Both the position numbers and the translations under genes were made by a program. The notes beneath the pieces are model-generated. The model ran no database searches and was not told the DNA's origin. It saw nothing but the letters and a program-made list of their open reading frames with translations. A stretch of DNA of 38,646 nucleotides. It comes from a virus. Shown here in pieces: positions 1 to 38,646 of this stretch; the first letter of the stretch is position 1; each line of letters opens with the position of its first letter. The DNA is taken from positions 1 through 38,646 of the IMG/VR virus record IMGVR_UViG_3300027609_000001; one strand, written 5' to 3'.

Positions 1-99
1 TTTTTGGAGAGTTATCAAGCTATCAAGAATCACATTTTGTGAGTTGAAGAAGCTTATAAATGGCGCATATATTTCGCGGACAAGGATCCCATTAACGTA
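1..99. repeat. Terminal direct repeat, identical to 38548..38646. This is the overlap of a circular or terminally redundant genome assembly; unique length 38,547 bp.
   Basis: Base-by-base comparison: tttttggagagttatcaagc...ggatcccattaacgta occurs at both contig ends (99 nt). A minus-strand reading frame is continuous and in phase across the junction. Confidence 0.95.
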
Positions 100-570
100 C
101 ACCTGAGGATTTGCCACAGGACTACCCAATATGGGACCATTGCTTGGATTAACAGCAGTAATATTTACCTTGAAGGTAAAGTCATAGTAGCCGGAAACAG
201 GAGCTGTGTAGCTTGTGCTTGGCGTCAGAATGATGTTGTTATTAGGATCATCAACAATATTGGTAAAATTAAGCTGAGTTCCCAAGGTATAGACAGCGTT
301 GCTGCCATAGTTAACGGTTGCGCGATAGGTAGTAGAAGGGATAAAGTTTGGAACATTCAAGTTAGTTATACATGCATTCGTGAAGTTGGCATTTGTTGAG
401 TTGAGCGAGTTGAAGTAGCCTTGCGCTCCCCACACTTGAGAAGCCTGTAACTTATTAGCTACACATGAGTTGTAAGCATTTGCTTGCTGAAACTGGCCAC
501 AATTTGCATTGAGACACGTTACGCACGCTTTGTCGAGATTGAGTTGATTTGATGGTAATGGACAATTCAT
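1..570 (-). CDS. N-terminal 190 codons of a wrap-around gene (570..1 joined to 38547..38314; 268 aa). Cys-rich fibre or receptor-binding protein with a C1q/TNF-like jelly-roll domain.
   Basis: ATG at 570-568 with AGGAG 7 nt upstream. Hand translation MNCPLPSNQLNLDKACVTCLNANCG... has no stop down to base 1, and codon phase at base 99 matches 38646. C1q-like signatures YTAPVSGYYDFTFKVNI and LITLQKGDLVTMAY. Confidence 0.75.
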   Translation of the reverse strand, partial: MNCPLPSNQLNLDKACVTCLNANCGQFQQANAYNSCVANKLQASQVWGAQGYFNSLNSTNANFTNACITNLNVPNFIPSTTYRATVNYGSNAVYTLGTQLNFTNIVDDPNNNIILTPSTSYTAPVSGYYDFTFKVNITAVNPSNGPILGSPVANPQVYVNGILVREIYAPFISFFNSQNVILDSLITLQK

Positions 571-636
571 AGATGACTCCTAACACGACCGTAGCTGTAC
601 GGCCAACATCCCCGTGAATAGTTTTCCTTATCTCCG

Positions 637-690
637 CCTGCCCGGCGTAGCCTTAACTTTCGTTATCTCTTCGAGGGCGAAGCCTGGGTG
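637..690 (-). repeat. GC-rich intergenic stem-loop element, copy a (upstream of the wrap-around fibre gene)
   Basis: Minus strand reads CACCCAGGCTTCGCCCTCGAAG...AAGGCTACGCCGGGCAGG. The outer stem CCC(A)GGC/GCCGGG encloses the hairpin CTTCG-CCCT-CGAAG. Same architecture as 17451..17483 and 28604..28657. Confidence 0.6.
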
Positions 691-699
691 AATAATATC

Positions 700-1044
700 T
701 TATTCCCGAGATGCTTTTTTACCTAAAGAATCGATATAAGGGCTAGAGTAATAACCTAAACGAGGGTACTCATGATGAACTGCCTGCCGCGGCAAATTGG
801 CCATAGCAGCTTGGTCCTCGCGAACCATACCACCATCCGCCAATTCTTGTCGACGACGAGGATCACATGTCTCTTCAGGATACGGTATAGCCATTAGCTT
901 ACGATCTTCACGCACCAGTTCGTCATTAAATACCTTTGCGTAATTACTGCGCGATTCTGCGCGATTCGGCGCGCGAACCGGCTCATGGTCTTCTCGGGGC
1001 TTCACTCGCCCATAAGTCATGAATATGTCGAGCATCCTAGGCAT
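700..1044 (-). CDS. Hypothetical small protein, paralogue of 1047..1367 (VRED/IHED-x3-MA/IANLP motif family)
   Basis: 114-aa ORF abutting its paralogue. Shared block GMVREDQAAMANLPRQAVHHEYPRLG vs GMIHEDHRAIANLPQEVMIKPYPRTG. A second degenerate copy (ELVREDRKLMAIPYP) lies within the same protein. Confidence 0.6.
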   Translation of the reverse strand: MPRMLDIFMTYGRVKPREDHEPVRAPNRAESRSNYAKVFNDELVREDRKLMAIPYPEETCDPRRRQELADGGMVREDQAAMANLPRQAVHHEYPRLGYYSSPYIDSLGKKASRE

Positions 1045-1046
1045 AG

Positions 1047-1367
1047 TTATACCTTCTTAGGAAGGAAGTTCTTGGCGCGCTGTGAATCATCATGGTCCAT
1101 TTGCTTATCAACGCCACGAATTGTGTCATCGATACCTTCGGGAAGATACGGACCGGTACGAGGATAGGGCTTAATCATGACTTCTTGCGGCAGGTTGGCA
1201 ATGGCACGATGATCTTCGTGGATCATGCCAGCATCTTCCATTTCCATACGGCGACGGCTATCCATACCTGAATAGTAATCATGATGTTTGAAATTTCCGA
1301 TAACTCCGCCATCATCTGAACCGCGAGCGGATGATCCACGTACTGATGAATAATGTCTTTTAGCCAT
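1047..1367 (-). CDS. Hypothetical small protein, paralogue of 700..1044
   Basis: 106-aa ORF with AGGAG upstream of ATG 1367. Motif RRRMEMEDAGMIHEDHRAIANLPQEVMIKPYP. Confidence 0.6.
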   Translation of the reverse strand: MAKRHYSSVRGSSARGSDDGGVIGNFKHHDYYSGMDSRRRMEMEDAGMIHEDHRAIANLPQEVMIKPYPRTGPYLPEGIDDTIRGVDKQMDHDDSQRAKNFLPKKV

Positions 1368-1677
1368 AGGGGCTCCTAGAGTAACTGCAAACCCCTACTT
1401 CGCTAAAGCTTCGTAGGGTTGCAAGGTTGTACCTCTTACCAGGACCATCTCGCGATAGGCGAGTGGATGTAAGTGGATTACCCTTAAGGACCAAATGTGG
1501 ACAATAGCAAGCATCTGTAGACAAGTTGTCGACAGTTTGGAGACAACTGAACTACTCGGAAAACTACTAGGACTCATTTTGTTGTTGCAGTACGTCCTAG
1601 TTAATTTCGGAGTAGACAAACGTAGACATTGTACTAGATTACTTTCCAAGCTGAATCATTGGCAGAGGATTATCTAA

Positions 1678-1983
1678 ATGGAATATAGTCTCAAAGAATC
1701 ATTGTGTTTAATTAGACAACTGAAAACCAATATATGTTTCCTGTCTCAAGGAGATCGAGAGCTCAAGAGAACTCCCTATCGCAAGCGCTTGATTAAGAAT
1801 CTTAAAAGTGCCTTTGAAATAGCAGACGCGCTTGACTCACTATTCTGCACGATGCTTTTCGATGAAGAGGAAATGGAAAGGATCCTTAAGGCTCAGCAAG
1901 AGGAAGAGGATTTCATTACTCAAACCATACAATGTAGTAAGATTCCTTCGCGCAAGCGCTTTGCCAAGGGTCGTATATTATAA
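1678..1983 (+). CDS. Hypothetical protein on the opposite strand, between the portal gene and the downstream minus-strand genes
   Basis: 101-aa ORF with no competing minus-strand ORF. GAGG lies about 10 nt upstream of the ATG. The sequence looks helical and charged. Confidence 0.45.
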   Translation: MEYSLKESLCLIRQLKTNICFLSQGDRELKRTPYRKRLIKNLKSAFEIADALDSLFCTMLFDEEEMERILKAQQEEEDFITQTIQCSKIPSRKRFAKGRIL

Positions 1984-2040
1984 AGCAGCGGTCGTTTTGT
2001 GAGGAAGCGCTACACAAGAGTGCTACGACGCTCATAATAT

Positions 2041-4065
2041 TCATATGATCTGTTGTTCCTGTTGAAGTTTGCCTTCTTCCTTAATCTTCATCATATCGGC
2101 AACTCTAATAAGTGTCTCTATATGGCCAATGTCGATTCCCTCGAGTTCTTTTGCACCCCGTATCAGATCGAGAATTGCCATATAGTGATCTTTTTCAGCA
2201 GCAGCAGAACGCTCTTCTGCCAGCGCCTGGTTCTCTTTGACCCGACTAAGACGTTCGAGACCAAGACCTTGATCGGCGATGGAGCGAGATTTCGCCAATT
2301 CGGTGCGAGCTTCCTGCTCTTTAATCGCGGCTTGCATTTGCATCTGCTGCATCTGTTGCGCCTGTTGCTTCTGGGCGTTAATAGCTTCGAGCAACTTCTT
2401 CTTGTCCTGGATAATAGCAGCATCCAAAAGCGACTCATCAGGTATTGGAACCCCAAGTTCGCGCAATTGCAAGAGCTGAGCGAATTGCATCTGCTTCTGA
2501 GTCGTCGTATTAAAGCCTTCTTCAATGGCGCAGCCATATTTTCCAAACGCCTTCGAATAGAATTGAGGGGCAGGCTGTTGGCCCTCGAGGATCTTTTGCA
2601 CCTTGCCTGGTGTAAAATTAGCCTGAATCAATTGAATCATCAAGTTGCCCAAGAGCTTCTGTGCATGGTCGAGATTATCGAATAATCCCTGAAGGGTGGT
2701 AAGTCCAGCCCCTTGCCTCAACATAGAGAGAATTCCTGCCTTGTCATCGACCGCTGAGCCGAGCAACTCTTCATTGACGCCCGAAATCTCTTGGATTTCC
2801 TGACCCATGATCTTTGATAGCTCAATCATTGATGGTGGCACTTGAGGAGCCTGAATCTGTATAACATCGGTCATATTCGCTTCTTCTTTGAGAGCGAGTC
2901 CTCGGCCCTGTCCCGTCAGTTGCCAGACGTCTTTAGGATTTACCAGAGCGTTCTCTTTATAGATGAAGCCCGAGTTTATTTGAGACTCAAGAATATCGAG
3001 TTCTATAACTTTGCGACGATTATAGAGATACTGCGCATCACGCATACCACGAACAAGACCTTGAACGCGAGTTGGGAAATAGGGAAGCTCTGGAGCATAA
3101 TACGAGAAGACAGGTATAAAGGGGTAGAGATCTGTACCATTAGGATTATTCCCATCGTAGAATACTTTTCCTTGGATAACGATCGCTAATTTAACGGTAG
3201 GAATCTCTTGCTCTAAAAGTACGAGGTTAGGGTACGTCTGCATATAGAACTTGAGCTGGTCGTCATTGCCGCCTCCAGGCCATTCCATAATCTCACCCGT
3301 CTGAGGATCACAGATAACCTTCTGCTTACGGTAATCGCGATACCAGAATTCGTCATAACTCAACAGATTTTTCATGCCATAGTTATAAGATTCCGGCATG
3401 AATTGGAACTTGCCATCTCTACCAGTTCCTGAATCAAGCCCTTGAAGCCCAAGGATCTCGTCAGTTTGACCTGGCAGAAGTGATATTGCCTCACGCTTGG
3501 TCAGGAATGACCGCTTCCATATGGCACGACAATCGGAAAGATCAGTTTTTCGGAAGTAGGGATCGATAAGGAAGCTATTGTAGCTACAGTTATCAACTCG
3601 TATATTCCCCGAAACAGGATCAGTACGATAATCCATCCATACATGGAGCAAGTTCATACCCGTAACGAGCGATCCTTCAAATGCATTAGATATCGATTCA
3701 AGCACATTTTCATGCTGGTTGAGCCACATGAGAATCTTCGTGAACTGATCAGCAGTCTCTGCATCACCATTCTCGATGGGCGTCACAACAGTCGACTTGC
3801 GATTCTTGCGCTGATAGCCCGAGATCATATTGATTACTCGTCTGATTCTATTAAAAGTAAATTGCCTTCTGCGATTAGCAGGTAAATTCCCATAGAGATC
3901 ATTATAGACCGTCTGGTCAAACTGCCAGAATCGGGTGTCCGTATCTGCCTCTCCCCAAAATGACTGGTTAATCGTTATGCTTTCGGCGTAAAACGATTCC
4001 ATCAACGCGAGTATATTGCGATGAGGTTCGTCGTAATATTGGGGCCCAAGTTGGGGGAAGAGCAT
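2041..4065 (-). CDS. Portal protein with a long C-terminal coiled-coil extension
   Basis: 674 aa, next to the terminase. N-terminal pattern NRIRRVINMISGYQRKNRKSTVVTPIENGDAETADQFTKILMW is typical of podovirus portals. The last ~130 aa are Q/E/K-rich heptad-like sequence. GAGGA lies 8 nt upstream of ATG 4065. Confidence 0.75.
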   Translation of the reverse strand: MLFPQLGPQYYDEPHRNILALMESFYAESITINQSFWGEADTDTRFWQFDQTVYNDLYGNLPANRRRQFTFNRIRRVINMISGYQRKNRKSTVVTPIENGDAETADQFTKILMWLNQHENVLESISNAFEGSLVTGMNLLHVWMDYRTDPVSGNIRVDNCSYNSFLIDPYFRKTDLSDCRAIWKRSFLTKREAISLLPGQTDEILGLQGLDSGTGRDGKFQFMPESYNYGMKNLLSYDEFWYRDYRKQKVICDPQTGEIMEWPGGGNDDQLKFYMQTYPNLVLLEQEIPTVKLAIVIQGKVFYDGNNPNGTDLYPFIPVFSYYAPELPYFPTRVQGLVRGMRDAQYLYNRRKVIELDILESQINSGFIYKENALVNPKDVWQLTGQGRGLALKEEANMTDVIQIQAPQVPPSMIELSKIMGQEIQEISGVNEELLGSAVDDKAGILSMLRQGAGLTTLQGLFDNLDHAQKLLGNLMIQLIQANFTPGKVQKILEGQQPAPQFYSKAFGKYGCAIEEGFNTTTQKQMQFAQLLQLRELGVPIPDESLLDAAIIQDKKKLLEAINAQKQQAQQMQQMQMQAAIKEQEARTELAKSRSIADQGLGLERLSRVKENQALAEERSAAAEKDHYMAILDLIRGAKELEGIDIGHIETLIRVADMMKIKEEGKLQQEQQII

Positions 4066-4069
4066 AATA

Positions 4070-4104
4070 GTGTCCTCGAATCAGCGTACTTAAGTCGAGG
4101 ACAC
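4070..4104 (-). promoter_or_regulatory. Perfect 10-bp hairpin whose 3' arm contains the portal Shine-Dalgarno sequence
   Basis: gtgtcctcga (4070-4079) and tcgaggacac (4095-4104) are exact reverse complements with a 15-nt loop. On the minus-strand mRNA the arm UCGAGGACAC ends 4 nt before the portal AUG. Confidence 0.5.
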
Positions 4105-4134
4105 CCTATGCCCCAAATATGGAAATTAGCAAGT

Positions 4135-4188
4135 CTTCGCTTGGCTACGATGGAATTTCAAGAGAAGCGCCAAGCTACGCCGTGCAAG
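4135..4188. repeat. Two tandem copies of the intergenic GCTACG-type core (plus orientation)
   Basis: cttcgcttggctacgatgg (4135-4153) and gaagcgccaagctacgccgtgcaag (4164-4188). GCTTGGC and GCCAAGC can pair. Resembles TTCGCCAAGGCTACGGCGGGCAGG of copy b. Confidence 0.45.
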
Positions 4189-4194
4189 CAATAC

Positions 4195-4611
4195 TTAGTA
4201 GTTTCCGGAATATTCGAACTCTTTTGCCTTCTCTGCCTTCTTCTTATTCTTCTCGTCGAGCAGCTTTTTGATATGCGGATAACGATATCCCACAAGATAG
4301 GCCGAAAGATCGAGCGACAAGGTAGCAAGGAGTGCATCCATATCATCATCTGGGTGGCCCGTCTTGTGGATATTATAGAGCGAATCGAGATGTCGTAGAT
4401 GGTATTGAGGAACAAGTATCGTAAGAGGTATGAGATTGCCAAAGTTGGTAATCCATCCATCCTGTCCCTTAGCTCCAGTTCTGATCTTAGAACGCAGCGT
4501 ATCACAGAGCCAGCACGCGCAGGTCTTGTAGTCATACTTAACTACAGCTGGATTATCTCCCAATTCAGGGAAAACTCCCTTGTTGTTGTTATATTCATAG
4601 GTGTGATTCAT
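4195..4611 (-). CDS. Hypothetical protein (138 aa)
   Basis: Internal ATG at 4611 preceded by GAGGAG. The longer 189-aa ORF would overlap the terminase gene by 83 nt. Confidence 0.5.
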   Translation of the reverse strand: MNHTYEYNNNKGVFPELGDNPAVVKYDYKTCACWLCDTLRSKIRTGAKGQDGWITNFGNLIPLTILVPQYHLRHLDSLYNIHKTGHPDDDMDALLATLSLDLSAYLVGYRYPHIKKLLDEKNKKKAEKAKEFEYSGNY

Positions 4612-4681
4612 GACTCTCCTCAGTAGGAAGACATACACCACTCGCTTAACGCGAGATGGGGTAAGAGTATTACAGATAACA

Positions 4682-6043
4682 TTAATAAGGTGGCAAATCA
4701 TCTCTAAATATCGAAGGCAAATTGGCATTATCTCCGTAGAGCGCGGCGTTTCGGCGTCGCTCAAAATCTTCAGGGCTTTCCCCTCTCCTCAAAAGGTGCA
4801 ACGATATGCACAGATATCGTAGGCAATCAGCCCAATGGGAGGACCAGTCATGCAGTGGCTCATTATGGTAAACCTTATTCTTATGGTCGTATTTTTGACG
4901 GTAGTTTTCGATGGCCTTGAGGAACGATGAGCAGCTGCTGTCTACCCAAATCTTAGCAAGCGAGCTCCGAACAGCTTCAATACCGTCCTCAAGCGTCACC
5001 TTGGGATGACCAGGAGCTATCGTGAACGTGATTCCGAGCTGACGAGCCTTCTCCCAGCGCGTTATACCTGATCCAAACTCTTTAACCCGAATGTCATGAG
5101 GAGCTATATGCTTGCCATAATCATATGGCTTCTGCTTGACCACCTTGATGTAGTGCTCTAATCCAACCTTAGAATTTTCATAGCTGTCAATTATTCTTAC
5201 AGTCTGTCCGATTATCTGTACAAATAGAATCGTAGTCGAATCGGATACTCCCAAGTCCCAAGCAGTATGTACTTCATGCGCAGGTTCCCATGGAACGTCG
5301 CCAATCTGGCCGCGCAGGCGCATACGATCAAGGTACTTGGTGTAATATGCACCTTCGACGCCCATCTCAAAGCTGCAATAATATTCTTGTTGTATTAAAT
5401 CATCGGACATTAACCCTTCTGACTTCTCCTTCTCGATGAAGGAGAGGGGAATATGATTAGTTTGCTCTACCGAGAGTTTGAGACAATACCATTCTGGATT
5501 TGTCCGGGCAATTTCATAGAGCGTAAAGAGGTGATTCTTTCCCCGTGGAGTCGATACAAATAGACTCCAACCATTATTAGCAACCAAAATAGGGCGAAGG
5601 AACTGATAAGCACGAGGATCTTGGATCGCATATTCACTGAATACTACTCCTTGTGGGTTAGTACCAACCAGTGAGTCAACGTTATCACTTCCCACGATTT
5701 GTATCAACGAGCCATTCTTGAGATTGATCTTCATCTCTTGGGAATTGGTGGAATCGATGATCTCCTTGGGAATATATTCAAGGAAGCGCTCGCCCGTGTT
5801 GGTAATTGCATCCCATATGACCATTTTGCCTTGTCGGTAGGTCGGGAATATGTACCAATAAGTGCCCACCTTCTTAAGCGCAGCGCGTATCATGACATTA
5901 AACGCACAGACGTCTTTACCAGCTCGACGGGGCAATATACACAAGACGCGCTTATAACCCTTGTTGAGTATCGCGTCCATGATAGGAATCTGATATTCAC
6001 GAGGCTTAAAGCGGTTGAGATGAACGGTCGTCATTACGGACAT
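4682..6043 (-). CDS. terL: Terminase large subunit
   Basis: Walker-A-like ILPRRAGKDV, Walker-B-like VVFSEYA, nuclease motifs TAWDLGVSDSTTI, HIAPHDI and HWADCLRYL. Start moved to ATG 6043 (GAGG 5 nt upstream); the ORF-track N-terminus MNILRILFTF... looks like a spurious extension. Confidence 0.9.
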   Translation of the reverse strand: MSVMTTVHLNRFKPREYQIPIMDAILNKGYKRVLCILPRRAGKDVCAFNVMIRAALKKVGTYWYIFPTYRQGKMVIWDAITNTGERFLEYIPKEIIDSTNSQEMKINLKNGSLIQIVGSDNVDSLVGTNPQGVVFSEYAIQDPRAYQFLRPILVANNGWSLFVSTPRGKNHLFTLYEIARTNPEWYCLKLSVEQTNHIPLSFIEKEKSEGLMSDDLIQQEYYCSFEMGVEGAYYTKYLDRMRLRGQIGDVPWEPAHEVHTAWDLGVSDSTTILFVQIIGQTVRIIDSYENSKVGLEHYIKVVKQKPYDYGKHIAPHDIRVKEFGSGITRWEKARQLGITFTIAPGHPKVTLEDGIEAVRSSLAKIWVDSSCSSFLKAIENYRQKYDHKNKVYHNEPLHDWSSHWADCLRYLCISLHLLRRGESPEDFERRRNAALYGDNANLPSIFRDDLPPY

Positions 6044-6124
6044 TAAGGCCTCTGTTTGAATACAGAGACCGTAAGCCCATAACGTGATGAAAGTAAATAG
6101 TATTCTAAGTATATTCATATATTA

Positions 6125-6340
6125 TTAATGAGGACGACGCGCTGTTGATTCAGATGCTATTTCGTGTGCCACGAGGCCCTCTCGCTGTTGATTCAATTGT
6201 GAAAAGGTGTAATCTACCAGCACCTTGCCTACTAAAAACAGCACAATAAAGACAGAGATAAGAGATGCTATATGGATAAGGAAGCACCTATAGCTCGTAT
6301 CATGATCACATATTCTTTTTTCAGTACAACAACAGCTCAT
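6125..6340 (-). CDS. Small membrane protein (Cys-rich N-terminus, one TM helix)
   Basis: 71-aa ORF with MSCCCTEKRIC followed by the hydrophobic stretch FLIHIASLISVFIVLFLVGKVLV. Confidence 0.4.
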   Translation of the reverse strand: MSCCCTEKRICDHDTSYRCFLIHIASLISVFIVLFLVGKVLVDYTFSQLNQQREGLVAHEIASESTARRPH

Positions 6341-6374
6341 TATTCCCCCTCCTTATTCTCGAACATACCCGCAG

Positions 6375-6602
6375 TCATCGGTCCCCTCTCAGTGACTCAA
6401 AGGGTTTGTAGCTTTTAGGCTTTTGGAATAAGCGCGCCAAGATATAAATCTCTAAGCACAAATCTTCTAAGTCCTGCTTCTCTTGAGGCTGACTAAAATC
6501 ACTTCCAAGCATCCTTCGAAATGAATTTGAATTTTCAAGAAGGATATTAACTGCTTCTTCATACGATATGTCATTTAAATTGTGCTTTTTGAACATACTC
6601 AT
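6375..6602 (-). CDS. Hypothetical protein
   Basis: 75-aa ORF in the same-strand gene array. Confidence 0.4.
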   Translation of the reverse strand: MSMFKKHNLNDISYEEAVNILLENSNSFRRMLGSDFSQPQEKQDLEDLCLEIYILARLFQKPKSYKPFESLRGDR

Positions 6603-6605
6603 TCC

Positions 6606-7061
6606 TTATTCTCGGACTTTTCGATACGACCATTCTTGGTTAGGGAGCGTGATGCTTTCGAACTTGTCGATAATCGCCTTCTCAATAACCGCTGCGACTC
6701 CCTTATCAATGGGATGGAACATACTGAACTGCGACTTGCCCATCTTGCGTTGCGGATAGACCACATAGTACACGCCATCAGGAGCCACCATAATAGCGAT
6801 AGATCCGAGATATATGGCGTTATTAATTACCAAACTGGCAAATCCTACAAGACCATCCTTCTCGCGAATTGGTATAACACGCACGCCTGATATATCGACC
6901 GACTTGTGCGCCGATTCGTCCGCCGAAGCTTTAGCGTAGGAGGAAGCTTCATAATCCCTGAGAGTCTTTTCGGCTTGTGGTTGGCCTGGAGGAGCTTCTG
7001 TTAAAGTACTCTTCTGTATCGTGCGGAGTTGTGGCATCAGTAAATATTTCAGCAAGGGCAT
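6606..7061 (-). CDS. SpoVG-like domain protein (start uncertain)
   Basis: The C-terminal ~85 aa GVRVIPIREKDGLVGFASLVINNAIYLGSIAIMVAPDGVYYVVYPQRKMGKSQFSMFHPIDKGVAAVIEKAI follow the SpoVG pattern (V.R...DG...A.AS......V..I.V..G..G....P.R......F.DI.HPI). The annotated start overlaps the upstream gene by 113 nt. Confidence 0.5.
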   Translation of the reverse strand: MPLLKYLLMPQLRTIQKSTLTEAPPGQPQAEKTLRDYEASSYAKASADESAHKSVDISGVRVIPIREKDGLVGFASLVINNAIYLGSIAIMVAPDGVYYVVYPQRKMGKSQFSMFHPIDKGVAAVIEKAIIDKFESITLPNQEWSYRKVRE

Positions 7062-7368
7062 ATTGAGCCTCCGTCACTAAGGTTACTAAGTGTTTATATG
7101 GTTCCTGCTCATGGTCAGGCTTATTGCGCAATTGTCTTAATCTATCAGTAACTTCGCGTATTTTGGCCCATTCGTAGACCGCTCTTCTGAGATCTTCACA
7201 AGTTTTAAGGGAGATGAAGAGAATCTTCCCCTGGCGTCGTTGCTTAAGTTCGCGTTCGTATGCTTGCAGTCCTACTACAATGCGCTCAAGGTTGTGCTCA
7301 TCGAATCCCTCAAGTATCTGCTCAATAGGAATCTCAGGTATCGGTGGTGGCGGAAGTACTTTAGGCAT
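6949..7368 (-). CDS. Hypothetical protein (139 aa)
   Basis: ATG 7368 is preceded by GAGGAGG 6 nt upstream and overlaps the stop of the upstream ORF by 8 nt. Confidence 0.5.
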   Translation of the reverse strand: MPKVLPPPPIPEIPIEQILEGFDEHNLERIVVGLQAYERELKQRRQGKILFISLKTCEDLRRAVYEWAKIREVTDRLRQLRNKPDHEQEPYKHLVTLVTEAQYALAEIFTDATTPHDTEEYFNRSSSRPTTSRKDSQGL

Positions 7369-7657
7369 TGGCAGCCTCCTCATCACAGGTACAATCGGTA
7401 TCACAATCTTCTCCATCTGCCGGCCGCATAGCAACCGAGATGTGAATACTCACTCCTATCGTGTCGAGTCGATCCTCAACGAACTGAAAGAAGCCTGCTA
7501 TATTCGAAATTAATTTGCAAGCTGCGATATTACGTTGATGTTCATCGAGATGATTAAGACCTTCTAATTCTATATGCCATTCGGGAAGGTTGTATGATTC
7601 AATATCTGACATTTCGTCACAACTCTCACAGCGGATGACAACATCAGGATGGTTCAT
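7361..7657 (-). CDS. Hypothetical acidic, Cys-containing protein
   Basis: 98-aa ORF with GAAGGA upstream. Same-strand array. Confidence 0.45.
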   Translation of the reverse strand: MNHPDVVIRCESCDEMSDIESYNLPEWHIELEGLNHLDEHQRNIAACKLISNIAGFFQFVEDRLDTIGVSIHISVAMRPADGEDCDTDCTCDEEAANA

Positions 7658-8258
7658 GATTATCCTTCTTCAATAGGGGTACTAAGGGTGAATCTGGTAT
7701 ACGCTCCATAATGACAACAGCCTGCGTAGCGACACGAGCAGACTCTTTCATTTTCATGTCCTCAACCATTTGACGGTAATCGCGATTATAGAGTGCGTAT
7801 TTACGCATGAAGACATTGCCGTCCTTCTTGCGATCTAATGCATCTTGATATCCCGATTCACCGATGATATAGGAGGCAATCTCAAGGCAATCCTTGAAGT
7901 ATTCATTCTCAGTGGCAATGCCCTTGAACTTATAGGGGTTGATGCCCAAAGAAGCAGCAAACATGCCCGGATCGGTACATCGACCTGCACGTACTTCGTT
8001 GAGCATATAGAGTCCCAACTTATTCTGCTCTTCAGTATCAGTTGGCACTTCTGCAAGTCCCTGCCATCTACGTTCGATATCGAGTGATCGCTCTCCAGCG
8101 GCTGGTATTCCTGAAGCTTCCATACCAGAAGCGGGCATGCCAGAAGCGTCATTGCCACTACACGTCGTAGGTATAACCAACTTCTTTCGCTTGGTGTCAT
8201 AGAATGGCTTCTTTCGTGGACCGTCAGGATTAAATTTACGCTTCTCGGTCATACTCAT
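7644..8258 (-). CDS. DNA-binding protein, possibly the small terminase subunit
   Basis: The C-terminal half (ASLGINPYKFKGIATENEYFKDCLEIASYII...NVFMRKYALYNRDYRQ) resembles the HTH plus oligomerisation pattern of small terminases. It contains an ASGMP/ASGME/ASGIP tandem repeat. The gene is not adjacent to terL. Confidence 0.3.
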   Translation of the reverse strand: MSMTEKRKFNPDGPRKKPFYDTKRKKLVIPTTCSGNDASGMPASGMEASGIPAAGERSLDIERRWQGLAEVPTDTEEQNKLGLYMLNEVRAGRCTDPGMFAASLGINPYKFKGIATENEYFKDCLEIASYIIGESGYQDALDRKKDGNVFMRKYALYNRDYRQMVEDMKMKESARVATQAVVIMERIPDSPLVPLLKKDNHEPS

Positions 8259-8637
8259 CCTTCTTGGCTTGAATGAGCTCCATCATCCTTAAAGGCAGCG
8301 CAACTTTAATTAACGATGGCTTGTATGACTCAAACATCTCAGTAGCATTCTCACAATGGCGTACTGTGCGAGTAACTCCTTCATTCGTTGTTTCCATCGA
8401 TTCTCCACTACAAGAATCCATGTTGCATAAGAAGCAACGTTGCTTAGTCAACTTCTCTTTCCAGGGGATAGACTTAGCGCACCAAGGACAGTAGTCTACC
8501 GGTATGCTTTTCAGGTAATGACCATCCCATAAGAAATACTTTTCGATCTCGCCATTGGAATTATGAGACCAATCAAGACATTCATACTTGATTATCACTT
8601 CTTCAAATTTCGTACAGCAATATTTACTCTTAGTCAT
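8236..8637 (-). CDS. Cys-rich (zinc-ribbon-like) protein
   Basis: 133 aa with paired cysteines: YCC, CPWC, CFLC..C, HC. Confidence 0.45.
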   Translation of the reverse strand: MTKSKYCCTKFEEVIIKYECLDWSHNSNGEIEKYFLWDGHYLKSIPVDYCPWCAKSIPWKEKLTKQRCFLCNMDSCSGESMETTNEGVTRTVRHCENATEMFESYKPSLIKVALPLRMMELIQAKKDEYDREA

Positions 8638-8694
8638 GGCTTGTCCTTCAGAGAGATGCGCGCGCTCGTTTTACATTTTGTTGCACCAGTCGCA

Positions 8695-9048
8695 TTATTC
8701 ATATCCCACCCGCTTGATAATAGGTATGTCAGAGGTTCTATATAATCTTCGTGAATGAAAAGGGTGCCGAAAGCTGGGAATATTGAGCTCGCGTACGCGC
8801 TTATGGAAGAGATAGTAGTAAAGATTCGTCTCAAGAATCATTTGCGCTTCTCCTAAATACCATGCGGGATCGAGTCTTCGTTTAATTTCCTGAAGAACAG
8901 GGAATCCACAGCACTGCTTGCCTTCATGAATAGTCCACGGCAAGAGTCGATGGAAGAGGGACCAATCTTTATTACTGAGGCCAAGATAGTAGCGCACTTG
9001 CTGAACCGATAAGTAGCTCTGATCCATGTCATATTTGGTGATGAGCAT
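8695..9048 (-). CDS. Hypothetical protein
   Basis: ATG 9048 with AAGGTG upstream. The longer ORF-track version overlaps rusA more extensively. Confidence 0.4.
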   Translation of the reverse strand: MLITKYDMDQSYLSVQQVRYYLGLSNKDWSLFHRLLPWTIHEGKQCCGFPVLQEIKRRLDPAWYLGEAQMILETNLYYYLFHKRVRELNIPSFRHPFHSRRLYRTSDIPIIKRVGYE

Positions 9049-9490
9049 GCGGATACACCTTTGCATAGGGTTCAACGGGAATAATGATGAACTCAGTGCG
9101 CGGAACATCGCTCCAGAATTTCAGGCCAAATGCGCTGTAAACAATCGAATCATCTCTGTAGAGAATTCCCTCAACGCTATCCTCAACGAACTTAATGAGA
9201 TTAGAGACATCGGGCCTAAATACATGGGGAGTATTCATAAGCTCGTCGGTGCGCGTAATGCTTGTCTTGGGAATAATAAAATGGAAGAAGGCAATCAGCT
9301 GTATCGGGTAAGTATAGAAGGGAAGGTTGCCATGTTGCGCCTCTACACAATTCTTAAATTCAAGCTTTTGGCGCTTTTGAGCATCAAAGGGACGAGTTCC
9401 CATGCCATAGCGTGGTCTTTGCAACGGAACCGGGGTCCCGGGAACCACATACTTCATCTGAGGCATCTCGAGTATACGCGTGTAAATCAT
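9029..9490 (-). CDS. rusA: RusA-family Holliday junction resolvase
   Basis: GTPVPLQRPRY near the N-terminus and RPDVSNLIKFVEDSVEGILYRDDSIV match the RusA pattern (kPD.DNl.K...D.l.g....DD..v). The ORF-track start is TTG; the first ATG is at 9490. Confidence 0.7.
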   Translation of the reverse strand: MIYTRILEMPQMKYVVPGTPVPLQRPRYGMGTRPFDAQKRQKLEFKNCVEAQHGNLPFYTYPIQLIAFFHFIIPKTSITRTDELMNTPHVFRPDVSNLIKFVEDSVEGILYRDDSIVYSAFGLKFWSDVPRTEFIIIPVEPYAKVYPHAHHQI

Positions 9491-9556
9491 TCTACCAGGC
9501 CCCAAATTTTGAATATAACGAACGATATCCTGATGGGTATACTAGTACATCAAAAA

Positions 9557-10918
9557 TCACTTGTCTTCGTTTTTAACTAAATTTTGAACGGATTCTTGAG
9601 TTGGTATCAAATTATCATGTCCGAGCTTGCGGGCGAGAGCTATGAAAACATCGTTAAATACCGGGTCCATCGCCATCTGTTTGTAATGCGAGACTCGTTC
9701 AACTTCTTGATGGCCTCGTTCGATAGCGCGATTCATTTTCGTGACAGATGGAGCAATTGGCTCATCGTTGTAAGGAGTAGCGCGTTCTCTGGGTGGACGT
9801 GATATGCGCTGTCGATCCCTCTTGATGGGGCTCGGAGGACTCGCAACTTGTTGTGCGAGATGAGATGCCAGTGTGAGCTTCTTGAAACACATCTGCGAGT
9901 CGACATATCCCAACTCGTGGAGGAGCGCATCATTGGCGATCGCTTCAATTGCGATATCGTTGTTGCGTGAGTATTCGATACACGCTGCTTCAAAGAGTCG
10001 AAAATTGATCGACGTCTCATTGAGTCCGTGCTTATTGAGGCATTCGAGGCCATAGAGCAATGCTCCTTCGCAGTAGCGCATGAGCTTGATTTGACCCTTT
10101 GCCGTGAGATGCAGTAACTTAGTCACTCGCTCTCGAAGAAGCAGAGACATGGTAGATGCAACTTCTCGGCGTCGCTCGCGAATCTGATCCCGTATTTCAT
10201 GCGGGCCACTTTGAACATCAACCATCTCAACCTCCTCAACTTGCGTAAGAGAAGAATCTCCCCTTACTTCTACAGAGCAATTGACTATCACTTCTCGAGA
10301 GTGAGTATTTACTCTCTTATACAATTGATTATCAACTTCTACGTTGATATTGGATTTATATATATCTCTATTCTCTAAAGGGACATTCGCTGAAAACAGA
10401 AGCCAGATCGATAGATAACGTGATGCTTGTTGGAACACATATTTGTACGCATCTACGAGGGGCCAAAGCTTAGCCTTGAGCTTGGGATGATGCAATATGG
10501 GATTGAGGTGGGTGACGTTGGAGTTGTTAAACCGACGCTTGGTAAATATGAGGCCATTGTCTCTCCAATAGGTGATAGATCGGTCAACGGTCTTCTCGCT
10601 GCGCTTAATCATTCTACCGACCTGTGGGGCTGAGAGCGTCACCCGCTTCCATAGCCTATTCGCGTTAATATGAGTGCTCAGGACCATAAGGGCAGAAGGC
10701 GTAGCATCTTCTATCACCTCCATAATCTTATTGATTCCACGGCTCCTCACGGCCTTGCGGGCGATAATTTCAGCATGAGTACGCTGTTTTAAGCGATCAA
10801 GCCGATTATTAATGCGCTCTTCAGCTTCTAATTCCTGATTCTGTGACAGTCTGACATGTTCGCCCGAAAGAGGGCCCAGCGCTTGACTTTCCAATAACGT
10901 TTGCATATTATAAATCAT
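9557..10918 (-). CDS. Putative replication initiator or organiser (wHTH)
   Basis: 453 aa. The HTH-like segment LSAPQVGRMIKRSEKTVDRSITYWRDNGLIF is followed by an AT-rich, repeat-containing linker. Sits in the early module with rusA. Confidence 0.45.
   Translation of the reverse strand: MIYNMQTLLESQALGPLSGEHVRLSQNQELEAEERINNRLDRLKQRTHAEIIARKAVRSRGINKIMEVIEDATPSALMVLSTHINANRLWKRVTLSAPQVGRMIKRSEKTVDRSITYWRDNGLIFTKRRFNNSNVTHLNPILHHPKLKAKLWPLVDAYKYVFQQASRYLSIWLLFSANVPLENRDIYKSNINVEVDNQLYKRVNTHSREVIVNCSVEVRGDSSLTQVEEVEMVDVQSGPHEIRDQIRERRREVASTMSLLLRERVTKLLHLTAKGQIKLMRYCEGALLYGLECLNKHGLNETSINFRLFEAACIEYSRNNDIAIEAIANDALLHELGYVDSQMCFKKLTLASHLAQQVASPPSPIKRDRQRISRPPRERATPYNDEPIAPSVTKMNRAIERGHQEVERVSHYKQMAMDPVFNDVFIALARKLGHDNLIPTQESVQNLVKNEDK
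10278..10380. repeat. Ori-like iterons plus an AT-rich tract inside the initiator gene
   Basis: caattgactatcacttct (10278-10295) and caattgattatcaacttct (10322-10340) are direct repeats, followed by tatatatat-containing AT-rich sequence. Confidence 0.4.
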
Positions 10919-11118
10919 AATAATGCCTCCGTTGCGGAGCGTGTGAATGAATCAAAGCAATCTGGTTGTGGAGATGAGTGAGCAGTGAAGGACGAAGATG
11001 GCATTTTACTCTTGGCAAAATTGACAGAGGTATAACCAGAGTACTTGGCTGCTATTTTCCGAGGAGGTTTTAGTGTAGTTGCTATCATGGCTCTACTATC
11101 TTGTAGACATAGTTTCAC
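10915..11118 (-). CDS. Hypothetical small protein
   Basis: 67-aa ORF whose TGA overlaps the ATG of the initiator gene (ATGA coupling). Confidence 0.3.
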   Translation of the reverse strand: MKLCLQDSRAMIATTLKPPRKIAAKYSGYTSVNFAKSKMPSSSFTAHSSPQPDCFDSFTRSATEALL

Positions 11119-11214
11119 TTACGAGGGCGAAGACTAGTGTCGAGGGGTTTAAAAATTGTTGAGGCTCGGGTTCAAATCCGGGCCTTAATTATGTTGTGCT
11201 TGATGCTTCAAAGG

Positions 11215-11430
11215 TTATACCACATCATTCTTCTTAGATCTACCATTCATTTTCCGATCGAGATCCATTTTCGCTTCATGAAGGGCGATATATTCACGGA
11301 ATAATTTACACGTGATAGTGGTAAGTGTATGCCCGTAAAGGGGAACAATAGACTTCATTTTACATTTAATATCGCGGGGGATATCAACCGCAAATTTAGT
11401 TAATTTTGGAGCTTCATCATCTTGAAACAT
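11215..11430 (-). CDS. Ribbon-helix-helix (CopG/Arc-like) regulator
   Basis: ATG 11430 with AGGAA upstream. KLTKFAVDIPRDIKCKMKSIVPLYGHTLTTITCKLFREYIALHE fits a beta-strand plus two helices. First gene of the leftward early operon. Confidence 0.55.
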   Translation of the reverse strand: MFQDDEAPKLTKFAVDIPRDIKCKMKSIVPLYGHTLTTITCKLFREYIALHEAKMDLDRKMNGRSKKNDVV

Positions 11431-11464
11431 ATCGTCATTTCCTACACTTTTCGTACAATTACTG

Positions 11465-11509
11465 TTGACATTTGCTATAGTAATGATACTATTGTTAGTA
11501 GATATAGTA
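11465..11509. promoter_or_regulatory. Divergent promoter and operator region
   Basis: TTGACA (11465-70), 16 nt, then TACTAT (11487-92) reading rightward. Half-sites ATAGTA (11477-82), TACTAT (11487-92) and ATAGTA (11504-09) form inverted repeats. Confidence 0.45.
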
Positions 11510-11543
11510 AATAGCACTTTAGGGAGTGAAATAAAAGTAAGTC

Positions 11544-11948
11544 ATGGATAGGCCTATAAGATCCGAATGCATCATAACGCTCGCCAATGCGCTTAAAGAG
11601 CTCCATAAGAAGCTTAAGCACGTTCCCAAAGATATGTGTAGCGATCAATATACCAAGGGTAAGTATAATTATCGTTACGCTTCTCTTCAGAGCATAATCG
11701 ACACTGCTCGACCATTATTAGGTGAGTTTGGACTTGAGATAATACATTTCACGGAAACAGAGACACTTGTTGCCGTTCTCACACACATTCAATCAAATCA
11801 GTACATTGAATCGCGCTATAAGCTTATCTACAGAGCTGAAGATCCGCGAGCTTATTCAGCAGCAATCACCTTCGGCATGAAGGATACCTATCGCATGCTA
11901 CTTGGCATGGTAGCCGACGACGACACGGACGGCCATTTAGCCGATTAG
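11544..11948 (+). CDS. ERF-family single-strand annealing protein, short paralogue
   Basis: YRYASLQSIIDTARPLLGEFGL...QYIESRY...LLGMVADDDTDG matches the ERF core pattern (Y.Yasl..i....rp.l...Gl ... DDDdG). Confidence 0.65.
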   Translation: MDRPIRSECIITLANALKELHKKLKHVPKDMCSDQYTKGKYNYRYASLQSIIDTARPLLGEFGLEIIHFTETETLVAVLTHIQSNQYIESRYKLIYRAEDPRAYSAAITFGMKDTYRMLLGMVADDDTDGHLAD

Positions 11949-11961
11949 TAAAATCACCCGA

Positions 11962-12144
11962 CTCACTTGGCCCACTTGGCTTAAGACCGATCAGATCAAT
12001 ATATTGATAGCCCTCGAAATCTGACACAACCCGACGCGCACCTGTCTCACTTGGCAAATTGACATTCTCCCCATCTCGCAAAGCGAGTGGTCTATGCGTC
12101 GTTGCGATCCAAAGAATCTTATCGATTGACGTAAATTGACATTC
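11962..12144. repeat. Repeat-rich spacer between the two ERF genes
   Basis: ctcacttggc at 11962 and 12046 (plus cacttggc at 11973). aaattgacattc at 12056 and 12133. A 14-nt palindrome atcaatatattgat at 11995-12008. Confidence 0.5.
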
Positions 12145-12197
12145 ACCACATATCGCGGCCAGGGTACCTCGTACATTAAACATGCACGAGGAGATCC

Positions 12198-12944
12198 ATG
12201 GAAGCAGTTTCGTTGTTGAAGACAGTTCTCGAGGAATTGACCCAAATTTCAGCTGAGCTGAAAGATCTCAGCCACATCAAGGTCATACGATTAAACAGGC
12301 CGTATCTTTCGCCTGAGGTCAAGGAGCTCTATACTGCACTTGCCAAGGCGCAAGCTGAGATAGCTCTGGCCGATCGCGACTCTGAGAATCCTTACTTTAA
12401 GTCTAAATACGCCAACCTTGCGAGCTTTATCCAAGCCTCCCGGCCAGCTCTCACGAAGAATGGGCTATCCCTCTCACATCGCATCGAGCTCAATGAAGAT
12501 GGCCAAAACATTCTTGTATGCACGCTAGGACATTCATCAGGGCAATACGTAGAATCACGCATGAGGATTCTTCCTCCTAAAAATGATATACAATCATTTG
12601 GTTCCTATGTTACCTATTTAAGGAGATATTCGTATGCAGCGCTTTGCGGTTTGGCTGATTCTGATGACGATGGAGAAGTTGCAGTCGCTGAAACGCGAGA
12701 GACCTTTGCCAAGGGCACAGCACTTAATACGAAATACAACCCTAAAGAGCAGTCGATTGAGACACTATCACGGGAGCAGATCGATGAAATGGAGTACGAA
12801 CTGGCAGAGTACCCCGACATTGCAGAGCAGGTATTAGATGGGTTGCGCATTCAATCGATTGCTGATATTCCTAAGTCGAAGTATCGTGCAGCTATAACAC
12901 GAATCCGCGAGATCAAGGAGCTGCGCAACACGAATAAGAAGTGA
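12198..12944 (+). CDS. ERF-family single-strand annealing protein, long paralogue
   Basis: YFKSKYANLASFIQASRPALTKNGLSL...GQYVESR...SFGSYVTYLRRYSYAALCGLADSDDDGE plus a C-terminal tail. GAGGAG upstream of the ATG. Confidence 0.75.
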   Translation: MEAVSLLKTVLEELTQISAELKDLSHIKVIRLNRPYLSPEVKELYTALAKAQAEIALADRDSENPYFKSKYANLASFIQASRPALTKNGLSLSHRIELNEDGQNILVCTLGHSSGQYVESRMRILPPKNDIQSFGSYVTYLRRYSYAALCGLADSDDDGEVAVAETRETFAKGTALNTKYNPKEQSIETLSREQIDEMEYELAEYPDIAEQVLDGLRIQSIADIPKSKYRAAITRIREIKELRNTNKK

Positions 12945-12961
12945 GACCCGAAGGGTAAAAG

Positions 12962-13162
12962 ATGCCCATCGCTGAAATGCCCAAAGTGATAACACGCTAT
13001 TCTCAGCCATCAAAACTTGATCATGCCCAAACAGGGACAAGGTGCAACGTTTTAAAGCCTTCCAGAGACAGAGTTGATATCTATCTTCAGGTTTCACAGC
13101 AAGAGGATGATCCGGTCTGGGAGCTTATCGGCGAGGATGTAATTATCAAATCTAATGATTAG
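12962..13162 (+). CDS. Hypothetical small protein
   Basis: 66-aa ORF, last in the rightward ERF operon. Confidence 0.35.
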   Translation: MPIAEMPKVITRYSQPSKLDHAQTGTRCNVLKPSRDRVDIYLQVSQQEDDPVWELIGEDVIIKSND

Positions 13163-13285
13163 GGATTCGTCCCGGCTTCAAATACCTACATTCTCTTACC
13201 ATGCTTCGCCAGATTAGCCCACGAGGAAGAGCTGTTCTCGGCAAGTGAGGATAAGAGAATGTAGGTGTGTTGTGTCGGCGAATCC
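13163..13285. terminator. Long imperfect hairpin where the plus- and minus-strand operons converge (probable bidirectional terminator or structured RNA)
   Basis: Perfect 15-bp stem acctacattctctta (13184-98) with taagagaatgtaggt (13252-66), plus outer ggattcg (13163-69) with cgaatcc (13279-85). Confidence 0.5.
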
Positions 13286-13372
13286 TACTACGCCAAGCTT
13301 CGCAGGGCAGACAGTTCCATTAGCCCTCGCAACTTGGATGAAGTAGGATATGACACCGCACAAGAGGGGACA

Positions 13373-14734
13373 CTACGCGACCCTATAGCCTGATATCCAG
13401 GTAGATTGAGCTGATGGGTACGAACTGAACGCCGCAACTCCATTTACATGAGCATTAAGAGTTCCATTTGTATATCTTGTTACCTGAAATATCGCAACAT
13501 CTCCTGCTGTCATAGGGAACATGTTTGCTGCGAGAGCAGGAATTGTTTGAACGGCGCCCGACGTTAAAGCGCCGTTGTACAGGAAGTATGTATTTGCCGT
13601 TGCGGGATTTCCGGTAATAGTAATTTGAGCAGAGGGGAAAGCGGTGGAACTTGTAGATGGCTGTGTATTTGCAACCATGGAAAGGAAGTACAGTCCTGTT
13701 GCCGGAGCAGTGAATCTAAGCGGAGTTCCTGCCCCATTACCCGGAGTAACCGCACCACTATTATCGAAGAGCGCTGTCATGACGACTGTTGCGCCAAGCC
13801 CATAGAACGTTTGAGTTCCAAGAACGTTACTTGCTCGTGTCGCTTGGTAGTAGAAGAACGCGCAACCTGCTGCTGGAGATGTCCCTGTCGCTTCAAGATT
13901 GATATTATTGTTTGAGGGATAGGTAATTGCTACCGTTGCGCCCGTTGAGGTTAAGTTATTCCAAGCTGGAGTAGCGCCCCCCGCTATCAAAAGCTGGCCA
14001 TTTGTTCCATTGGTTATACCAACTTGAACTATTGCGCCCGCCGCCGAAGTGGTTATAGGAGCGTTCCCCTGTATTTTTACACTCGCGCCCGTCGCTCCAG
14101 GGCCGCTATTACCAGTAAGGGTTGTAATTCCACCGCCTCCGCCACCTGCAGCAGCGATCATTATGGAGTTAGGAGCATTTGTTATAGTAACATTTGCACC
14201 GGCGGTTAAATTTGTCCATGTAGGAGCGACTCCTGTTGATCCAATTAATAGCTGGCCATTCGTTCCATTGCTTGATGACAAAAGGCCCCCAGCACTTGCC
14301 TGAACGATGCCAAGACCAAGTGAGGTGTCAGTAACTGAATCTACAGTAATTGAAGGATTAAGGTTAACCATAACTGTGTCGCCAGATCCAGTGGTATTTG
14401 TATTAAGACCATCGCCAAAGACATTGAGTACTCCATCAACTGCAATAGCGACCTCACTGTCAGTTGGAAATTCGCTCGCGCCTCCGCCTCCGCCACTTCC
14501 GGGGAATATCTGAACCCACGTGGCAACGTTACCATCAAGATTAAGAAGAACCCAGTACTGAAGCCCTGAAAGCGTGGTGACTGCCCACTGGGTGCCAATG
14601 GGGAAGTTTGTATTGGTAGGAAGAGGGGCTTGGGTTGATTGGATAACCTGAGGAGCTGGATTGGCAGCGTTGACACCCATGTAGTTAAGGGGGTTTAGGC
14701 CATTGGGATAGTTTTGGTTACGGATTTGGGACAT
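13373..14734 (-). CDS. Tail fibre with a C1q/TNF-like C-terminal receptor-binding domain
   Basis: Repeated TNGTNGQLLI(G/A)..(A)P(T/A)W(T/N)NLT fibre repeats and GGGGG linkers. C-terminus LRFTAPATGLYFLSMV...FPMTAGDVAIFQV is a C1q-like signature. The start overlaps the stop of the upstream fibre (TAATG). Confidence 0.75.
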   Translation of the reverse strand: MSQIRNQNYPNGLNPLNYMGVNAANPAPQVIQSTQAPLPTNTNFPIGTQWAVTTLSGLQYWVLLNLDGNVATWVQIFPGSGGGGGASEFPTDSEVAIAVDGVLNVFGDGLNTNTTGSGDTVMVNLNPSITVDSVTDTSLGLGIVQASAGGLLSSSNGTNGQLLIGSTGVAPTWTNLTAGANVTITNAPNSIMIAAAGGGGGGITTLTGNSGPGATGASVKIQGNAPITTSAAGAIVQVGITNGTNGQLLIAGGATPAWNNLTSTGATVAITYPSNNNINLEATGTSPAAGCAFFYYQATRASNVLGTQTFYGLGATVVMTALFDNSGAVTPGNGAGTPLRFTAPATGLYFLSMVANTQPSTSSTAFPSAQITITGNPATANTYFLYNGALTSGAVQTIPALAANMFPMTAGDVAIFQVTRYTNGTLNAHVNGVAAFSSYPSAQSTWISGYRVA

Positions 14735-17427
14735 TATCGTAGCCTCGCATTAAGTTTTCCCTCGAGTTCATCGATCTTGAATTTGAGGCGCTGAATTTCA
14801 TTCAAGAGCAACGCGGGCAATTCATGGTACTTGACGGTCGCAGGCATTCCTTCGCTGTCGTAGGAGACTAAATAGGGAGCAACTTCTTCTACGTCCTCAG
14901 CGATGAGTCCATACGATTGGTTAAAGTCGCCTTTGAAGTTGAACTTGACCGGACGGAGCTTATAGATATCTCTACTTGCGACACCCATGTCATCGATGTT
15001 TTCCTTAAAGCGACGGGATGAGATAACTGTTCCGAGTTGTCCTGTCGCCGTATTAACGAGCACTGCAGCGGTACTCGCGATAGTTACGCCAGCGATGCCA
15101 GCTATGAAACAGGTATTTTGTTGGCCAGCACCCGAACCTTGTGTTCCGATTCGAATAACATTGGATTCGCCACCTGTTCCCTGGGCTGCGATAACAATGT
15201 TGCTCGACTCTGCTCCGGTATATCCGTCTCCAGCCGTTGATCCTATGGCGATATTATTAGCGCCGGTCGCCAGGTTTCCGAGGGCAACGAATCCTATGGA
15301 GGTATTATTACCACCTCCTGTTGTTAGTGAGCCTAGTGAATTGAGGCCAATAGATACGTTCGAGGAAGACGTGGTGAGAGATTGTAGAGAGCTCGATCCG
15401 ATACCTATGTTAAATGCTCCCGATGTTACTCCTGAGAGAGCTAAGGCGCCGAGGGCGTCATTATCGGTGCCTGATACGGTCGTGTGACCGGCCCCTTGTC
15501 CGACAAACATATTATTATTCGCAACGCTGCCATAGCAATTAAGTATCTTTTGAGTGCCTATTTGGATATAACCCGTTGTAGCAGTACTATCATCCATGGC
15601 GAGATATTGAAATTTGGCCGTCAGCGTAGAACCACCCGTATTGAGAAGCTCTAATCCAGAGCCGACACCGGTAAGAATGACTGCTCCAGTTAGGGCTGGG
15701 CCAGAATCTCCCGTAATAGAGGTTACTCCACCGCCTCCACTTCCACCGACTGTTCCGAGTTTTCCCGTGTTATCGATGAATACCGCCGAGTTGGTACCGC
15801 CAACGGTGGTGCCATAAATACCCGCAACATAGGCGGTATTTTGCTGGCCCGCGCTTGAACCCTGAGTTCCAATTCGAATCACATTGGATTCAGCAGCTGT
15901 TCCTGTATTTCCGATGACGATATTGCTCGACTCAGCGCCGGTATAATTCTGGGCAGCTTGATAGCCGAGTGAAATATTGAAAGATCCCGTCAGAAGATTT
16001 TCGAGTGACTGATATCCTACGGCAGAGTTGCCAGCTGCGGTAGTGGCATCAAACATCGATGCAACTCCTAGGGCAGTGTTAGTATCTCCTGAAGTCAAGC
16101 GGCTGAGCGTCCCTGACCCCATTGCGCAATTAAGGGTTCCACTCGTAATACCAACGAGTGATGTAGAGCCTATTGCAGTATTAGAAGAGCCGGATACAGC
16201 CGAATTTCCTGAGCTCTCTCCGACGAAAGTATTAATATTGGCGACCCCACCCCATGCCGAAAGCATGATAGAGCCACCAATCTGAATGTACCCAGTAGTT
16301 GTCGTCGTATCTGACATGACCAGCTTGGTAAATGTCGTGGTCAGCGTATTGCCGCCAGTTCCGGTGTAGAATGCTCCCGAAGTGCCGCCCGTAATTGATA
16401 TTGCTCCGACAAGCGCACCACCAGAGTTTCCCGTTATAGAAGTTACGCCGCCAGCTGCACCACCAACTGTTCCGAGATTTCCCGCATTATCAATGAATAC
16501 GGCAGAGTTCGTTCCGCCAACGGTAGAGCCGTAAATTCCCGAGATATTACAAGTGTCTTGCTCGCCAGCTCCGGACCCTTGGGTCCCGATAATGATTGCA
16601 TTACTTATTCCCGAAGAACCAGTATTACCAATAACAATATTGCTGGAATCAGCAGCGTCAAATAGACTCCCGGCATTATAGCCAAGCGCTACGTTATTTG
16701 TTCCTGATACAATGCCTGAAAGCGCGTTGGTTCCTACAGCAGTATTGTCGCCATCTCCGCCGCCCGTTGAAGTGAGCGCAGAGAGAGAATTCTGGCCTAC
16801 TGCAACGTTGTTATTGGAATCAGTGCCCGAGTTATAGGCATTTTGTCCCAGCGCCGTATTGAAATTTCCGGTATTAACGAATGGCGCCGCGTTATCCCCA
16901 AGAGCAGTATTGTCCGCTCCGGTCGTAATGCTGCTGAGCGTGCCAAACCCAATCCCCGTATTCCTGGTGCTCGCAATCGCTGCGTTTCCGGAAAGGTATC
17001 CAAGGAATGTGTTATGCCTAATAACACCGCCATAGAATGCGAGTATCGGTGTTCCGTTAACGCTGATGTAGCCCTGCGTCAAAGGATTATCGGTATTAGG
17101 AAGGGCTAAAAAGTTGAAGGATTCAGTAATAGTGATACCACTCGTCAGGAACTGAGCTCCAGAGGTGCCACCGGTAATATTGAGATCTCCACTGATGGGC
17201 ACAGATCCAGCAGCGTCGCCATCGATACTACTTACAAGGCTGCCCGTTAATTCGACAGTGAGCGTGTTAGTACCCGCATCCCCTACAACGGTTATATCAC
17301 CCGATCCCACCACATTAATGATGCCTGCTAGCGTAGGACCAACAGCACCACCTGAATTACCTTCGAGGAATTTCACACTACCCACACCACCACCTCCACC
17401 TGCTCCATATGATCCTGCTGAACTCAT
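14734..17427 (-). CDS. Tail fibre or spike with three tandem body modules and a C-terminal peptidase-S74 intramolecular chaperone domain
   Basis: The C-terminus GQLGTVISSRRFKENIDDM...YGLIAEDVEEVAPYLV...LLLNEIQRL is the endosialidase-type auto-cleaving chaperone (14737..15021). The body repeats with an exact 240-aa period (GVTSITG at aa 327 and 567; GYIQIG at aa 379 and 619). Confidence 0.85.
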   Translation of the reverse strand: MSSAGSYGAGGGGGVGSVKFLEGNSGGAVGPTLAGIINVVGSGDITVVGDAGTNTLTVELTGSLVSSIDGDAAGSVPISGDLNITGGTSGAQFLTSGITITESFNFLALPNTDNPLTQGYISVNGTPILAFYGGVIRHNTFLGYLSGNAAIASTRNTGIGFGTLSSITTGADNTALGDNAAPFVNTGNFNTALGQNAYNSGTDSNNNVAVGQNSLSALTSTGGGDGDNTAVGTNALSGIVSGTNNVALGYNAGSLFDAADSSNIVIGNTGSSGISNAIIIGTQGSGAGEQDTCNISGIYGSTVGGTNSAVFIDNAGNLGTVGGAAGGVTSITGNSGGALVGAISITGGTSGAFYTGTGGNTLTTTFTKLVMSDTTTTTGYIQIGGSIMLSAWGGVANINTFVGESSGNSAVSGSSNTAIGSTSLVGITSGTLNCAMGSGTLSRLTSGDTNTALGVASMFDATTAAGNSAVGYQSLENLLTGSFNISLGYQAAQNYTGAESSNIVIGNTGTAAESNVIRIGTQGSSAGQQNTAYVAGIYGTTVGGTNSAVFIDNTGKLGTVGGSGGGGVTSITGDSGPALTGAVILTGVGSGLELLNTGGSTLTAKFQYLAMDDSTATTGYIQIGTQKILNCYGSVANNNMFVGQGAGHTTVSGTDNDALGALALSGVTSGAFNIGIGSSSLQSLTTSSSNVSIGLNSLGSLTTGGGNNTSIGFVALGNLATGANNIAIGSTAGDGYTGAESSNIVIAAQGTGGESNVIRIGTQGSGAGQQNTCFIAGIAGVTIASTAAVLVNTATGQLGTVISSRRFKENIDDMGVASRDIYKLRPVKFNFKGDFNQSYGLIAEDVEEVAPYLVSYDSEGMPATVKYHELPALLLNEIQRLKFKIDELEGKLNARLR

Positions 17428-17450
17428 GATTTTTCTCCTTAATGTATGGC

Positions 17451-17483
17451 CCTGCCCGCCGTAGCCTTGGCGAAGGCTGGGTG
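17451..17483 (-). repeat. GC-rich intergenic stem-loop element, copy b (upstream of the 897-aa fibre)
   Basis: Minus strand reads CACCCAGCCTTCGCCAAGGCTACGGCGGGCAGG. The outer stem CCC(A)GCC/GGCGGG carries a G:C to C:G swap relative to copies a and c. Confidence 0.6.
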
Positions 17484-17484
17484 C

Positions 17485-17832
17485 TTAAATTGCTGACCCG
17501 TAGAACACGGTGAAATAGACGCTTCCAACTGAAGGAGTTGTTGCATCCAACTCTTTTACGTAAAGGCGCGTTCCTTCAGCCAGGTAGAATCCCGGGGAAA
17601 ATGTTTTATTGCTCGTTGCATCAACAATGAGGAACGAGTCTGCAGGTAATGGAAAGTGGTCATTGACGCCGTCGAACGAGCACATAAGGTCCGCATCAGT
17701 GAGGTTATTGATCCAAAAGATGCGCGCTGGATTGCTAATGGCAGTACCAACGCCCATGTAAGTCCCCGATATGCTCCCGAAAGCAAGGGTGCGAACCGGT
17801 TCAATTTGTAGACGTATCTCTTGTCCTGCCAT
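17485..17832 (-). CDS. Small virion-module protein, paralogue of 17844..18179
   Basis: 115 aa with GGAG upstream. Shares F..I.G.Y..VG...(I/F)(W/R)(I/F)(N)N.T..D(L/V).(C/I)S(F/Y)DGV.D with its neighbour. Confidence 0.55.
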   Translation of the reverse strand: MAGQEIRLQIEPVRTLAFGSISGTYMGVGTAISNPARIFWINNLTDADLMCSFDGVNDHFPLPADSFLIVDATSNKTFSPGFYLAEGTRLYVKELDATTPSVGSVYFTVFYGSAI

Positions 17833-17843
17833 AGCATCTCCAA

Positions 17844-18179
17844 TTAGTTAGAATTCTGTTGGTAATAGCCGGCTATATACAGTTCACCTGCCCCAGCTGC
17901 TCCCTTGGCGTAGATATTGAGACCTTTCGGGAAGAGACACGTGAAGTTGTTGGGCTGAGAGTTCGTCTGAGATTCGATTTGAGCGGAAGTGTCATGGATG
18001 ACTACGTCATTATCAGTGACGCCATCATATGAGATGAGAACGTCTTCCGTCGTATTGTTGATGAATCTCAACATGAAGCATGCCTGAGTGAGACTTCCCA
18101 CCAGTTGGTATGCTCCATCAAATAGGGCTGCATTAGCCGAAAGCAAGGGAATAGAGGCGACTGAATTTCGAACTGCCAC
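17844..18179 (-). CDS. Small virion-module protein, paralogue of 17485..17832
   Basis: 111 aa, GTG start preceded by GGAGGTGTAGC. Confidence 0.55.
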   Translation of the reverse strand: MAVRNSVASIPLLSANAALFDGAYQLVGSLTQACFMLRFINNTTEDVLISYDGVTDNDVVIHDTSAQIESQTNSQPNNFTCLFPKGLNIYAKGAAGAGELYIAGYYQQNSN

Positions 18180-18287
18180 GCTACACCTCCATGGGTTTAT
18201 GCTGCGAAGTTATATTACGTTTTCGCCTGGTACAGACCTTGTGAGTCTCGGCGAAGCTCAGAGAGTGAAGACGGACCATATAATTCC

Positions 18288-18596
18288 TTATGAGGTTGCG
18301 GTAGAGCCGTCAGTTGCTATAGATGATTGCTTCGCTGTGGCTTGCTGCAGAGCATCTTGAACCGCCTGATCGACAGCCTGTTGTTGCTCCACGGGAACTT
18401 GCGAAGCTTCGTATGCTTTTGACATTTCAAGAATCTTGTCAGCAAATTGACGAAGCGCCTCGAAACACTCTTGGTAGGTTGCTCCGGCTGGGAAATGTGC
18501 GCGGAAGAACTTCCCTGTCCGGCATAGCCCCTCGGGCGACGACGGATCCACTTGTTGCACTTCCATAACGATCTCATTGCGTAAATTAAGGCTCAT
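18288..18596 (-). CDS. Hypothetical protein
   Basis: 102 aa, GAGGAG upstream of ATG 18596. Confidence 0.5.
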   Translation of the reverse strand: MSLNLRNEIVMEVQQVDPSSPEGLCRTGKFFRAHFPAGATYQECFEALRQFADKILEMSKAYEASQVPVEQQQAVDQAVQDALQQATAKQSSIATDGSTATS

Positions 18597-18730
18597 GGTC
18601 TCTCCTCGTGTTAGGAACCTCGGTTATTATTCACCGAGGACCCTATACACATAACGTGGTTGATTTCCAGTCTTCGTTTGGCGCCGAAGTACAACAAAAG
18701 AAGTCCCAAACTGCGCCCGGCAGGCCAGAT

Positions 18731-19564
18731 CTAAGATGCTGTTGTTATAGCCGTCCAAGCTGTCCCGCCACCTGTATTAATCCACGCTCGGTCGCCTACG
18801 CCACTTCCATTAGAAGTGAGGAAGAGAGAGCCTTTGGGGGCCGTGACCGAGGTATTGGGATTAGCGGTTCCTGCCATGATGGCAATTCCGTTTGCGAATA
18901 TAAAAGACGTAGCAGCGGTACCCAGGGTTATATTTCCGTTAGATGCGGCTATATTCCCCGCCGTAGCAGTTATTCCCGTTCCAGCTGTAACTGTCGTTGC
19001 CGCGACTACGTTTGTACCGGCATTCACCGTACCGCCCGCAAAGACTCCACCGAGAGTTGCGGTAATATTTCCCCCGGTTGCAGTGATTCCAGTGCCAGCG
19101 GTTACGGTCGTATTGGCAGCAACTGACCCCAGAGTTGATGCAATGTTGCCAGTTGAAGAAGTTATATTTCCTGTAGCAGTAAGAGTACCCGTTACCAATG
19201 TGTTGCCTGTTGTGTTGCCGATATTGACTGCTCCGGTACCAGGGGTCGTTCCAATATTCGTAGCAGCAGCGCCAGCGGTATTAATCGTTGTAGTTCCGGT
19301 GAGCGAGATAGGGCCAGGGGTTACGGTGAGAGATGCGAAGACTCCTGCGCCACCACCAACTTCAAGAAGTACCCAGTTTGCCTGGTTATTGGATATTGAA
19401 GCGAGGATATAGATGGCATTGGTTGTAGTATTCGTCCAGATGGTCGTTGGGAACGCGAAGTCAGAAGTCGTAGGGTTGCGTTTTGCAATTACTGGGGTTG
19501 GGTTTTCAGCTATAAGAGGGGAACTGAGCCCGTAAGCTACTTGTTGATATTGACGTCCGGCCAT
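18731..19564 (-). CDS. Tail-fibre-like protein (G/T/A-rich beta-helix-like repeats)
   Basis: The N-terminus NPTPVIAKRNPTTSDFAFPTTIWTNTT...ANWVLLEVGGGAG is homologous to the N-terminus of the 453-aa fibre. Contains TAGTGITATGGNIT-type repeats. C-terminus GSLFLTSNGSGVGDRAWINTGGGTAWTAI. AAGGAG upstream. Confidence 0.7.
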   Translation of the reverse strand: MAGRQYQQVAYGLSSPLIAENPTPVIAKRNPTTSDFAFPTTIWTNTTTNAIYILASISNNQANWVLLEVGGGAGVFASLTVTPGPISLTGTTTINTAGAAATNIGTTPGTGAVNIGNTTGNTLVTGTLTATGNITSSTGNIASTLGSVAANTTVTAGTGITATGGNITATLGGVFAGGTVNAGTNVVAATTVTAGTGITATAGNIAASNGNITLGTAATSFIFANGIAIMAGTANPNTSVTAPKGSLFLTSNGSGVGDRAWINTGGGTAWTAITTAS

Positions 19565-19633
19565 TGTGATCTCCTTATTTGGAATCTGTATGGCCGGATA
19601 GTGGGGTCACAATGTGAATGGAGTAAAATAAGC

Positions 19634-19661
19634 TTGATTTATATATAAATTGTTATATAAT
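19634..19661 (+). promoter_or_regulatory. Sigma70-like promoter of the plus-strand cassette
   Basis: TTGATT (19634-39), a 16-nt spacer, then TATAAT (19656-61). Confidence 0.55.
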
Positions 19662-19683
19662 AGTTTATATGTGGAGGAAGAAG

Positions 19684-19863
19684 ATGAAGTTAATTAAGAA
19701 GTTAAATAAGCCCGCGCGCAAGAAGTTTTTGTTATTGATACCAGAAGATATTCTAGAGGCTACCCACATAGTTGCGCGGCAGAGATTTATGAGTACAACA
19801 GCGTATATAACGGAGGTTTTAATTAAGAATCTTAAGTATGAGAAGTCATACGGTAATATATAA
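19684..19863 (+). CDS. Ribbon-helix-helix protein
   Basis: GGAGG 6 nt upstream of ATG 19684. KKFLLLIPEDILEATHIVARQRFMSTTAYITEVLIKNL fits the RHH pattern. Confidence 0.5.
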   Translation: MKLIKKLNKPARKKFLLLIPEDILEATHIVARQRFMSTTAYITEVLIKNLKYEKSYGNI

Positions 19864-19919
19864 GTAGACAAGGGTTAGGCCTACTACGCGCTTTGCGCTA
19901 CGAAGGTCAAGGGGGAGAT

Positions 19920-20162
19920 ATGGAATCAGCGAAATTAAAGACCAACAAGCAATTAAGGTTAATAGATTTAACCGATCTGTTTTTTGAAGCAGGGCTTGCG
20001 GTGAAGTATGCGGAGAAGTTAGAGGCGAAAATCGAGTCATTCGGTTACTGTCAAAAATGGGCCAAGAAGATCGAGAATTGCTCGAAGAGTATATTGCTGG
20101 TCAAGCAAGAGATGTGCGACCTACTTGAAAAAGAAGGCGCGTTTAGGGAAATAGGGGGGTAG
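19920..20162 (+). CDS. Hypothetical protein ending in ...REIGG
   Basis: 80 aa from ATG 19920, after a G-rich SD. The C-terminal 17 aa are homologous to those of the next gene. Confidence 0.45.
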   Translation: MESAKLKTNKQLRLIDLTDLFFEAGLAVKYAEKLEAKIESFGYCQKWAKKIENCSKSILLVKQEMCDLLEKEGAFREIGG

Positions 20163-20165
20163 GTA

Positions 20166-20411
20166 ATGGAAGTTTGGGAAATATGTCTCGCGATGGTTGG
20201 CATGGTCTTTATGTTACTAGTCGCGATAGTGTTAGCGGTACGTGAAGCGCGCAGAGAACTTGCTCTACATGCCGCAGACTTATTAAAGAAGAATCGAGAG
20301 GAAACAATCTCATTCTTAAGAAGGATTCATGAGAATAATAAGGCCAGGGACGAAGAAGAGATTTGCTCCTTGCTTAAGGTAAAGCGTTCGCTCAATGAAA
20401 TAGGGGGGTAA
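20166..20411 (+). CDS. Small membrane-anchored protein ending in ...NEIGG
   Basis: N-terminal TM segment VWEICLAMVGMVFMLLVAIVLAV followed by a charged helix. Preceded by GGGGGG. Confidence 0.5.
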   Translation: MEVWEICLAMVGMVFMLLVAIVLAVREARRELALHAADLLKKNREETISFLRRIHENNKARDEEEICSLLKVKRSLNEIGG

Positions 20412-20416
20412 GGGTT

Positions 20417-20512
20417 ATGAATGACGAATTTAATGGAATGCAATGCCAGGAGCAAATCCAAACGGGCTATTGTGATTGTAGACCCTGTTGCGCAAAGCCT
20501 GAGAATGATTAA
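20417..20512 (+). CDS. Possible 31-aa Cys-rich micro-ORF
   Basis: ATG 7 nt after the GGGGGG run. MNDEFNGMQCQEQIQTGYCDCRPCCAKPEND. Confidence 0.25.
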   Translation: MNDEFNGMQCQEQIQTGYCDCRPCCAKPEND

Positions 20513-20593
20513 ATGATTCCATTTGATATGTTGTATTTTCTGTTTATCATTTGTGACGACGATGAAGAGGATAACGATGAAGATGATGATTAG
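20513..20593 (+). CDS. Possible 26-aa micro-ORF (hydrophobic N-terminus, poly-acidic tail)
   Basis: MIPFDMLYFLFIICDDDEEDNDEDDD. Its ATG directly follows the upstream micro-ORF stop codon (TAA 20510-12, ATG 20513-15). Weak SD. Confidence 0.2.
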   Translation: MIPFDMLYFLFIICDDDEEDNDEDDD

Positions 20594-22683
20594 TGATTTT
20601 CAGCGATCTTAATATACCTCTTGAGAGCTCTTGTAGCATTCGTCGCATCTCTGAGGAGAGAGAATTTAATAACATCTCCATAAGCCTTGGCGGCAACGCT
20701 ACTCTTGGTTATAAGGTCGATCGTTTTCGCAGCTGATTTTGCAGCGAACGCTGCTGCGGGTATTCCTAGGGTTGCGGGAACGCTGTGGTAGAGACCAAAC
20801 ATAAATAGGAGAGATTTGAATCCTGCATACTTTTTGAGATCTACGTTCTTATTGAGGAACTTTGACACGTCTGATTGGATGTTGAGGCCTTTATGAATGT
20901 CCTCGGCGGCGTTAAATGAGCTGAGGAAATCCTTGTGTCCGGAATTTTGTATATCGCTATTAAGGGCCCCAATCATGCGATCGATATAGCCCACAGCGTC
21001 ACCAGCCTTGTCTCTCCAAGTTCCCAGATCCTTTTTAAGGTCCCAGGCTTCTTGCAGAGGAATCTTTCCGCCCTTTGCGGTTGAGTCAATAATTGTCTGA
21101 GCGCGAGCTTTTATTAATGGTCCTTCAGGGATATCGCGGACTTCATCAAACACCTTACGAGCAGTTCTATAGCCGGATGCAGCTGAAGTATCCTTTCCCT
21201 TAGCGGCTTCTCGAGCGATTGAATATGCCTTATTTTCGGCATCAGCGAGTTTAGCCCGTGTTCCAGGCATTCCCGCAAGGAGCGATACTCCTAATTTGGC
21301 TCCCGCTTGAGCGAGTGGTCCTCCTCCCATGGCGTTTACAAACTGAGCGGCACCTTCTCCTGCGACTGCCTTAGTGAGCGCTTTGAGGAATTTGACTTGT
21401 CCTGCCCCTGGTGCAAGATGTGTCGCAAGATCTTGGATAACGGTATCGGTAAACTCCTGTACTTTGCTTTTAGGCTCAAGAGCTTCTCCATATACCCTTT
21501 TACCCGCTTCTCTAAAATCCTGGGAAGTAGGAAGCCTGACCGGTAAATCTTCATATTTCGGGGTTCCTGCGATATCACTGAGAAGATTTACGGGACGTGA
21601 GGCTATATCACCTACGGTGCCGAGAGCTCCTTCAACTGCACGCGCTACGGGACGAGCTACGGTTTTGGCCAATCCGCCTAATACATTGCCGGCTTGAGAG
21701 AGAATGTTATTACCTTCAGGAGAAGAGGGAGCCGATGATCCCGCTGAAGGTGAGCCCTTTCCCTGGGCGGACGCTCCACCTCCAACTCCTTGTACATTCT
21801 TCAGAGCCTGCTGAGAGAGCGATTTAAGCTCATCTGATGCATACATGTCTTCAGCTTCGTCTTCCCAATCAGCAGGAAGTTCACCTTTGTGGTTTTTAAG
21901 ATATTTTCGACGAGCATCATATTTAACAACATTTGCCCTATCTTCCAGAATTCTGTTTTTATTTATAGCGACAATACCTTCTGGTGTATTCCAGAGAGTA
22001 GCAAGCGAATTCTTGTAAGTACCTACTTCGAGGTTGGTTAGCCTTCGCGTATTAAATGCTGATCCGGCTCCTTGTGCGAGCTGGCTCATATCAGCTTGAG
22101 CTAATTGTGTCTCGACGTTCTGGCCCCATCCCTGTAGTCCGAATAAGGATAAGAATTGATGCTGAAGCCCCGCGCGTAAGTTTCCCGACTCAGCCCCCGC
22201 GATAATTCGCTCATAAGTATCAATATTTTTCTTTGAAGCTTCTGCTTTATCGCGCGCTATCTTAAGCGGCTCCTGCGATACTTTTAGGTTATAATCCCGC
22301 GTTCCTGTTCGCTGCTTTTCCGAGAACTTCTCCTGCTCAAGATTTTGCTTGAGCGCTTCTGCCCTCAAATGAAAGAACTGTTGCTGTTGCGAAGGGGAAA
22401 GCTTCTTGGCCAATTCTTCGGCCTGCTCGCGGGTCAACTGACCTGGATTTATTCCCCCACGTTGACTAGTTGCTCCTTGTTGAGCTGCCTCTGAGCCCGG
22501 CTGCCCCGTTTGAGTCTGACCTTGTTGTGGATAAAGGGAGCCAACAAGCTGAGAGAACGCCGCATTTTGTGGGCCTTCAACCATCTGCTTAATCTTGCCC
22601 TGAGCTAAAGCCTCAAGGCTTTTAGATAAGCCTGTTCCAAGCGCTGCGCCTACTCCTGGTACTGTTGGTATTAACGTAGCCAT
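20590..22683 (-). CDS. Large internal virion (ejection/core) protein
   Basis: 697 aa from ATG 22683, 1 nt after the upstream stop. Q/G/A-rich N-terminus and long helical regions. Its position after the nozzle-like protein matches podovirus gene order. Confidence 0.45.
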   Translation of the reverse strand: MATLIPTVPGVGAALGTGLSKSLEALAQGKIKQMVEGPQNAAFSQLVGSLYPQQGQTQTGQPGSEAAQQGATSQRGGINPGQLTREQAEELAKKLSPSQQQQFFHLRAEALKQNLEQEKFSEKQRTGTRDYNLKVSQEPLKIARDKAEASKKNIDTYERIIAGAESGNLRAGLQHQFLSLFGLQGWGQNVETQLAQADMSQLAQGAGSAFNTRRLTNLEVGTYKNSLATLWNTPEGIVAINKNRILEDRANVVKYDARRKYLKNHKGELPADWEDEAEDMYASDELKSLSQQALKNVQGVGGGASAQGKGSPSAGSSAPSSPEGNNILSQAGNVLGGLAKTVARPVARAVEGALGTVGDIASRPVNLLSDIAGTPKYEDLPVRLPTSQDFREAGKRVYGEALEPKSKVQEFTDTVIQDLATHLAPGAGQVKFLKALTKAVAGEGAAQFVNAMGGGPLAQAGAKLGVSLLAGMPGTRAKLADAENKAYSIAREAAKGKDTSAASGYRTARKVFDEVRDIPEGPLIKARAQTIIDSTAKGGKIPLQEAWDLKKDLGTWRDKAGDAVGYIDRMIGALNSDIQNSGHKDFLSSFNAAEDIHKGLNIQSDVSKFLNKNVDLKKYAGFKSLLFMFGLYHSVPATLGIPAAAFAAKSAAKTIDLITKSSVAAKAYGDVIKFSLLRDATNATRALKRYIKIAENH

Positions 22684-22684
22684 A

Positions 22685-23230
22685 TTACACCTGTCCTTGT
22701 TGCTGTTGGCCCTGATTCTGTTGAGACTTTTTAGCAAAATAATCTGCTAGCCCAAAAGGAGCGTAACTTCCGAATCCTTGAGCTGCGCTTTGTAATAATC
22801 CTGGCTGACCCTGGAATACTAAGTTTTCGAACTGCGGTTGAGAAGAGAGTCCGAGAAGTAATTGCATTAAATTCTGAATCTGAGCATTTTGCTGTAATCC
22901 ATATTGAGATCCTTGTGCCGCTAGCCCTTCTTCAAGTCCTGCTCCCGCCTGACCAAGTGCCCCTTGGAACGCAGATGAATTCTGGCCTCCTAAAGCGGTG
23001 AACCGTTCAGCGAGTCCTGGAATAGTTTGGGTCTGGAACTGAGACCGCGCCTTTTGGGCTATGGGCTCGAAACTTCCCGGAGTCCCTCCGCCAGATTGCA
23101 GCAACTGCATGAGATTTCCAATTCCCTGATTTTGAAGTCCCCTTTGCTGAGGAGTCGTTAATGATGCCTGTTGAGCCCTTGGGTCAGAACCGAGGAAGAA
23201 GTCACTTAAGCCTTGTAAGAATCCGGCCAT
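22685..23230 (-). CDS. Q/G-rich internal virion protein
   Basis: 181 aa, AAGGAG upstream. Low-complexity Q/G composition. Confidence 0.4.
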   Translation of the reverse strand: MAGFLQGLSDFFLGSDPRAQQASLTTPQQRGLQNQGIGNLMQLLQSGGGTPGSFEPIAQKARSQFQTQTIPGLAERFTALGGQNSSAFQGALGQAGAGLEEGLAAQGSQYGLQQNAQIQNLMQLLLGLSSQPQFENLVFQGQPGLLQSAAQGFGSYAPFGLADYFAKKSQQNQGQQQQGQV

Positions 23231-23441
23231 ATTTATCTCCTTAATATATTAAATTTGACTCAAATACCATGCTATACAAGAATCGTGGAATTTATCTATA
23301 CTTAGGGCGAACGTCGATCCCTAGTTGAACGCTCGTGAGCCGATGTTCCGCCTTCTCTACTGTTTAGGGGTAGAGGAGGTGTCCCAACTAATCTTTCCTC
23401 CTACGCGTCTCGCTATGCTCGCTTGCTACGGCGGACAGGGC
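23231..23441 (-). other. Structured 211-nt leader or intergenic RNA
   Basis: Hairpin gtagaggagg (23370-79) with cctcctac (23397-404). CCCTA (23319-23) can pair with either TAGGG (23303-07) or TAGGG (23365-69). Contains a GCTACGGCGGACAGGGCC core at 23425-42. Confidence 0.45.
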
Positions 23442-23993
23442 CTAGTCTTGGATATACTCAAGTATCACATACGTGAACGTATACGCCGAATAATCGCTGG
23501 CTGTGGCGATATTTACATTGGTAGCATCGACATATAATTCAATATTGTCAGCAACTGCTGTAACAGAACTATATGGGATGGGGATATACGAAAAGGGAGC
23601 CGTCGTCTTTGACGCTGTGGCATAGATCCTCGTAAAAGTAGTGTTTGAAGTGCACGTTATATTGTGTAGAACCGACTTAATTGCGGTATTAGGAAGCGCG
23701 CCGAAGTTGATAACGTTCCTATAGACCTGTCGGAACTCAGGAGTCTGAGAAGTGCTGGAATTCAGCAAGGGATTGGGGAAGAAGACCTGTGAATTTACAA
23801 AGGGAGATGTATTGTAGATTCCCGTATCCTTCAAATTAAGCGCCAGAATCATATTATTTATGTTCTGATACATCCTGATGAGTAGCTCTTTAAACTCAGG
23901 ACTGTTGACATCAACTGACTCAACTTGCGCAACGTCCCATATATAATTCGTAGGAACGAATGATCCGCCGTCAAAATATAGATTATCAGCCAT
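23442..23993 (-). CDS. Virion structural protein (tail-associated)
   Basis: 183 aa, start abuts the stop of the 778-aa gene. In the structural module. Confidence 0.4.
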   Translation of the reverse strand: MADNLYFDGGSFVPTNYIWDVAQVESVDVNSPEFKELLIRMYQNINNMILALNLKDTGIYNTSPFVNSQVFFPNPLLNSSTSQTPEFRQVYRNVINFGALPNTAIKSVLHNITCTSNTTFTRIYATASKTTAPFSYIPIPYSSVTAVADNIELYVDATNVNIATASDYSAYTFTYVILEYIQD

Positions 23994-26330
23994 CTACTGA
24001 ACCCTTTCGCCCACAGGCATTGTATGTAACACCATTCCTTCCATCTCGAATTCGGAGAATGCGATATCTGGCTCTGTTATTTGATTAAATGTCATATACA
24101 TGAAAAGCTGTATGCATTCGCCTTCAGACTGGAAATATATCTGATGCCACAATCGCTCCTGTTCCTGCTCGAAGGGATATAGTATTGGGTCATAAGGGAA
24201 TGTCTGAAGTACGCCTGTTCCTTGGATAGCTCCTGTAACAGCTGCATTTTCGAGCATTGAGTAGCTACTGTCGTTTGGGTAATAATCGACCGTAATTTCG
24301 CCATCTTCTGTAGCCAATACGGCAAAATCTATTTTGGCTAAGTAAACGTCGCGGCCTTTATCAATGTAGGGATTAAACTGCTTTGTTGAGATTCGTATAT
24401 TACTTACTCTCGCAACAGTTCCGCCTCCCGTATAAACACCCGTGAAATTTATCACAGGGCCAACGGTAACAGTATTTGGACCAGTAACACTTGTAACTGG
24501 ATATATTCCGCTACCATCGAAATCTATGCCTTGTGCATTCTCGATATATATAAAATCAGAGTTTTCATCGGTAAGATCGGTATCGGTATTAAGCGTATGG
24601 TTGATAATGGTCAGTGTGAGTTGTTGTGTTGTCGCGTCATAGCTCATTTGGGAAATTTGCATAACGGGGGCGTTGCGTGATTCTTCTGAATCGACTATGA
24701 AGACATATCCTTGCTGGTTTCCGGCGATGACTTGGCGAAATTGCGCCTGTTGCGCGCCGCTATTCCACGGGAAGTTTGACGTGTTCCAGCGGTCGAGTGA
24801 AGACGCCCACGTCGTTCCGTTCTGCTGTTCGAAGTATCCGAAAGCCGTAATGCAATCGTCGTTAATCGCCCAAGAGTTATTACGGTAATTGTAAACAAGC
24901 ACACGATTAGGATAGACATTGTTAGGGTTCTCATCGACTGAAGGGAATGACCAATACACCATTTCAACGAAGTAGTCCCTTATTGCTGCTACTCGTTGAA
25001 CTCCTATATTCTTATTGAATATTTCAAACACCTCGTCGGGTATTTTAGTATCGATACGAGCTACGTTGGCTCCATTACAGGCGTGAACACCCGTATTTCC
25101 GATTGTGAGAATTTCCTTATCGAAAGGAACGGTAGATTGCTGCGCTTCGGATCCAAGCTCGGTATTGATCTTTTGCCAGACGAAGGGCAGCACTGCATTA
25201 CCGGTATACGCGATTTCCCATGTTGAACGCTCAAAGTAGACGATCAGCCTGTCCTTAATGAACTCAGCTGATATTATGGCCTCTTCGGTAGTGGCGTCTA
25301 TAAAGCCAGCGCCACCGAATTTATTATTGGAGGAATCTACTTGATTAGGCTCATACCATGCGTTTACTGCAAACGGAGAACCATTAAAGGAGTATCTGAG
25401 TCGATTAACATAATTGGTATTAGTTCCACCGCCTCCTGCCCCGTTATTTTCAACAGTGTTGAGGAGTAATAATCTATTCTTGAACGGAACTATGAGTCGT
25501 GACGTTACTACGTATGGGCCTGTTTTTGGAGCTCCGCCTGCTGGTAAGAAGTAGAATGCGTTTGTCCCCTTGGCGGCAGTCCAGTTGGTGCCGTCAAACC
25601 ACCAAATTGGGTCATCTGTTGTCATCCCTGTTCCATTGTAATTAACTACGTAGAAGTTAGTTACAAAGAGAACTATTTGAGCGGGAGTAGCGCCGCGCCA
25701 ATTTGTAGTCCAGAAGAAGTTTATATCTGTTCCGTGCCAGATTGGTGTATTTGTAGAAGGACTTCCTGATTGTTGCCAGAATCCGCCGGTGAATACATAG
25801 GCAAAACGGGTATCGAACGCATAAGTGGGCTGATTATTAATAGCTCCCGAGTCGTATATCGTGATACCCATAACGGGAAGATCGGGATAGAACCATACAG
25901 GAGTATTGTCAGGAGCCGTTACTCCCGCAAACACATAAGCGCCAGAGGTTGTATCATATGTCGCAGTAGCAGCTACAATAGGTCCCGTATCGAGCATCGT
26001 TACGGGAGTGCCAGCGGATGGAACGGTGAATATCTCATTTAATATTGAGAACATCTGTCCAATTGCAGCCACCGCTGTTCCTCCTGGAACAGTGCCTGCC
26101 AAAGCGCCTGCAGTTATGACGCCAACTTGAATTCTTAATCTTGAGAAGAGTGGAGCTGTTAGTGAGCTACTTGCTCCAGTTCCCATTAATCGTCCACCAA
26201 ATCGTTTCCTGATGCGACCTCTAAAGACATACGCATTATTGAGTTCATCAAACGCATCATCTGGGATGAGCCACGGCTTAAGATCCTTTTGGAGTCCGGT
26301 ATTTATAGGGGCGATTAAGAACCTATCCAC
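23994..26330 (-). CDS. Large tail protein (nozzle / tail tubular protein B-like by size and position)
   Basis: 778 aa, GTG start with AGGGG upstream. Lies between the fibre-like 218-aa protein and the internal virion proteins. Confidence 0.4.
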   Translation of the reverse strand: MDRFLIAPINTGLQKDLKPWLIPDDAFDELNNAYVFRGRIRKRFGGRLMGTGASSSLTAPLFSRLRIQVGVITAGALAGTVPGGTAVAAIGQMFSILNEIFTVPSAGTPVTMLDTGPIVAATATYDTTSGAYVFAGVTAPDNTPVWFYPDLPVMGITIYDSGAINNQPTYAFDTRFAYVFTGGFWQQSGSPSTNTPIWHGTDINFFWTTNWRGATPAQIVLFVTNFYVVNYNGTGMTTDDPIWWFDGTNWTAAKGTNAFYFLPAGGAPKTGPYVVTSRLIVPFKNRLLLLNTVENNGAGGGGTNTNYVNRLRYSFNGSPFAVNAWYEPNQVDSSNNKFGGAGFIDATTEEAIISAEFIKDRLIVYFERSTWEIAYTGNAVLPFVWQKINTELGSEAQQSTVPFDKEILTIGNTGVHACNGANVARIDTKIPDEVFEIFNKNIGVQRVAAIRDYFVEMVYWSFPSVDENPNNVYPNRVLVYNYRNNSWAINDDCITAFGYFEQQNGTTWASSLDRWNTSNFPWNSGAQQAQFRQVIAGNQQGYVFIVDSEESRNAPVMQISQMSYDATTQQLTLTIINHTLNTDTDLTDENSDFIYIENAQGIDFDGSGIYPVTSVTGPNTVTVGPVINFTGVYTGGGTVARVSNIRISTKQFNPYIDKGRDVYLAKIDFAVLATEDGEITVDYYPNDSSYSMLENAAVTGAIQGTGVLQTFPYDPILYPFEQEQERLWHQIYFQSEGECIQLFMYMTFNQITEPDIAFSEFEMEGMVLHTMPVGERVQ

Positions 26331-26331
26331 G

Positions 26332-26988
26332 CTATACCCCTGTAGCTATGCCGATAGCAAGATATTGAAATAGAGCATTAGCGGGATTGAGATTAGTTCT
26401 ATTTGTTCCATACGCTGTGAAGGTTGTCGTTCCTGTTATATTTACCAGCCTTACGAAGGTATTCGTATCAGTGGTAGCCGAATCTGAAGTTGTTATCTGA
26501 ATACTGAATACTTGTTGAAACACAGGTATTGAGGTCGATTCGGGAAAAGTTATTACCGTTGGACTATTGAGCCCACTACATTGACCCTGTCCCCATTTTA
26601 TGAGGAGCCCAGAGGGAAGGAATGTCCAGCCTTGAGAGTTTGGTCCTGGATTAGCGTTAGAGCTAAGAATTGATGCCGTTGAAGGAATCTGAGTTACTAC
26701 GGGTCCGCCCTTTGACTTATTAATGTACATCTCGGCATTTGTAGAATATGGACCTACAAATGAGTAGAGCATCACCTCGCCTGCTGGTATTCCACCAGGA
26801 ACATTAGTGGGAGGCGAATTGGGATTGACCAAGAACTCAGTGAAGAGATGTTTTCCCGGAGATCCAGAATTAAAGTCAGCGTGATTCTGATCAAAAGCGG
26901 TCAGGATGGAAGCAAAATTTCCCTGAATTTGAGGTTGAGAGGTTGAAAGAAGGTCGCCAGCTTGAGGAATGTTTGCATTATATGCCAT
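26332..26988 (-). CDS. Tail-fibre-like / receptor-binding protein
   Basis: The N-terminus SQPQIQGNFASILTAFDQNHADFNSGSPGKH and C-terminus GWTFLPSGLLIKWGQG...ITFP are patterns common in short phage tail fibres. GGAGGTGTAGG upstream. Confidence 0.5.
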   Translation of the reverse strand: MAYNANIPQAGDLLSTSQPQIQGNFASILTAFDQNHADFNSGSPGKHLFTEFLVNPNSPPTNVPGGIPAGEVMLYSFVGPYSTNAEMYINKSKGGPVVTQIPSTASILSSNANPGPNSQGWTFLPSGLLIKWGQGQCSGLNSPTVITFPESTSIPVFQQVFSIQITTSDSATTDTNTFVRLVNITGTTTFTAYGTNRTNLNPANALFQYLAIGIATGV

Positions 26989-27007
26989 CCTACACCTCCA
27001 CGGGGAA

Positions 27008-27070
27008 GGGCCCCGAAGTTAAATTACGTTGGTGTGCTTGTAGCGCACACTGTTTACGGCTGGCGGGGCC
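27008..27070. repeat. GC-rich intergenic stem-loop element, copy e
   Basis: gggccccg (27008-15) pairs with cggggcc (27064-70), enclosing gtgtgc/gcacac (27032-37 / 27045-50). Shares CCCCGAAGTT and GGGGCCATA with copies c and b. Confidence 0.45.
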
Positions 27071-27087
27071 ATATAAGGAAATATTCA

Positions 27088-28197
27088 TTAGTAGCTTCCT
27101 CCCCCGCCCGTTCCCCACCAGCCCCATCCACCTGATCCCATAGATTGCTCTGTGTAAATCGTAGCGGTTCGCTCATTGGCGTATTGGACCAGCGTCCTTC
27201 GCAAGCATAATCGTTCCTGTGTCTTGAATTCGGGCATAATCATTTGTACGCTCTCCATTTCCATACGGTCTTCGAATATTTTTTTTGCGGCTCCATAAGC
27301 GATATATTGCCAATACTCTTCTAGTTGAGGAGTCTGGCCAAGGTTCAATAATGCCGTAGGACGAACAAACACTTCGAAGTTGATGCGATATGGTTGATCG
27401 GGGACTGGGCGCAGGGTGAATTGATCTTGGTAGAAGAGCATTGCCTGTGGGAGAGCTGTTGCAACAGGAACCGTTTGGCTGTTGATAGCTTGTCCCGCAG
27501 CAGGAGCTGTAGGAAAGCTGATCGTAAACTCGCCAGTTAGGTAGTTAATGTTATTACTTGGATCTACGAAAAGAGGCAACTCTGTTGGCTGAGTGCCAGG
27601 AATATAGAGATTCCCCATAACGGTTGGGTTGCCCGTAGTTGAATCTTGTATTGGTACATCTACGAGAGACAATCCATTGCCAAATATATCAATCGAGCTA
27701 AAGAGAACATTGTATTGGAGCAGTACGGTTGATTGGTTCTGCACAGGGGGAGATACTGAAGGCCCCGTATTATTGGTAATTACCCCGCTGAAGGTTAGGT
27801 TGCTGCCATTACCAAATGTTCCAATACTCAGAATGTTATTAAGCGACGGATATATATTGTAAAATTGTTCACGCGACTGCGTGTAGAAGGAAGGGAACCC
27901 TGCAATATAAACAGGAGGATGAACCGTTAGATAGAGGTTCTGAAAATTGTAGAGCGGGTTGTTAATATTGAGTGATGTATCCGTTACATAGACATCTTGA
28001 AAAGGATTGCAGATGAAAAAGAACTGCTGCCTCATATTAAAGGTTCTGAGCTGTTCAGGGAAATCATAGACCACAAAGGTATTGATATAATTCTGAAGGT
28101 CTGTATCAGTAAGTTGTGCTGTAGAGGGAGAACGCGTAAGGCGACGCACTTTAGTCTGTATCGCCTGAAGTGTGGATGTAGGTTCTAAAATAGGCAT
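27088..28197 (-). CDS. Virion structural protein (possible head-tail adaptor or tail protein)
   Basis: 369 aa, AGGAGG upstream. Gly/Trp-rich C-terminus GSGGWGWWGTGGGGSY. Confidence 0.4.
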   Translation of the reverse strand: MPILEPTSTLQAIQTKVRRLTRSPSTAQLTDTDLQNYINTFVVYDFPEQLRTFNMRQQFFFICNPFQDVYVTDTSLNINNPLYNFQNLYLTVHPPVYIAGFPSFYTQSREQFYNIYPSLNNILSIGTFGNGSNLTFSGVITNNTGPSVSPPVQNQSTVLLQYNVLFSSIDIFGNGLSLVDVPIQDSTTGNPTVMGNLYIPGTQPTELPLFVDPSNNINYLTGEFTISFPTAPAAGQAINSQTVPVATALPQAMLFYQDQFTLRPVPDQPYRINFEVFVRPTALLNLGQTPQLEEYWQYIAYGAAKKIFEDRMEMESVQMIMPEFKTQERLCLRRTLVQYANERTATIYTEQSMGSGGWGWWGTGGGGSY

Positions 28198-28198
28198 A

Positions 28199-28579
28199 CT
28201 AACCTCCTATCACTTGTTGGGGATTTAAGACATTGATTGTCGCCGCGAGGAGTGTAGCGCTTACTTCACCAACAGGGACGACCATGGCACAGGTATTAAG
28301 GTGAGGCGAAGGACTCACCGGAATAGCGAATGCGTCACAATCAGTTGTGTCGGCTAGAACTGAAAATGTTGTCGAACCTGTTACGAGAATGGGGAACGTC
28401 TGGCCAGAAATCTGCTGCATTCCACACGCAGGCGGGATATCAAGTCGAACGATGGTGCCCGTCTTATATTGGTGCGCAAAGGTGGTGGTTACCGTCGCAG
28501 GGTAGCTATTCGTAATCGCTGCAATAATTCGCATCGCGGGTTGGAAGACGGGATTGGGATTCGCATAACAGGTCGACAT
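28199..28579 (-). CDS. Small beta-barrel virion protein
   Basis: 126 aa. ITNSYPATVTTTFAHQYKTGTIVRLDI...FPILVTGSTTFSV is the small-barrel pattern seen in capsid or tail accessory proteins. Confidence 0.4.
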   Translation of the reverse strand: MSTCYANPNPVFQPAMRIIAAITNSYPATVTTTFAHQYKTGTIVRLDIPPACGMQQISGQTFPILVTGSTTFSVLADTTDCDAFAIPVSPSPHLNTCAMVVPVGEVSATLLAATINVLNPQQVIGG

Positions 28580-28603
28580 TCAATTTACTCCAAGGTTGTT
28601 TCA

Positions 28604-28657
28604 CCTGCCCGGCGAAGCGTTAGCTTTCGGCTAAACTTCGGGGGCAAAGCCTGGGTG
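28604..28657 (-). repeat. GC-rich intergenic stem-loop element, copy c (overlaps the last codons of the upstream gene)
   Basis: Minus strand reads CACCCAGGCTTTGCCCCCGAAGTTTAGCCGAAAGCTAACGCTTCGCCGGGCAGG. Its first 22 nt match copy a at 20 of 22 positions. Confidence 0.6.
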
Positions 28658-29026
28658 CTCTATTGTCACCAGCTCTTTTACCGGCGCAATGTCGTCAATG
28701 TCAATGAATTCTAAGGATTGGAAACTCGTGCGGTGCACCTTTTGGCCCACCTTAACGGTCGATTTTCCATCGGCATCTTGTGCATAGTGGTGAATTGGAT
28801 ACCAACAGTTCTTGTTAAGGTGTCGCGCTACACCAAGTGGTATGGTGTAGACCTCTCCATCAACGAACGTATAATTCTCAACCGGGTCTTCTTTATACGC
28901 TTTAAACGAAAATGACATAGTTCCTTGAGGAACTTCGTGGAATCGGAAGATTCCCTTCACCATCTCGCGGTCCTTGTCGCGCATATACTTCAAATTAGGC
29001 TTCTTAACTTCAGGCTTCTTTGCCAT
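28631..29026 (-). CDS. Conserved-looking hypothetical virion-module protein
   Basis: 131 aa from ATG 29026 (GAGGAG upstream). MAKKPEVKKPNLKYMRDKDREMVKGIFRFHEVPQGTMSF... Confidence 0.5.
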   Translation of the reverse strand: MAKKPEVKKPNLKYMRDKDREMVKGIFRFHEVPQGTMSFSFKAYKEDPVENYTFVDGEVYTIPLGVARHLNKNCWYPIHHYAQDADGKSTVKVGQKVHRTSFQSLEFIDIDDIAPVKELVTIEHPGFAPEV

Positions 29027-29044
29027 ATGTAACTCCTCGGATCG

Positions 29045-29092
29045 AGGGGCTCCGTCTTCACTGGCGTTACGCCGGACAGGCCCAGAGCCCCT
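29045..29092. repeat. GC-rich intergenic stem-loop element, copy h (plus orientation)
   Basis: aggggctc (29045-52) pairs with gagcccct (29085-92), enclosing ctggcgttacgccggacaggccc. Confidence 0.45.
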
Positions 29093-29105
29093 GATAGTTA
29101 TGTGT

Positions 29106-30242
29106 TTATAGTCCGCCAAATGATGATTTACCTGCAACCCAGTACATGACGTCGCCTGCTACTGACCCTGCTGGTCCTGAGATTGCTGCTGTAAGAGAAG
29201 CACCAGTTCCGCCCGTACCAAGGATCATTCCGAGGTAAAGAGTATTAACGGTCGAGTCAGCTAGAATTCCGGTATTCGTATTTGGAATTTGAACTCCGCC
29301 TACCGTTGGAACCTGAGCCCCAAGAGCCGTTAACGAAGTGGCTGTATTCTCGCCGACAGGAGTCATTTCAGGGAATGAGCATGGCGTTTGTGAGTAAAGA
29401 GGCCATAAAAATGCCGTGAAGCTGGTCGTGTTGGTATCTATGGTGAACGTGTAATCGTCAATAACGGTCAATACAGTTGAGTATTGATAGTTATTTTGAG
29501 GCGTTGAGTTCAATTGAGTCATTCCTGAAACAGCAGGGATAAGGAAACGAATCGCTTGTCCCGGCGTCATACCGTGAGCTATTGAAGTTGAGACCTGAGC
29601 ATTGTTCGCTTGGGTAACGTTCGTCACATAGCGCTTGCGAGGATAAAACGACGAATCAACATTAACAATTCGATAGAATCCTGCGCCGCCAACAACTCCG
29701 GGAGGAGTTATCCCGCCAGGATTAAATGTTCCACCAAGCTGATTATTGGCAGTAAGAAGTGTGAAGCTGGTATTCAGCGTGACCGCGCCAACTACCATAT
29801 CGATACCATTAACATCTGTCTGCGCAGTGTTGCTCATGCGCACAACGGTTCCGACTGAGATACCAGCGGTACTCGCGGTGCTTACAACTGGCTGACGAGC
29901 ATTTGTTGTAGCGGTCGTAGCGACTGCAGGGCCAAGAATTGGAGCAGCGTAGCTTCCGGACTGACCCGATGGATCGTAGAGCGTGAATCCGCCGCTTGGA
30001 ATAGTATCGGCACTAAGTGTTTTCACACCGTTAGCGCCATACTCGACCATCGCTGATCCCACCGGCATTCCGCGCTGCCAATAGAAGTTAAGCCCCGTTG
30101 CTGTGGCTGGCGTACCGATATTTCCATATTGAGTGAAGTTCTTCACCCACATGAAGTCAGCATTCGAAGGGATCTGGATGATTTGATTGACAATAGTAGC
30201 TGGCACAACGAATGAGCCTTGGCTTAAAATAGTTCCGTCCAT
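29106..30242 (-). CDS. Virion structural protein immediately downstream of the MCP (possible capsid decoration or cement protein)
   Basis: 378 aa, AAGGAG upstream. Two small-barrel-like inserts (GTVVRMSNTAQTDVNGIDMVVGAVTLNTSFTL and GQAIRFLIPAVSGMTQL...TVIDDYTFTI). Confidence 0.4.
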   Translation of the reverse strand: MDGTILSQGSFVVPATIVNQIIQIPSNADFMWVKNFTQYGNIGTPATATGLNFYWQRGMPVGSAMVEYGANGVKTLSADTIPSGGFTLYDPSGQSGSYAAPILGPAVATTATTNARQPVVSTASTAGISVGTVVRMSNTAQTDVNGIDMVVGAVTLNTSFTLLTANNQLGGTFNPGGITPPGVVGGAGFYRIVNVDSSFYPRKRYVTNVTQANNAQVSTSIAHGMTPGQAIRFLIPAVSGMTQLNSTPQNNYQYSTVLTVIDDYTFTIDTNTTSFTAFLWPLYSQTPCSFPEMTPVGENTATSLTALGAQVPTVGGVQIPNTNTGILADSTVNTLYLGMILGTGGTGASLTAAISGPAGSVAGDVMYWVAGKSSFGGL

Positions 30243-30251
30243 GGTCTCTCC

Positions 30252-30659
30252 TTATGAAGCTAGGGTTGCGCGAAGGTTGATGACCCACTGATCATTAGTG
30301 ATCCGTGGAACCTCTGCGAACTTCCAGCCAACCGACGCATTAAGCGCCAATGGGCCGTCATAGATTGGTGGACGATAGATGAACGATGCGCTATAGCCAT
30401 CTTGATCTATACAGGCATAAGCCTCCATTCCTACGCAAAAGATGTTGTACACATCTGCGCCAAGAGATGAAGCATTAGGACTGATTGAGCCAATTGATGA
30501 AACCAAGAAGCGAAGGTTACCAATTGCGCCCCATTCTGAACGGAGTGCGTTCATAGGAGCAGGATATTGGTTCTTTTGGATGAAGCCGTTAACGTTATCC
30601 AAGTTTCCGATCAATTGGGTGCTGCACAGTGCGAAATAAGCATCTCGAACTGGTGCGGT
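30252..30659 (-). CDS. Major capsid protein (HK97-fold pattern), exon 5 of 5
   Basis: TAPVRDAYFALCSTQLIGNLDNVNGF...EWGAIGNLRFLVSS...ATLAS* is the C-terminal part of an HK97-type MCP. It begins right after the intron's terminal G. Confidence 0.8.
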   Translation of the reverse strand, partial: TAPVRDAYFALCSTQLIGNLDNVNGFIQKNQYPAPMNALRSEWGAIGNLRFLVSSIGSISPNASSLGADVYNIFCVGMEAYACIDQDGYSASFIYRPPIYDGPLALNASVGWKFAEVPRITNDQWVINLRATLAS

Positions 30660-30868
30660 CATTCTGTTACTTTTAGACCCCTCGCGAGGCGGGCTAACCT
30701 CTTCGGATCAGCCTCTGCATGTTTCCATGCAGTTCAGACTATCGCTTAGCCTTTTCGGGCCCCCACTCACTTAGTCGTTCACGGTGGCTTGCGCCTTCCG
30801 CCTTGTCACCGGCTCTTACACTACGGCTTCCAAGTCAATCAGAGTGGGTTTTAATTCAGCTATGCATA
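30660..30868 (-). mobile_element. Group I intron 4 (209 nt, no ORF)
   Basis: P1: exon AAUUCGGU| pairs with intron GCUGAAUU, with U.G at the cleavage site. P3: CCCACUC/GAGUGGG. R element GAACGACUAAG and S element GCGAUAGUCUG (P7). GAAA-capped hairpin UGCAUG-GAAA-CAUGCA. Ends ...AGUAACAGAAUG. Confidence 0.8.
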
Positions 30869-31057
30869 ACCGAATTTATCTTCGCCCTCAATATTGTCCA
30901 TTATAGTATATGCATTATTATTTAGTAATGCACGTACAACTGTGTCCACGTCTGAACGGGTGATTTCCGTTGGGTTATCACCATCTACGCCGCCGGTACA
31001 GTTAATGAACGAAGCGGTACCTGCCAGCATGTCGCGGGTAAGAACATCTTCAGTTTG
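30869..31057 (-). CDS. Major capsid protein, exon 4 of 5
   Basis: 63 codons: QTEDVLTRDMLAGTASFINCTGGVDGDNPTEITRSDVDTVVRALLNNNAYTIMDNIEGEDKFG. Confidence 0.75.
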
Positions 31058-31254
31058 CTAGTTGTTACTCCCTTTCGGGGGATAAGTCGTTTCCGCTTAT
31101 CTCAGAACCTTTCGTCGCTCTGTTCGGACTATCGCATCTCTTTCGAGTTCTCGGGTTTAGTCTCTCAGGCTGCCTTTACGCTTGCCCCTTGTCGCCTTAG
31201 CTTGCGCCTTAGGCTTCCAAGTCGATTACCGAGAATTTATACTCCGCCAATTTA
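31058..31254 (-). mobile_element. Group I intron 3 (197 nt, no ORF)
   Basis: P1: exon ACUCCGU| pairs with GCGGAGU (U.G at the site). P10: UUG with exon CAA. P3: UCUCGG/CCGAGA. R element GAGACUAAA and S element GCGAUAGUCCG. Ends ...AACAACUAG. Confidence 0.75.
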
Positions 31255-31312
31255 ACGGAGTGAAACGCCAAGACGAGCTGCGCACTCATTTAATACCGGA
31301 TCTTGATTCTGA
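31255..31312 (-). CDS. Major capsid protein, exon 3 of 5 (58 nt; the first nt completes a split Leu codon)
   Basis: (L)QNQDPVLNECAARLGVSLR. The boundaries are set by the P1 and P10 pairings of intron 2 and P1 of intron 3. Confidence 0.65.
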
Positions 31313-31458
31313 CTATTTGCAATTAACTGTTACTTTTGCGACTATATAATAATATTATTAGAATATAGCGGGGAAACCTCTTCGGATCTCCCTCTCACAG
31401 TTTCCTGTGAGTACAGACTATCGAATCTCTTATCGCTAAGAGCCAATGGGCTTAGTCG

Positions 31459-31487
31459 TTGCGGCTGCCCAACCATTATGTTATAAT
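31459..31487 (+). promoter_or_regulatory. Sigma70-like promoter for the antisense endonuclease gene
   Basis: TTGCGG (31459-64), a 17-nt spacer, then TATAAT (31482-87) with TGt immediately upstream (extended -10). Followed by AGGAG (31510-14) and GTG 31522. Confidence 0.5.
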
Positions 31488-31521
31488 GAGTACCAGTACA
31501 ATTCAGAATAGGAGATAGTAC

Positions 31522-32070
31522 GTGAATCGATATAAATATGAGCGCAAAGAGTATGCGGTGGCGCAAATTGCTTATCTCGCTGGAATTATCGATGGAGAAG
31601 GCTCTATTTATATCGGAAACTTTAGCTGCAATCCAAGGACCAAGGTCCCGTATTACCAAACTAACATCCAGGTTACTAACACCGATAAGGAATTGATCGA
31701 CTGGCTTTACGCTATCTTCGGAGGCCTGGTGTCGAAGCGAACTGCTCGACAGCATGCCGAAAATTCGCGCAAGCAAGCCTATATATGGACTGCGAGTGGT
31801 GAACGCGTGACGCATCTGTGTGAACTCATTTTGCCGTTCCTTATATGTAAGAAGAGGCAGTGTGAGATTATGATCAGAATGCGCAAGACATTCACTCCCT
31901 CCCATTGCGAAATTGGAAGACAAGGAATCAAGCCGCATAGCGCGGAATTGGTCCTGCTTCGTCAGTCGCTGATGGATGAGATGCGTAGTCTTCATATTAG
32001 AACTCACTCTTATAAGAATAATGGTCGCTTGCCTCGGGTTACCATGCCTCAGTTGCTAGAAGAGGTTTAG
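31522..32070 (+). CDS. LAGLIDADG-family homing endonuclease (single-motif, I-CreI-like size)
   Basis: IAYLAGIIDGEGSIYI is the LAGLIDADG motif. KELIDWLYAIFGG and LCELILPFLICKKRQCEIM match typical family blocks. 182 aa. The gene lies entirely inside intron 2, on the strand opposite to the intron and MCP. Confidence 0.85.
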   Translation: MNRYKYERKEYAVAQIAYLAGIIDGEGSIYIGNFSCNPRTKVPYYQTNIQVTNTDKELIDWLYAIFGGLVSKRTARQHAENSRKQAYIWTASGERVTHLCELILPFLICKKRQCEIMIRMRKTFTPSHCEIGRQGIKPHSAELVLLRQSLMDEMRSLHIRTHSYKNNGRLPRVTMPQLLEEV

Positions 32071-32118
32071 GCTTTCCCAGTAATCACCTTTGGTTTATTG
32101 ACGCCTCAGCAAAACCCA

Positions 32119-32321
32119 AGCGTCACTTGCTCATTAAGCTGAATGTATTGACCGTAAAACGAGATCTTCGCATCGATGTCCACAGCTGTGAGATTGGTCG
32201 CAGGAGGAGTTATTCCCGAGTTTCCAAGAGGCACAATTGCGGTTGGTAGCGGATTGTAGCGACGCATACGGAGGGTGGTCCCACCATTCCGTGGCATCTG
32301 CTTCAACATAGCTGGTATTTT
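32119..32321 (-). CDS. Major capsid protein, exon 2 of 5
   Basis: KIPAMLKQMPRNGGTTLRMRRYNPLPTAIVPLGNSGITPPATNLTAVDIDAKISFYGQYIQLNEQVT(L) carries the HK97-type MCP pattern P.N.G.T..FRRY..L......L.eG.tP....L.......A....YG. Confidence 0.8.
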
Positions 32322-32556
32322 CTATCTGTTACTTTTGTGACCATTCACATTGGATATTAACTCTCATTGAATGGCGGGGAGCTTCTTCGAGACTCCCTCT
32401 CGTTGTCGCCAGCGAGATCAGACTATCACATCCCTAATTTACTCAGGGTCGCATCGTTTAGTCGTTCACGGTCAATGCTATTGCAAAGTTCCGCCTTGTT
32501 GTCCTCGAGGGATTTCCAAGCCAATTAGACGCGATTTTAGATCCACAAAGTCGCTA
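32322..32556 (-). mobile_element. Group I intron 1 (235 nt, no ORF)
   Basis: P1: exon GAUCCAU| pairs with GUGGAUC (U.G at the site). P10: UUU with exon AAA. R element GAACGACUAAA and S element GUGAUAGUCUG. Ends ...AGUAACAGAUAG. Confidence 0.8.
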
Positions 32557-32649
32557 ATGGATCATGTTCGGCACAGGAACTGAGAGCAACTTGTAGGAGA
32601 AGCTCTGTTGCACAGGGGCCGGGAGACTAGATGTAGTCGTAATAGACAT
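32557..32649 (-). CDS. Major capsid protein, exon 1 of 5
   Basis: ATG 32649 with AGGA 7 nt upstream. MSITTTSSLPAPVQQSFSYKLLSVPVPNMIH, then an in-frame stop immediately inside the intron. Confidence 0.7.
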
Positions 32650-32719
32650 AATTTTTTCCTTGAACTGGAAAATAATTACTCCTTGTAAGCCTATGACAAG
32701 CGTGGTCACCTAGTGCGCT

Positions 32720-33541
32720 ATGCCTACAAAGTATGGTGGCGAGCCACTTTTACGCCAAATGAGGGTTGCGAAGACCTCTAAACGCAGTAAAATTGTAGTA
32801 GGAGACCATGGAGAATGTAAAGGAGTTAGGGATATTTGCGTGAAAAGGATTGCAGAAGATTTTAAACCTGGCCAGATATTGGGCAAATGGACTGTTATAA
32901 GATTCGAAAAGAATGGGGTCCACAGGGCTTGGAGATGCAAATGTATATGCGGAGCCGAACATTTAGTTAGAGAAGTTTATTTATGGGATGGAAGATCTAC
33001 AAAATGCAAAGAATGCGCAAAGCGAGATAAGAATTTTCACAGGTTTGACTTTAAATATGAGATAGGACAGAGATTTGGAACATTGGTCATTACTAAAAGG
33101 TTTAAGAGCAACGATGGCCCCAGGTCGAAGAATAAGTTCGAGTTAGTATGTGACTGCGGCGGAACTGTAACAGTTGATACAGCGCGTATAAACGCTGGAA
33201 AAGTAAAAATGTGCTATAAATGCACTCACAAGCTGGTTGGACAACCTCGACATGGTATGCATGAATCATCTACATATTCCACGTGGGAGCAGATGAAGCG
33301 CAGATGTTACGCTATTAATTATCCTCGATACAAAGACTATGGAGGAAGGGGAATAATCGTTTGCGAAAGATGGCATACATTCGACAACTTTTTGGCTGAC
33401 ATGGGAGAGAAGCCTAATGGGCTTCAGATCGATCGAATAGATAATGATGGACCATATTCTCCTGAAAATTGCCGATGGGTTACTCCTCAAGAGAATATGC
33501 AAAATCGCCGCAATAGCCCCAAGAATAAGCTTGTTACATAA
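32720..33541 (+). CDS. Free-standing HNH-type homing endonuclease
   Basis: Two G..(L/F)G.(W/L).V....(zinc-ribbon CxC...CxxC) repeats. C-terminus [62 protein letters not shown] is typical of phage HNH endonucleases. Opposite strand to all neighbouring genes. Confidence 0.8.
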
Positions 33542-33574
33542 GGATAATTATCAGACATAAGTTGTCACATAGCA

Positions 33575-33603
33575 GCGGGTGAAAGCTGGAATTATTCACC
33601 CGC
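33575..33603 (+). terminator. Hairpin downstream of the HNH gene
   Basis: gcgggtgaa (33575-83) pairs with ttcacccgc (33595-603), a 9-bp stem. No clear U-tract. Confidence 0.3.
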
Positions 33604-33782
33604 GCAAACTGCGATTGCTCACAGCGTAACAGTCTATTATTTACAGCTTGATCTGAGCAGAGGGTGACTCGAAACTCTAAGCCACCCCCTGACTGAAAGC
33701 CCTGCTGAGCTTTAGTAGTTACCATCAGAGATAATAACAACTGCCAGAGATACTACTATAATTCTTGCGTCTTGCAAAGAGA

Positions 33783-33810
33783 GATGGGCGGCCATTCACA
33801 ACCGCCCATC
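33783..33810. terminator. GC-rich hairpin between the scaffold gene and the HNH/MCP region (possible bidirectional terminator or attenuator)
   Basis: gatgggcgg (33783-91) pairs with ccgcccatc (33802-10). Followed by ttgggtt on the plus strand and ucucuuug on the minus strand. Confidence 0.45.
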
Positions 33811-33863
33811 TTGGGTTAGGAAGGGATAGGGAACCACATTCCTAGCGACGAGACTACTACAAT

Positions 33864-34709
33864 TTAATACCCTTTGCGAGACTCATTCGTCTCTGCCCAA
33901 AGTTGCTTCTTCATCTCAGGTGTCAATTTGCCGCTTGCGAAAGCATTCATGCGCGAAATAGGAGAATCTGCGGTGTTTTGAGCTGAAACAGTATTAAGTG
34001 GTCGCGGCTTAGCAGAATTCTTCTGGATCTTCTCGGATTCTTCAGAAGTGGTATTCTGTTGTGCACTACTTTGAGAAGAGTCCTTTACAATGCCATTAAA
34101 CTTGATCGACTTGTAGGCTAGTGAGAGGGCTGCTTCTGGATTACTTGCTGCTGCTTGAAGTCCTGCTACTGCGTCAGGGTCCATACTATGGAGCGTCTTG
34201 ATATTTTCAGCGTTTACCACACTATCAAAATCAGGATACTTCTGCTTGAGACGCATTTCGACTTCCATATATTGCCGCTGTTGCGTGAATGCTTCTAGCT
34301 GCTTCTTAAGTTCCTTTTGCTCTTTAAGCACTTGCGCCAGATGTTTTCCCTCAACAAGGTCATCTGGATTAAGGTTGAAGTCATCCTTCTGGGCGACTTT
34401 GCTCTCTAGCTCTCGGTATCTCTTTTCGAAGTCGTCGCGCTCACGTTGCGCCTTCTCGGCTTGCTGACGCAGCTCGCGGAAGTTTTTAGCTTGAGCGCTT
34501 TCCTTTTCGGGCGCTTGTTGCTGCGCAGGTATCTGAGCTGCAGGAGCTGAAACTTCTTCTTGATGCGCTGTATTATGCTGCGCAGCTTCTTGTATAACCT
34601 GTTCAGGATTCTCATGGACTGGCTCCGGTATTACTGGCTCTTCAGGAGGAAGTGGTGGCATCGCAATCTCCTTGCGCGCCAAATCTTTTCCTACATTGAG
34701 TTGGTTCAT
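33864..34709 (-). CDS. Scaffolding protein
   Basis: 281 aa, AAGGAG upstream. Highly charged E/Q/K-rich coiled-coil sequence upstream of the MCP. Confidence 0.5.
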   Translation of the reverse strand: MNQLNVGKDLARKEIAMPPLPPEEPVIPEPVHENPEQVIQEAAQHNTAHQEEVSAPAAQIPAQQQAPEKESAQAKNFRELRQQAEKAQRERDDFEKRYRELESKVAQKDDFNLNPDDLVEGKHLAQVLKEQKELKKQLEAFTQQRQYMEVEMRLKQKYPDFDSVVNAENIKTLHSMDPDAVAGLQAAASNPEAALSLAYKSIKFNGIVKDSSQSSAQQNTTSEESEKIQKNSAKPRPLNTVSAQNTADSPISRMNAFASGKLTPEMKKQLWAETNESRKGY

Positions 34710-35236
34710 ATGTACTCCTTAGTATTGTCGGGTGTATCTCGTTCTCCGTTGAGCTTCTTGGCGAGCGTGAAAAGCTTTCCCTTCTTAAAGGAGAGCACAT
34801 ACGACAAGAGTTCATGCTCATCGACATGCACTTCGTTCATATTGGCTATGAGGTGGAAGCAGGCGTCCTGGGAAGGGATGGTCCACAGGTATTCAATCTC
34901 TTCGGTGAGATTGTTGTACCGGAAGACACTCTGGTCATAGTCGGGAGTGGGGCAGGTGTGTCGCGAATAGAAGTAATTACGGAATACATTAGGCAAAAGA
35001 CGCTCATTCTTGGTGATAACTACGATGAAGAATTTCCCGCTGTAAAGTTTGCGATCTTTAAGCGCGCAATCAATAAGATTTTGATAATATTCTCGCGTCA
35101 TCTCTTGTTGTAATGCAACCGCAGATAATTCTTGAGCTCCATTCTGGAATAAATCTAATGCCTCTTGTCCAACAGTTCGCCGCTTAGCCGAAGAAGACTT
35201 GGCCTTGGGAGTTTTAGCGGAGTAGGCTTGATTCAT
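34706..35236 (-). CDS. Hypothetical protein (first gene of the structural operon)
   Basis: ATG 35236 with GAGGT upstream. ATGA overlap with the scaffold gene. Confidence 0.45.
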   Translation of the reverse strand: MNQAYSAKTPKAKSSSAKRRTVGQEALDLFQNGAQELSAVALQQEMTREYYQNLIDCALKDRKLYSGKFFIVVITKNERLLPNVFRNYFYSRHTCPTPDYDQSVFRYNNLTEEIEYLWTIPSQDACFHLIANMNEVHVDEHELLSYVLSFKKGKLFTLAKKLNGERDTPDNTKEYI

Positions 35237-35330
35237 ATCACGTACCTCGTATAAGGTGATATTGACGCCGGAAGCGCAGTGCTTCCTAGCATCGAGCACC
35301 TTATGCATATAATGTGAAGGAGAGCAAGCG

Positions 35331-35924
35331 ATGATTACTCTAACAGTGCCTATTCTTATAGGACTTATTTCAACTGGAATAAGTGGATCATATTATGAAG
35401 CAGATAAGCGAGATTCGCATCACAAGGTGAAAACGGGAAGTATTGTGGAAGCTCATCGGCCAAAGCGGCGTCGACCTTCAGAAGAAGATAATAAGTATAC
35501 GCAGGACAATGATCGAAAGAGGGCGTGGGCGGATGCTGGAAGAGGTAGAGCAATTGTGATGCCACCACGAGGACACGAACAGTTGCGTATCGCAACACGA
35601 AGGCTGTCGACAACCGATACTACGAATGCGCTTGTCATTCATTTGCCCCCACAAGAGGAAGAATCAGTCGATATGTCCGTTGTTGATCTGAGAGGCCATA
35701 TGGAAGCCCAAGATATTGACGAAAGAAGCAGGAAGAGCTGGTGTGATCAGTTAATGGCGATATGCTCAGGATCTCGCAAGCGGCAAGACCCTCTGGCGCC
35801 TCCCCCACTTGCGCGCCAATACTCATATTATCCCGGCCAGATATTATCTCCTGCAACCGGATCGGAACCATTATCTCCCGAATCGGACCGAAGTGATTAT
35901 GTAACGAAAGACGAACAGAGATAA
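35331..35924 (+). CDS. Membrane-anchored, highly charged and probably disordered protein
   Basis: GAAGGAG upstream. N-terminal TM segment ITLTVPILIGLISTGISG, then a basic/acidic low-complexity region (PKRRRPSEED...). Confidence 0.5.
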   Translation: MITLTVPILIGLISTGISGSYYEADKRDSHHKVKTGSIVEAHRPKRRRPSEEDNKYTQDNDRKRAWADAGRGRAIVMPPRGHEQLRIATRRLSTTDTTNALVIHLPPQEEESVDMSVVDLRGHMEAQDIDERSRKSWCDQLMAICSGSRKRQDPLAPPPLARQYSYYPGQILSPATGSEPLSPESDRSDYVTKDEQR

Positions 35925-35932
35925 TGCTGAAT

Positions 35933-35979
35933 ACACCGATCTTTTCGAATTTGAATGTCGACTGGATCGGTGTTTTTTG
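35933..35979 (+). terminator. Rho-independent terminator
   Basis: acaccgatc (35933-41) pairs with gatcggtgt (35965-73), followed by tttttt. Confidence 0.6.
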
Positions 35980-36275
35980 CTCATTGTGTCAATTTGTATA
36001 CGTGATATCCTTAATAATGCGTTCAACTGTTGTATGGAAGCTTGCTTGCTAATCATGCCCCATACAATTAACATGCACTCCTCGCGAGATGCACTGCTTA
36101 TAGGGAGACTCTATGTCTTTTATAATTACTAACCCGTAGTCACGCTCGCTCATAGAGAGCATGATGCCTCGCAACCCCTATGCGACAGGTGTTTTGCGTG
36201 CTTAATTACTGCTTGGAGGAGCAGAGAGACCATTTTGGGGTATTATTAATATTAATTCACAATTGAAAGAAGTAT

Positions 36276-37550
36276 ATGAAAGCAATTAAAAGCAGTGCTT
36301 TGATAATCGGCTCAATGTTGTCATCTGGAATCCTAAATAGCAGTCAATATGACGCCAAGTTATTCAGCCAGCTTCGCAACGCTACGCCGAGCCAGGGAAG
36401 TCATCAGGCGATCCAGCCTCGCAGACTGACGGCGCCAGAACAAGTCTTGGCAGTTGGTCTCATGCGGCAATTTAAAAAGAATTATAAGGCGGCATCTAGC
36501 CTACTTCGCCAAGGCTACGAAGGCCAGGTAAGATTGGGTAAAGATGGAGAGATCCCTGAGTCGTGTATATTACCCCTCAACAACATAGGTAAATGCCCTC
36601 TTTCATTTAAGGATCGTGAATTCTCATCATGTAATACAATGGTTCCTCATGAGAATGTCGATGATATCCTGGGAAGACTTGATGATAAGACTATGGAGCA
36701 ATATTTGACACTGGGTAAAATTGGCGTCAGCAAGGGAAGCGATGAAGCGCTTATGCTGCGATCGTGCATTGGCGGCAGAGGAGGAGGCCCCGCACTTGCG
36801 TACTATGGAGGTATCGCATTTGATGGCATATGGGCATATGCGAGCTGGAAAATAGCCGCTCGCGCGCTCAATAAGCTTCCCGATGTCGCAGACGGAGTAG
36901 CTGAAGGAGCAAAGCAACTCAAGGAGCACGTCTCTAAATTTGTTGGAGAGATGACCAATGAGGATCGCTTTCGAGGAATTGGAAGCCTCAAAGACATTGC
37001 CCACAATCTTTACCTTAGCGATAGGGCTGAATATGACCTTTTAATCAGTAAGGGATTAAAGGCTGAGGCGCTTAATCTCCTCGCCAAAATGGAAAATATG
37101 AGCCACTATACTGAAATCGCCTCAGATATCATTAAGGAAAGGGTCAAGGCTAATACCAAGTCTTACGTCGCCGACAAGCTTCTAAAGCTTCCCAAAGCCA
37201 TGAAGGATTCTATCGAAAAGGGCATTGGAGGCAATATTTTTAGCGACAAACTCCAGGATGTTGCGACAGGAGCGTTTAAACATGGCGCATTTGGCGCCCT
37301 GATTTCCGTAACTTTTCAGGTTGGAAGTAATATCATATCTAATTTAAATGGGCCTGATGGAGGGACTGCGAAGATTATAGGTGGTGTTATCGGGGCATCC
37401 TCAGAACAAGTGTGGGGTGATTGGCTTGATCGACTACTTGAACCATCAGGAATTGCTGCAGTCGCAATGAGTGGATTTTGGTATGGTGGATTAAGATATA
37501 CTGCAAAGACGTTGTTTTGTATGGGCCTCGCGGCCGTGCCAGGATGGTAG
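36276..37550 (+). CDS. Secreted or membrane-associated protein of unknown function
   Basis: 424 aa. Gly/Ser/Ala-rich, weakly hydrophobic N-terminus KSSALIIGSMLSSGIL. Gly-zipper-like hydrophobic segments (GGPALAYYGGIAFDGIWAYASW; GIAAVAMSGFWYGG...GLAAVPGW). Confidence 0.5.
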   Translation: MKAIKSSALIIGSMLSSGILNSSQYDAKLFSQLRNATPSQGSHQAIQPRRLTAPEQVLAVGLMRQFKKNYKAASSLLRQGYEGQVRLGKDGEIPESCILPLNNIGKCPLSFKDREFSSCNTMVPHENVDDILGRLDDKTMEQYLTLGKIGVSKGSDEALMLRSCIGGRGGGPALAYYGGIAFDGIWAYASWKIAARALNKLPDVADGVAEGAKQLKEHVSKFVGEMTNEDRFRGIGSLKDIAHNLYLSDRAEYDLLISKGLKAEALNLLAKMENMSHYTEIASDIIKERVKANTKSYVADKLLKLPKAMKDSIEKGIGGNIFSDKLQDVATGAFKHGAFGALISVTFQVGSNIISNLNGPDGGTAKIIGGVIGASSEQVWGDWLDRLLEPSGIAAVAMSGFWYGGLRYTAKTLFCMGLAAVPGW

Positions 37551-37553
37551 AGC

Positions 37554-37832
37554 ATGATTAATTGGCTTTTATTCTATCACGTTTATCTAGCAGGAAGCTT
37601 AGGACTGATTGTTATTCATCAGTTTTGCAAAGTGCTTCCTCCGAGAACATCGAGAGGATGGATTGTGCTCTTATTAGCGCTGATATCATTATTGGTAGGT
37701 GCATGGTTCTACCTTGAACCACATCTGTATTTTGATCTTAACTCAGTTGCTCAATGGGTTCAGCTAGGAATAGCCGCGATCCTCCAACAAGGAACTACCT
37801 ACATTCTATATGAACGACTGTTGAAAGAATAA
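37554..37832 (+). CDS. Small three-TM membrane protein (holin-like or immunity-like)
   Basis: 92 aa starting 3 nt after the upstream stop. Three hydrophobic helices and a charged C-terminus ERLLKE. Confidence 0.5.
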   Translation: MINWLLFYHVYLAGSLGLIVIHQFCKVLPPRTSRGWIVLLLALISLLVGAWFYLEPHLYFDLNSVAQWVQLGIAAILQQGTTYILYERLLKE

Positions 37833-37841
37833 TACAAGAGA

Positions 37842-37864
37842 GAGGGGGATTTTAGGTCCCCCTC
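37842..37864. terminator. Bidirectional hairpin between convergent genes
   Basis: gaggggga (37842-49) pairs with tccccctc (37857-64), loop ttttagg. Confidence 0.55.
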
Positions 37865-37868
37865 ACAT

Positions 37869-38096
37869 TTACTTACGCTTCTTTGGAATCTTAGCGCCAG
37901 TCTTACGGGCTTCTGAAAGACCTATCGCAAGTGCTTGCTTAGGATTCTTCACTTTGGGGCCCTTTTTAGAGCCGCTATGAAGCTTTCCTTCTTTATACTC
38001 CTTCATGACCTTCTCGACTTTTGCCTTACCCCTTTTAGCGGGCTTTGGAGACGCCTTTTTAGCAGTCTTCTTCATACAATGGGCGCACTTCTTCAT
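37869..38096 (-). CDS. Small basic protein with a DUF6496-like core
   Basis: ATG 38096 with AGGAG upstream. KVEKVMKEYKEGKLHSGSKKGPKVKNPKQALAIGLSEARKTGAKIP matches my recollection of that family pattern (V..F..G.L.SG..G.KV....QA.AI.LSEA...G). Confidence 0.5.
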   Translation of the reverse strand: MKKCAHCMKKTAKKASPKPAKRGKAKVEKVMKEYKEGKLHSGSKKGPKVKNPKQALAIGLSEARKTGAKIPKKRK

Positions 38097-38103
38097 TGAT
38101 CTC

Positions 38104-38253
38104 CTAACGAGTTCTCGTCGTCTGCTGAAACAACAGGACGTTGTTGATCTTGCGCTGCTTGGCATCCGGTTTATATGAGATATTCGCCGGCTTGCCAAGA
38201 ATGTTCCACGCTATCTTCTTGCCTTTTCCGGGCATTCTTATCATAGTTGGCAT
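38104..38253 (-). CDS. Possible 49-aa basic protein
   Basis: GAAGGAGACGG directly upstream of ATG 38253. MPTMIRMPGKGKKIAWNILGKPANISYKPDAKQRKINNVLLFQQTTRTR. Below the ORF-track length cutoff. Confidence 0.35.
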   Translation of the reverse strand: MPTMIRMPGKGKKIAWNILGKPANISYKPDAKQRKINNVLLFQQTTRTR

Positions 38254-38313
38254 CCGTCTCCTTCTCAATTGTTCTCCGCTAGCTGATGTGACTAGCGGAG
38301 CGTGCTTAAATGA

Positions 38314-38646
38314 CTAACAAATACTACATGCGTTAGGCGTGGTTGGCGCTGGCATGTTGGCGCAATCGATCGTTACCACAGGGCAAGGTGGACATGTTGC
38401 ACCAGTTCCGCCTTGAAGCTGCGACAACAGGATGATCTTGAAGAAGGAGTTACCGTCTTCAATTCCTGTGCCAACAATGTTAACAGTACCCTGAACAGGA
38501 GTTCCAGCTCCTGCGAGAACATTGTACGCCATGGTAACAAGATCTCCTTTTTGGAGAGTTATCAAGCTATCAAGAATCACATTTTGTGAGTTGAAGAAGC
38601 TTATAAATGGCGCATATATTTCGCGGACAAGGATCCCATTAACGTA
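38314..38646 (-). CDS. C-terminal part of the wrap-around C1q-like fibre gene (38548..38646 duplicates 1..99)
   Basis: The frame stays open through 38646 and continues in phase from base 99. C-terminus ...GGTGATCPPCPVVTIDCANMPAPTTPNACSIC*. Confidence 0.75.
   Translation of the reverse strand, partial: YVNGILVREIYAPFISFFNSQNVILDSLITLQKGDLVTMAYNVLAGAGTPVQGTVNIVGTGIEDGNSFFKIILLSQLQGGTGATCPPCPVVTIDCANMPAPTTPNACSIC
38548..38646. repeat. Terminal direct repeat, second copy of 1..99
   Basis: Identical 99 nt. Confidence 0.95.

What the first reader, a model, noticed from the sequence alone, without database searches (positions are those of the whole stretch)
30252..32649. Major capsid protein gene split into five exons by four group I introns
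No single ORF encodes the MCP. Five minus-strand segments (32649-32557, 32321-32119, 31312-31255, 31057-30869, 30659-30252) join in frame into a 316-aa HK97-type MCP: ...PNMIH|KIPAMLKQMPRNGGTTLRMRRYNPL...NEQVT(L)|QNQDPVLNECAARLGVSLR|QTEDVLTRDML...EGEDKFG|TAPVRDAYFAL.... Each exon is followed by an in-frame stop within about 1-4 codons inside the intervening sequence. All four intervening sequences (235, 806, 197 and 209 nt) show the following. (1) The last 7-8 exon nt pair with an internal guide 7-13 nt downstream, with U.G exactly at the junction: GAUCCAU/GUGGAUC, UGACGCU/GGCGUCA, ACUCCGU/GCGGAGU, AAUUCGGU/GCUGAAUU. (2) The canonical R (A/G)ACGACUAA or GAGACUAA and S GAUAGUC elements are present, and these pair as P7. 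(3) P3 pairings and GNRA-capped hairpins are present. (4) A terminal G precedes the next exon, with P10 pairings for introns 1 to 3. Group I introns are known in phage genes, usually one per gene. Four in one essential late structural gene of a 38.5-kb phage is exceptional, and it makes capsid production depend on ribozyme activity.
Basis: partly seen in the sequence, partly recalled or inferred. Interest (0 to 1): 0.9.

Follow-up and report, generated by a model that had tools for sequence, protein, structure and literature searches.

The report
Capsid gene split by four introns
The major capsid protein gene of a 38.5-kb soil phage is interrupted by four self-splicing group I introns, more than I found reported for any phage gene, and related metagenomic phages show that one compact intron family has repeatedly colonised this capsid gene.

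Summary

- **Joined protein.** Five minus-strand exons join in frame into a 316-aa N4-gp56-family (HK97-fold) capsid protein. It matches hundreds of uninterrupted 315-316-aa homologs (up to 92% identity) with no gap at any junction.
- **Introns in the window.** A covariance model built only from introns of other phages hits exactly four places in the genome, the four intervening sequences (173, 127, 107 and 73 bits).
- **RNA structure.** Across 140 distinct family members, 90.7% of predicted pairs form, against 36-50% in slid controls. 44 of 48 pairs show compensatory changes.
- **Splice-site rules.** Of 65 junctions defined by protein homology alone, 63 obey exon-U/intron-G. Guide pairing (P1) averages 6.9 bp against 3.0 in permuted controls.
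- **Rfam.** The generic model is sub-threshold (25.6 bits; cut-off 50).
- **Intron 2** carries an I-CreI-type LAGLIDADG homing endonuclease gene on the antisense strand, as do all 19 endonuclease-bearing relatives.

The "exceptional" claim needs nuance. Published phage genes top out at three group I introns. In metagenomes, however, this capsid family carries the intron family at about 30 sites, and two other genes were fully reconstructed with four introns each. About 90% of sampled family members sit in capsid genes. Splicing itself remains untested.

The parts
32557..32649 (-). MCP exon 1 (codons 1-31; ATG at 32649, AAGGA Shine-Dalgarno-like motif upstream)
   Evidence: It ends in ...AUGAUCCAU, whose last 7 nt pair with the intron 1 guide.
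32322..32556 (-). Group I intron 1 (235 nt, no ORF). Guide GUGGAUC at 32546-32540; P7 elements within 32463-32421; terminal G at 32322.
   Evidence: Independent CM R1: 127.4 bits, E 1e-29. Rfam RF00028: 19.2 bits. P1 7 bp, P10 3 bp. L001 and L124 carry an intron at the same site.
32119..32321 (-). MCP exon 2 (codons 32 to 98 plus 2 nt of codon 99)
31313..32118 (-). Group I intron 2 (806 nt). The core is split by an insertion of about 550 nt in the P6 loop, closed by the stem ACCAUUAU/AUAAUGGU. Guide GGCGUCA at 32105-32099; P7 elements within 31457-31416; terminal G at 31313.
   Evidence: CM R1 hits the 3' half: 72.8 bits, E 2e-16. The 5' core is conserved against the same-site intron in L191, with compensatory changes in P1, P4, P5a and P8. 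There is one A.A mismatch in P3. P1 7 bp, P10 4 bp.
31522..32070 (+). LAGLIDADG homing endonuclease gene (182 aa, single motif LAGIIDGEG) inside intron 2, antisense to the capsid gene. GTG start with AGGAG 7 nt upstream. Its 3' end overlaps the P4-P6 core on the other strand.
   Evidence: Pfam PF00961: 24.9 bits against a cut-off of 23.1. phrog_5046: E 3e-24. I-MsoI/I-CreI homologs in the PDB: E 2e-8. Homologs occur in 19 of 21 long introns of the family, all antisense.
31255..31312 (-). MCP exon 3 (58 nt; last nt of codon 99 through codon 118)
31058..31254 (-). Group I intron 3 (197 nt, no ORF; variant motifs GAGACUAA and GAGUAACAAC). Guide GCGGAGU at 31247-31241; P7 elements within 31162-31127; terminal G at 31058.
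   Evidence: CM R1: 107 bits, E 1e-24. P1 7 bp, P10 3 bp. Its closest relatives sit at other sites in other phages (L109 codon 79, L091 codon 181.33, L101 codon 27).
30869..31057 (-). MCP exon 4 (codons 119-181)
30660..30868 (-). Group I intron 4 (209 nt, no ORF). Guide GCUGAAUU at 30860-30853; P7 elements within 30776-30737; terminal G at 30660.
   Evidence: CM R1: 173.2 bits, E 1e-40. Rfam RF00028: 25.6 bits, E 1e-3. MFE folding gives P1, P3-P6, P8, P9, P9.1 and P9.2. Same-site introns occur in L131, L140, L142, L144, L181 and L189.
30252..30659 (-). MCP exon 5 (codons 182-316 plus stop)
   Evidence: Gene callers report it as a separate 136-aa ORF (P0146).
32792..32821 (-). Candidate sigma-70-like promoter upstream of the capsid gene (TTTACA-18-TACAAT). 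This is a consensus match only.
   Evidence: 9 sites found against 5.9 expected in shuffles, so this is weak evidence.
31323..31350 (+). Candidate promoter for the antisense endonuclease gene (TTAACT-16-TATAAT), about 170 nt upstream of its GTG, in the AT-rich P9.2 extension of intron 2. This is a consensus match only.
   Evidence: weak evidence.

Best explanation
The capsid gene is transcribed from the minus strand as one precursor that contains four compact group I ribozymes.

**Splicing (inferred).** Each intron folds into the P3-P9 core; there is no P2, and P9.1 and P9.2 are present. Each pairs its internal guide with the last 7-8 exon nucleotides to form P1, with U.G at the cleavage site. 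It then binds guanosine at P7 and carries out two transesterifications that end at its terminal G. P10 helps to align the next exon for introns 1-3. Four accurate splicing events give an mRNA for a 316-aa N4-gp56-type, HK97-fold major capsid protein. Capsid production therefore depends on all four ribozymes.

**Mobility (inferred).** The introns are selfish mobile elements. Intron 2 carries an I-CreI-type LAGLIDADG homing endonuclease, expressed from the opposite strand. It is predicted to cut intron-less alleles near codon 99 during co-infection and so drive gene conversion. The three ORF-less introns lie within 1.5 kb of that site. A free-standing HNH endonuclease gene sits directly upstream of the capsid gene. 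The ORF-less introns could therefore spread by co-conversion.

**Shown here:** exon structure, ribozyme family membership, conserved and covarying secondary structure, the splice-site rules, presence/absence polymorphism among relatives, and endonuclease homology.

**Inferred only:** actual self-splicing, endonuclease activity and target, and the route of mobility.
For: - **Exon structure.** The exons join in frame and match uninterrupted homologs without gaps.
- **Independent covariance model.** It gives four hits (173, 127, 107 and 73 bits) and none elsewhere in the genome.
- **Covariation.** 90.3% of cells pair against 38-46% in slid controls on MAFFT alignment A1. On 140 distinct sequences, 90.7% pair against 36-50%, 44 of 48 pairs show double changes, and 0 of 500 shuffles reach the observed score.
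- **P7.** Variants in L001 and L002 carry compensatory changes.
- **Splice-site rules.** Of 65 homology-defined junctions, 63 obey exon-U/intron-G, against about 10 expected by chance. P1 averages 6.9 bp against 3.0 in controls. P10 averages 3.3 bp against 0.8.
- **Presence/absence polymorphism.** L003 has no intron. L001 has one at the site of intron 1. L002 has one 18 nt upstream, with a matching guide. Of the 80 closest relatives, 74 are intron-less.
- **Intron 2** compared with its same-site relative in L191 shows compensatory changes at 58% identity.
- **Endonuclease.**
- **Insertion sites** lie in DNA more conserved than the gene background (p about 0.003).
- **Assemblies.** Independent assemblies are identical.
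Against: - There are no RNA or protein data. The exact joined protein is absent from a collection of 15 billion proteins. A spliced-junction 22-mer has no match in JGI metagenome contigs.
- Rfam RF00028 does not reach its gathering score for any of the four introns.
- Intron 2 has an A.A mismatch in P3 and a bulged P4, so it may splice poorly or need a cofactor.
- Intron 4 has no P10.
- With four introns and exons as short as 58 nt, exon skipping of the kind reported for Twort orf142 is possible.
Confidence: 0.9

Rival explanations
1. The introns are genuine group I introns, but at least one of them (most likely intron 2, or intron 4, which lacks P10) does not self-splice efficiently. It would depend on a protein cofactor, either a host RNA chaperone or a maturase-like activity of the LAGLIDADG protein. 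Capsid yield would then be gated by that factor.
For: Intron 2 has an A.A mismatch in P3, a bulged P4 and a 550-nt insertion in L6. Intron 4 has 0 bp of P10. From general knowledge, LAGLIDADG proteins can act as maturases in organellar group I introns.
Against: All core helices are present and covary. The endonuclease is encoded antisense, so it cannot be translated from the precursor. Compact phage group I introns generally self-splice in vitro (general knowledge).
Confidence: 0.2
2. The capsid gene is a pseudogene. The insertions would be dead intron relics that no longer splice. The genome would be a defective phage, or one that depends on a helper for its capsid.
For: No expression data exist. 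A relative (L124) carries a 35-nt intron remnant that would shift the reading frame, so decay does occur in this family.
Against: All four introns keep intact P1 guides matched to their own exons, P7, a terminal G and covarying helices. The exons carry no frameshift or stop and are 92% identical to intact homologs. The genome is complete, circularly closed and abundant enough to assemble twice. No second capsid gene was seen.
Confidence: 0.04
3. The interruptions are not group I introns but another kind of element: inteins, group II introns, translational bypass segments, or insertion sequences in a gene expressed as separate polypeptides.
For: Rfam's group I model is below threshold.
Against: - In-frame stops lie 0-4 codons into each insert, which excludes inteins.
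- There is no reverse transcriptase and no group II match in Rfam.
- The inserts are 197-806 nt, far longer than known bypass gaps.
- Exons of 31 and 19 codons lack start codons.
- The family-specific model and the covariation fit the group I topology, including the P3/P7 pseudoknot.
Confidence: 0.01
4. The four-intron arrangement is an assembly chimera that joins reads from several phage variants, each with fewer introns.
For: The source is a metagenome. Intron copies share conserved cores that could mislead an assembler. L124 may contain such a collapse.
Against: Two assemblers give sequence 100% identical over 3.7 kb. The four introns are only 64-74% identical to each other. The contig closes on itself. 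Other contigs (L126, L131) also reconstruct cleanly with four introns.
Confidence: 0.01

Closest known systems
Staphylococcus phage Twort orf142: three group I introns in one gene (Landthaler & Shub 1999, as cited in PMC11878797)
   Same: Several compact self-splicing group I introns sit in a single phage gene. The core motifs are similar (ACGACUA / AUAGUCUGAAC / a GAAA-capped P9), though that resemblance is from my memory of the Twort ribozyme.
   Different: The window has four introns rather than three, in the major capsid gene of a 38.5-kb podovirus-like genome. The family model scores Twort's introns at only 24.9 bits or less. The window introns lack P2 and the P7.1/P7.2 helices of IA2 introns, so they are distant relatives at best.
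Mycobacteriophage LittleE capsid-gene intron (Pope et al. 2013, PMC3706429)
   Same: A group I-like intron in a major capsid gene, with exon-terminal U, intron-terminal G and a LAGLIDADG ORF on the bottom (antisense) strand. Splicing was shown by RT-PCR.
   Different: LittleE has a single intron, in a 110-kb siphovirus of a high-GC host. No sequence relationship was tested here.
Intron-rich phages: Jug jumbo phages (PMC12880540) and Bastillevirinae (PMC11878797)
   Same: Many short group I introns (about 206 nt on average in Jug phages) interrupt essential genes. terL and DNA polymerase genes are split into 2-3 (Jug) or up to 4 pieces. Jug splicing was confirmed by metatranscriptomes.
   Different: Those genomes are 130-400 kb, and the targets are mainly terL, nrdD and DNA polymerase. 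At most three introns per gene are reported. Here a 38.5-kb genome concentrates all four of its introns in the capsid gene.
Free-standing homing endonuclease acting with an ORF-less intron ('collaborative homing', cyanophage psbA; T4 mobE trans-homing, PMC2790892)
   Same: The window has three ORF-less introns close to a free-standing HNH endonuclease gene (32720-33541) and to an endonuclease-bearing intron.
   Different: This is purely an inference. No target site or cleavage was tested. The cyanophage case is recalled from memory.
Rfam RF00028 (Intron_gpI)
   Same: The overall P1-P9 topology aligns full-length for introns 1, 3 and 4.
   Different: Scores are 13-25.6 bits, below the gathering cut-off of 50. 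Annotation pipelines that rely on Rfam therefore miss these introns.

Membership tests
Group I intron | P1 helix between the 5' exon end and an internal guide sequence, with a U.G pair at the cleavage site | tested here: met
   The window has 7, 7, 7 and 8 bp starting at U.G. Across 62 junctions at 27 sites the mean is 6.9 bp, against 3.0 in permuted controls.
Group I intron | Terminal guanosine (omega-G) as the last intron nucleotide | tested here: met
   All four window introns end in G. Of 65 homology-defined junctions, 63 are compatible with U...G.
Group I intron | Conserved core helices P3-P8, including the P3/P7 pseudoknot, supported by covariation | tested here: met
   90-91% of cells pair against 36-50% in slid controls, and 44 of 48 pairs show double changes. 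P3 shows double changes at 7 of 7 pairs. P7 has compensatory variants.
Group I intron | Score at or above the Rfam RF00028 gathering threshold | tested here: not met
   The best score is 25.6 bits against a cut-off of 50. I read this as limited sensitivity of one generic model, because the structural criteria above are met.
Group I intron | Guanosine-dependent self-splicing with exon ligation | not testable with these tools
   This needs in vitro transcription and splicing, or RNA-seq.
Group I subgroup IA2 (Twort / T4-like phage introns) | P2 and the extra P7.1/P7.2 helices, and sequence relatedness to Twort introns | tested here: not met
   There is no P2 between P1 and P3. P3' is followed directly by P8. 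Family model R1 scores Twort introns at 24.9 bits or less. Subgroup models (GISSD and the Selles Vidal CMs) are not available here, so the subgroup stays unassigned.
LAGLIDADG homing endonuclease (I-CreI-type homodimer) | A LAGLIDADG motif with a conserved acidic residue, a single-domain size of about 160-180 aa, and homology to characterised enzymes | tested here: met
   PF00961: 24.9 bits against a cut-off of 23.1. The motif LAGIIDGEG aligns to the I-MsoI motif, E 2e-8. The protein is 182 aa. Cleavage activity and target were not tested.
N4-gp56 family major capsid protein (HK97 fold) | Full-length match above the curated cut-off of TIGR04387 | tested here: met
   149 bits against a cut-off of 60. 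Residues 4-310 align to profile positions 1-320 of 324 in one stretch.
N4-gp56 family major capsid protein (HK97 fold) | HK97-like three-dimensional fold | tested here: met
   The test used the 92%-identical homolog P0001: AF2 pLDDT 91.8 and pTM 0.86. Foldseek matches the N4 capsid at TM 0.77, E 1.6e-19, and HK97 Head II (2ft1) at E 3e-11.

The most novel reading that the evidence does not exclude
This window is one instance of an undescribed, widespread phenomenon. A single lineage of compact, P2-less group I introns has specialised on phage major capsid genes.

- **Hallmarks.** The lineage has a conserved 3' AAGUAACAG element. When it carries an endonuclease, this is an antisense LAGLIDADG gene in the P6 loop.
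- **Target bias.** About 90% of 105 sampled copies lie in capsid genes of at least five capsid families.
- **Density.** In the N4-gp56-like capsid gene of an abundant, uncultured soil and freshwater podophage lineage, the introns occupy about 30 different sites. Repeated site-hopping has built genes with four or more introns, the highest group I intron density known for a phage protein-coding gene.
- **Proposed function.** Such loads may act in competition between co-infecting phages, through endonuclease-driven exclusion of intron-less capsid alleles.
Probability: 0.6. Interest if true: 0.78.

Novelty: new member of a known kind. Interest (0 to 1): 0.64.

Why it matters
1. **Published upper bound.** It raises the number of group I introns documented in one phage gene from three to four. 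The gene is the most highly expressed essential late gene of a small genome, so four ribozymes must all work fast and accurately for the phage to make any capsid. That makes it a natural system for studying the folding and order of splicing of tandem ribozymes on one transcript, and exon skipping.

2. **Annotation.** These introns fall below Rfam's threshold. Gene callers therefore report exon-sized fragments.
   - The window's capsid gene appears as a 136-aa ORF.
   - GenBank MW202674.1 has a split 'P22 coat protein'.
   - About half of the 150 best cluster representatives of this capsid family are fragments.

   The capsid protein is the main marker used to detect and classify phages in viromes. 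Unrecognised introns therefore distort such surveys.

3. **Useful molecules.** The family offers dozens of natural 190-235-nt ribozymes with different guide sequences. It also offers a set of related LAGLIDADG endonucleases with presumably different targets. Both are useful raw material for RNA and genome engineering.

4. **Evolution.** The strong bias toward capsid genes and the many insertion sites give a tractable data set for asking how group I introns move to new sites.

Tried and rejected
- **Rfam at gathering threshold:** no hit. Permissive mode gives only weak RF00028 matches.
- **Near-identical phage records:** none. No cultured relative is close; TerL is at most 42% identical.
- **First junction-inference script:** it used a comparison window that shifted with the candidate junction, and it misplaced synonymous junctions. 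It was replaced.
- **Strict exon joining for non-capsid loci:** it resolved only 7 of 75. It was replaced by clustering of downstream exon peptides.
- **First spliced-alignment DP attempts:** the first was abandoned as too heavy and the next timed out. A vectorised version worked.
- **Five-intron genes (L100, L124):** model hits suggested five, but this was not verified. L124 resolves to four complete introns plus a 35-nt remnant. L100 stayed unresolved. I claim only four-intron relatives (L126, L131).
- **Twort/IA2 kinship recalled from memory:** tested and found weak, 24.9 bits or less.
- **Early in-frame stop as a family trait:** rejected; the family median is 18 codons.
- **P9.0 pairing (UCUG/CAGA) for the conserved 3' element:** intron 3 does not support it, so the idea was dropped.
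- **Exact joined protein:** not in the 15-billion-protein collection.
- **Spliced junction 4 22-mer:** not in JGI metagenome contigs.
- **Sequence search of the capsid protein against the PDB:** only chance hits. Fold comparison was needed.


Full report
**1. The observation**

They translate without a stop into a 316-aa protein. No single ORF covers the gene. ORF listing shows only fragments, such as a 136-aa ORF for the last exon.

I wrote a spliced protein-to-DNA aligner that knows nothing about RNA structure. It allows introns in any codon phase and requires only an exon-terminal T, an intron-terminal G and a length of 150-1400 nt.

| Intron | Window coordinates (minus strand) | Length (nt) |
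|---|---|---|
| 1 | 32556-32322 | 235 |
| 2 | 32118-31313 | 806 |
| 3 | 31254-31058 | 197 |
| 4 | 30868-30660 | 209 |

The motif combination GACUAA...GAUAGUC...AGUAACA occurs only four times in the window. All four are on the minus strand, inside these sequences.

The window is a circularly closed contig: its first ~100 nt recur at 38547-38646. The genome is therefore about 38.5 kb, with 46% G+C and no tRNA genes. It comes from a soil metagenome (ERR1700678, PRJEB8420). Two independent assemblies are 100% identical to the window across the whole gene region. An assembly chimera is therefore very unlikely.

**2. The joined protein is a complete, colinear major capsid protein**

- It matches the curated equivalog TIGR04387 (N4-gp56 family major capsid protein) at 149 bits, against a cut-off of 60. 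The match is one stretch, residues 4-310 on profile positions 1-320 of 324.
- It matches PHROG 1357 'major head protein' at E 8.6e-32 and Pfam PF25209.
- A search of 5.8 billion proteins found 2561 relatives. The best are uninterrupted proteins of 315-316 aa at 85-92% identity and 100% coverage.
- Their sequences run straight through all four junctions without any gap or insertion: NMIH|KIPAM, EQVTL|QNQDP, GVSLR|QTED and DKFG|TAPVR.
- The 92%-identical homolog P0001 gives a confident AlphaFold model (pLDDT 91.8). The model matches the phage N4 capsid protein (TM 0.77, E 1.6e-19) and HK97 Head II (E 3e-11). The 'HK97-type' label is therefore supported.
- The junctions map to the N-arm, just after the E-loop, inside the spine helix, and to a loop before strand 188-194. 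They do not follow domain boundaries.

**3. The intervening sequences are group I introns**

Rfam's generic model RF00028 does not reach its gathering score of 50 bits. In permissive mode it gives 25.6, 19.2, 13.7 and 13.0 bits for introns 4, 1, 2 and 3. The stronger evidence comes from comparative analysis.

*Independent covariance model.* I built model R1 from 51 of these foreign introns, with no window sequence. With filters off, it finds exactly four matches in the window and nothing else at E ≤ 1:

| Intron | Bits | E-value | Note |
|---|---|---|---|
| 4 | 173.2 | 1e-40 | |
| 1 | 127.4 | 1e-29 | |
| 3 | 107.0 | 1e-24 | |
| 2 | 72.8 | 2e-16 | 3' half only |

*Folding.* Unconstrained MFE folding of introns 1, 3 and 4 gives P1, P3, P4, P5, P6, P8, P9, P9.1 and P9.2.

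*Covariation.*
- On a MAFFT alignment of 64 non-redundant introns, the structure derived from intron 4 has 90.3% of cells paired, against 38-46% when partners are slid. The covariation score is 0.472 against 0.06-0.10. All seven P3 pairs show compensatory double changes.
- On a model-based alignment of 140 distinct sequences, 90.7% of cells pair against 36-50%. 44 of 48 pairs show changes on both sides, and 0 of 500 shuffles reach the observed value.
- My search pattern had frozen P7. P7 nevertheless shows compensatory variants in close relatives: GACU/AGUC in the window becomes G(u)AGC/GCUC in L001 and L002.

**4. Splice-site rules, tested independently of RNA models**

I defined junctions in relatives purely by protein homology.
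- Of 65 confidently resolved junctions, 63 admit an exon-terminal U and an intron-terminal G. About 10 would be expected by chance.
- At these junctions the guide pairs with the exon end over a mean of 6.9 contiguous bp, starting at U.G. The mean is 3.0 bp when exons and introns from different sites are permuted.
- P10 pairing averages 3.3 bp against 0.8 in controls.
- Early in-frame stops (0, 4, 0 and 2 codons after the 5' splice site) are correct for the window. They are not a family trait; the family median is 18 codons.

**5. Presence/absence polymorphism**

- Contig L003, which encodes P0001, has no intron.
- L001 (98% protein identity) has one intron, at exactly the site of the window's intron 1.
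- L002 (97%) has one intron 18 nt upstream, with a guide (GGGCAC) matched to its own exon end (GUGCCU).
- Of the 80 closest IMG/VR relatives, 74 are intron-less and 6 carry a single intron.
- The window's four introns are only 64-74% identical to one another. Each is closer (76-83%) to introns in other phages, often at different codon positions. They were therefore acquired independently from a diverse pool that moves between sites.
- Insertion sites lie in slightly more conserved DNA than the gene background (p about 0.003). This is what homing predicts.

**6. Intron 2 and its endonuclease**

Intron 2 has a core like intron 3, plus an insertion of about 550 nt in the P6 loop. The insertion is closed by the stem ACCAUUAU/AUAAUGGU.

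The insertion holds a 182-aa ORF on the plus strand (31522-32070; GTG start with AGGAG 7 nt upstream). The ORF is therefore antisense to the capsid gene. It is a single-motif LAGLIDADG protein:
- PF00961 above its cut-off;
- phrog_5046 at E 3e-24;
- homology to I-MsoI and I-CreI, with the LAGIIDGEG motif aligned.

Among 21 long introns in this capsid family, 19 carry a homolog, and all 19 are antisense. The mycobacteriophage LittleE capsid intron is a published precedent for a bottom-strand LAGLIDADG ORF (PMC3706429).

Intron 2's 5' core could not be matched by the model because of the insertion. Comparison with the same-site intron of L191 (58% identity) shows compensatory changes in P1, P4, P5a and P8. 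It also shows a conserved receptor-like CCUAAA...CAUGG motif. The window copy has one A.A mismatch in P3.

**7. How exceptional is it?**

In the searchable literature, the maximum I found is three group I introns in one phage gene:
- Twort orf142 (Landthaler & Shub 1999, cited in PMC11878797);
- Bastillevirinae DNA polymerase and terL genes (PMC11878797);
- Jug jumbo phages, where terL is split into 2-3 pieces (PMC12880540).

Capsid-gene introns are known only singly (LittleE, Tuc2009; PMC3706429). No paper mentioned four introns in a capsid gene.

The window is not unique in nature, however.
- The model finds 157 introns in 100 IMG/VR loci.
- The spliced aligner fully reconstructs two other four-intron capsid genes. 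L126 has introns at codons 52.33, 79, 96.67 and 169.67. L131 has them at 124, 172, 181 and 305. Both give stop-free products of 315-316 aa.
- L124 has four complete introns plus a 35-nt remnant.
- Altogether about 30 distinct insertion sites are used in this one gene family.

**8. Target bias of the intron family**

I classified 105 downstream exons:

| Target gene | Count |
|---|---|
| This capsid family | 68 |
| Second capsid family (phrog_283, P22-coat-like) | 24 |
| Other major-head families | 4 |
| Portal genes | 5 |
| Ribonucleotide reductase genes | 4 |
| Tape-measure gene | 1 |

These introns go unrecognised in databases.
- GenBank MW202674.1 annotates a split 'P22 coat protein' as two CDSs, with a spurious ORF inside the intron.
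- 80 of the 150 best cluster representatives of this capsid family are fragments. Their ends cluster at intron sites: 67 of 99 internal boundaries lie within 2.5 residues of a mapped site, against 41% by chance.

**9. Mechanism and limits**

The best-supported mechanism is standard group I self-splicing of four tandem ribozymes from the late capsid transcript. Mobility would be driven by the intron 2 endonuclease and possibly by the adjacent free-standing HNH endonuclease (32720-33541; phrog_374 at E 6e-61). That HNH gene is sporadic among relatives (7 of 83 loci).

None of this has been observed at the RNA or protein level.
- The exact joined protein is absent from public collections.
- A spliced-junction search found nothing.
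- The subgroup is unassigned. The introns lack P2 and P7.1/P7.2, and they are only distantly related to Twort's IA2 introns (24.9 bits or less).

**Verdict**

The kind of element is known. Its density in one capsid gene exceeds published cases. The family-level pattern (a capsid-specialised, site-hopping intron lineage with antisense endonucleases) appears to be undescribed.

Noticed in passing
window 32720-33541 (+): A free-standing HNH homing endonuclease gene (273 aa; phrog_374 at E 6e-61) lies immediately upstream of the capsid gene and antisense to it. Homologs occur at the same position in only 7 of 83 related loci (for example L001 and L017), as expected for a mobile element. It could mobilise the ORF-less introns by co-conversion.
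   Followed up: partly
IMG/VR loci L084-L203: The intron family (ACGACUAA...GAUAGUC...AAGUAACAG) is overwhelmingly found in major capsid genes. Of 105 classifiable copies, about 96 are in capsid genes of at least five families. The rest are in portal, ribonucleotide reductase and tape-measure genes.
   Followed up: partly
L124:6226-6260: A 35-nt insert at capsid codon 88 keeps only a P1-like hairpin (UACGGU/GCCGUA). It is either a deleted intron remnant, which would shift the reading frame, or an assembly collapse between intron copies.
   Followed up: partly
L204 (GenBank MW202674.1 16569-18084): A deposited 36.6-kb podovirus genome annotates a 'P22 coat protein' as two CDSs, with a 'hypothetical protein' called inside a 182-bit member of this intron family. 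The intron is unrecognised in the record.
   Followed up: yes
L205:2497-2722 (Nitratidesulfovibrio/Desulfovibrio phage 7757, PV062637.1 / OR395405.1): This is the only cultured phage found with a clear member of the intron family (129 bits). The record is unannotated, so the interrupted gene was not identified.
   Followed up: no
Representative protein clusters P0151-P0300: 80 of the 150 best 50%-identity cluster representatives of this capsid family are fragments. Their ends recur at intron sites, with peaks at residues 104, 144, 181 and 222. Public protein databases therefore hold many exon-sized capsid pieces.
   Followed up: partly
62 family introns (loci L084-L203 and the window): Across the family, the exon reading frame stays open a median of 18 codons into the intron (peak at 17-20), against 5 codons in the other two frames. 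The window's introns are the exception. This is unexplained.
   Followed up: no
All family introns, e.g. window 32334-32326, 31335-31327, 30672-30664: A nearly invariant AAGUAACAG element sits 4-15 nt before the terminal G. No pairing partner could be identified, and a P9.0 pairing with J7/9 is not supported by intron 3.
   Followed up: partly
L124:5790-6171: A 382-nt intron at capsid codon 70 gives two adjacent model hits. It uses a third P7 variant (G(u)AGU/ACUC). It has A/T-rich insertions in P6 and near P8 but no endonuclease ORF.
   Followed up: no
window 1-100 and 38547-38646: The terminal ~100-nt overlap shows that the window is a circularly closed contig, a complete genome of about 38.5 kb. 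It encodes a P22-like portal (2041-4065), TerL (4682-6118) and a tail fibre with a Peptidase_S74 chaperone domain (14734-17427). No cultured relative is close; TerL is at most 42% identical.
   Followed up: partly

Follow-up and report, generated by a model that had tools for sequence, protein, structure and literature searches.

An antisense LAGLIDADG endonuclease gene with a putative promoter of its own in a group I intron of a phage major capsid gene

Introduction

Mobile group I introns of bacteria and phages have been described with sense-oriented endonuclease genes. Phage T4's introns in td, nrdB and nrdD, which carry the genes for I-TevI and I-TevII as well as I-TevIII, possess, within the intron, their own middle or late promoter (PMC2988022), and a review from 2014 devoted to group I introns in bacteria uses none of the terms antisense, opposite, orientation or promoter. 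The reverse arrangement has been reported from nuclear genomes. For example, the endonuclease I-DirII is encoded in the Didymium iridis intron Dir.S956-2 by an antisense gene with its own promoter (PMC3073962), and nuclear rDNA L2066 introns contain antisense genes for His-Cys box endonucleases (PMC9548176). Among phages, the mycobacteriophage LittleE has a capsid gene that is interrupted by a group I-like intron of 819 bp, in which an ORF of LAGLIDADG-like character is placed 'on the bottom strand' (PMC3706429), and splicing of this intron has been demonstrated by RT-PCR and N-terminal sequencing (PMC3706429; Pope et al. 2013). In the LittleE record the ORF, gp14, is annotated on the opposite strand inside the joined capsid coding sequence, and its product matches Pfam LAGLIDADG_3; this is the one phage precedent that was found for an antisense intron endonuclease.

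Here, a capsid-gene intron of an uncultured phage is analysed for which the reverse orientation is the conserved state. Two adaptations can be read in the sequences of this intron and its relatives, namely a putative host-type promoter placed in a ribozyme helix and a codon choice in the nuclease gene that keeps the opposite strand translatable, and both bear on the old question of how selfish introns limit their cost in very highly expressed genes.

The phage genome and its interrupted capsid gene

The window, i.e. the whole stretch of DNA that was analysed (38,646 nucleotides; IMG/VR record IMGVR_UViG_3300027609_000001), corresponds to approximately the entire genome, of ~38.7 kb, of an uncultured phage that has been recovered more than once in assemblies of soil metagenomes, the identical endonuclease being encoded on contigs of 38,688 and 38,674 bp. 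The minus strand carries most of its genes, those for the portal, the large terminase and tail proteins among them, and a search of the window with ARAGORN detected no tRNA. When the region was compared with GenBank phages by megablast, no match was obtained, and tblastn of the capsid protein against the same phages returned remote matches only, hence no cultured relative.

The major capsid gene, on the minus strand, is interrupted by four related group I introns and appears as five ORF fragments between 32649 and 30252. When its exons 1 (32649-32557), 2 (32321-32119), 3 (31312-31255), 4 (31057-30869) and 5 (30659-30252) are spliced in silico, a 951-nt ORF results, the 316-aa product of which shares 92% identity over 100% of its length with intron-less proteins of 315-316 aa, labelled by some sources as 'N4-gp56 family major capsid protein'. 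This alignment is gap-free at all four junctions, which fall in nearly invariant sequence, and every intervening sequence begins after a U that is paired with a G in its P1 hairpin and terminates in G. Introns 1, 3 and 4, of 235, 197 and 209 nt, are ORF-less paralogues of intron 2. Gene callers break the capsid gene into fragments (136 aa plus 56 aa) and Rfam misses the introns at its gathering score, as a consequence of which the capsid genes of this phage group are systematically mis-annotated.

Structure of the intron 2 ribozyme

Intron 2 (806 nt, 31313-32118, minus strand) lies between exons 2 and 3, and its delimitation, together with its antisense position relative to the endonuclease gene, had been proposed by a sequence-only reading of the window that is borne out by exon joining, the U.G pair of P1 and the terminal G. 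The 5' splice site follows U32119, paired with G32105 in P1 (GACGCU/GGCGUC), the final residue is G31313, and the reading frame of exon 2 hits a stop 11 nt inside the intron. On the capsid strand the intron is organized as a P1-P9.2 core from which P2 is absent, as established by mapping of its elements and by the covariation seen among 48 aligned sequences. In the ribozyme, the 5' half (32118-32016) contains the P1 3' strand (32105-32100), the 5' strands of P3 (32093-32087) and P4 (32079-32076), P5 (32072-70/32043-41), P5a (32065-62/32050-47), the P4 3' strand (32038-35) and the P6a 5' strand (32025-32018). It is separated from the 3' half (31479-31313) by an L6 insertion (31480-32017) which holds the reversed endonuclease gene and is closed by the P6a stem ACCAUUAU/AUAAUGGU; in the ORF-less introns 1, 3 and 4, placed in the same alignment, a short hairpin replaces this insert. 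The 3' half then comprises the P6a 3' strand (31479-72), J6/7 with the P7 5' strand (31464-51), the P3 3' strand (31449-43), P8 (31442-27), the P7 3' strand (31420-16), P9 (31411-31394), P9.1 (31392-71), P9.2 (31369-41) and a tail with the terminal G (31340-31313).

For the analysis of covariation, 45 homologous introns with the L6 insert removed were aligned with the three ORF-less introns of the window, giving the 48 sequences, and pairs were counted for the structure as read from intron 2, the control being the same structure with the 3' partner slid by 1-3 columns. Across these sequences 82% of the pairings at the 55 pairs in P3-P9.2 were canonical versus 38-48% in the slid controls, and compensatory cells numbered 599 versus 128-279. 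Multiple compensatory pair types occurred in P3, with as many as 6 per position, as well as in P4, P6, P8, P9, P9.1 and the last pair of P7, and the covarying P6 closes the insert in all aligned introns. In intron 2 itself, where the proximal P6 is weak, all pairs are canonical except for one A.A mismatch in P3.

None of the four introns matches Rfam RF00028 at the gathering score (50 bits), and a relaxed threshold yielded four sub-threshold matches of 25.6, 19.2, 13.7 and 13.0 bits. The partial 13.7-bit match (31396-31421) is located within intron 2, and the 13.0-bit match (31083-31361) covers chiefly intron 3 together with just the 3' end of intron 2. The introns belong to a divergent, compact group I subtype without P2, which accounts for the low scores, and in the case of intron 2 the 540-nt insert additionally breaks the model. 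Taken together, the joined exons and the covariation identify intron 2 as a real group I intron with a predicted ribozyme.

The antisense endonuclease gene

The plus strand of intron 2 carries a 182-aa ORF (31522-32070) for a LAGLIDADG homing endonuclease of the I-CreI/I-MsoI type with a single motif, preceded by the Shine-Dalgarno sequence AGGAG (31510-14) and beginning with a GTG start codon (31522-24). These coordinates and signals are as first read from the sequence, and the homology is upheld by a match to Pfam LAGLIDADG_1 (PF00961; 24.9 bits versus a cut-off of 23.1) and by profile searches, in which an alignment of 32 homologues retrieved I-MsoI (2.9e-14) and also I-CreI from the PDB. 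In the database, 273 homologues were found, down to ~31% identity, and AGGA/GGAG-type motifs stand upstream of the aligned ATG or GTG start in homologues. The motif reads LAGIIDGEG, of which G25, E26 and G27 are invariant among the 32 aligned homologues, as are Q46, T47 and K110. An AlphaFold (AF2) model of the protein, with a pLDDT of 82.8, was superposed by Foldseek on I-CreI with a TM score of 0.77 (normalised to the target), the best PDB structure matches all being I-CreI, I-CvuI or I-MsoI at E ~1e-8, and the enzyme is thus predicted to possess an alpha-beta-beta-alpha-beta-beta-alpha fold. Substitutions between the window gene and an 80%-identical homologue number 33, 26 and 91 at codon positions 1, 2 and 3, and this concentration at third positions indicates that the endonuclease frame is the one under protein selection.

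The ORF had been described as lying wholly inside intron 2, which is correct, although it does not lie wholly in the loop, given that its last 18 codons (32016-32070) overlap P6a, P4', P5 and P5a on the opposite strand. The C-terminal tail that these codons encode is predicted to be disordered in the AF2 model and evolves at 0.09 substitutions per site as opposed to 0.31 elsewhere in the ORF, as expected if the opposite-strand RNA constrains this tail.

Antisense layout across the phage family

Loci with endonuclease relatives were collected and their capsid exons were located by tblastn, resulting in 82 distinct loci. Capsid exons flank the endonuclease gene on both sides, on the opposite strand, in 72 of these, and 6 have a single opposite-strand capsid flank because the locus is truncated; one locus has the capsid gene on the same strand as the endonuclease gene, and tblastn returned no capsid match for the remaining three. 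The capsids of these loci reach down to ~30% identity, and the introns are inserted at capsid residues 97/98, 99/100 (the window), 104/105 and also 24/25, 91/92 and 181/182. LAGLIDADG relatives from the cultured phages Bacata (Xylella), HTVC103P (Pelagibacter) and Lacusarx (Sphingobium) were considered as further cases and set aside, being co-oriented with their neighbours and not in the antisense layout. The rarity that the sequence-only reading had attributed to antisense endonuclease genes agrees with the papers on I-DirII, L2066 and LittleE, but within this phage family the antisense orientation is the norm, and the orientation, the L6 position and the position of the putative promoter are conserved over ~80 loci.

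A putative promoter overlapping the ribozyme

A putative sigma-70-type promoter, TTGCGG-N17-TGtTATAAT (31459-31487, plus strand), precedes the endonuclease gene. Its -35 element TTGCGG (31459-64) is the complement of J6/7, the 17-bp spacer spans the P6a 3' strand and the extended -10 element TGtTATAAT (31479-87) is situated in L6. An overlap of both the promoter and its -10 with the complement of the core had been claimed; this holds for the -35 and the spacer, which alone coincide with core elements (J6/7 and the P6a 3' strand), but not for the -10. The -35 of the window matches only 3 of the 6 consensus positions, for which reason the candidate was not listed by a consensus scan; that scan of the region retrieved 10 promoter-like sites, whereas 6.2 +/- 2.8 are expected, and two further plus-strand promoter-like sites occur upstream within the intron (31323-50 and 31336-64). 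Considered alone, the window promoter, although present as first described, is no better than chance, and its significance derives from conservation in homologues only.

This conservation was assessed in 71 distinct plus-strand sequences, for which TTAGTC, complementary to the P7 5' strand, served as the anchor of the search. In 41 of the 71 the highest-scoring sigma-70-like match, with a 17-bp spacer, starts at offset 14 from the P7 complement, and in 11, the window being among the latter, it starts at offset 7. Promoter scores averaged 9.4, compared with 7.6 +/- 1.2 in shuffled sequences, and scores of at least 10 were reached by 32% of the sequences as opposed to 2.5% of the shuffles. The anchored family consensus, TGGACA-N17-TATAAT, has a -10 with peaks at A2 (84%) and T6 (81%) and a spacer low in information; its -35 hexamer is complementary to the 3' strand of P6 (P6/J6-7) and its -10 falls within L6. 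The sequence that ORF-less introns have at the -35 position is unrelated. The window has a degenerate sequence at the family-consensus position (TGCCCA ... AGTACC), with a perfect extended -10 located 7 bp upstream of it. Collectively, these comparisons support the view that the endonuclease gene has its own putative promoter overlapping the ribozyme.

Another plus-strand gene block of the phage, that of the Erf recombinase, is preceded by TTGACA-16-TG-TACTAT, which makes host-type promoters plausible for this phage.

A stop-free frame on the strand of the intron

A frame in codon register with the endonuclease gene is free of stops on the minus strand between 32055 and 31342, and includes a 221-aa sense ORF (32007-31342) whose first ATG, at 31995, is the complement of the codon for the invariant His158. 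This frame crosses the L6 insert and continues through P7-P9.2. Among the 82 distinct homologues, of ~37% GC, the in-register antisense frame contains 153 stops compared with 825 and 1336 in the other two, and 67 of the 78 intronic homologues have no more than two stops in it, i.e. no more than two TTA, CTA or TCA codons in the endonuclease gene. The frame is open because the endonuclease genes avoid these three codons, the complements of which are stops. Together they make up 0.57% of endonuclease codons versus 5.19% in the capsid exons of the same loci, a roughly ten-fold difference, TTA representing 4% of Leu codons in endonuclease genes and 25% in capsid exons, CTA 1% and 12%, and TCA 2% and 25% of Ser codons. 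When expected counts were based on the third-position A usage of the ORFs themselves, observed and expected numbers were 20 and 278 for CTA, 28 and 157 for TCA, and 74 and 292 for TTA. A general third-position T bias was considered as the cause of the open frame and rejected, since other A-ending codons are only mildly reduced and TTA, CTA and TCA drop ~4- to 14-fold beyond this general reduction. Three homologues outside the antisense capsid-intron context, all those that were checked, have 7-10 stops in the frame, and the open frame has been lost in five antisense intronic homologues.

It had been noted from the window alone that the 221-aa ORF lacks any recognisable motif and runs into the ribozyme core. 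A search against Pfam gave no match for it, and the frame does enter the core; what that description missed is that this frame, the most unusual feature of the locus, is actively maintained without stops by the choice of codons in the endonuclease gene. In the database, no more than two proteins are similar to the ORF, both of them the same locus read on this strand. Its peptide is 0.21-0.52 identical where the endonucleases are 0.33-0.78 identical, and its first codon position is the fastest-evolving site. An ATG or GTG in the sense frame is always present, supplied by the complement of the His158 codon, and in one subfamily AAGGA lies 5 nt upstream of an in-frame ATG or GTG just past the P6 5' strand; in the subfamily to which the window belongs, the ribosome-binding signals of the sense ORF are weak. 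As the codon counts show, synonymous codon choice keeps the intron-sense frame free of stops, and the peptide that it would encode is not conserved. The simplest reading of these data is selection for the passage of ribosomes and not for a product.

The sense frame mostly terminates within or past P7-P3'-P8; the idea that it stops ahead of the ribozyme core was discarded, this being not consistently so. As the frame runs into P7-P3'-P8, its translation would unfold the catalytic core, and such unfolding fits poorly with a simple shielding role.

Homing site and intron-less alleles

The predicted homing site is the exon 2/exon 3 junction, ...GAGCAAGTGACGCT|TCAGAATCAAGATCC..., and encodes the residues NEQVTLQNQDPVLNECAARLGVSLRQTED, of which 27 of 29 are invariant, N101 is conserved in at least 90% and L93 is variable. 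The sequence-only reading had proposed a survey of related capsid genes for alleles without the intron, and such alleles exist: intron 2 is lacking from L094 and L095, with 97-98% protein identity, and from L096, in which all four introns are absent. At the insertion point the sequence of intron-less alleles scarcely differs from that of the window's joined exons, as exemplified by L095 (GAGCAGGTGACGCT|TCAGAATCAGGACCC), and L095 and L096 are candidate natural cleavage targets. Palindromic symmetry in the homing site was uninformative, with at most 5 of 11 positions matching.

Autorepression similar to that of I-TevI was also considered, given that the 5' UTR of the endonuclease gene (31502-09) and the homing site share TTCAGAAT. 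It was rejected upon comparison with the 5' UTRs of the homologues L003 and L005, which have the same insertion site and from which the motif is missing. The probability of sharing the 8-mer TTCAGAAT by chance is roughly estimated at ~0.08.

Proposed mechanism and alternative explanations

The available data make it highly probable that intron 2 is a mobile intron residing in an essential, highly conserved stretch of an N4-gp56-type capsid gene, with an antisense endonuclease gene and a promoter for it. Host RNA polymerase would transcribe the endonuclease gene from its own promoter, independently of and head-on to capsid transcription, and, during co-infection, the junction of exons 2 and 3 in capsid alleles without the intron would be cleaved by the homodimeric enzyme, upon which double-strand-break repair would copy intron 2 into the cut allele. 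The reverse orientation may make the nuclease independent of the late capsid promoter, which is very strong, as well as of ribosomes entering the intron, and such uncoupling would hold the dose of the nuclease low and its expression probably early, late capsid transcription being expected to silence the endonuclease promoter by collision.

As for the open sense frame, our preferred reading, at slightly less than even odds, is that ribosomes translate the ~540-nt insert of the capsid pre-mRNA and in this way guard it against Rho-dependent termination, RNase attack or pairing with the antisense endonuclease mRNA; when the literature was searched for an influence of Rho or of polarity on group I introns, nothing relevant was retrieved. 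If true, the mechanism by which a mobile intron renders antisense cargo acceptable to a bacterial gene would be one not described before, and the sense ORF would exemplify a frame that selection retains for its openness and not for its product.

Several other explanations have to be weighed against this combination of a mobile intron and an uncoupled nuclease gene. Along the lines of the sequence-only reading, the endonuclease mRNA could pair with the capsid pre-mRNA and thereby block folding of the ribozyme or recruit RNase III, so that capsid yield would be tied to endonuclease expression. The two transcription units are indeed head-on, and no intrinsic terminator is predicted within 30000-34000, so that a plus-strand transcript would reach P6-P1, exon 2 and further and, extended in this manner, would complement the 5' half of the ribozyme. 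We nevertheless regard regulation of this kind as unlikely, and less likely than the simple case in which the nuclease is expressed independently of the late capsid promoter, because capsid protein is needed in very large amounts and selection should act against an element that restrains it, late capsid transcripts would vastly exceed a weakly expressed endonuclease mRNA in number, and the open sense frame resembles a device to tolerate or remove antisense RNA and not to use it. It is equally improbable that the sense ORF is a true second protein gene, for instance a maturase-like or regulatory one, with both strands coding. This would agree with a frame holding no more than two stops in most intronic homologues despite their low GC content, with the start codon that the His158 complement always supplies, with the AAGGA of one subfamily, and with the pyrimidine-rich third positions of the endonuclease gene, which make the first positions of the sense frame purine-rich. 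On the other hand, the peptide identity lies far under that of the endonuclease in every divergence class (e.g. 0.37 versus 0.61), the first codon position evolves fastest, Pfam and the database offer the ORF no relative beyond the two readings of its own locus, and the frame passes through the ribozyme core.

Finally, homing endonuclease genes often degenerate after fixation, in what is called the homing cycle, and the gene might be a silent or decaying passenger with a TATAAT that arose by chance and a plus strand that is not expressed. The window promoter, which on its own is not above chance and has a -35 with 3 of 6 matches, would be compatible with such a fate. This seems very improbable for a gene with an intact ORF, invariant catalytic-motif residues, 273 homologues that extend to ~31% identity, substitutions clustered at third codon positions, and a Shine-Dalgarno sequence, start codon and promoter hexamers conserved at fixed positions.

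Comparison with known systems

The mobile phage introns of T4 resemble intron 2 in being group I introns with an endonuclease ORF in a peripheral loop and in having an expression tuned to spare splicing, yet their ORFs are sense-oriented and encode enzymes of the GIY-YIG or HNH family, the promoters are specific to T4, and control is exerted by hairpins that sequester the ribosome-binding site and by autorepression. With regard to the enzyme, I-CreI and I-MsoI share with the window protein the single LAGLIDADG motif, the same fold (TM 0.77) and an aligned acidic motif residue and conserved lysine. They are encoded, however, in sense orientation in chloroplast 23S rDNA introns, are ~20% identical to the window protein and are without its extra ~20-aa disordered C-terminal tail, which overlaps the opposite-strand ribozyme core.

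The genes for I-DirII and the L2066 endonucleases are closer in layout, being antisense to a group I ribozyme and equipped with their own promoter, independent of transcription of the host gene. They differ in belonging to eukaryotic nuclear rDNA and to His-Cys box enzymes, and in their use of Pol II promoters, spliceosomal introns and polyadenylation; furthermore, their host gene is not translated and consequently imposes no translation-related constraints on the sense strand. The closest likeness is found in LittleE, where a phage major capsid gene likewise contains a ~0.8-kb intron (819 bp versus 806 nt here) with an antisense LAGLIDADG-type ORF. Nonetheless, the LittleE endonuclease is distantly related (25% identity over 110 aa), it represents a single case from another capsid family and another host, and its report is without promoter or codon-avoidance analysis (PMC3706429); the in-register frame of gp14 has 2 stops, which is uninformative at 59% GC. 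In conclusion, an antisense intron endonuclease as such has precedents, and what appears to be new in this phage family, as read from its aligned loci, is the conserved placement of a putative promoter in P6 together with a sense frame kept free of stops.

Overlap of the endonuclease gene with the ribozyme core

The C-terminal tail of the intron 2 LAGLIDADG endonuclease (residues 165-182, ending in …NNGRLPRVTMPQLLEEV; 32016-32070, plus strand) is encoded by codons that overlie P6a, P4', P5 and P5a of the ribozyme on the opposite strand, and shorter homologues of about 167 aa end before the ribozyme core is reached. Within the 182-aa subfamily this tail is strongly conserved, with a per-site evolution about 3 times slower, and is nonetheless predicted to be disordered; it is probably the RNA, and not the protein, that accounts for its conservation. 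On the intron's own strand, the stop-free sense frame that lies in codon register with the endonuclease gene crosses the 3' half of the ribozyme in eight homologous loci (L014, L018, L019, L042, L064, L076, L079 and L082), and in all of these it enters the downstream capsid exon in frame, giving 427-461 open codons.

Introns of the capsid gene and their sites

The capsid gene comprises a total of five exons and four introns, and appears in the output of gene callers as pieces of 136 aa and 56 aa. Besides intron 2, it carries three ORF-less group I introns on the minus strand, of 209 nt (30660-30868), 197 nt (31058-31254) and 235 nt (32322-32556), which are paralogues of intron 2 in which P6 is a short hairpin. 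A close relative, L095, whose capsid protein is 97% identical, is without introns 2-4 and has an intervening sequence of 208 nt (2284-2491 of that locus) at CDS position 75/76, 18 nt upstream of the site of intron 1 in the window (93/94). Intron sites are shuffled among near-identical capsid proteins, at a DNA identity of only about 82%.

Neighbouring nuclease gene and a tRNA-like sequence

Directly upstream of the capsid start codon lies an HNH endonuclease gene (32720-33541, plus strand; PHROG 374, E=6e-61), which is likewise antisense to the late genes on its flanks. It is located on the same strand as the LAGLIDADG gene and 650 nt downstream of it, and no terminator was predicted between the two; both nuclease genes could be co-transcribed. 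Elsewhere in the window, the plus-strand sequence GTTGAGGCTCGGGTTCAAATCCGGGCCTTAAT (11158-11189) is similar to a tRNA over the T-arm and the 3' end, but ARAGORN detected no tRNA gene in the window; the sequence may represent an attP-like core adjoining the Erf recombinase block.

The 5' region of the endonuclease gene

The AT-rich P9.2 loop of intron 2, which is variable among homologues, contains two further plus-strand promoter-like sites, TTAACT-16-TATAAT and TTGCGA-17-TAGAAT (31323-31364); they precede the start of the endonuclease gene by about 170 nt. Among the homologous loci, short inverted repeats recur between the endonuclease -10 and the Shine-Dalgarno sequence, just 3' of the -10 (for example GTACAGTAACTGTAC in L014, AGTGTAACACT in L015 and GTACCAGTAC at 31490-31499 of the window), and their symmetry is kept while their sequences differ from locus to locus. 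These repeats could constitute an operator for the dimeric nuclease, a hairpin at the 5' end of its mRNA, or a P6b extension of the intron. In addition, TTCAGAAT is common to the endonuclease 5' UTR (31502-31509, plus strand) and the homing site (start of exon 3, 31312-31305, minus strand), a double occurrence with a chance probability near 0.08 by rough hand estimate rather than tool computation, and it is absent from the 5' UTRs of the same-insertion-site homologues L003 and L005. The presence of TTCAGAAT in both the 5' UTR and the homing site of the window recalls the similarity between operator and homing site described for I-TevI (PMC2988022).

Follow-up and report, generated by a model that had tools for sequence, protein, structure and literature searches.

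A putative PacI-like nuclease gene upstream of the intron-bearing capsid gene of a soil phage: a candidate for trans homing of a single intron

The phage considered here is a soil phage that carries a nuclease gene upstream of its capsid gene (MCP), and its capsid gene is interrupted by four introns. The question raised by this locus is whether a free-standing nuclease could have spread introns that bear no endonuclease of their own, and how many of them. An initial annotation of the sequence had proposed that the nuclease cuts intron-less MCP alleles and that all three ORF-less introns accumulated through it by co-conversion. We examined this proposal over the whole analysed stretch of DNA, hereafter the window, which is the complete virus record IMGVR_UViG_3300027609_000001 (38,646 bp, terminal repeats present), and over related loci from metagenomes.

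The nuclease gene, the capsid gene and its introns

The features of the locus are collected in Table 1. The nuclease ORF occurs in one copy only within the complete 38,646-bp record. It is intact and, as initially annotated, it lies between the scaffold gene and the MCP on the strand opposite to the latter, with 70 bp between its first ATG and the MCP start codon (32649, minus strand). Nevertheless, the true start of the gene is probably the GTG at 32840 and not the ATG at 32720, because homologues begin near residue 49, residues 1-45 have a pLDDT below 50 in the AlphaFold model, and the DNA of the related locus L318 that is homologous to the 5′ stretch of the ORF holds an in-frame stop and is non-coding. 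With the GTG start the gap between nuclease and MCP becomes about 190 bp, like that of the relatives. On the other side of the gene, the stop codons of nuclease and scaffold are separated by 322 bp of DNA with two perfect 9-bp GC-rich hairpins (33573-33602 and 33783-33812), which may be terminators for the converging nuclease and scaffold genes; a consensus terminator scan returned none.

Table 1. Coordinates of the features of the nuclease-MCP locus in the window.
Feature	Position	Strand	Remarks
Intron 4, ORF-less, 209 nt, after codon 182	30660..30868	-	Rfam RF00028, 25.6 bits, E-value 0.0014 (sub-threshold)
Intron 3, ORF-less, 197 nt, after codon 118	31058..31254	-	tblastn and sequence reading
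Intron 2, 806 nt, after codon 99	31313..32118	-	houses the LAGLIDADG ORF
LAGLIDADG ORF in intron 2	31522-32070	+	Pfam LAGLIDADG_1, E-value 3.9e-5; PHROG 5046, E-value 3e-24
MCP exon 2, codons 32-99	32119..32321	-	tblastn and sequence reading
Intron 1, ORF-less, 235 nt, after codon 31	32322..32556	-	Rfam RF00028 sub-threshold; covariation among homologues
MCP exon 1, codons 1-31	32557..32649	-	tblastn with the L040 MCP
Divergent spacer, MCP start to probable nuclease start	32650..32839		homologous L318 DNA non-coding
Sigma-70-like site facing the MCP	32699-32672	-	in the divergent spacer
AAGGAG	32820-32825	+	in the divergent spacer
Putative free-standing HNH-like (PacI-type His-Me finger) endonuclease ORF	32720..33541	+	at most 273 aa, intact; PHROG 374
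Two tandem small beta-barrel and CxC...CxxC zinc-ribbon modules	32870..33229	+	residues about 51-105 and 112-170
Probable C-terminal beta-beta-alpha-metal domain, D-R...Y...N-C-R-W...N..N-R	33239..33517	+	His replaced by Arg239; Tyr246 invariant
Putative scaffold gene, 281 aa	33864-34709	-	nuclease ORF lies between it and the MCP
P200, 200-aa ORF	34706-35308

The exon map of the MCP was obtained by tblastn with the intron-less 315-aa MCP homologue of locus L040, and the junctions were read from the sequence. The gene, on the minus strand, consists of five exons (codons 1-31, 32-99, 100-118, 119-182 and 183-315); on this reading the splice junctions follow a U and the introns end in G. The annotated absence of an endonuclease from three of the four introns holds: the LAGLIDADG ORF of intron 2, antisense to the MCP, is the sole ORF among them, and introns 1, 3 and 4 are ORF-less. 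In most relatives LAGLIDADG genes within MCP introns are likewise antisense, with sense orientation seen only in L011, L072 and L074.

Intron 1 is the closest to the nuclease, at 163 bp from the first ATG of its ORF. None of the introns in the window was detected by Rfam at the gathering threshold, sub-threshold matches being the only ones, and intron 1 presents 19.2 bits against RF00028 (E-value = 0.11), where the gathering score is 50 bits. Among ten homologous introns at codon 31, 26 of the 44 pairs keep their pairing through two-sided changes, and all ten have the U.G pair at the 5′ splice site. Judged by these structural hallmarks, which are present despite the low Rfam score, intron 1 is a group I intron that has no ORF. 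The intact exon 1/exon 2 junction sequence is absent throughout the window genome.

Family, motif and predicted fold of the nuclease

Concerning the protein itself, PHROG families 374, 3377, 2081 and 953, all annotated as HNH endonuclease, match it with E-values from 6e-61 (family 374) to 4e-23. Searches against Pfam and NCBIfam found no family above threshold. The Pfam HNH_3 profile (PF13392) aligned through its positions 12-46 only (E-value = 0.01-0.09); the scores were 12.9-15.6 bits, below the gathering cut-off of 24.8 bits, and five of 68 relatives had an E-value below 0.1. The protein is HNH-like only loosely, and its "HNH" label rests on the PHROG families. Sequence searches of the PDB with protein and profile queries retrieved nothing relevant for the nuclease, while tblastn with the protein gave matches in 1,526 phage records.

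We aligned nine proteins from the slot upstream of the MCP, as well as 68 catalytic domains. At the end of strand 1, where the general-base His is expected, Arg239 (D238-R239) is found in 68 of 68 aligned relatives. Arg239, Tyr246 of the loop and Asn250 are invariant in the 68 sequences, C251 and W253 also stand out in the alignment, and N259 and N262 are conserved; all the invariant residues of the family are retained in the window's nuclease. The structural Asn and the metal-binding Asn/His of the helix are represented by N250, N259 and N262. This subfamily without the catalytic His is a very common, uncharacterised phage "HNH", for which this locus would give a first functional handle.

The catalytic domain was modelled with a pLDDT of 89.7, and its strand-strand-helix unit spans residues 236-264. 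PacI is the best structural match, covering the entire catalytic domain (Z = 5.8, rmsd = 4.2, 85 residues), and it also matches the whole nuclease model (Z = 5.5). Only 11 chains reached Z ≥ 2 for the catalytic domain, Gme HNH, I-HmuI (Z = 2.2) and I-PpoI being among them. Foldseek returned mostly HNH nucleases in the top rows for the catalytic domain, every one with an E-value above 0.2, and no match at E ≤ 0.001 for either the whole model or the catalytic domain. The two zinc-ribbon/beta-barrel modules that precede this domain were modelled by AlphaFold with a pLDDT of 85-93 and resemble Tudor/SH3-like folds (Z = 5-6.8); they are presumed to be the DNA-recognition part. His-Me fingers of the PacI type lack the His and use a loop Tyr instead (PMC5714182). 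Since the best fold match of the nuclease is PacI, the protein is most likely a PacI-like, Tyr-dependent enzyme, its activity being predicted by analogy with PacI.

Alternatively, nuclease activity might have been lost with the replacement of His by Arg, leaving a sequence-specific DNA binder such as a regulator at the divergent MCP promoter. The general-base His is missing from every one of the aligned relatives, His-Me domains with neither His nor Tyr have become DNA binders elsewhere, Smad MH1 for example (PMC5714182), and the gene is divergent to the MCP promoter region. Nonetheless, an invariant Tyr stands in the loop where PacI keeps its catalytic Tyr, and presence in about 10% of loci, rapid turnover and decayed copies (see below) befit a selfish gene rather than an essential late-gene regulator. 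We consider loss of activity improbable.

Turnover of the nuclease slot and of the introns in related phages

No DNA-level relative of the window was found among GenBank phages. A scan of viral contigs with the single nuclease protein as query gave no close relative, a profile scan with the nuclease family, owing to the great breadth of that family, brought up phages that are for the most part unrelated, and with the scaffold protein as query the viral contigs yielded nothing; the metagenome scan was the sole source of close relatives. At least 595 loci in IMG/VR encode an MCP with about 90% protein identity; 209 of them were analysed and reduced to 131 distinct loci, sampled regardless of introns or nuclease.

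Of the 131 distinct loci, 13 have a nuclease homologue at this position, upstream of the MCP and antisense to it, so that the gene is sporadically present at one slot among otherwise collinear relatives. The alleles in the slot are about 40% identical to one another and form clade A (L016, L066, L085), clade B (eight loci) and orphan branches; the window's nuclease is such an orphan, grouping weakly with that of L031. On the MCP tree (codons 195-313) at least nine gains or losses of the nuclease are needed. The closest relative of the window, L318/L319, is 87% identical in P200 and 83% in the scaffold protein, whereas its slot nuclease is only 42% identical overall to that of the window, a level that any two members of the family would show; the recognition modules share about 32% and the catalytic domain 63%. 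The MCP of L318/L319 has its introns at codons 48 and 105 and lacks all four found in the window. L031, which is the next closest phage and bears the nearest relative of the window's nuclease, has the nuclease and no introns, and L076 is also a carrier without any intron.

The slot itself shows a variety of contents. L031 has a second, partial HNH-like ORF in tandem (L031:4824-5390, minus strand), L010 an 80-aa nuclease remnant (L010:1135-1374, minus strand), and L256 a nuclease copy with an internal deletion of 667 nt that keeps the first ~90 nt of the gene (L256:4367-4460); the L256 and L010 remnants fit the usual cycle of invasion and decay. In L053 the slot holds a free-standing ORF (L053:3711-4358, minus strand) which weakly resembles the window's LAGLIDADG protein, by tblastn only (E-value = 1e-10), and has no Pfam or PHROG match. 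L053 also bears a codon-31 intron, and the two may be a second kind of nuclease-intron pairing. Two further ORFs, both unknown, were found occupying the slot in relatives.

Intron content is equally changeable. The compact intron family to which these introns belong occupies about 30 codon positions of the MCP, from codon 9 to codon 274, across ~130 distinct relatives. A single MCP can hold four or more introns (L009/L012, L066), and the intron sets of close relatives can be entirely different, as with the window (31/99/118/182) and L319 (48/105). In L187 (4407-4633), L179, L172, L186 and L063 an ORF-less intron is inserted after the second base of codon 9, 26 nt into the gene, and between L165 and L187 this codon-9 intron and the nuclease gene replace each other.

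A separate observation concerns a short insert of 27-38 nt directly after MCP codon 88, which is present in at least 19 related phages (L018:4940-4967, L019:5433-5470, L003:4471-4507 and L026:4909-4939, for example) and absent from the window. In none of 14 listed inserts is the length divisible by three, and many contain in-frame stops. The insert starts with a P1-like hairpin, in which the last exon bases pair with bases of the insert and a U.G pair lies at the junction; its final base is invariably G. In the subtype adjoining a codon-97 intron, the 3′ part of the insert pairs with exon codons 92-94 with compensatory changes: 96.9% of the cells are paired vs. at most 55% with slid partners, with two-sided changes in three pairs. 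In 12 of 13 cases a full-size member of this intron family follows 9-34 codons downstream, the 13th ending at a contig end, against a background of 34 of 109 (p = 3e-5). From these sequence features the insert may be a mini group I intron that lacks the core and relies on the ribozyme next to it. Translational bypassing of the gene-60 type was considered for these inserts and is unlikely, since no landing codon matches the take-off GGU.

Which introns could travel with the nuclease

Comparison of the MCP loci of relatives, a check proposed in the initial annotation, gave a divided answer. The intron at codon 30/31 is found in 3 of 13 nuclease carriers vs. 2 of 117 non-carriers (p = 0.007), and any intron within codons 1-60 in 4 of 13 carriers vs. 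8 of 115 non-carriers (p = 0.02), so carriers are enriched in intron 31. On the contrary, the sites of introns 2, 3 and 4 of the window (97-99, 117-118 and 181-184) show no association with the nuclease (p = 1.0 each), and neither does the presence of any intron whatsoever (8 of 11 carriers vs. 43 of 88 non-carriers, p = 0.2). The intron-31 excess rests on five intron-bearing loci. Intron 31 is always present in clade A (3/3) and never in clade B, it occurs without the nuclease in L190, L187, L186 and L053, and it requires eight changes on the tree of MCP codons 195-313. A phylogenetically paired test offered only 5-9 contrasts, too few to give it power, and 0.6 of these on average pointed in the same direction, with intron 31 mostly unchanged. 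Once ancestry is considered the association is not established, because the independent contrasts are few and mostly without an intron-31 difference. Variants at MCP codons 32-34 (K32N in L086 and L087, P34A in L076 and L063) seemed more frequent in carriers without intron 31 and were given no weight, as K32N is shared by the sister locus L256, where little of the nuclease gene is left.

Three pairs of sister loci that differ in the nuclease delimit the stretch that moves with it. L165 and L187 are 98% identical elsewhere, L087 and L256 are 96.6% identical upstream, and the third pair is L072/L079. Identity falls abruptly in all three pairs where the nuclease gene has its 3′ end, and the divergence fades by MCP codons 33-42. 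Specifically, identity over codons 1-9 is 67-70% in the two close pairs and 63% in L072/L079, while from codon 43 it is 100% in the two close pairs and 96-97% over codons 43-70 in L072/L079. Judging from these breakpoints, the mobile unit seems to run from the nuclease gene across the spacer to a point 100-125 nt inside the MCP. The diverged stretch takes in the intron sites at codons 9 and 31 and leaves out those at 99, 118 and 182.

Within the window itself the picture is less sharp. Its MCP (30252-32649) and that of L319 (8326-9712) differ at eight of 315 residues, and their nucleotide identity rises from 73% (codons 1-15) to 95% (codons 261-315). This 5′-to-3′ gradient has no sharp edge at codon 31, which counts against homing of intron 1, and it would be expected if gene conversion had recurred in the 5′ two-thirds of the MCP, where introns are plentiful.

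These observations weigh heavily against the initial proposal in its full form, namely that cutting of the intron-less MCP and co-conversion spread all three ORF-less introns and produced the four-intron gene. Its attraction is the layout, a nuclease adjacent to a gene with three ORF-less introns, which matches the published psbA/F-CphI case (PMC6083498). Still, besides the lack of association at the sites of introns 2-4, introns are present in 55 of 118 nuclease-less loci, some of which have four or five, and are scattered over the many sites of the family; the conversion stretches end by codon 42; and the closest relative combines a nuclease in the slot with a wholly different intron set. 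The full version is already disfavoured, and we give it very little credence. The claim that the nuclease explains the many introns of the gene does not survive, all the more as carriers such as L031 and L076 are intron-free. The nuclease does not account for the intron accumulation, since introns 2-4 lie outside the conversion stretch and vary independently, and intron 2 has its own LAGLIDADG ORF.

What remains of collaborative homing concerns intron 1, for which both the enrichment at codon 31 and the conversion stretches reaching codons 33-42 speak. The reading that we favour, with moderate confidence, is that of a selfish, free-standing homing-type nuclease for which cleavage is predicted and which could co-convert intron 1 only. 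The gene sits in the divergent spacer that precedes a highly conserved capsid gene, at a position where insertions recur, and its product would join two fast-evolving zinc-ribbon/beta-barrel recognition modules to a PacI-like His-Me finger, in which the invariant loop Tyr, and not a His, would initiate cleavage. During mixed infection the nuclease would cut or nick a nuclease-less relative within MCP codons 1-35/40 or in the spacer, and repair with the carrier genome as template would transfer the nuclease gene and, along with it, the 5′ end of the MCP. Intron 1 could be carried along, because it lies inside the conversion stretch, and if the cut site spans codon 31 it would also protect the carrier. 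The outcome would be trans or collaborative homing, and for intron 1 alone this is plausible on circumstantial sequence evidence.

A simpler account is an ordinary free-standing homing gene directed at the spacer or at its own slot when empty, with no functional tie to any intron, the intron-31 excess being due to ancestry and linkage. The paired test carries no signal, intron 31 is missing from 10 of the 13 carriers, L031 included, and several intron-31 loci lack the nuclease; L165 and L187 differ in the nuclease and not in intron 31, which is almost identical with or without it; and the slot is also taken by other genes (the LAGLIDADG-like ORF of L053 and the two unknown ORFs). This account, however, leaves aside the raw association and the constant presence of intron 31 in clade A, and the diverged stretches of the three sister pairs enter the MCP instead of ending in the spacer. 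We regard it as possible, if on the unlikely side. A more elaborate version of the homing reading, which we put forward tentatively and hold to be somewhat less probable still, is that the nuclease lineages are each matched to a different ORF-less intron site at the 5′ end of the MCP, i.e., codon 31 (the window, clade A and L065), codon 48 (L318) and codon 9 (L063). They would then represent several co-evolving collaborative-homing pairs, built on PacI-type, Tyr-using enzymes with rapidly diversifying zinc-ribbon modules.

As a single locus, the nuclease gene is the expected kind of selfish gene. Collaborative or trans homing is one of the ways proposed for endonuclease genes and introns to merge into composite mobile elements, and it has been shown experimentally in few phage systems only. 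The uncultured soil-phage family studied here offers hundreds of natural capsid-gene variants, ~30 intron sites and turnover of the slot between close relatives, so that the reach of endonuclease-driven gene conversion could be measured directly.

The nearest parallel to the arrangement is cyanophage S-PM2, in which a group I intron of psbA that lacks an ORF and the adjacent free-standing F-CphI constitute collaborative homing (Zeng, Bonocora & Shub 2009, via PMC6083498, PMC3984707). The window likewise has an ORF-less intron close enough to the nuclease for co-conversion. F-CphI, though, has an Endo VII motif, and experiments showed that it cuts where the intron is inserted, whereas the window's enzyme is a predicted PacI-like variant that lacks the His; in contrast to that of F-CphI, its gene precedes the capsid gene and lies on the other strand, and most carriers lack intron 31. 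In T4, mobE promotes homing in trans of the defunct I-TevIII intron of nrdB (Wilson & Edgell 2009, PMC2790892). It is also a free-standing gene of the HNH family, and in both cases homing of the nuclease would co-convert a neighbouring immobile intron; for mobE inheritance was measured in crosses, while the case for the window is built on the stretches of divergence between three pairs of sister loci and on an association that is weak. Concerning the enzyme, I-HmuI and Pfam HNH_3 share with it the motif D-x...N...N-L-R-W-x-T...E-N and are phage-borne as well, but in the window the His after the Asp is Arg, and the catalytic domain is C-terminal where theirs is N-terminal. PacI (PDB 3m7k/3ldy; His-Me finger group 20, PMC5714182) resembles the nuclease in that both lack the His and have a Tyr in the inter-strand loop, despite 20% identity and no match at the sequence level. 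PacI is a small dimeric restriction enzyme, whereas the nuclease of the window has two additional zinc-ribbon/beta-barrel modules and behaves as a mobile phage gene.
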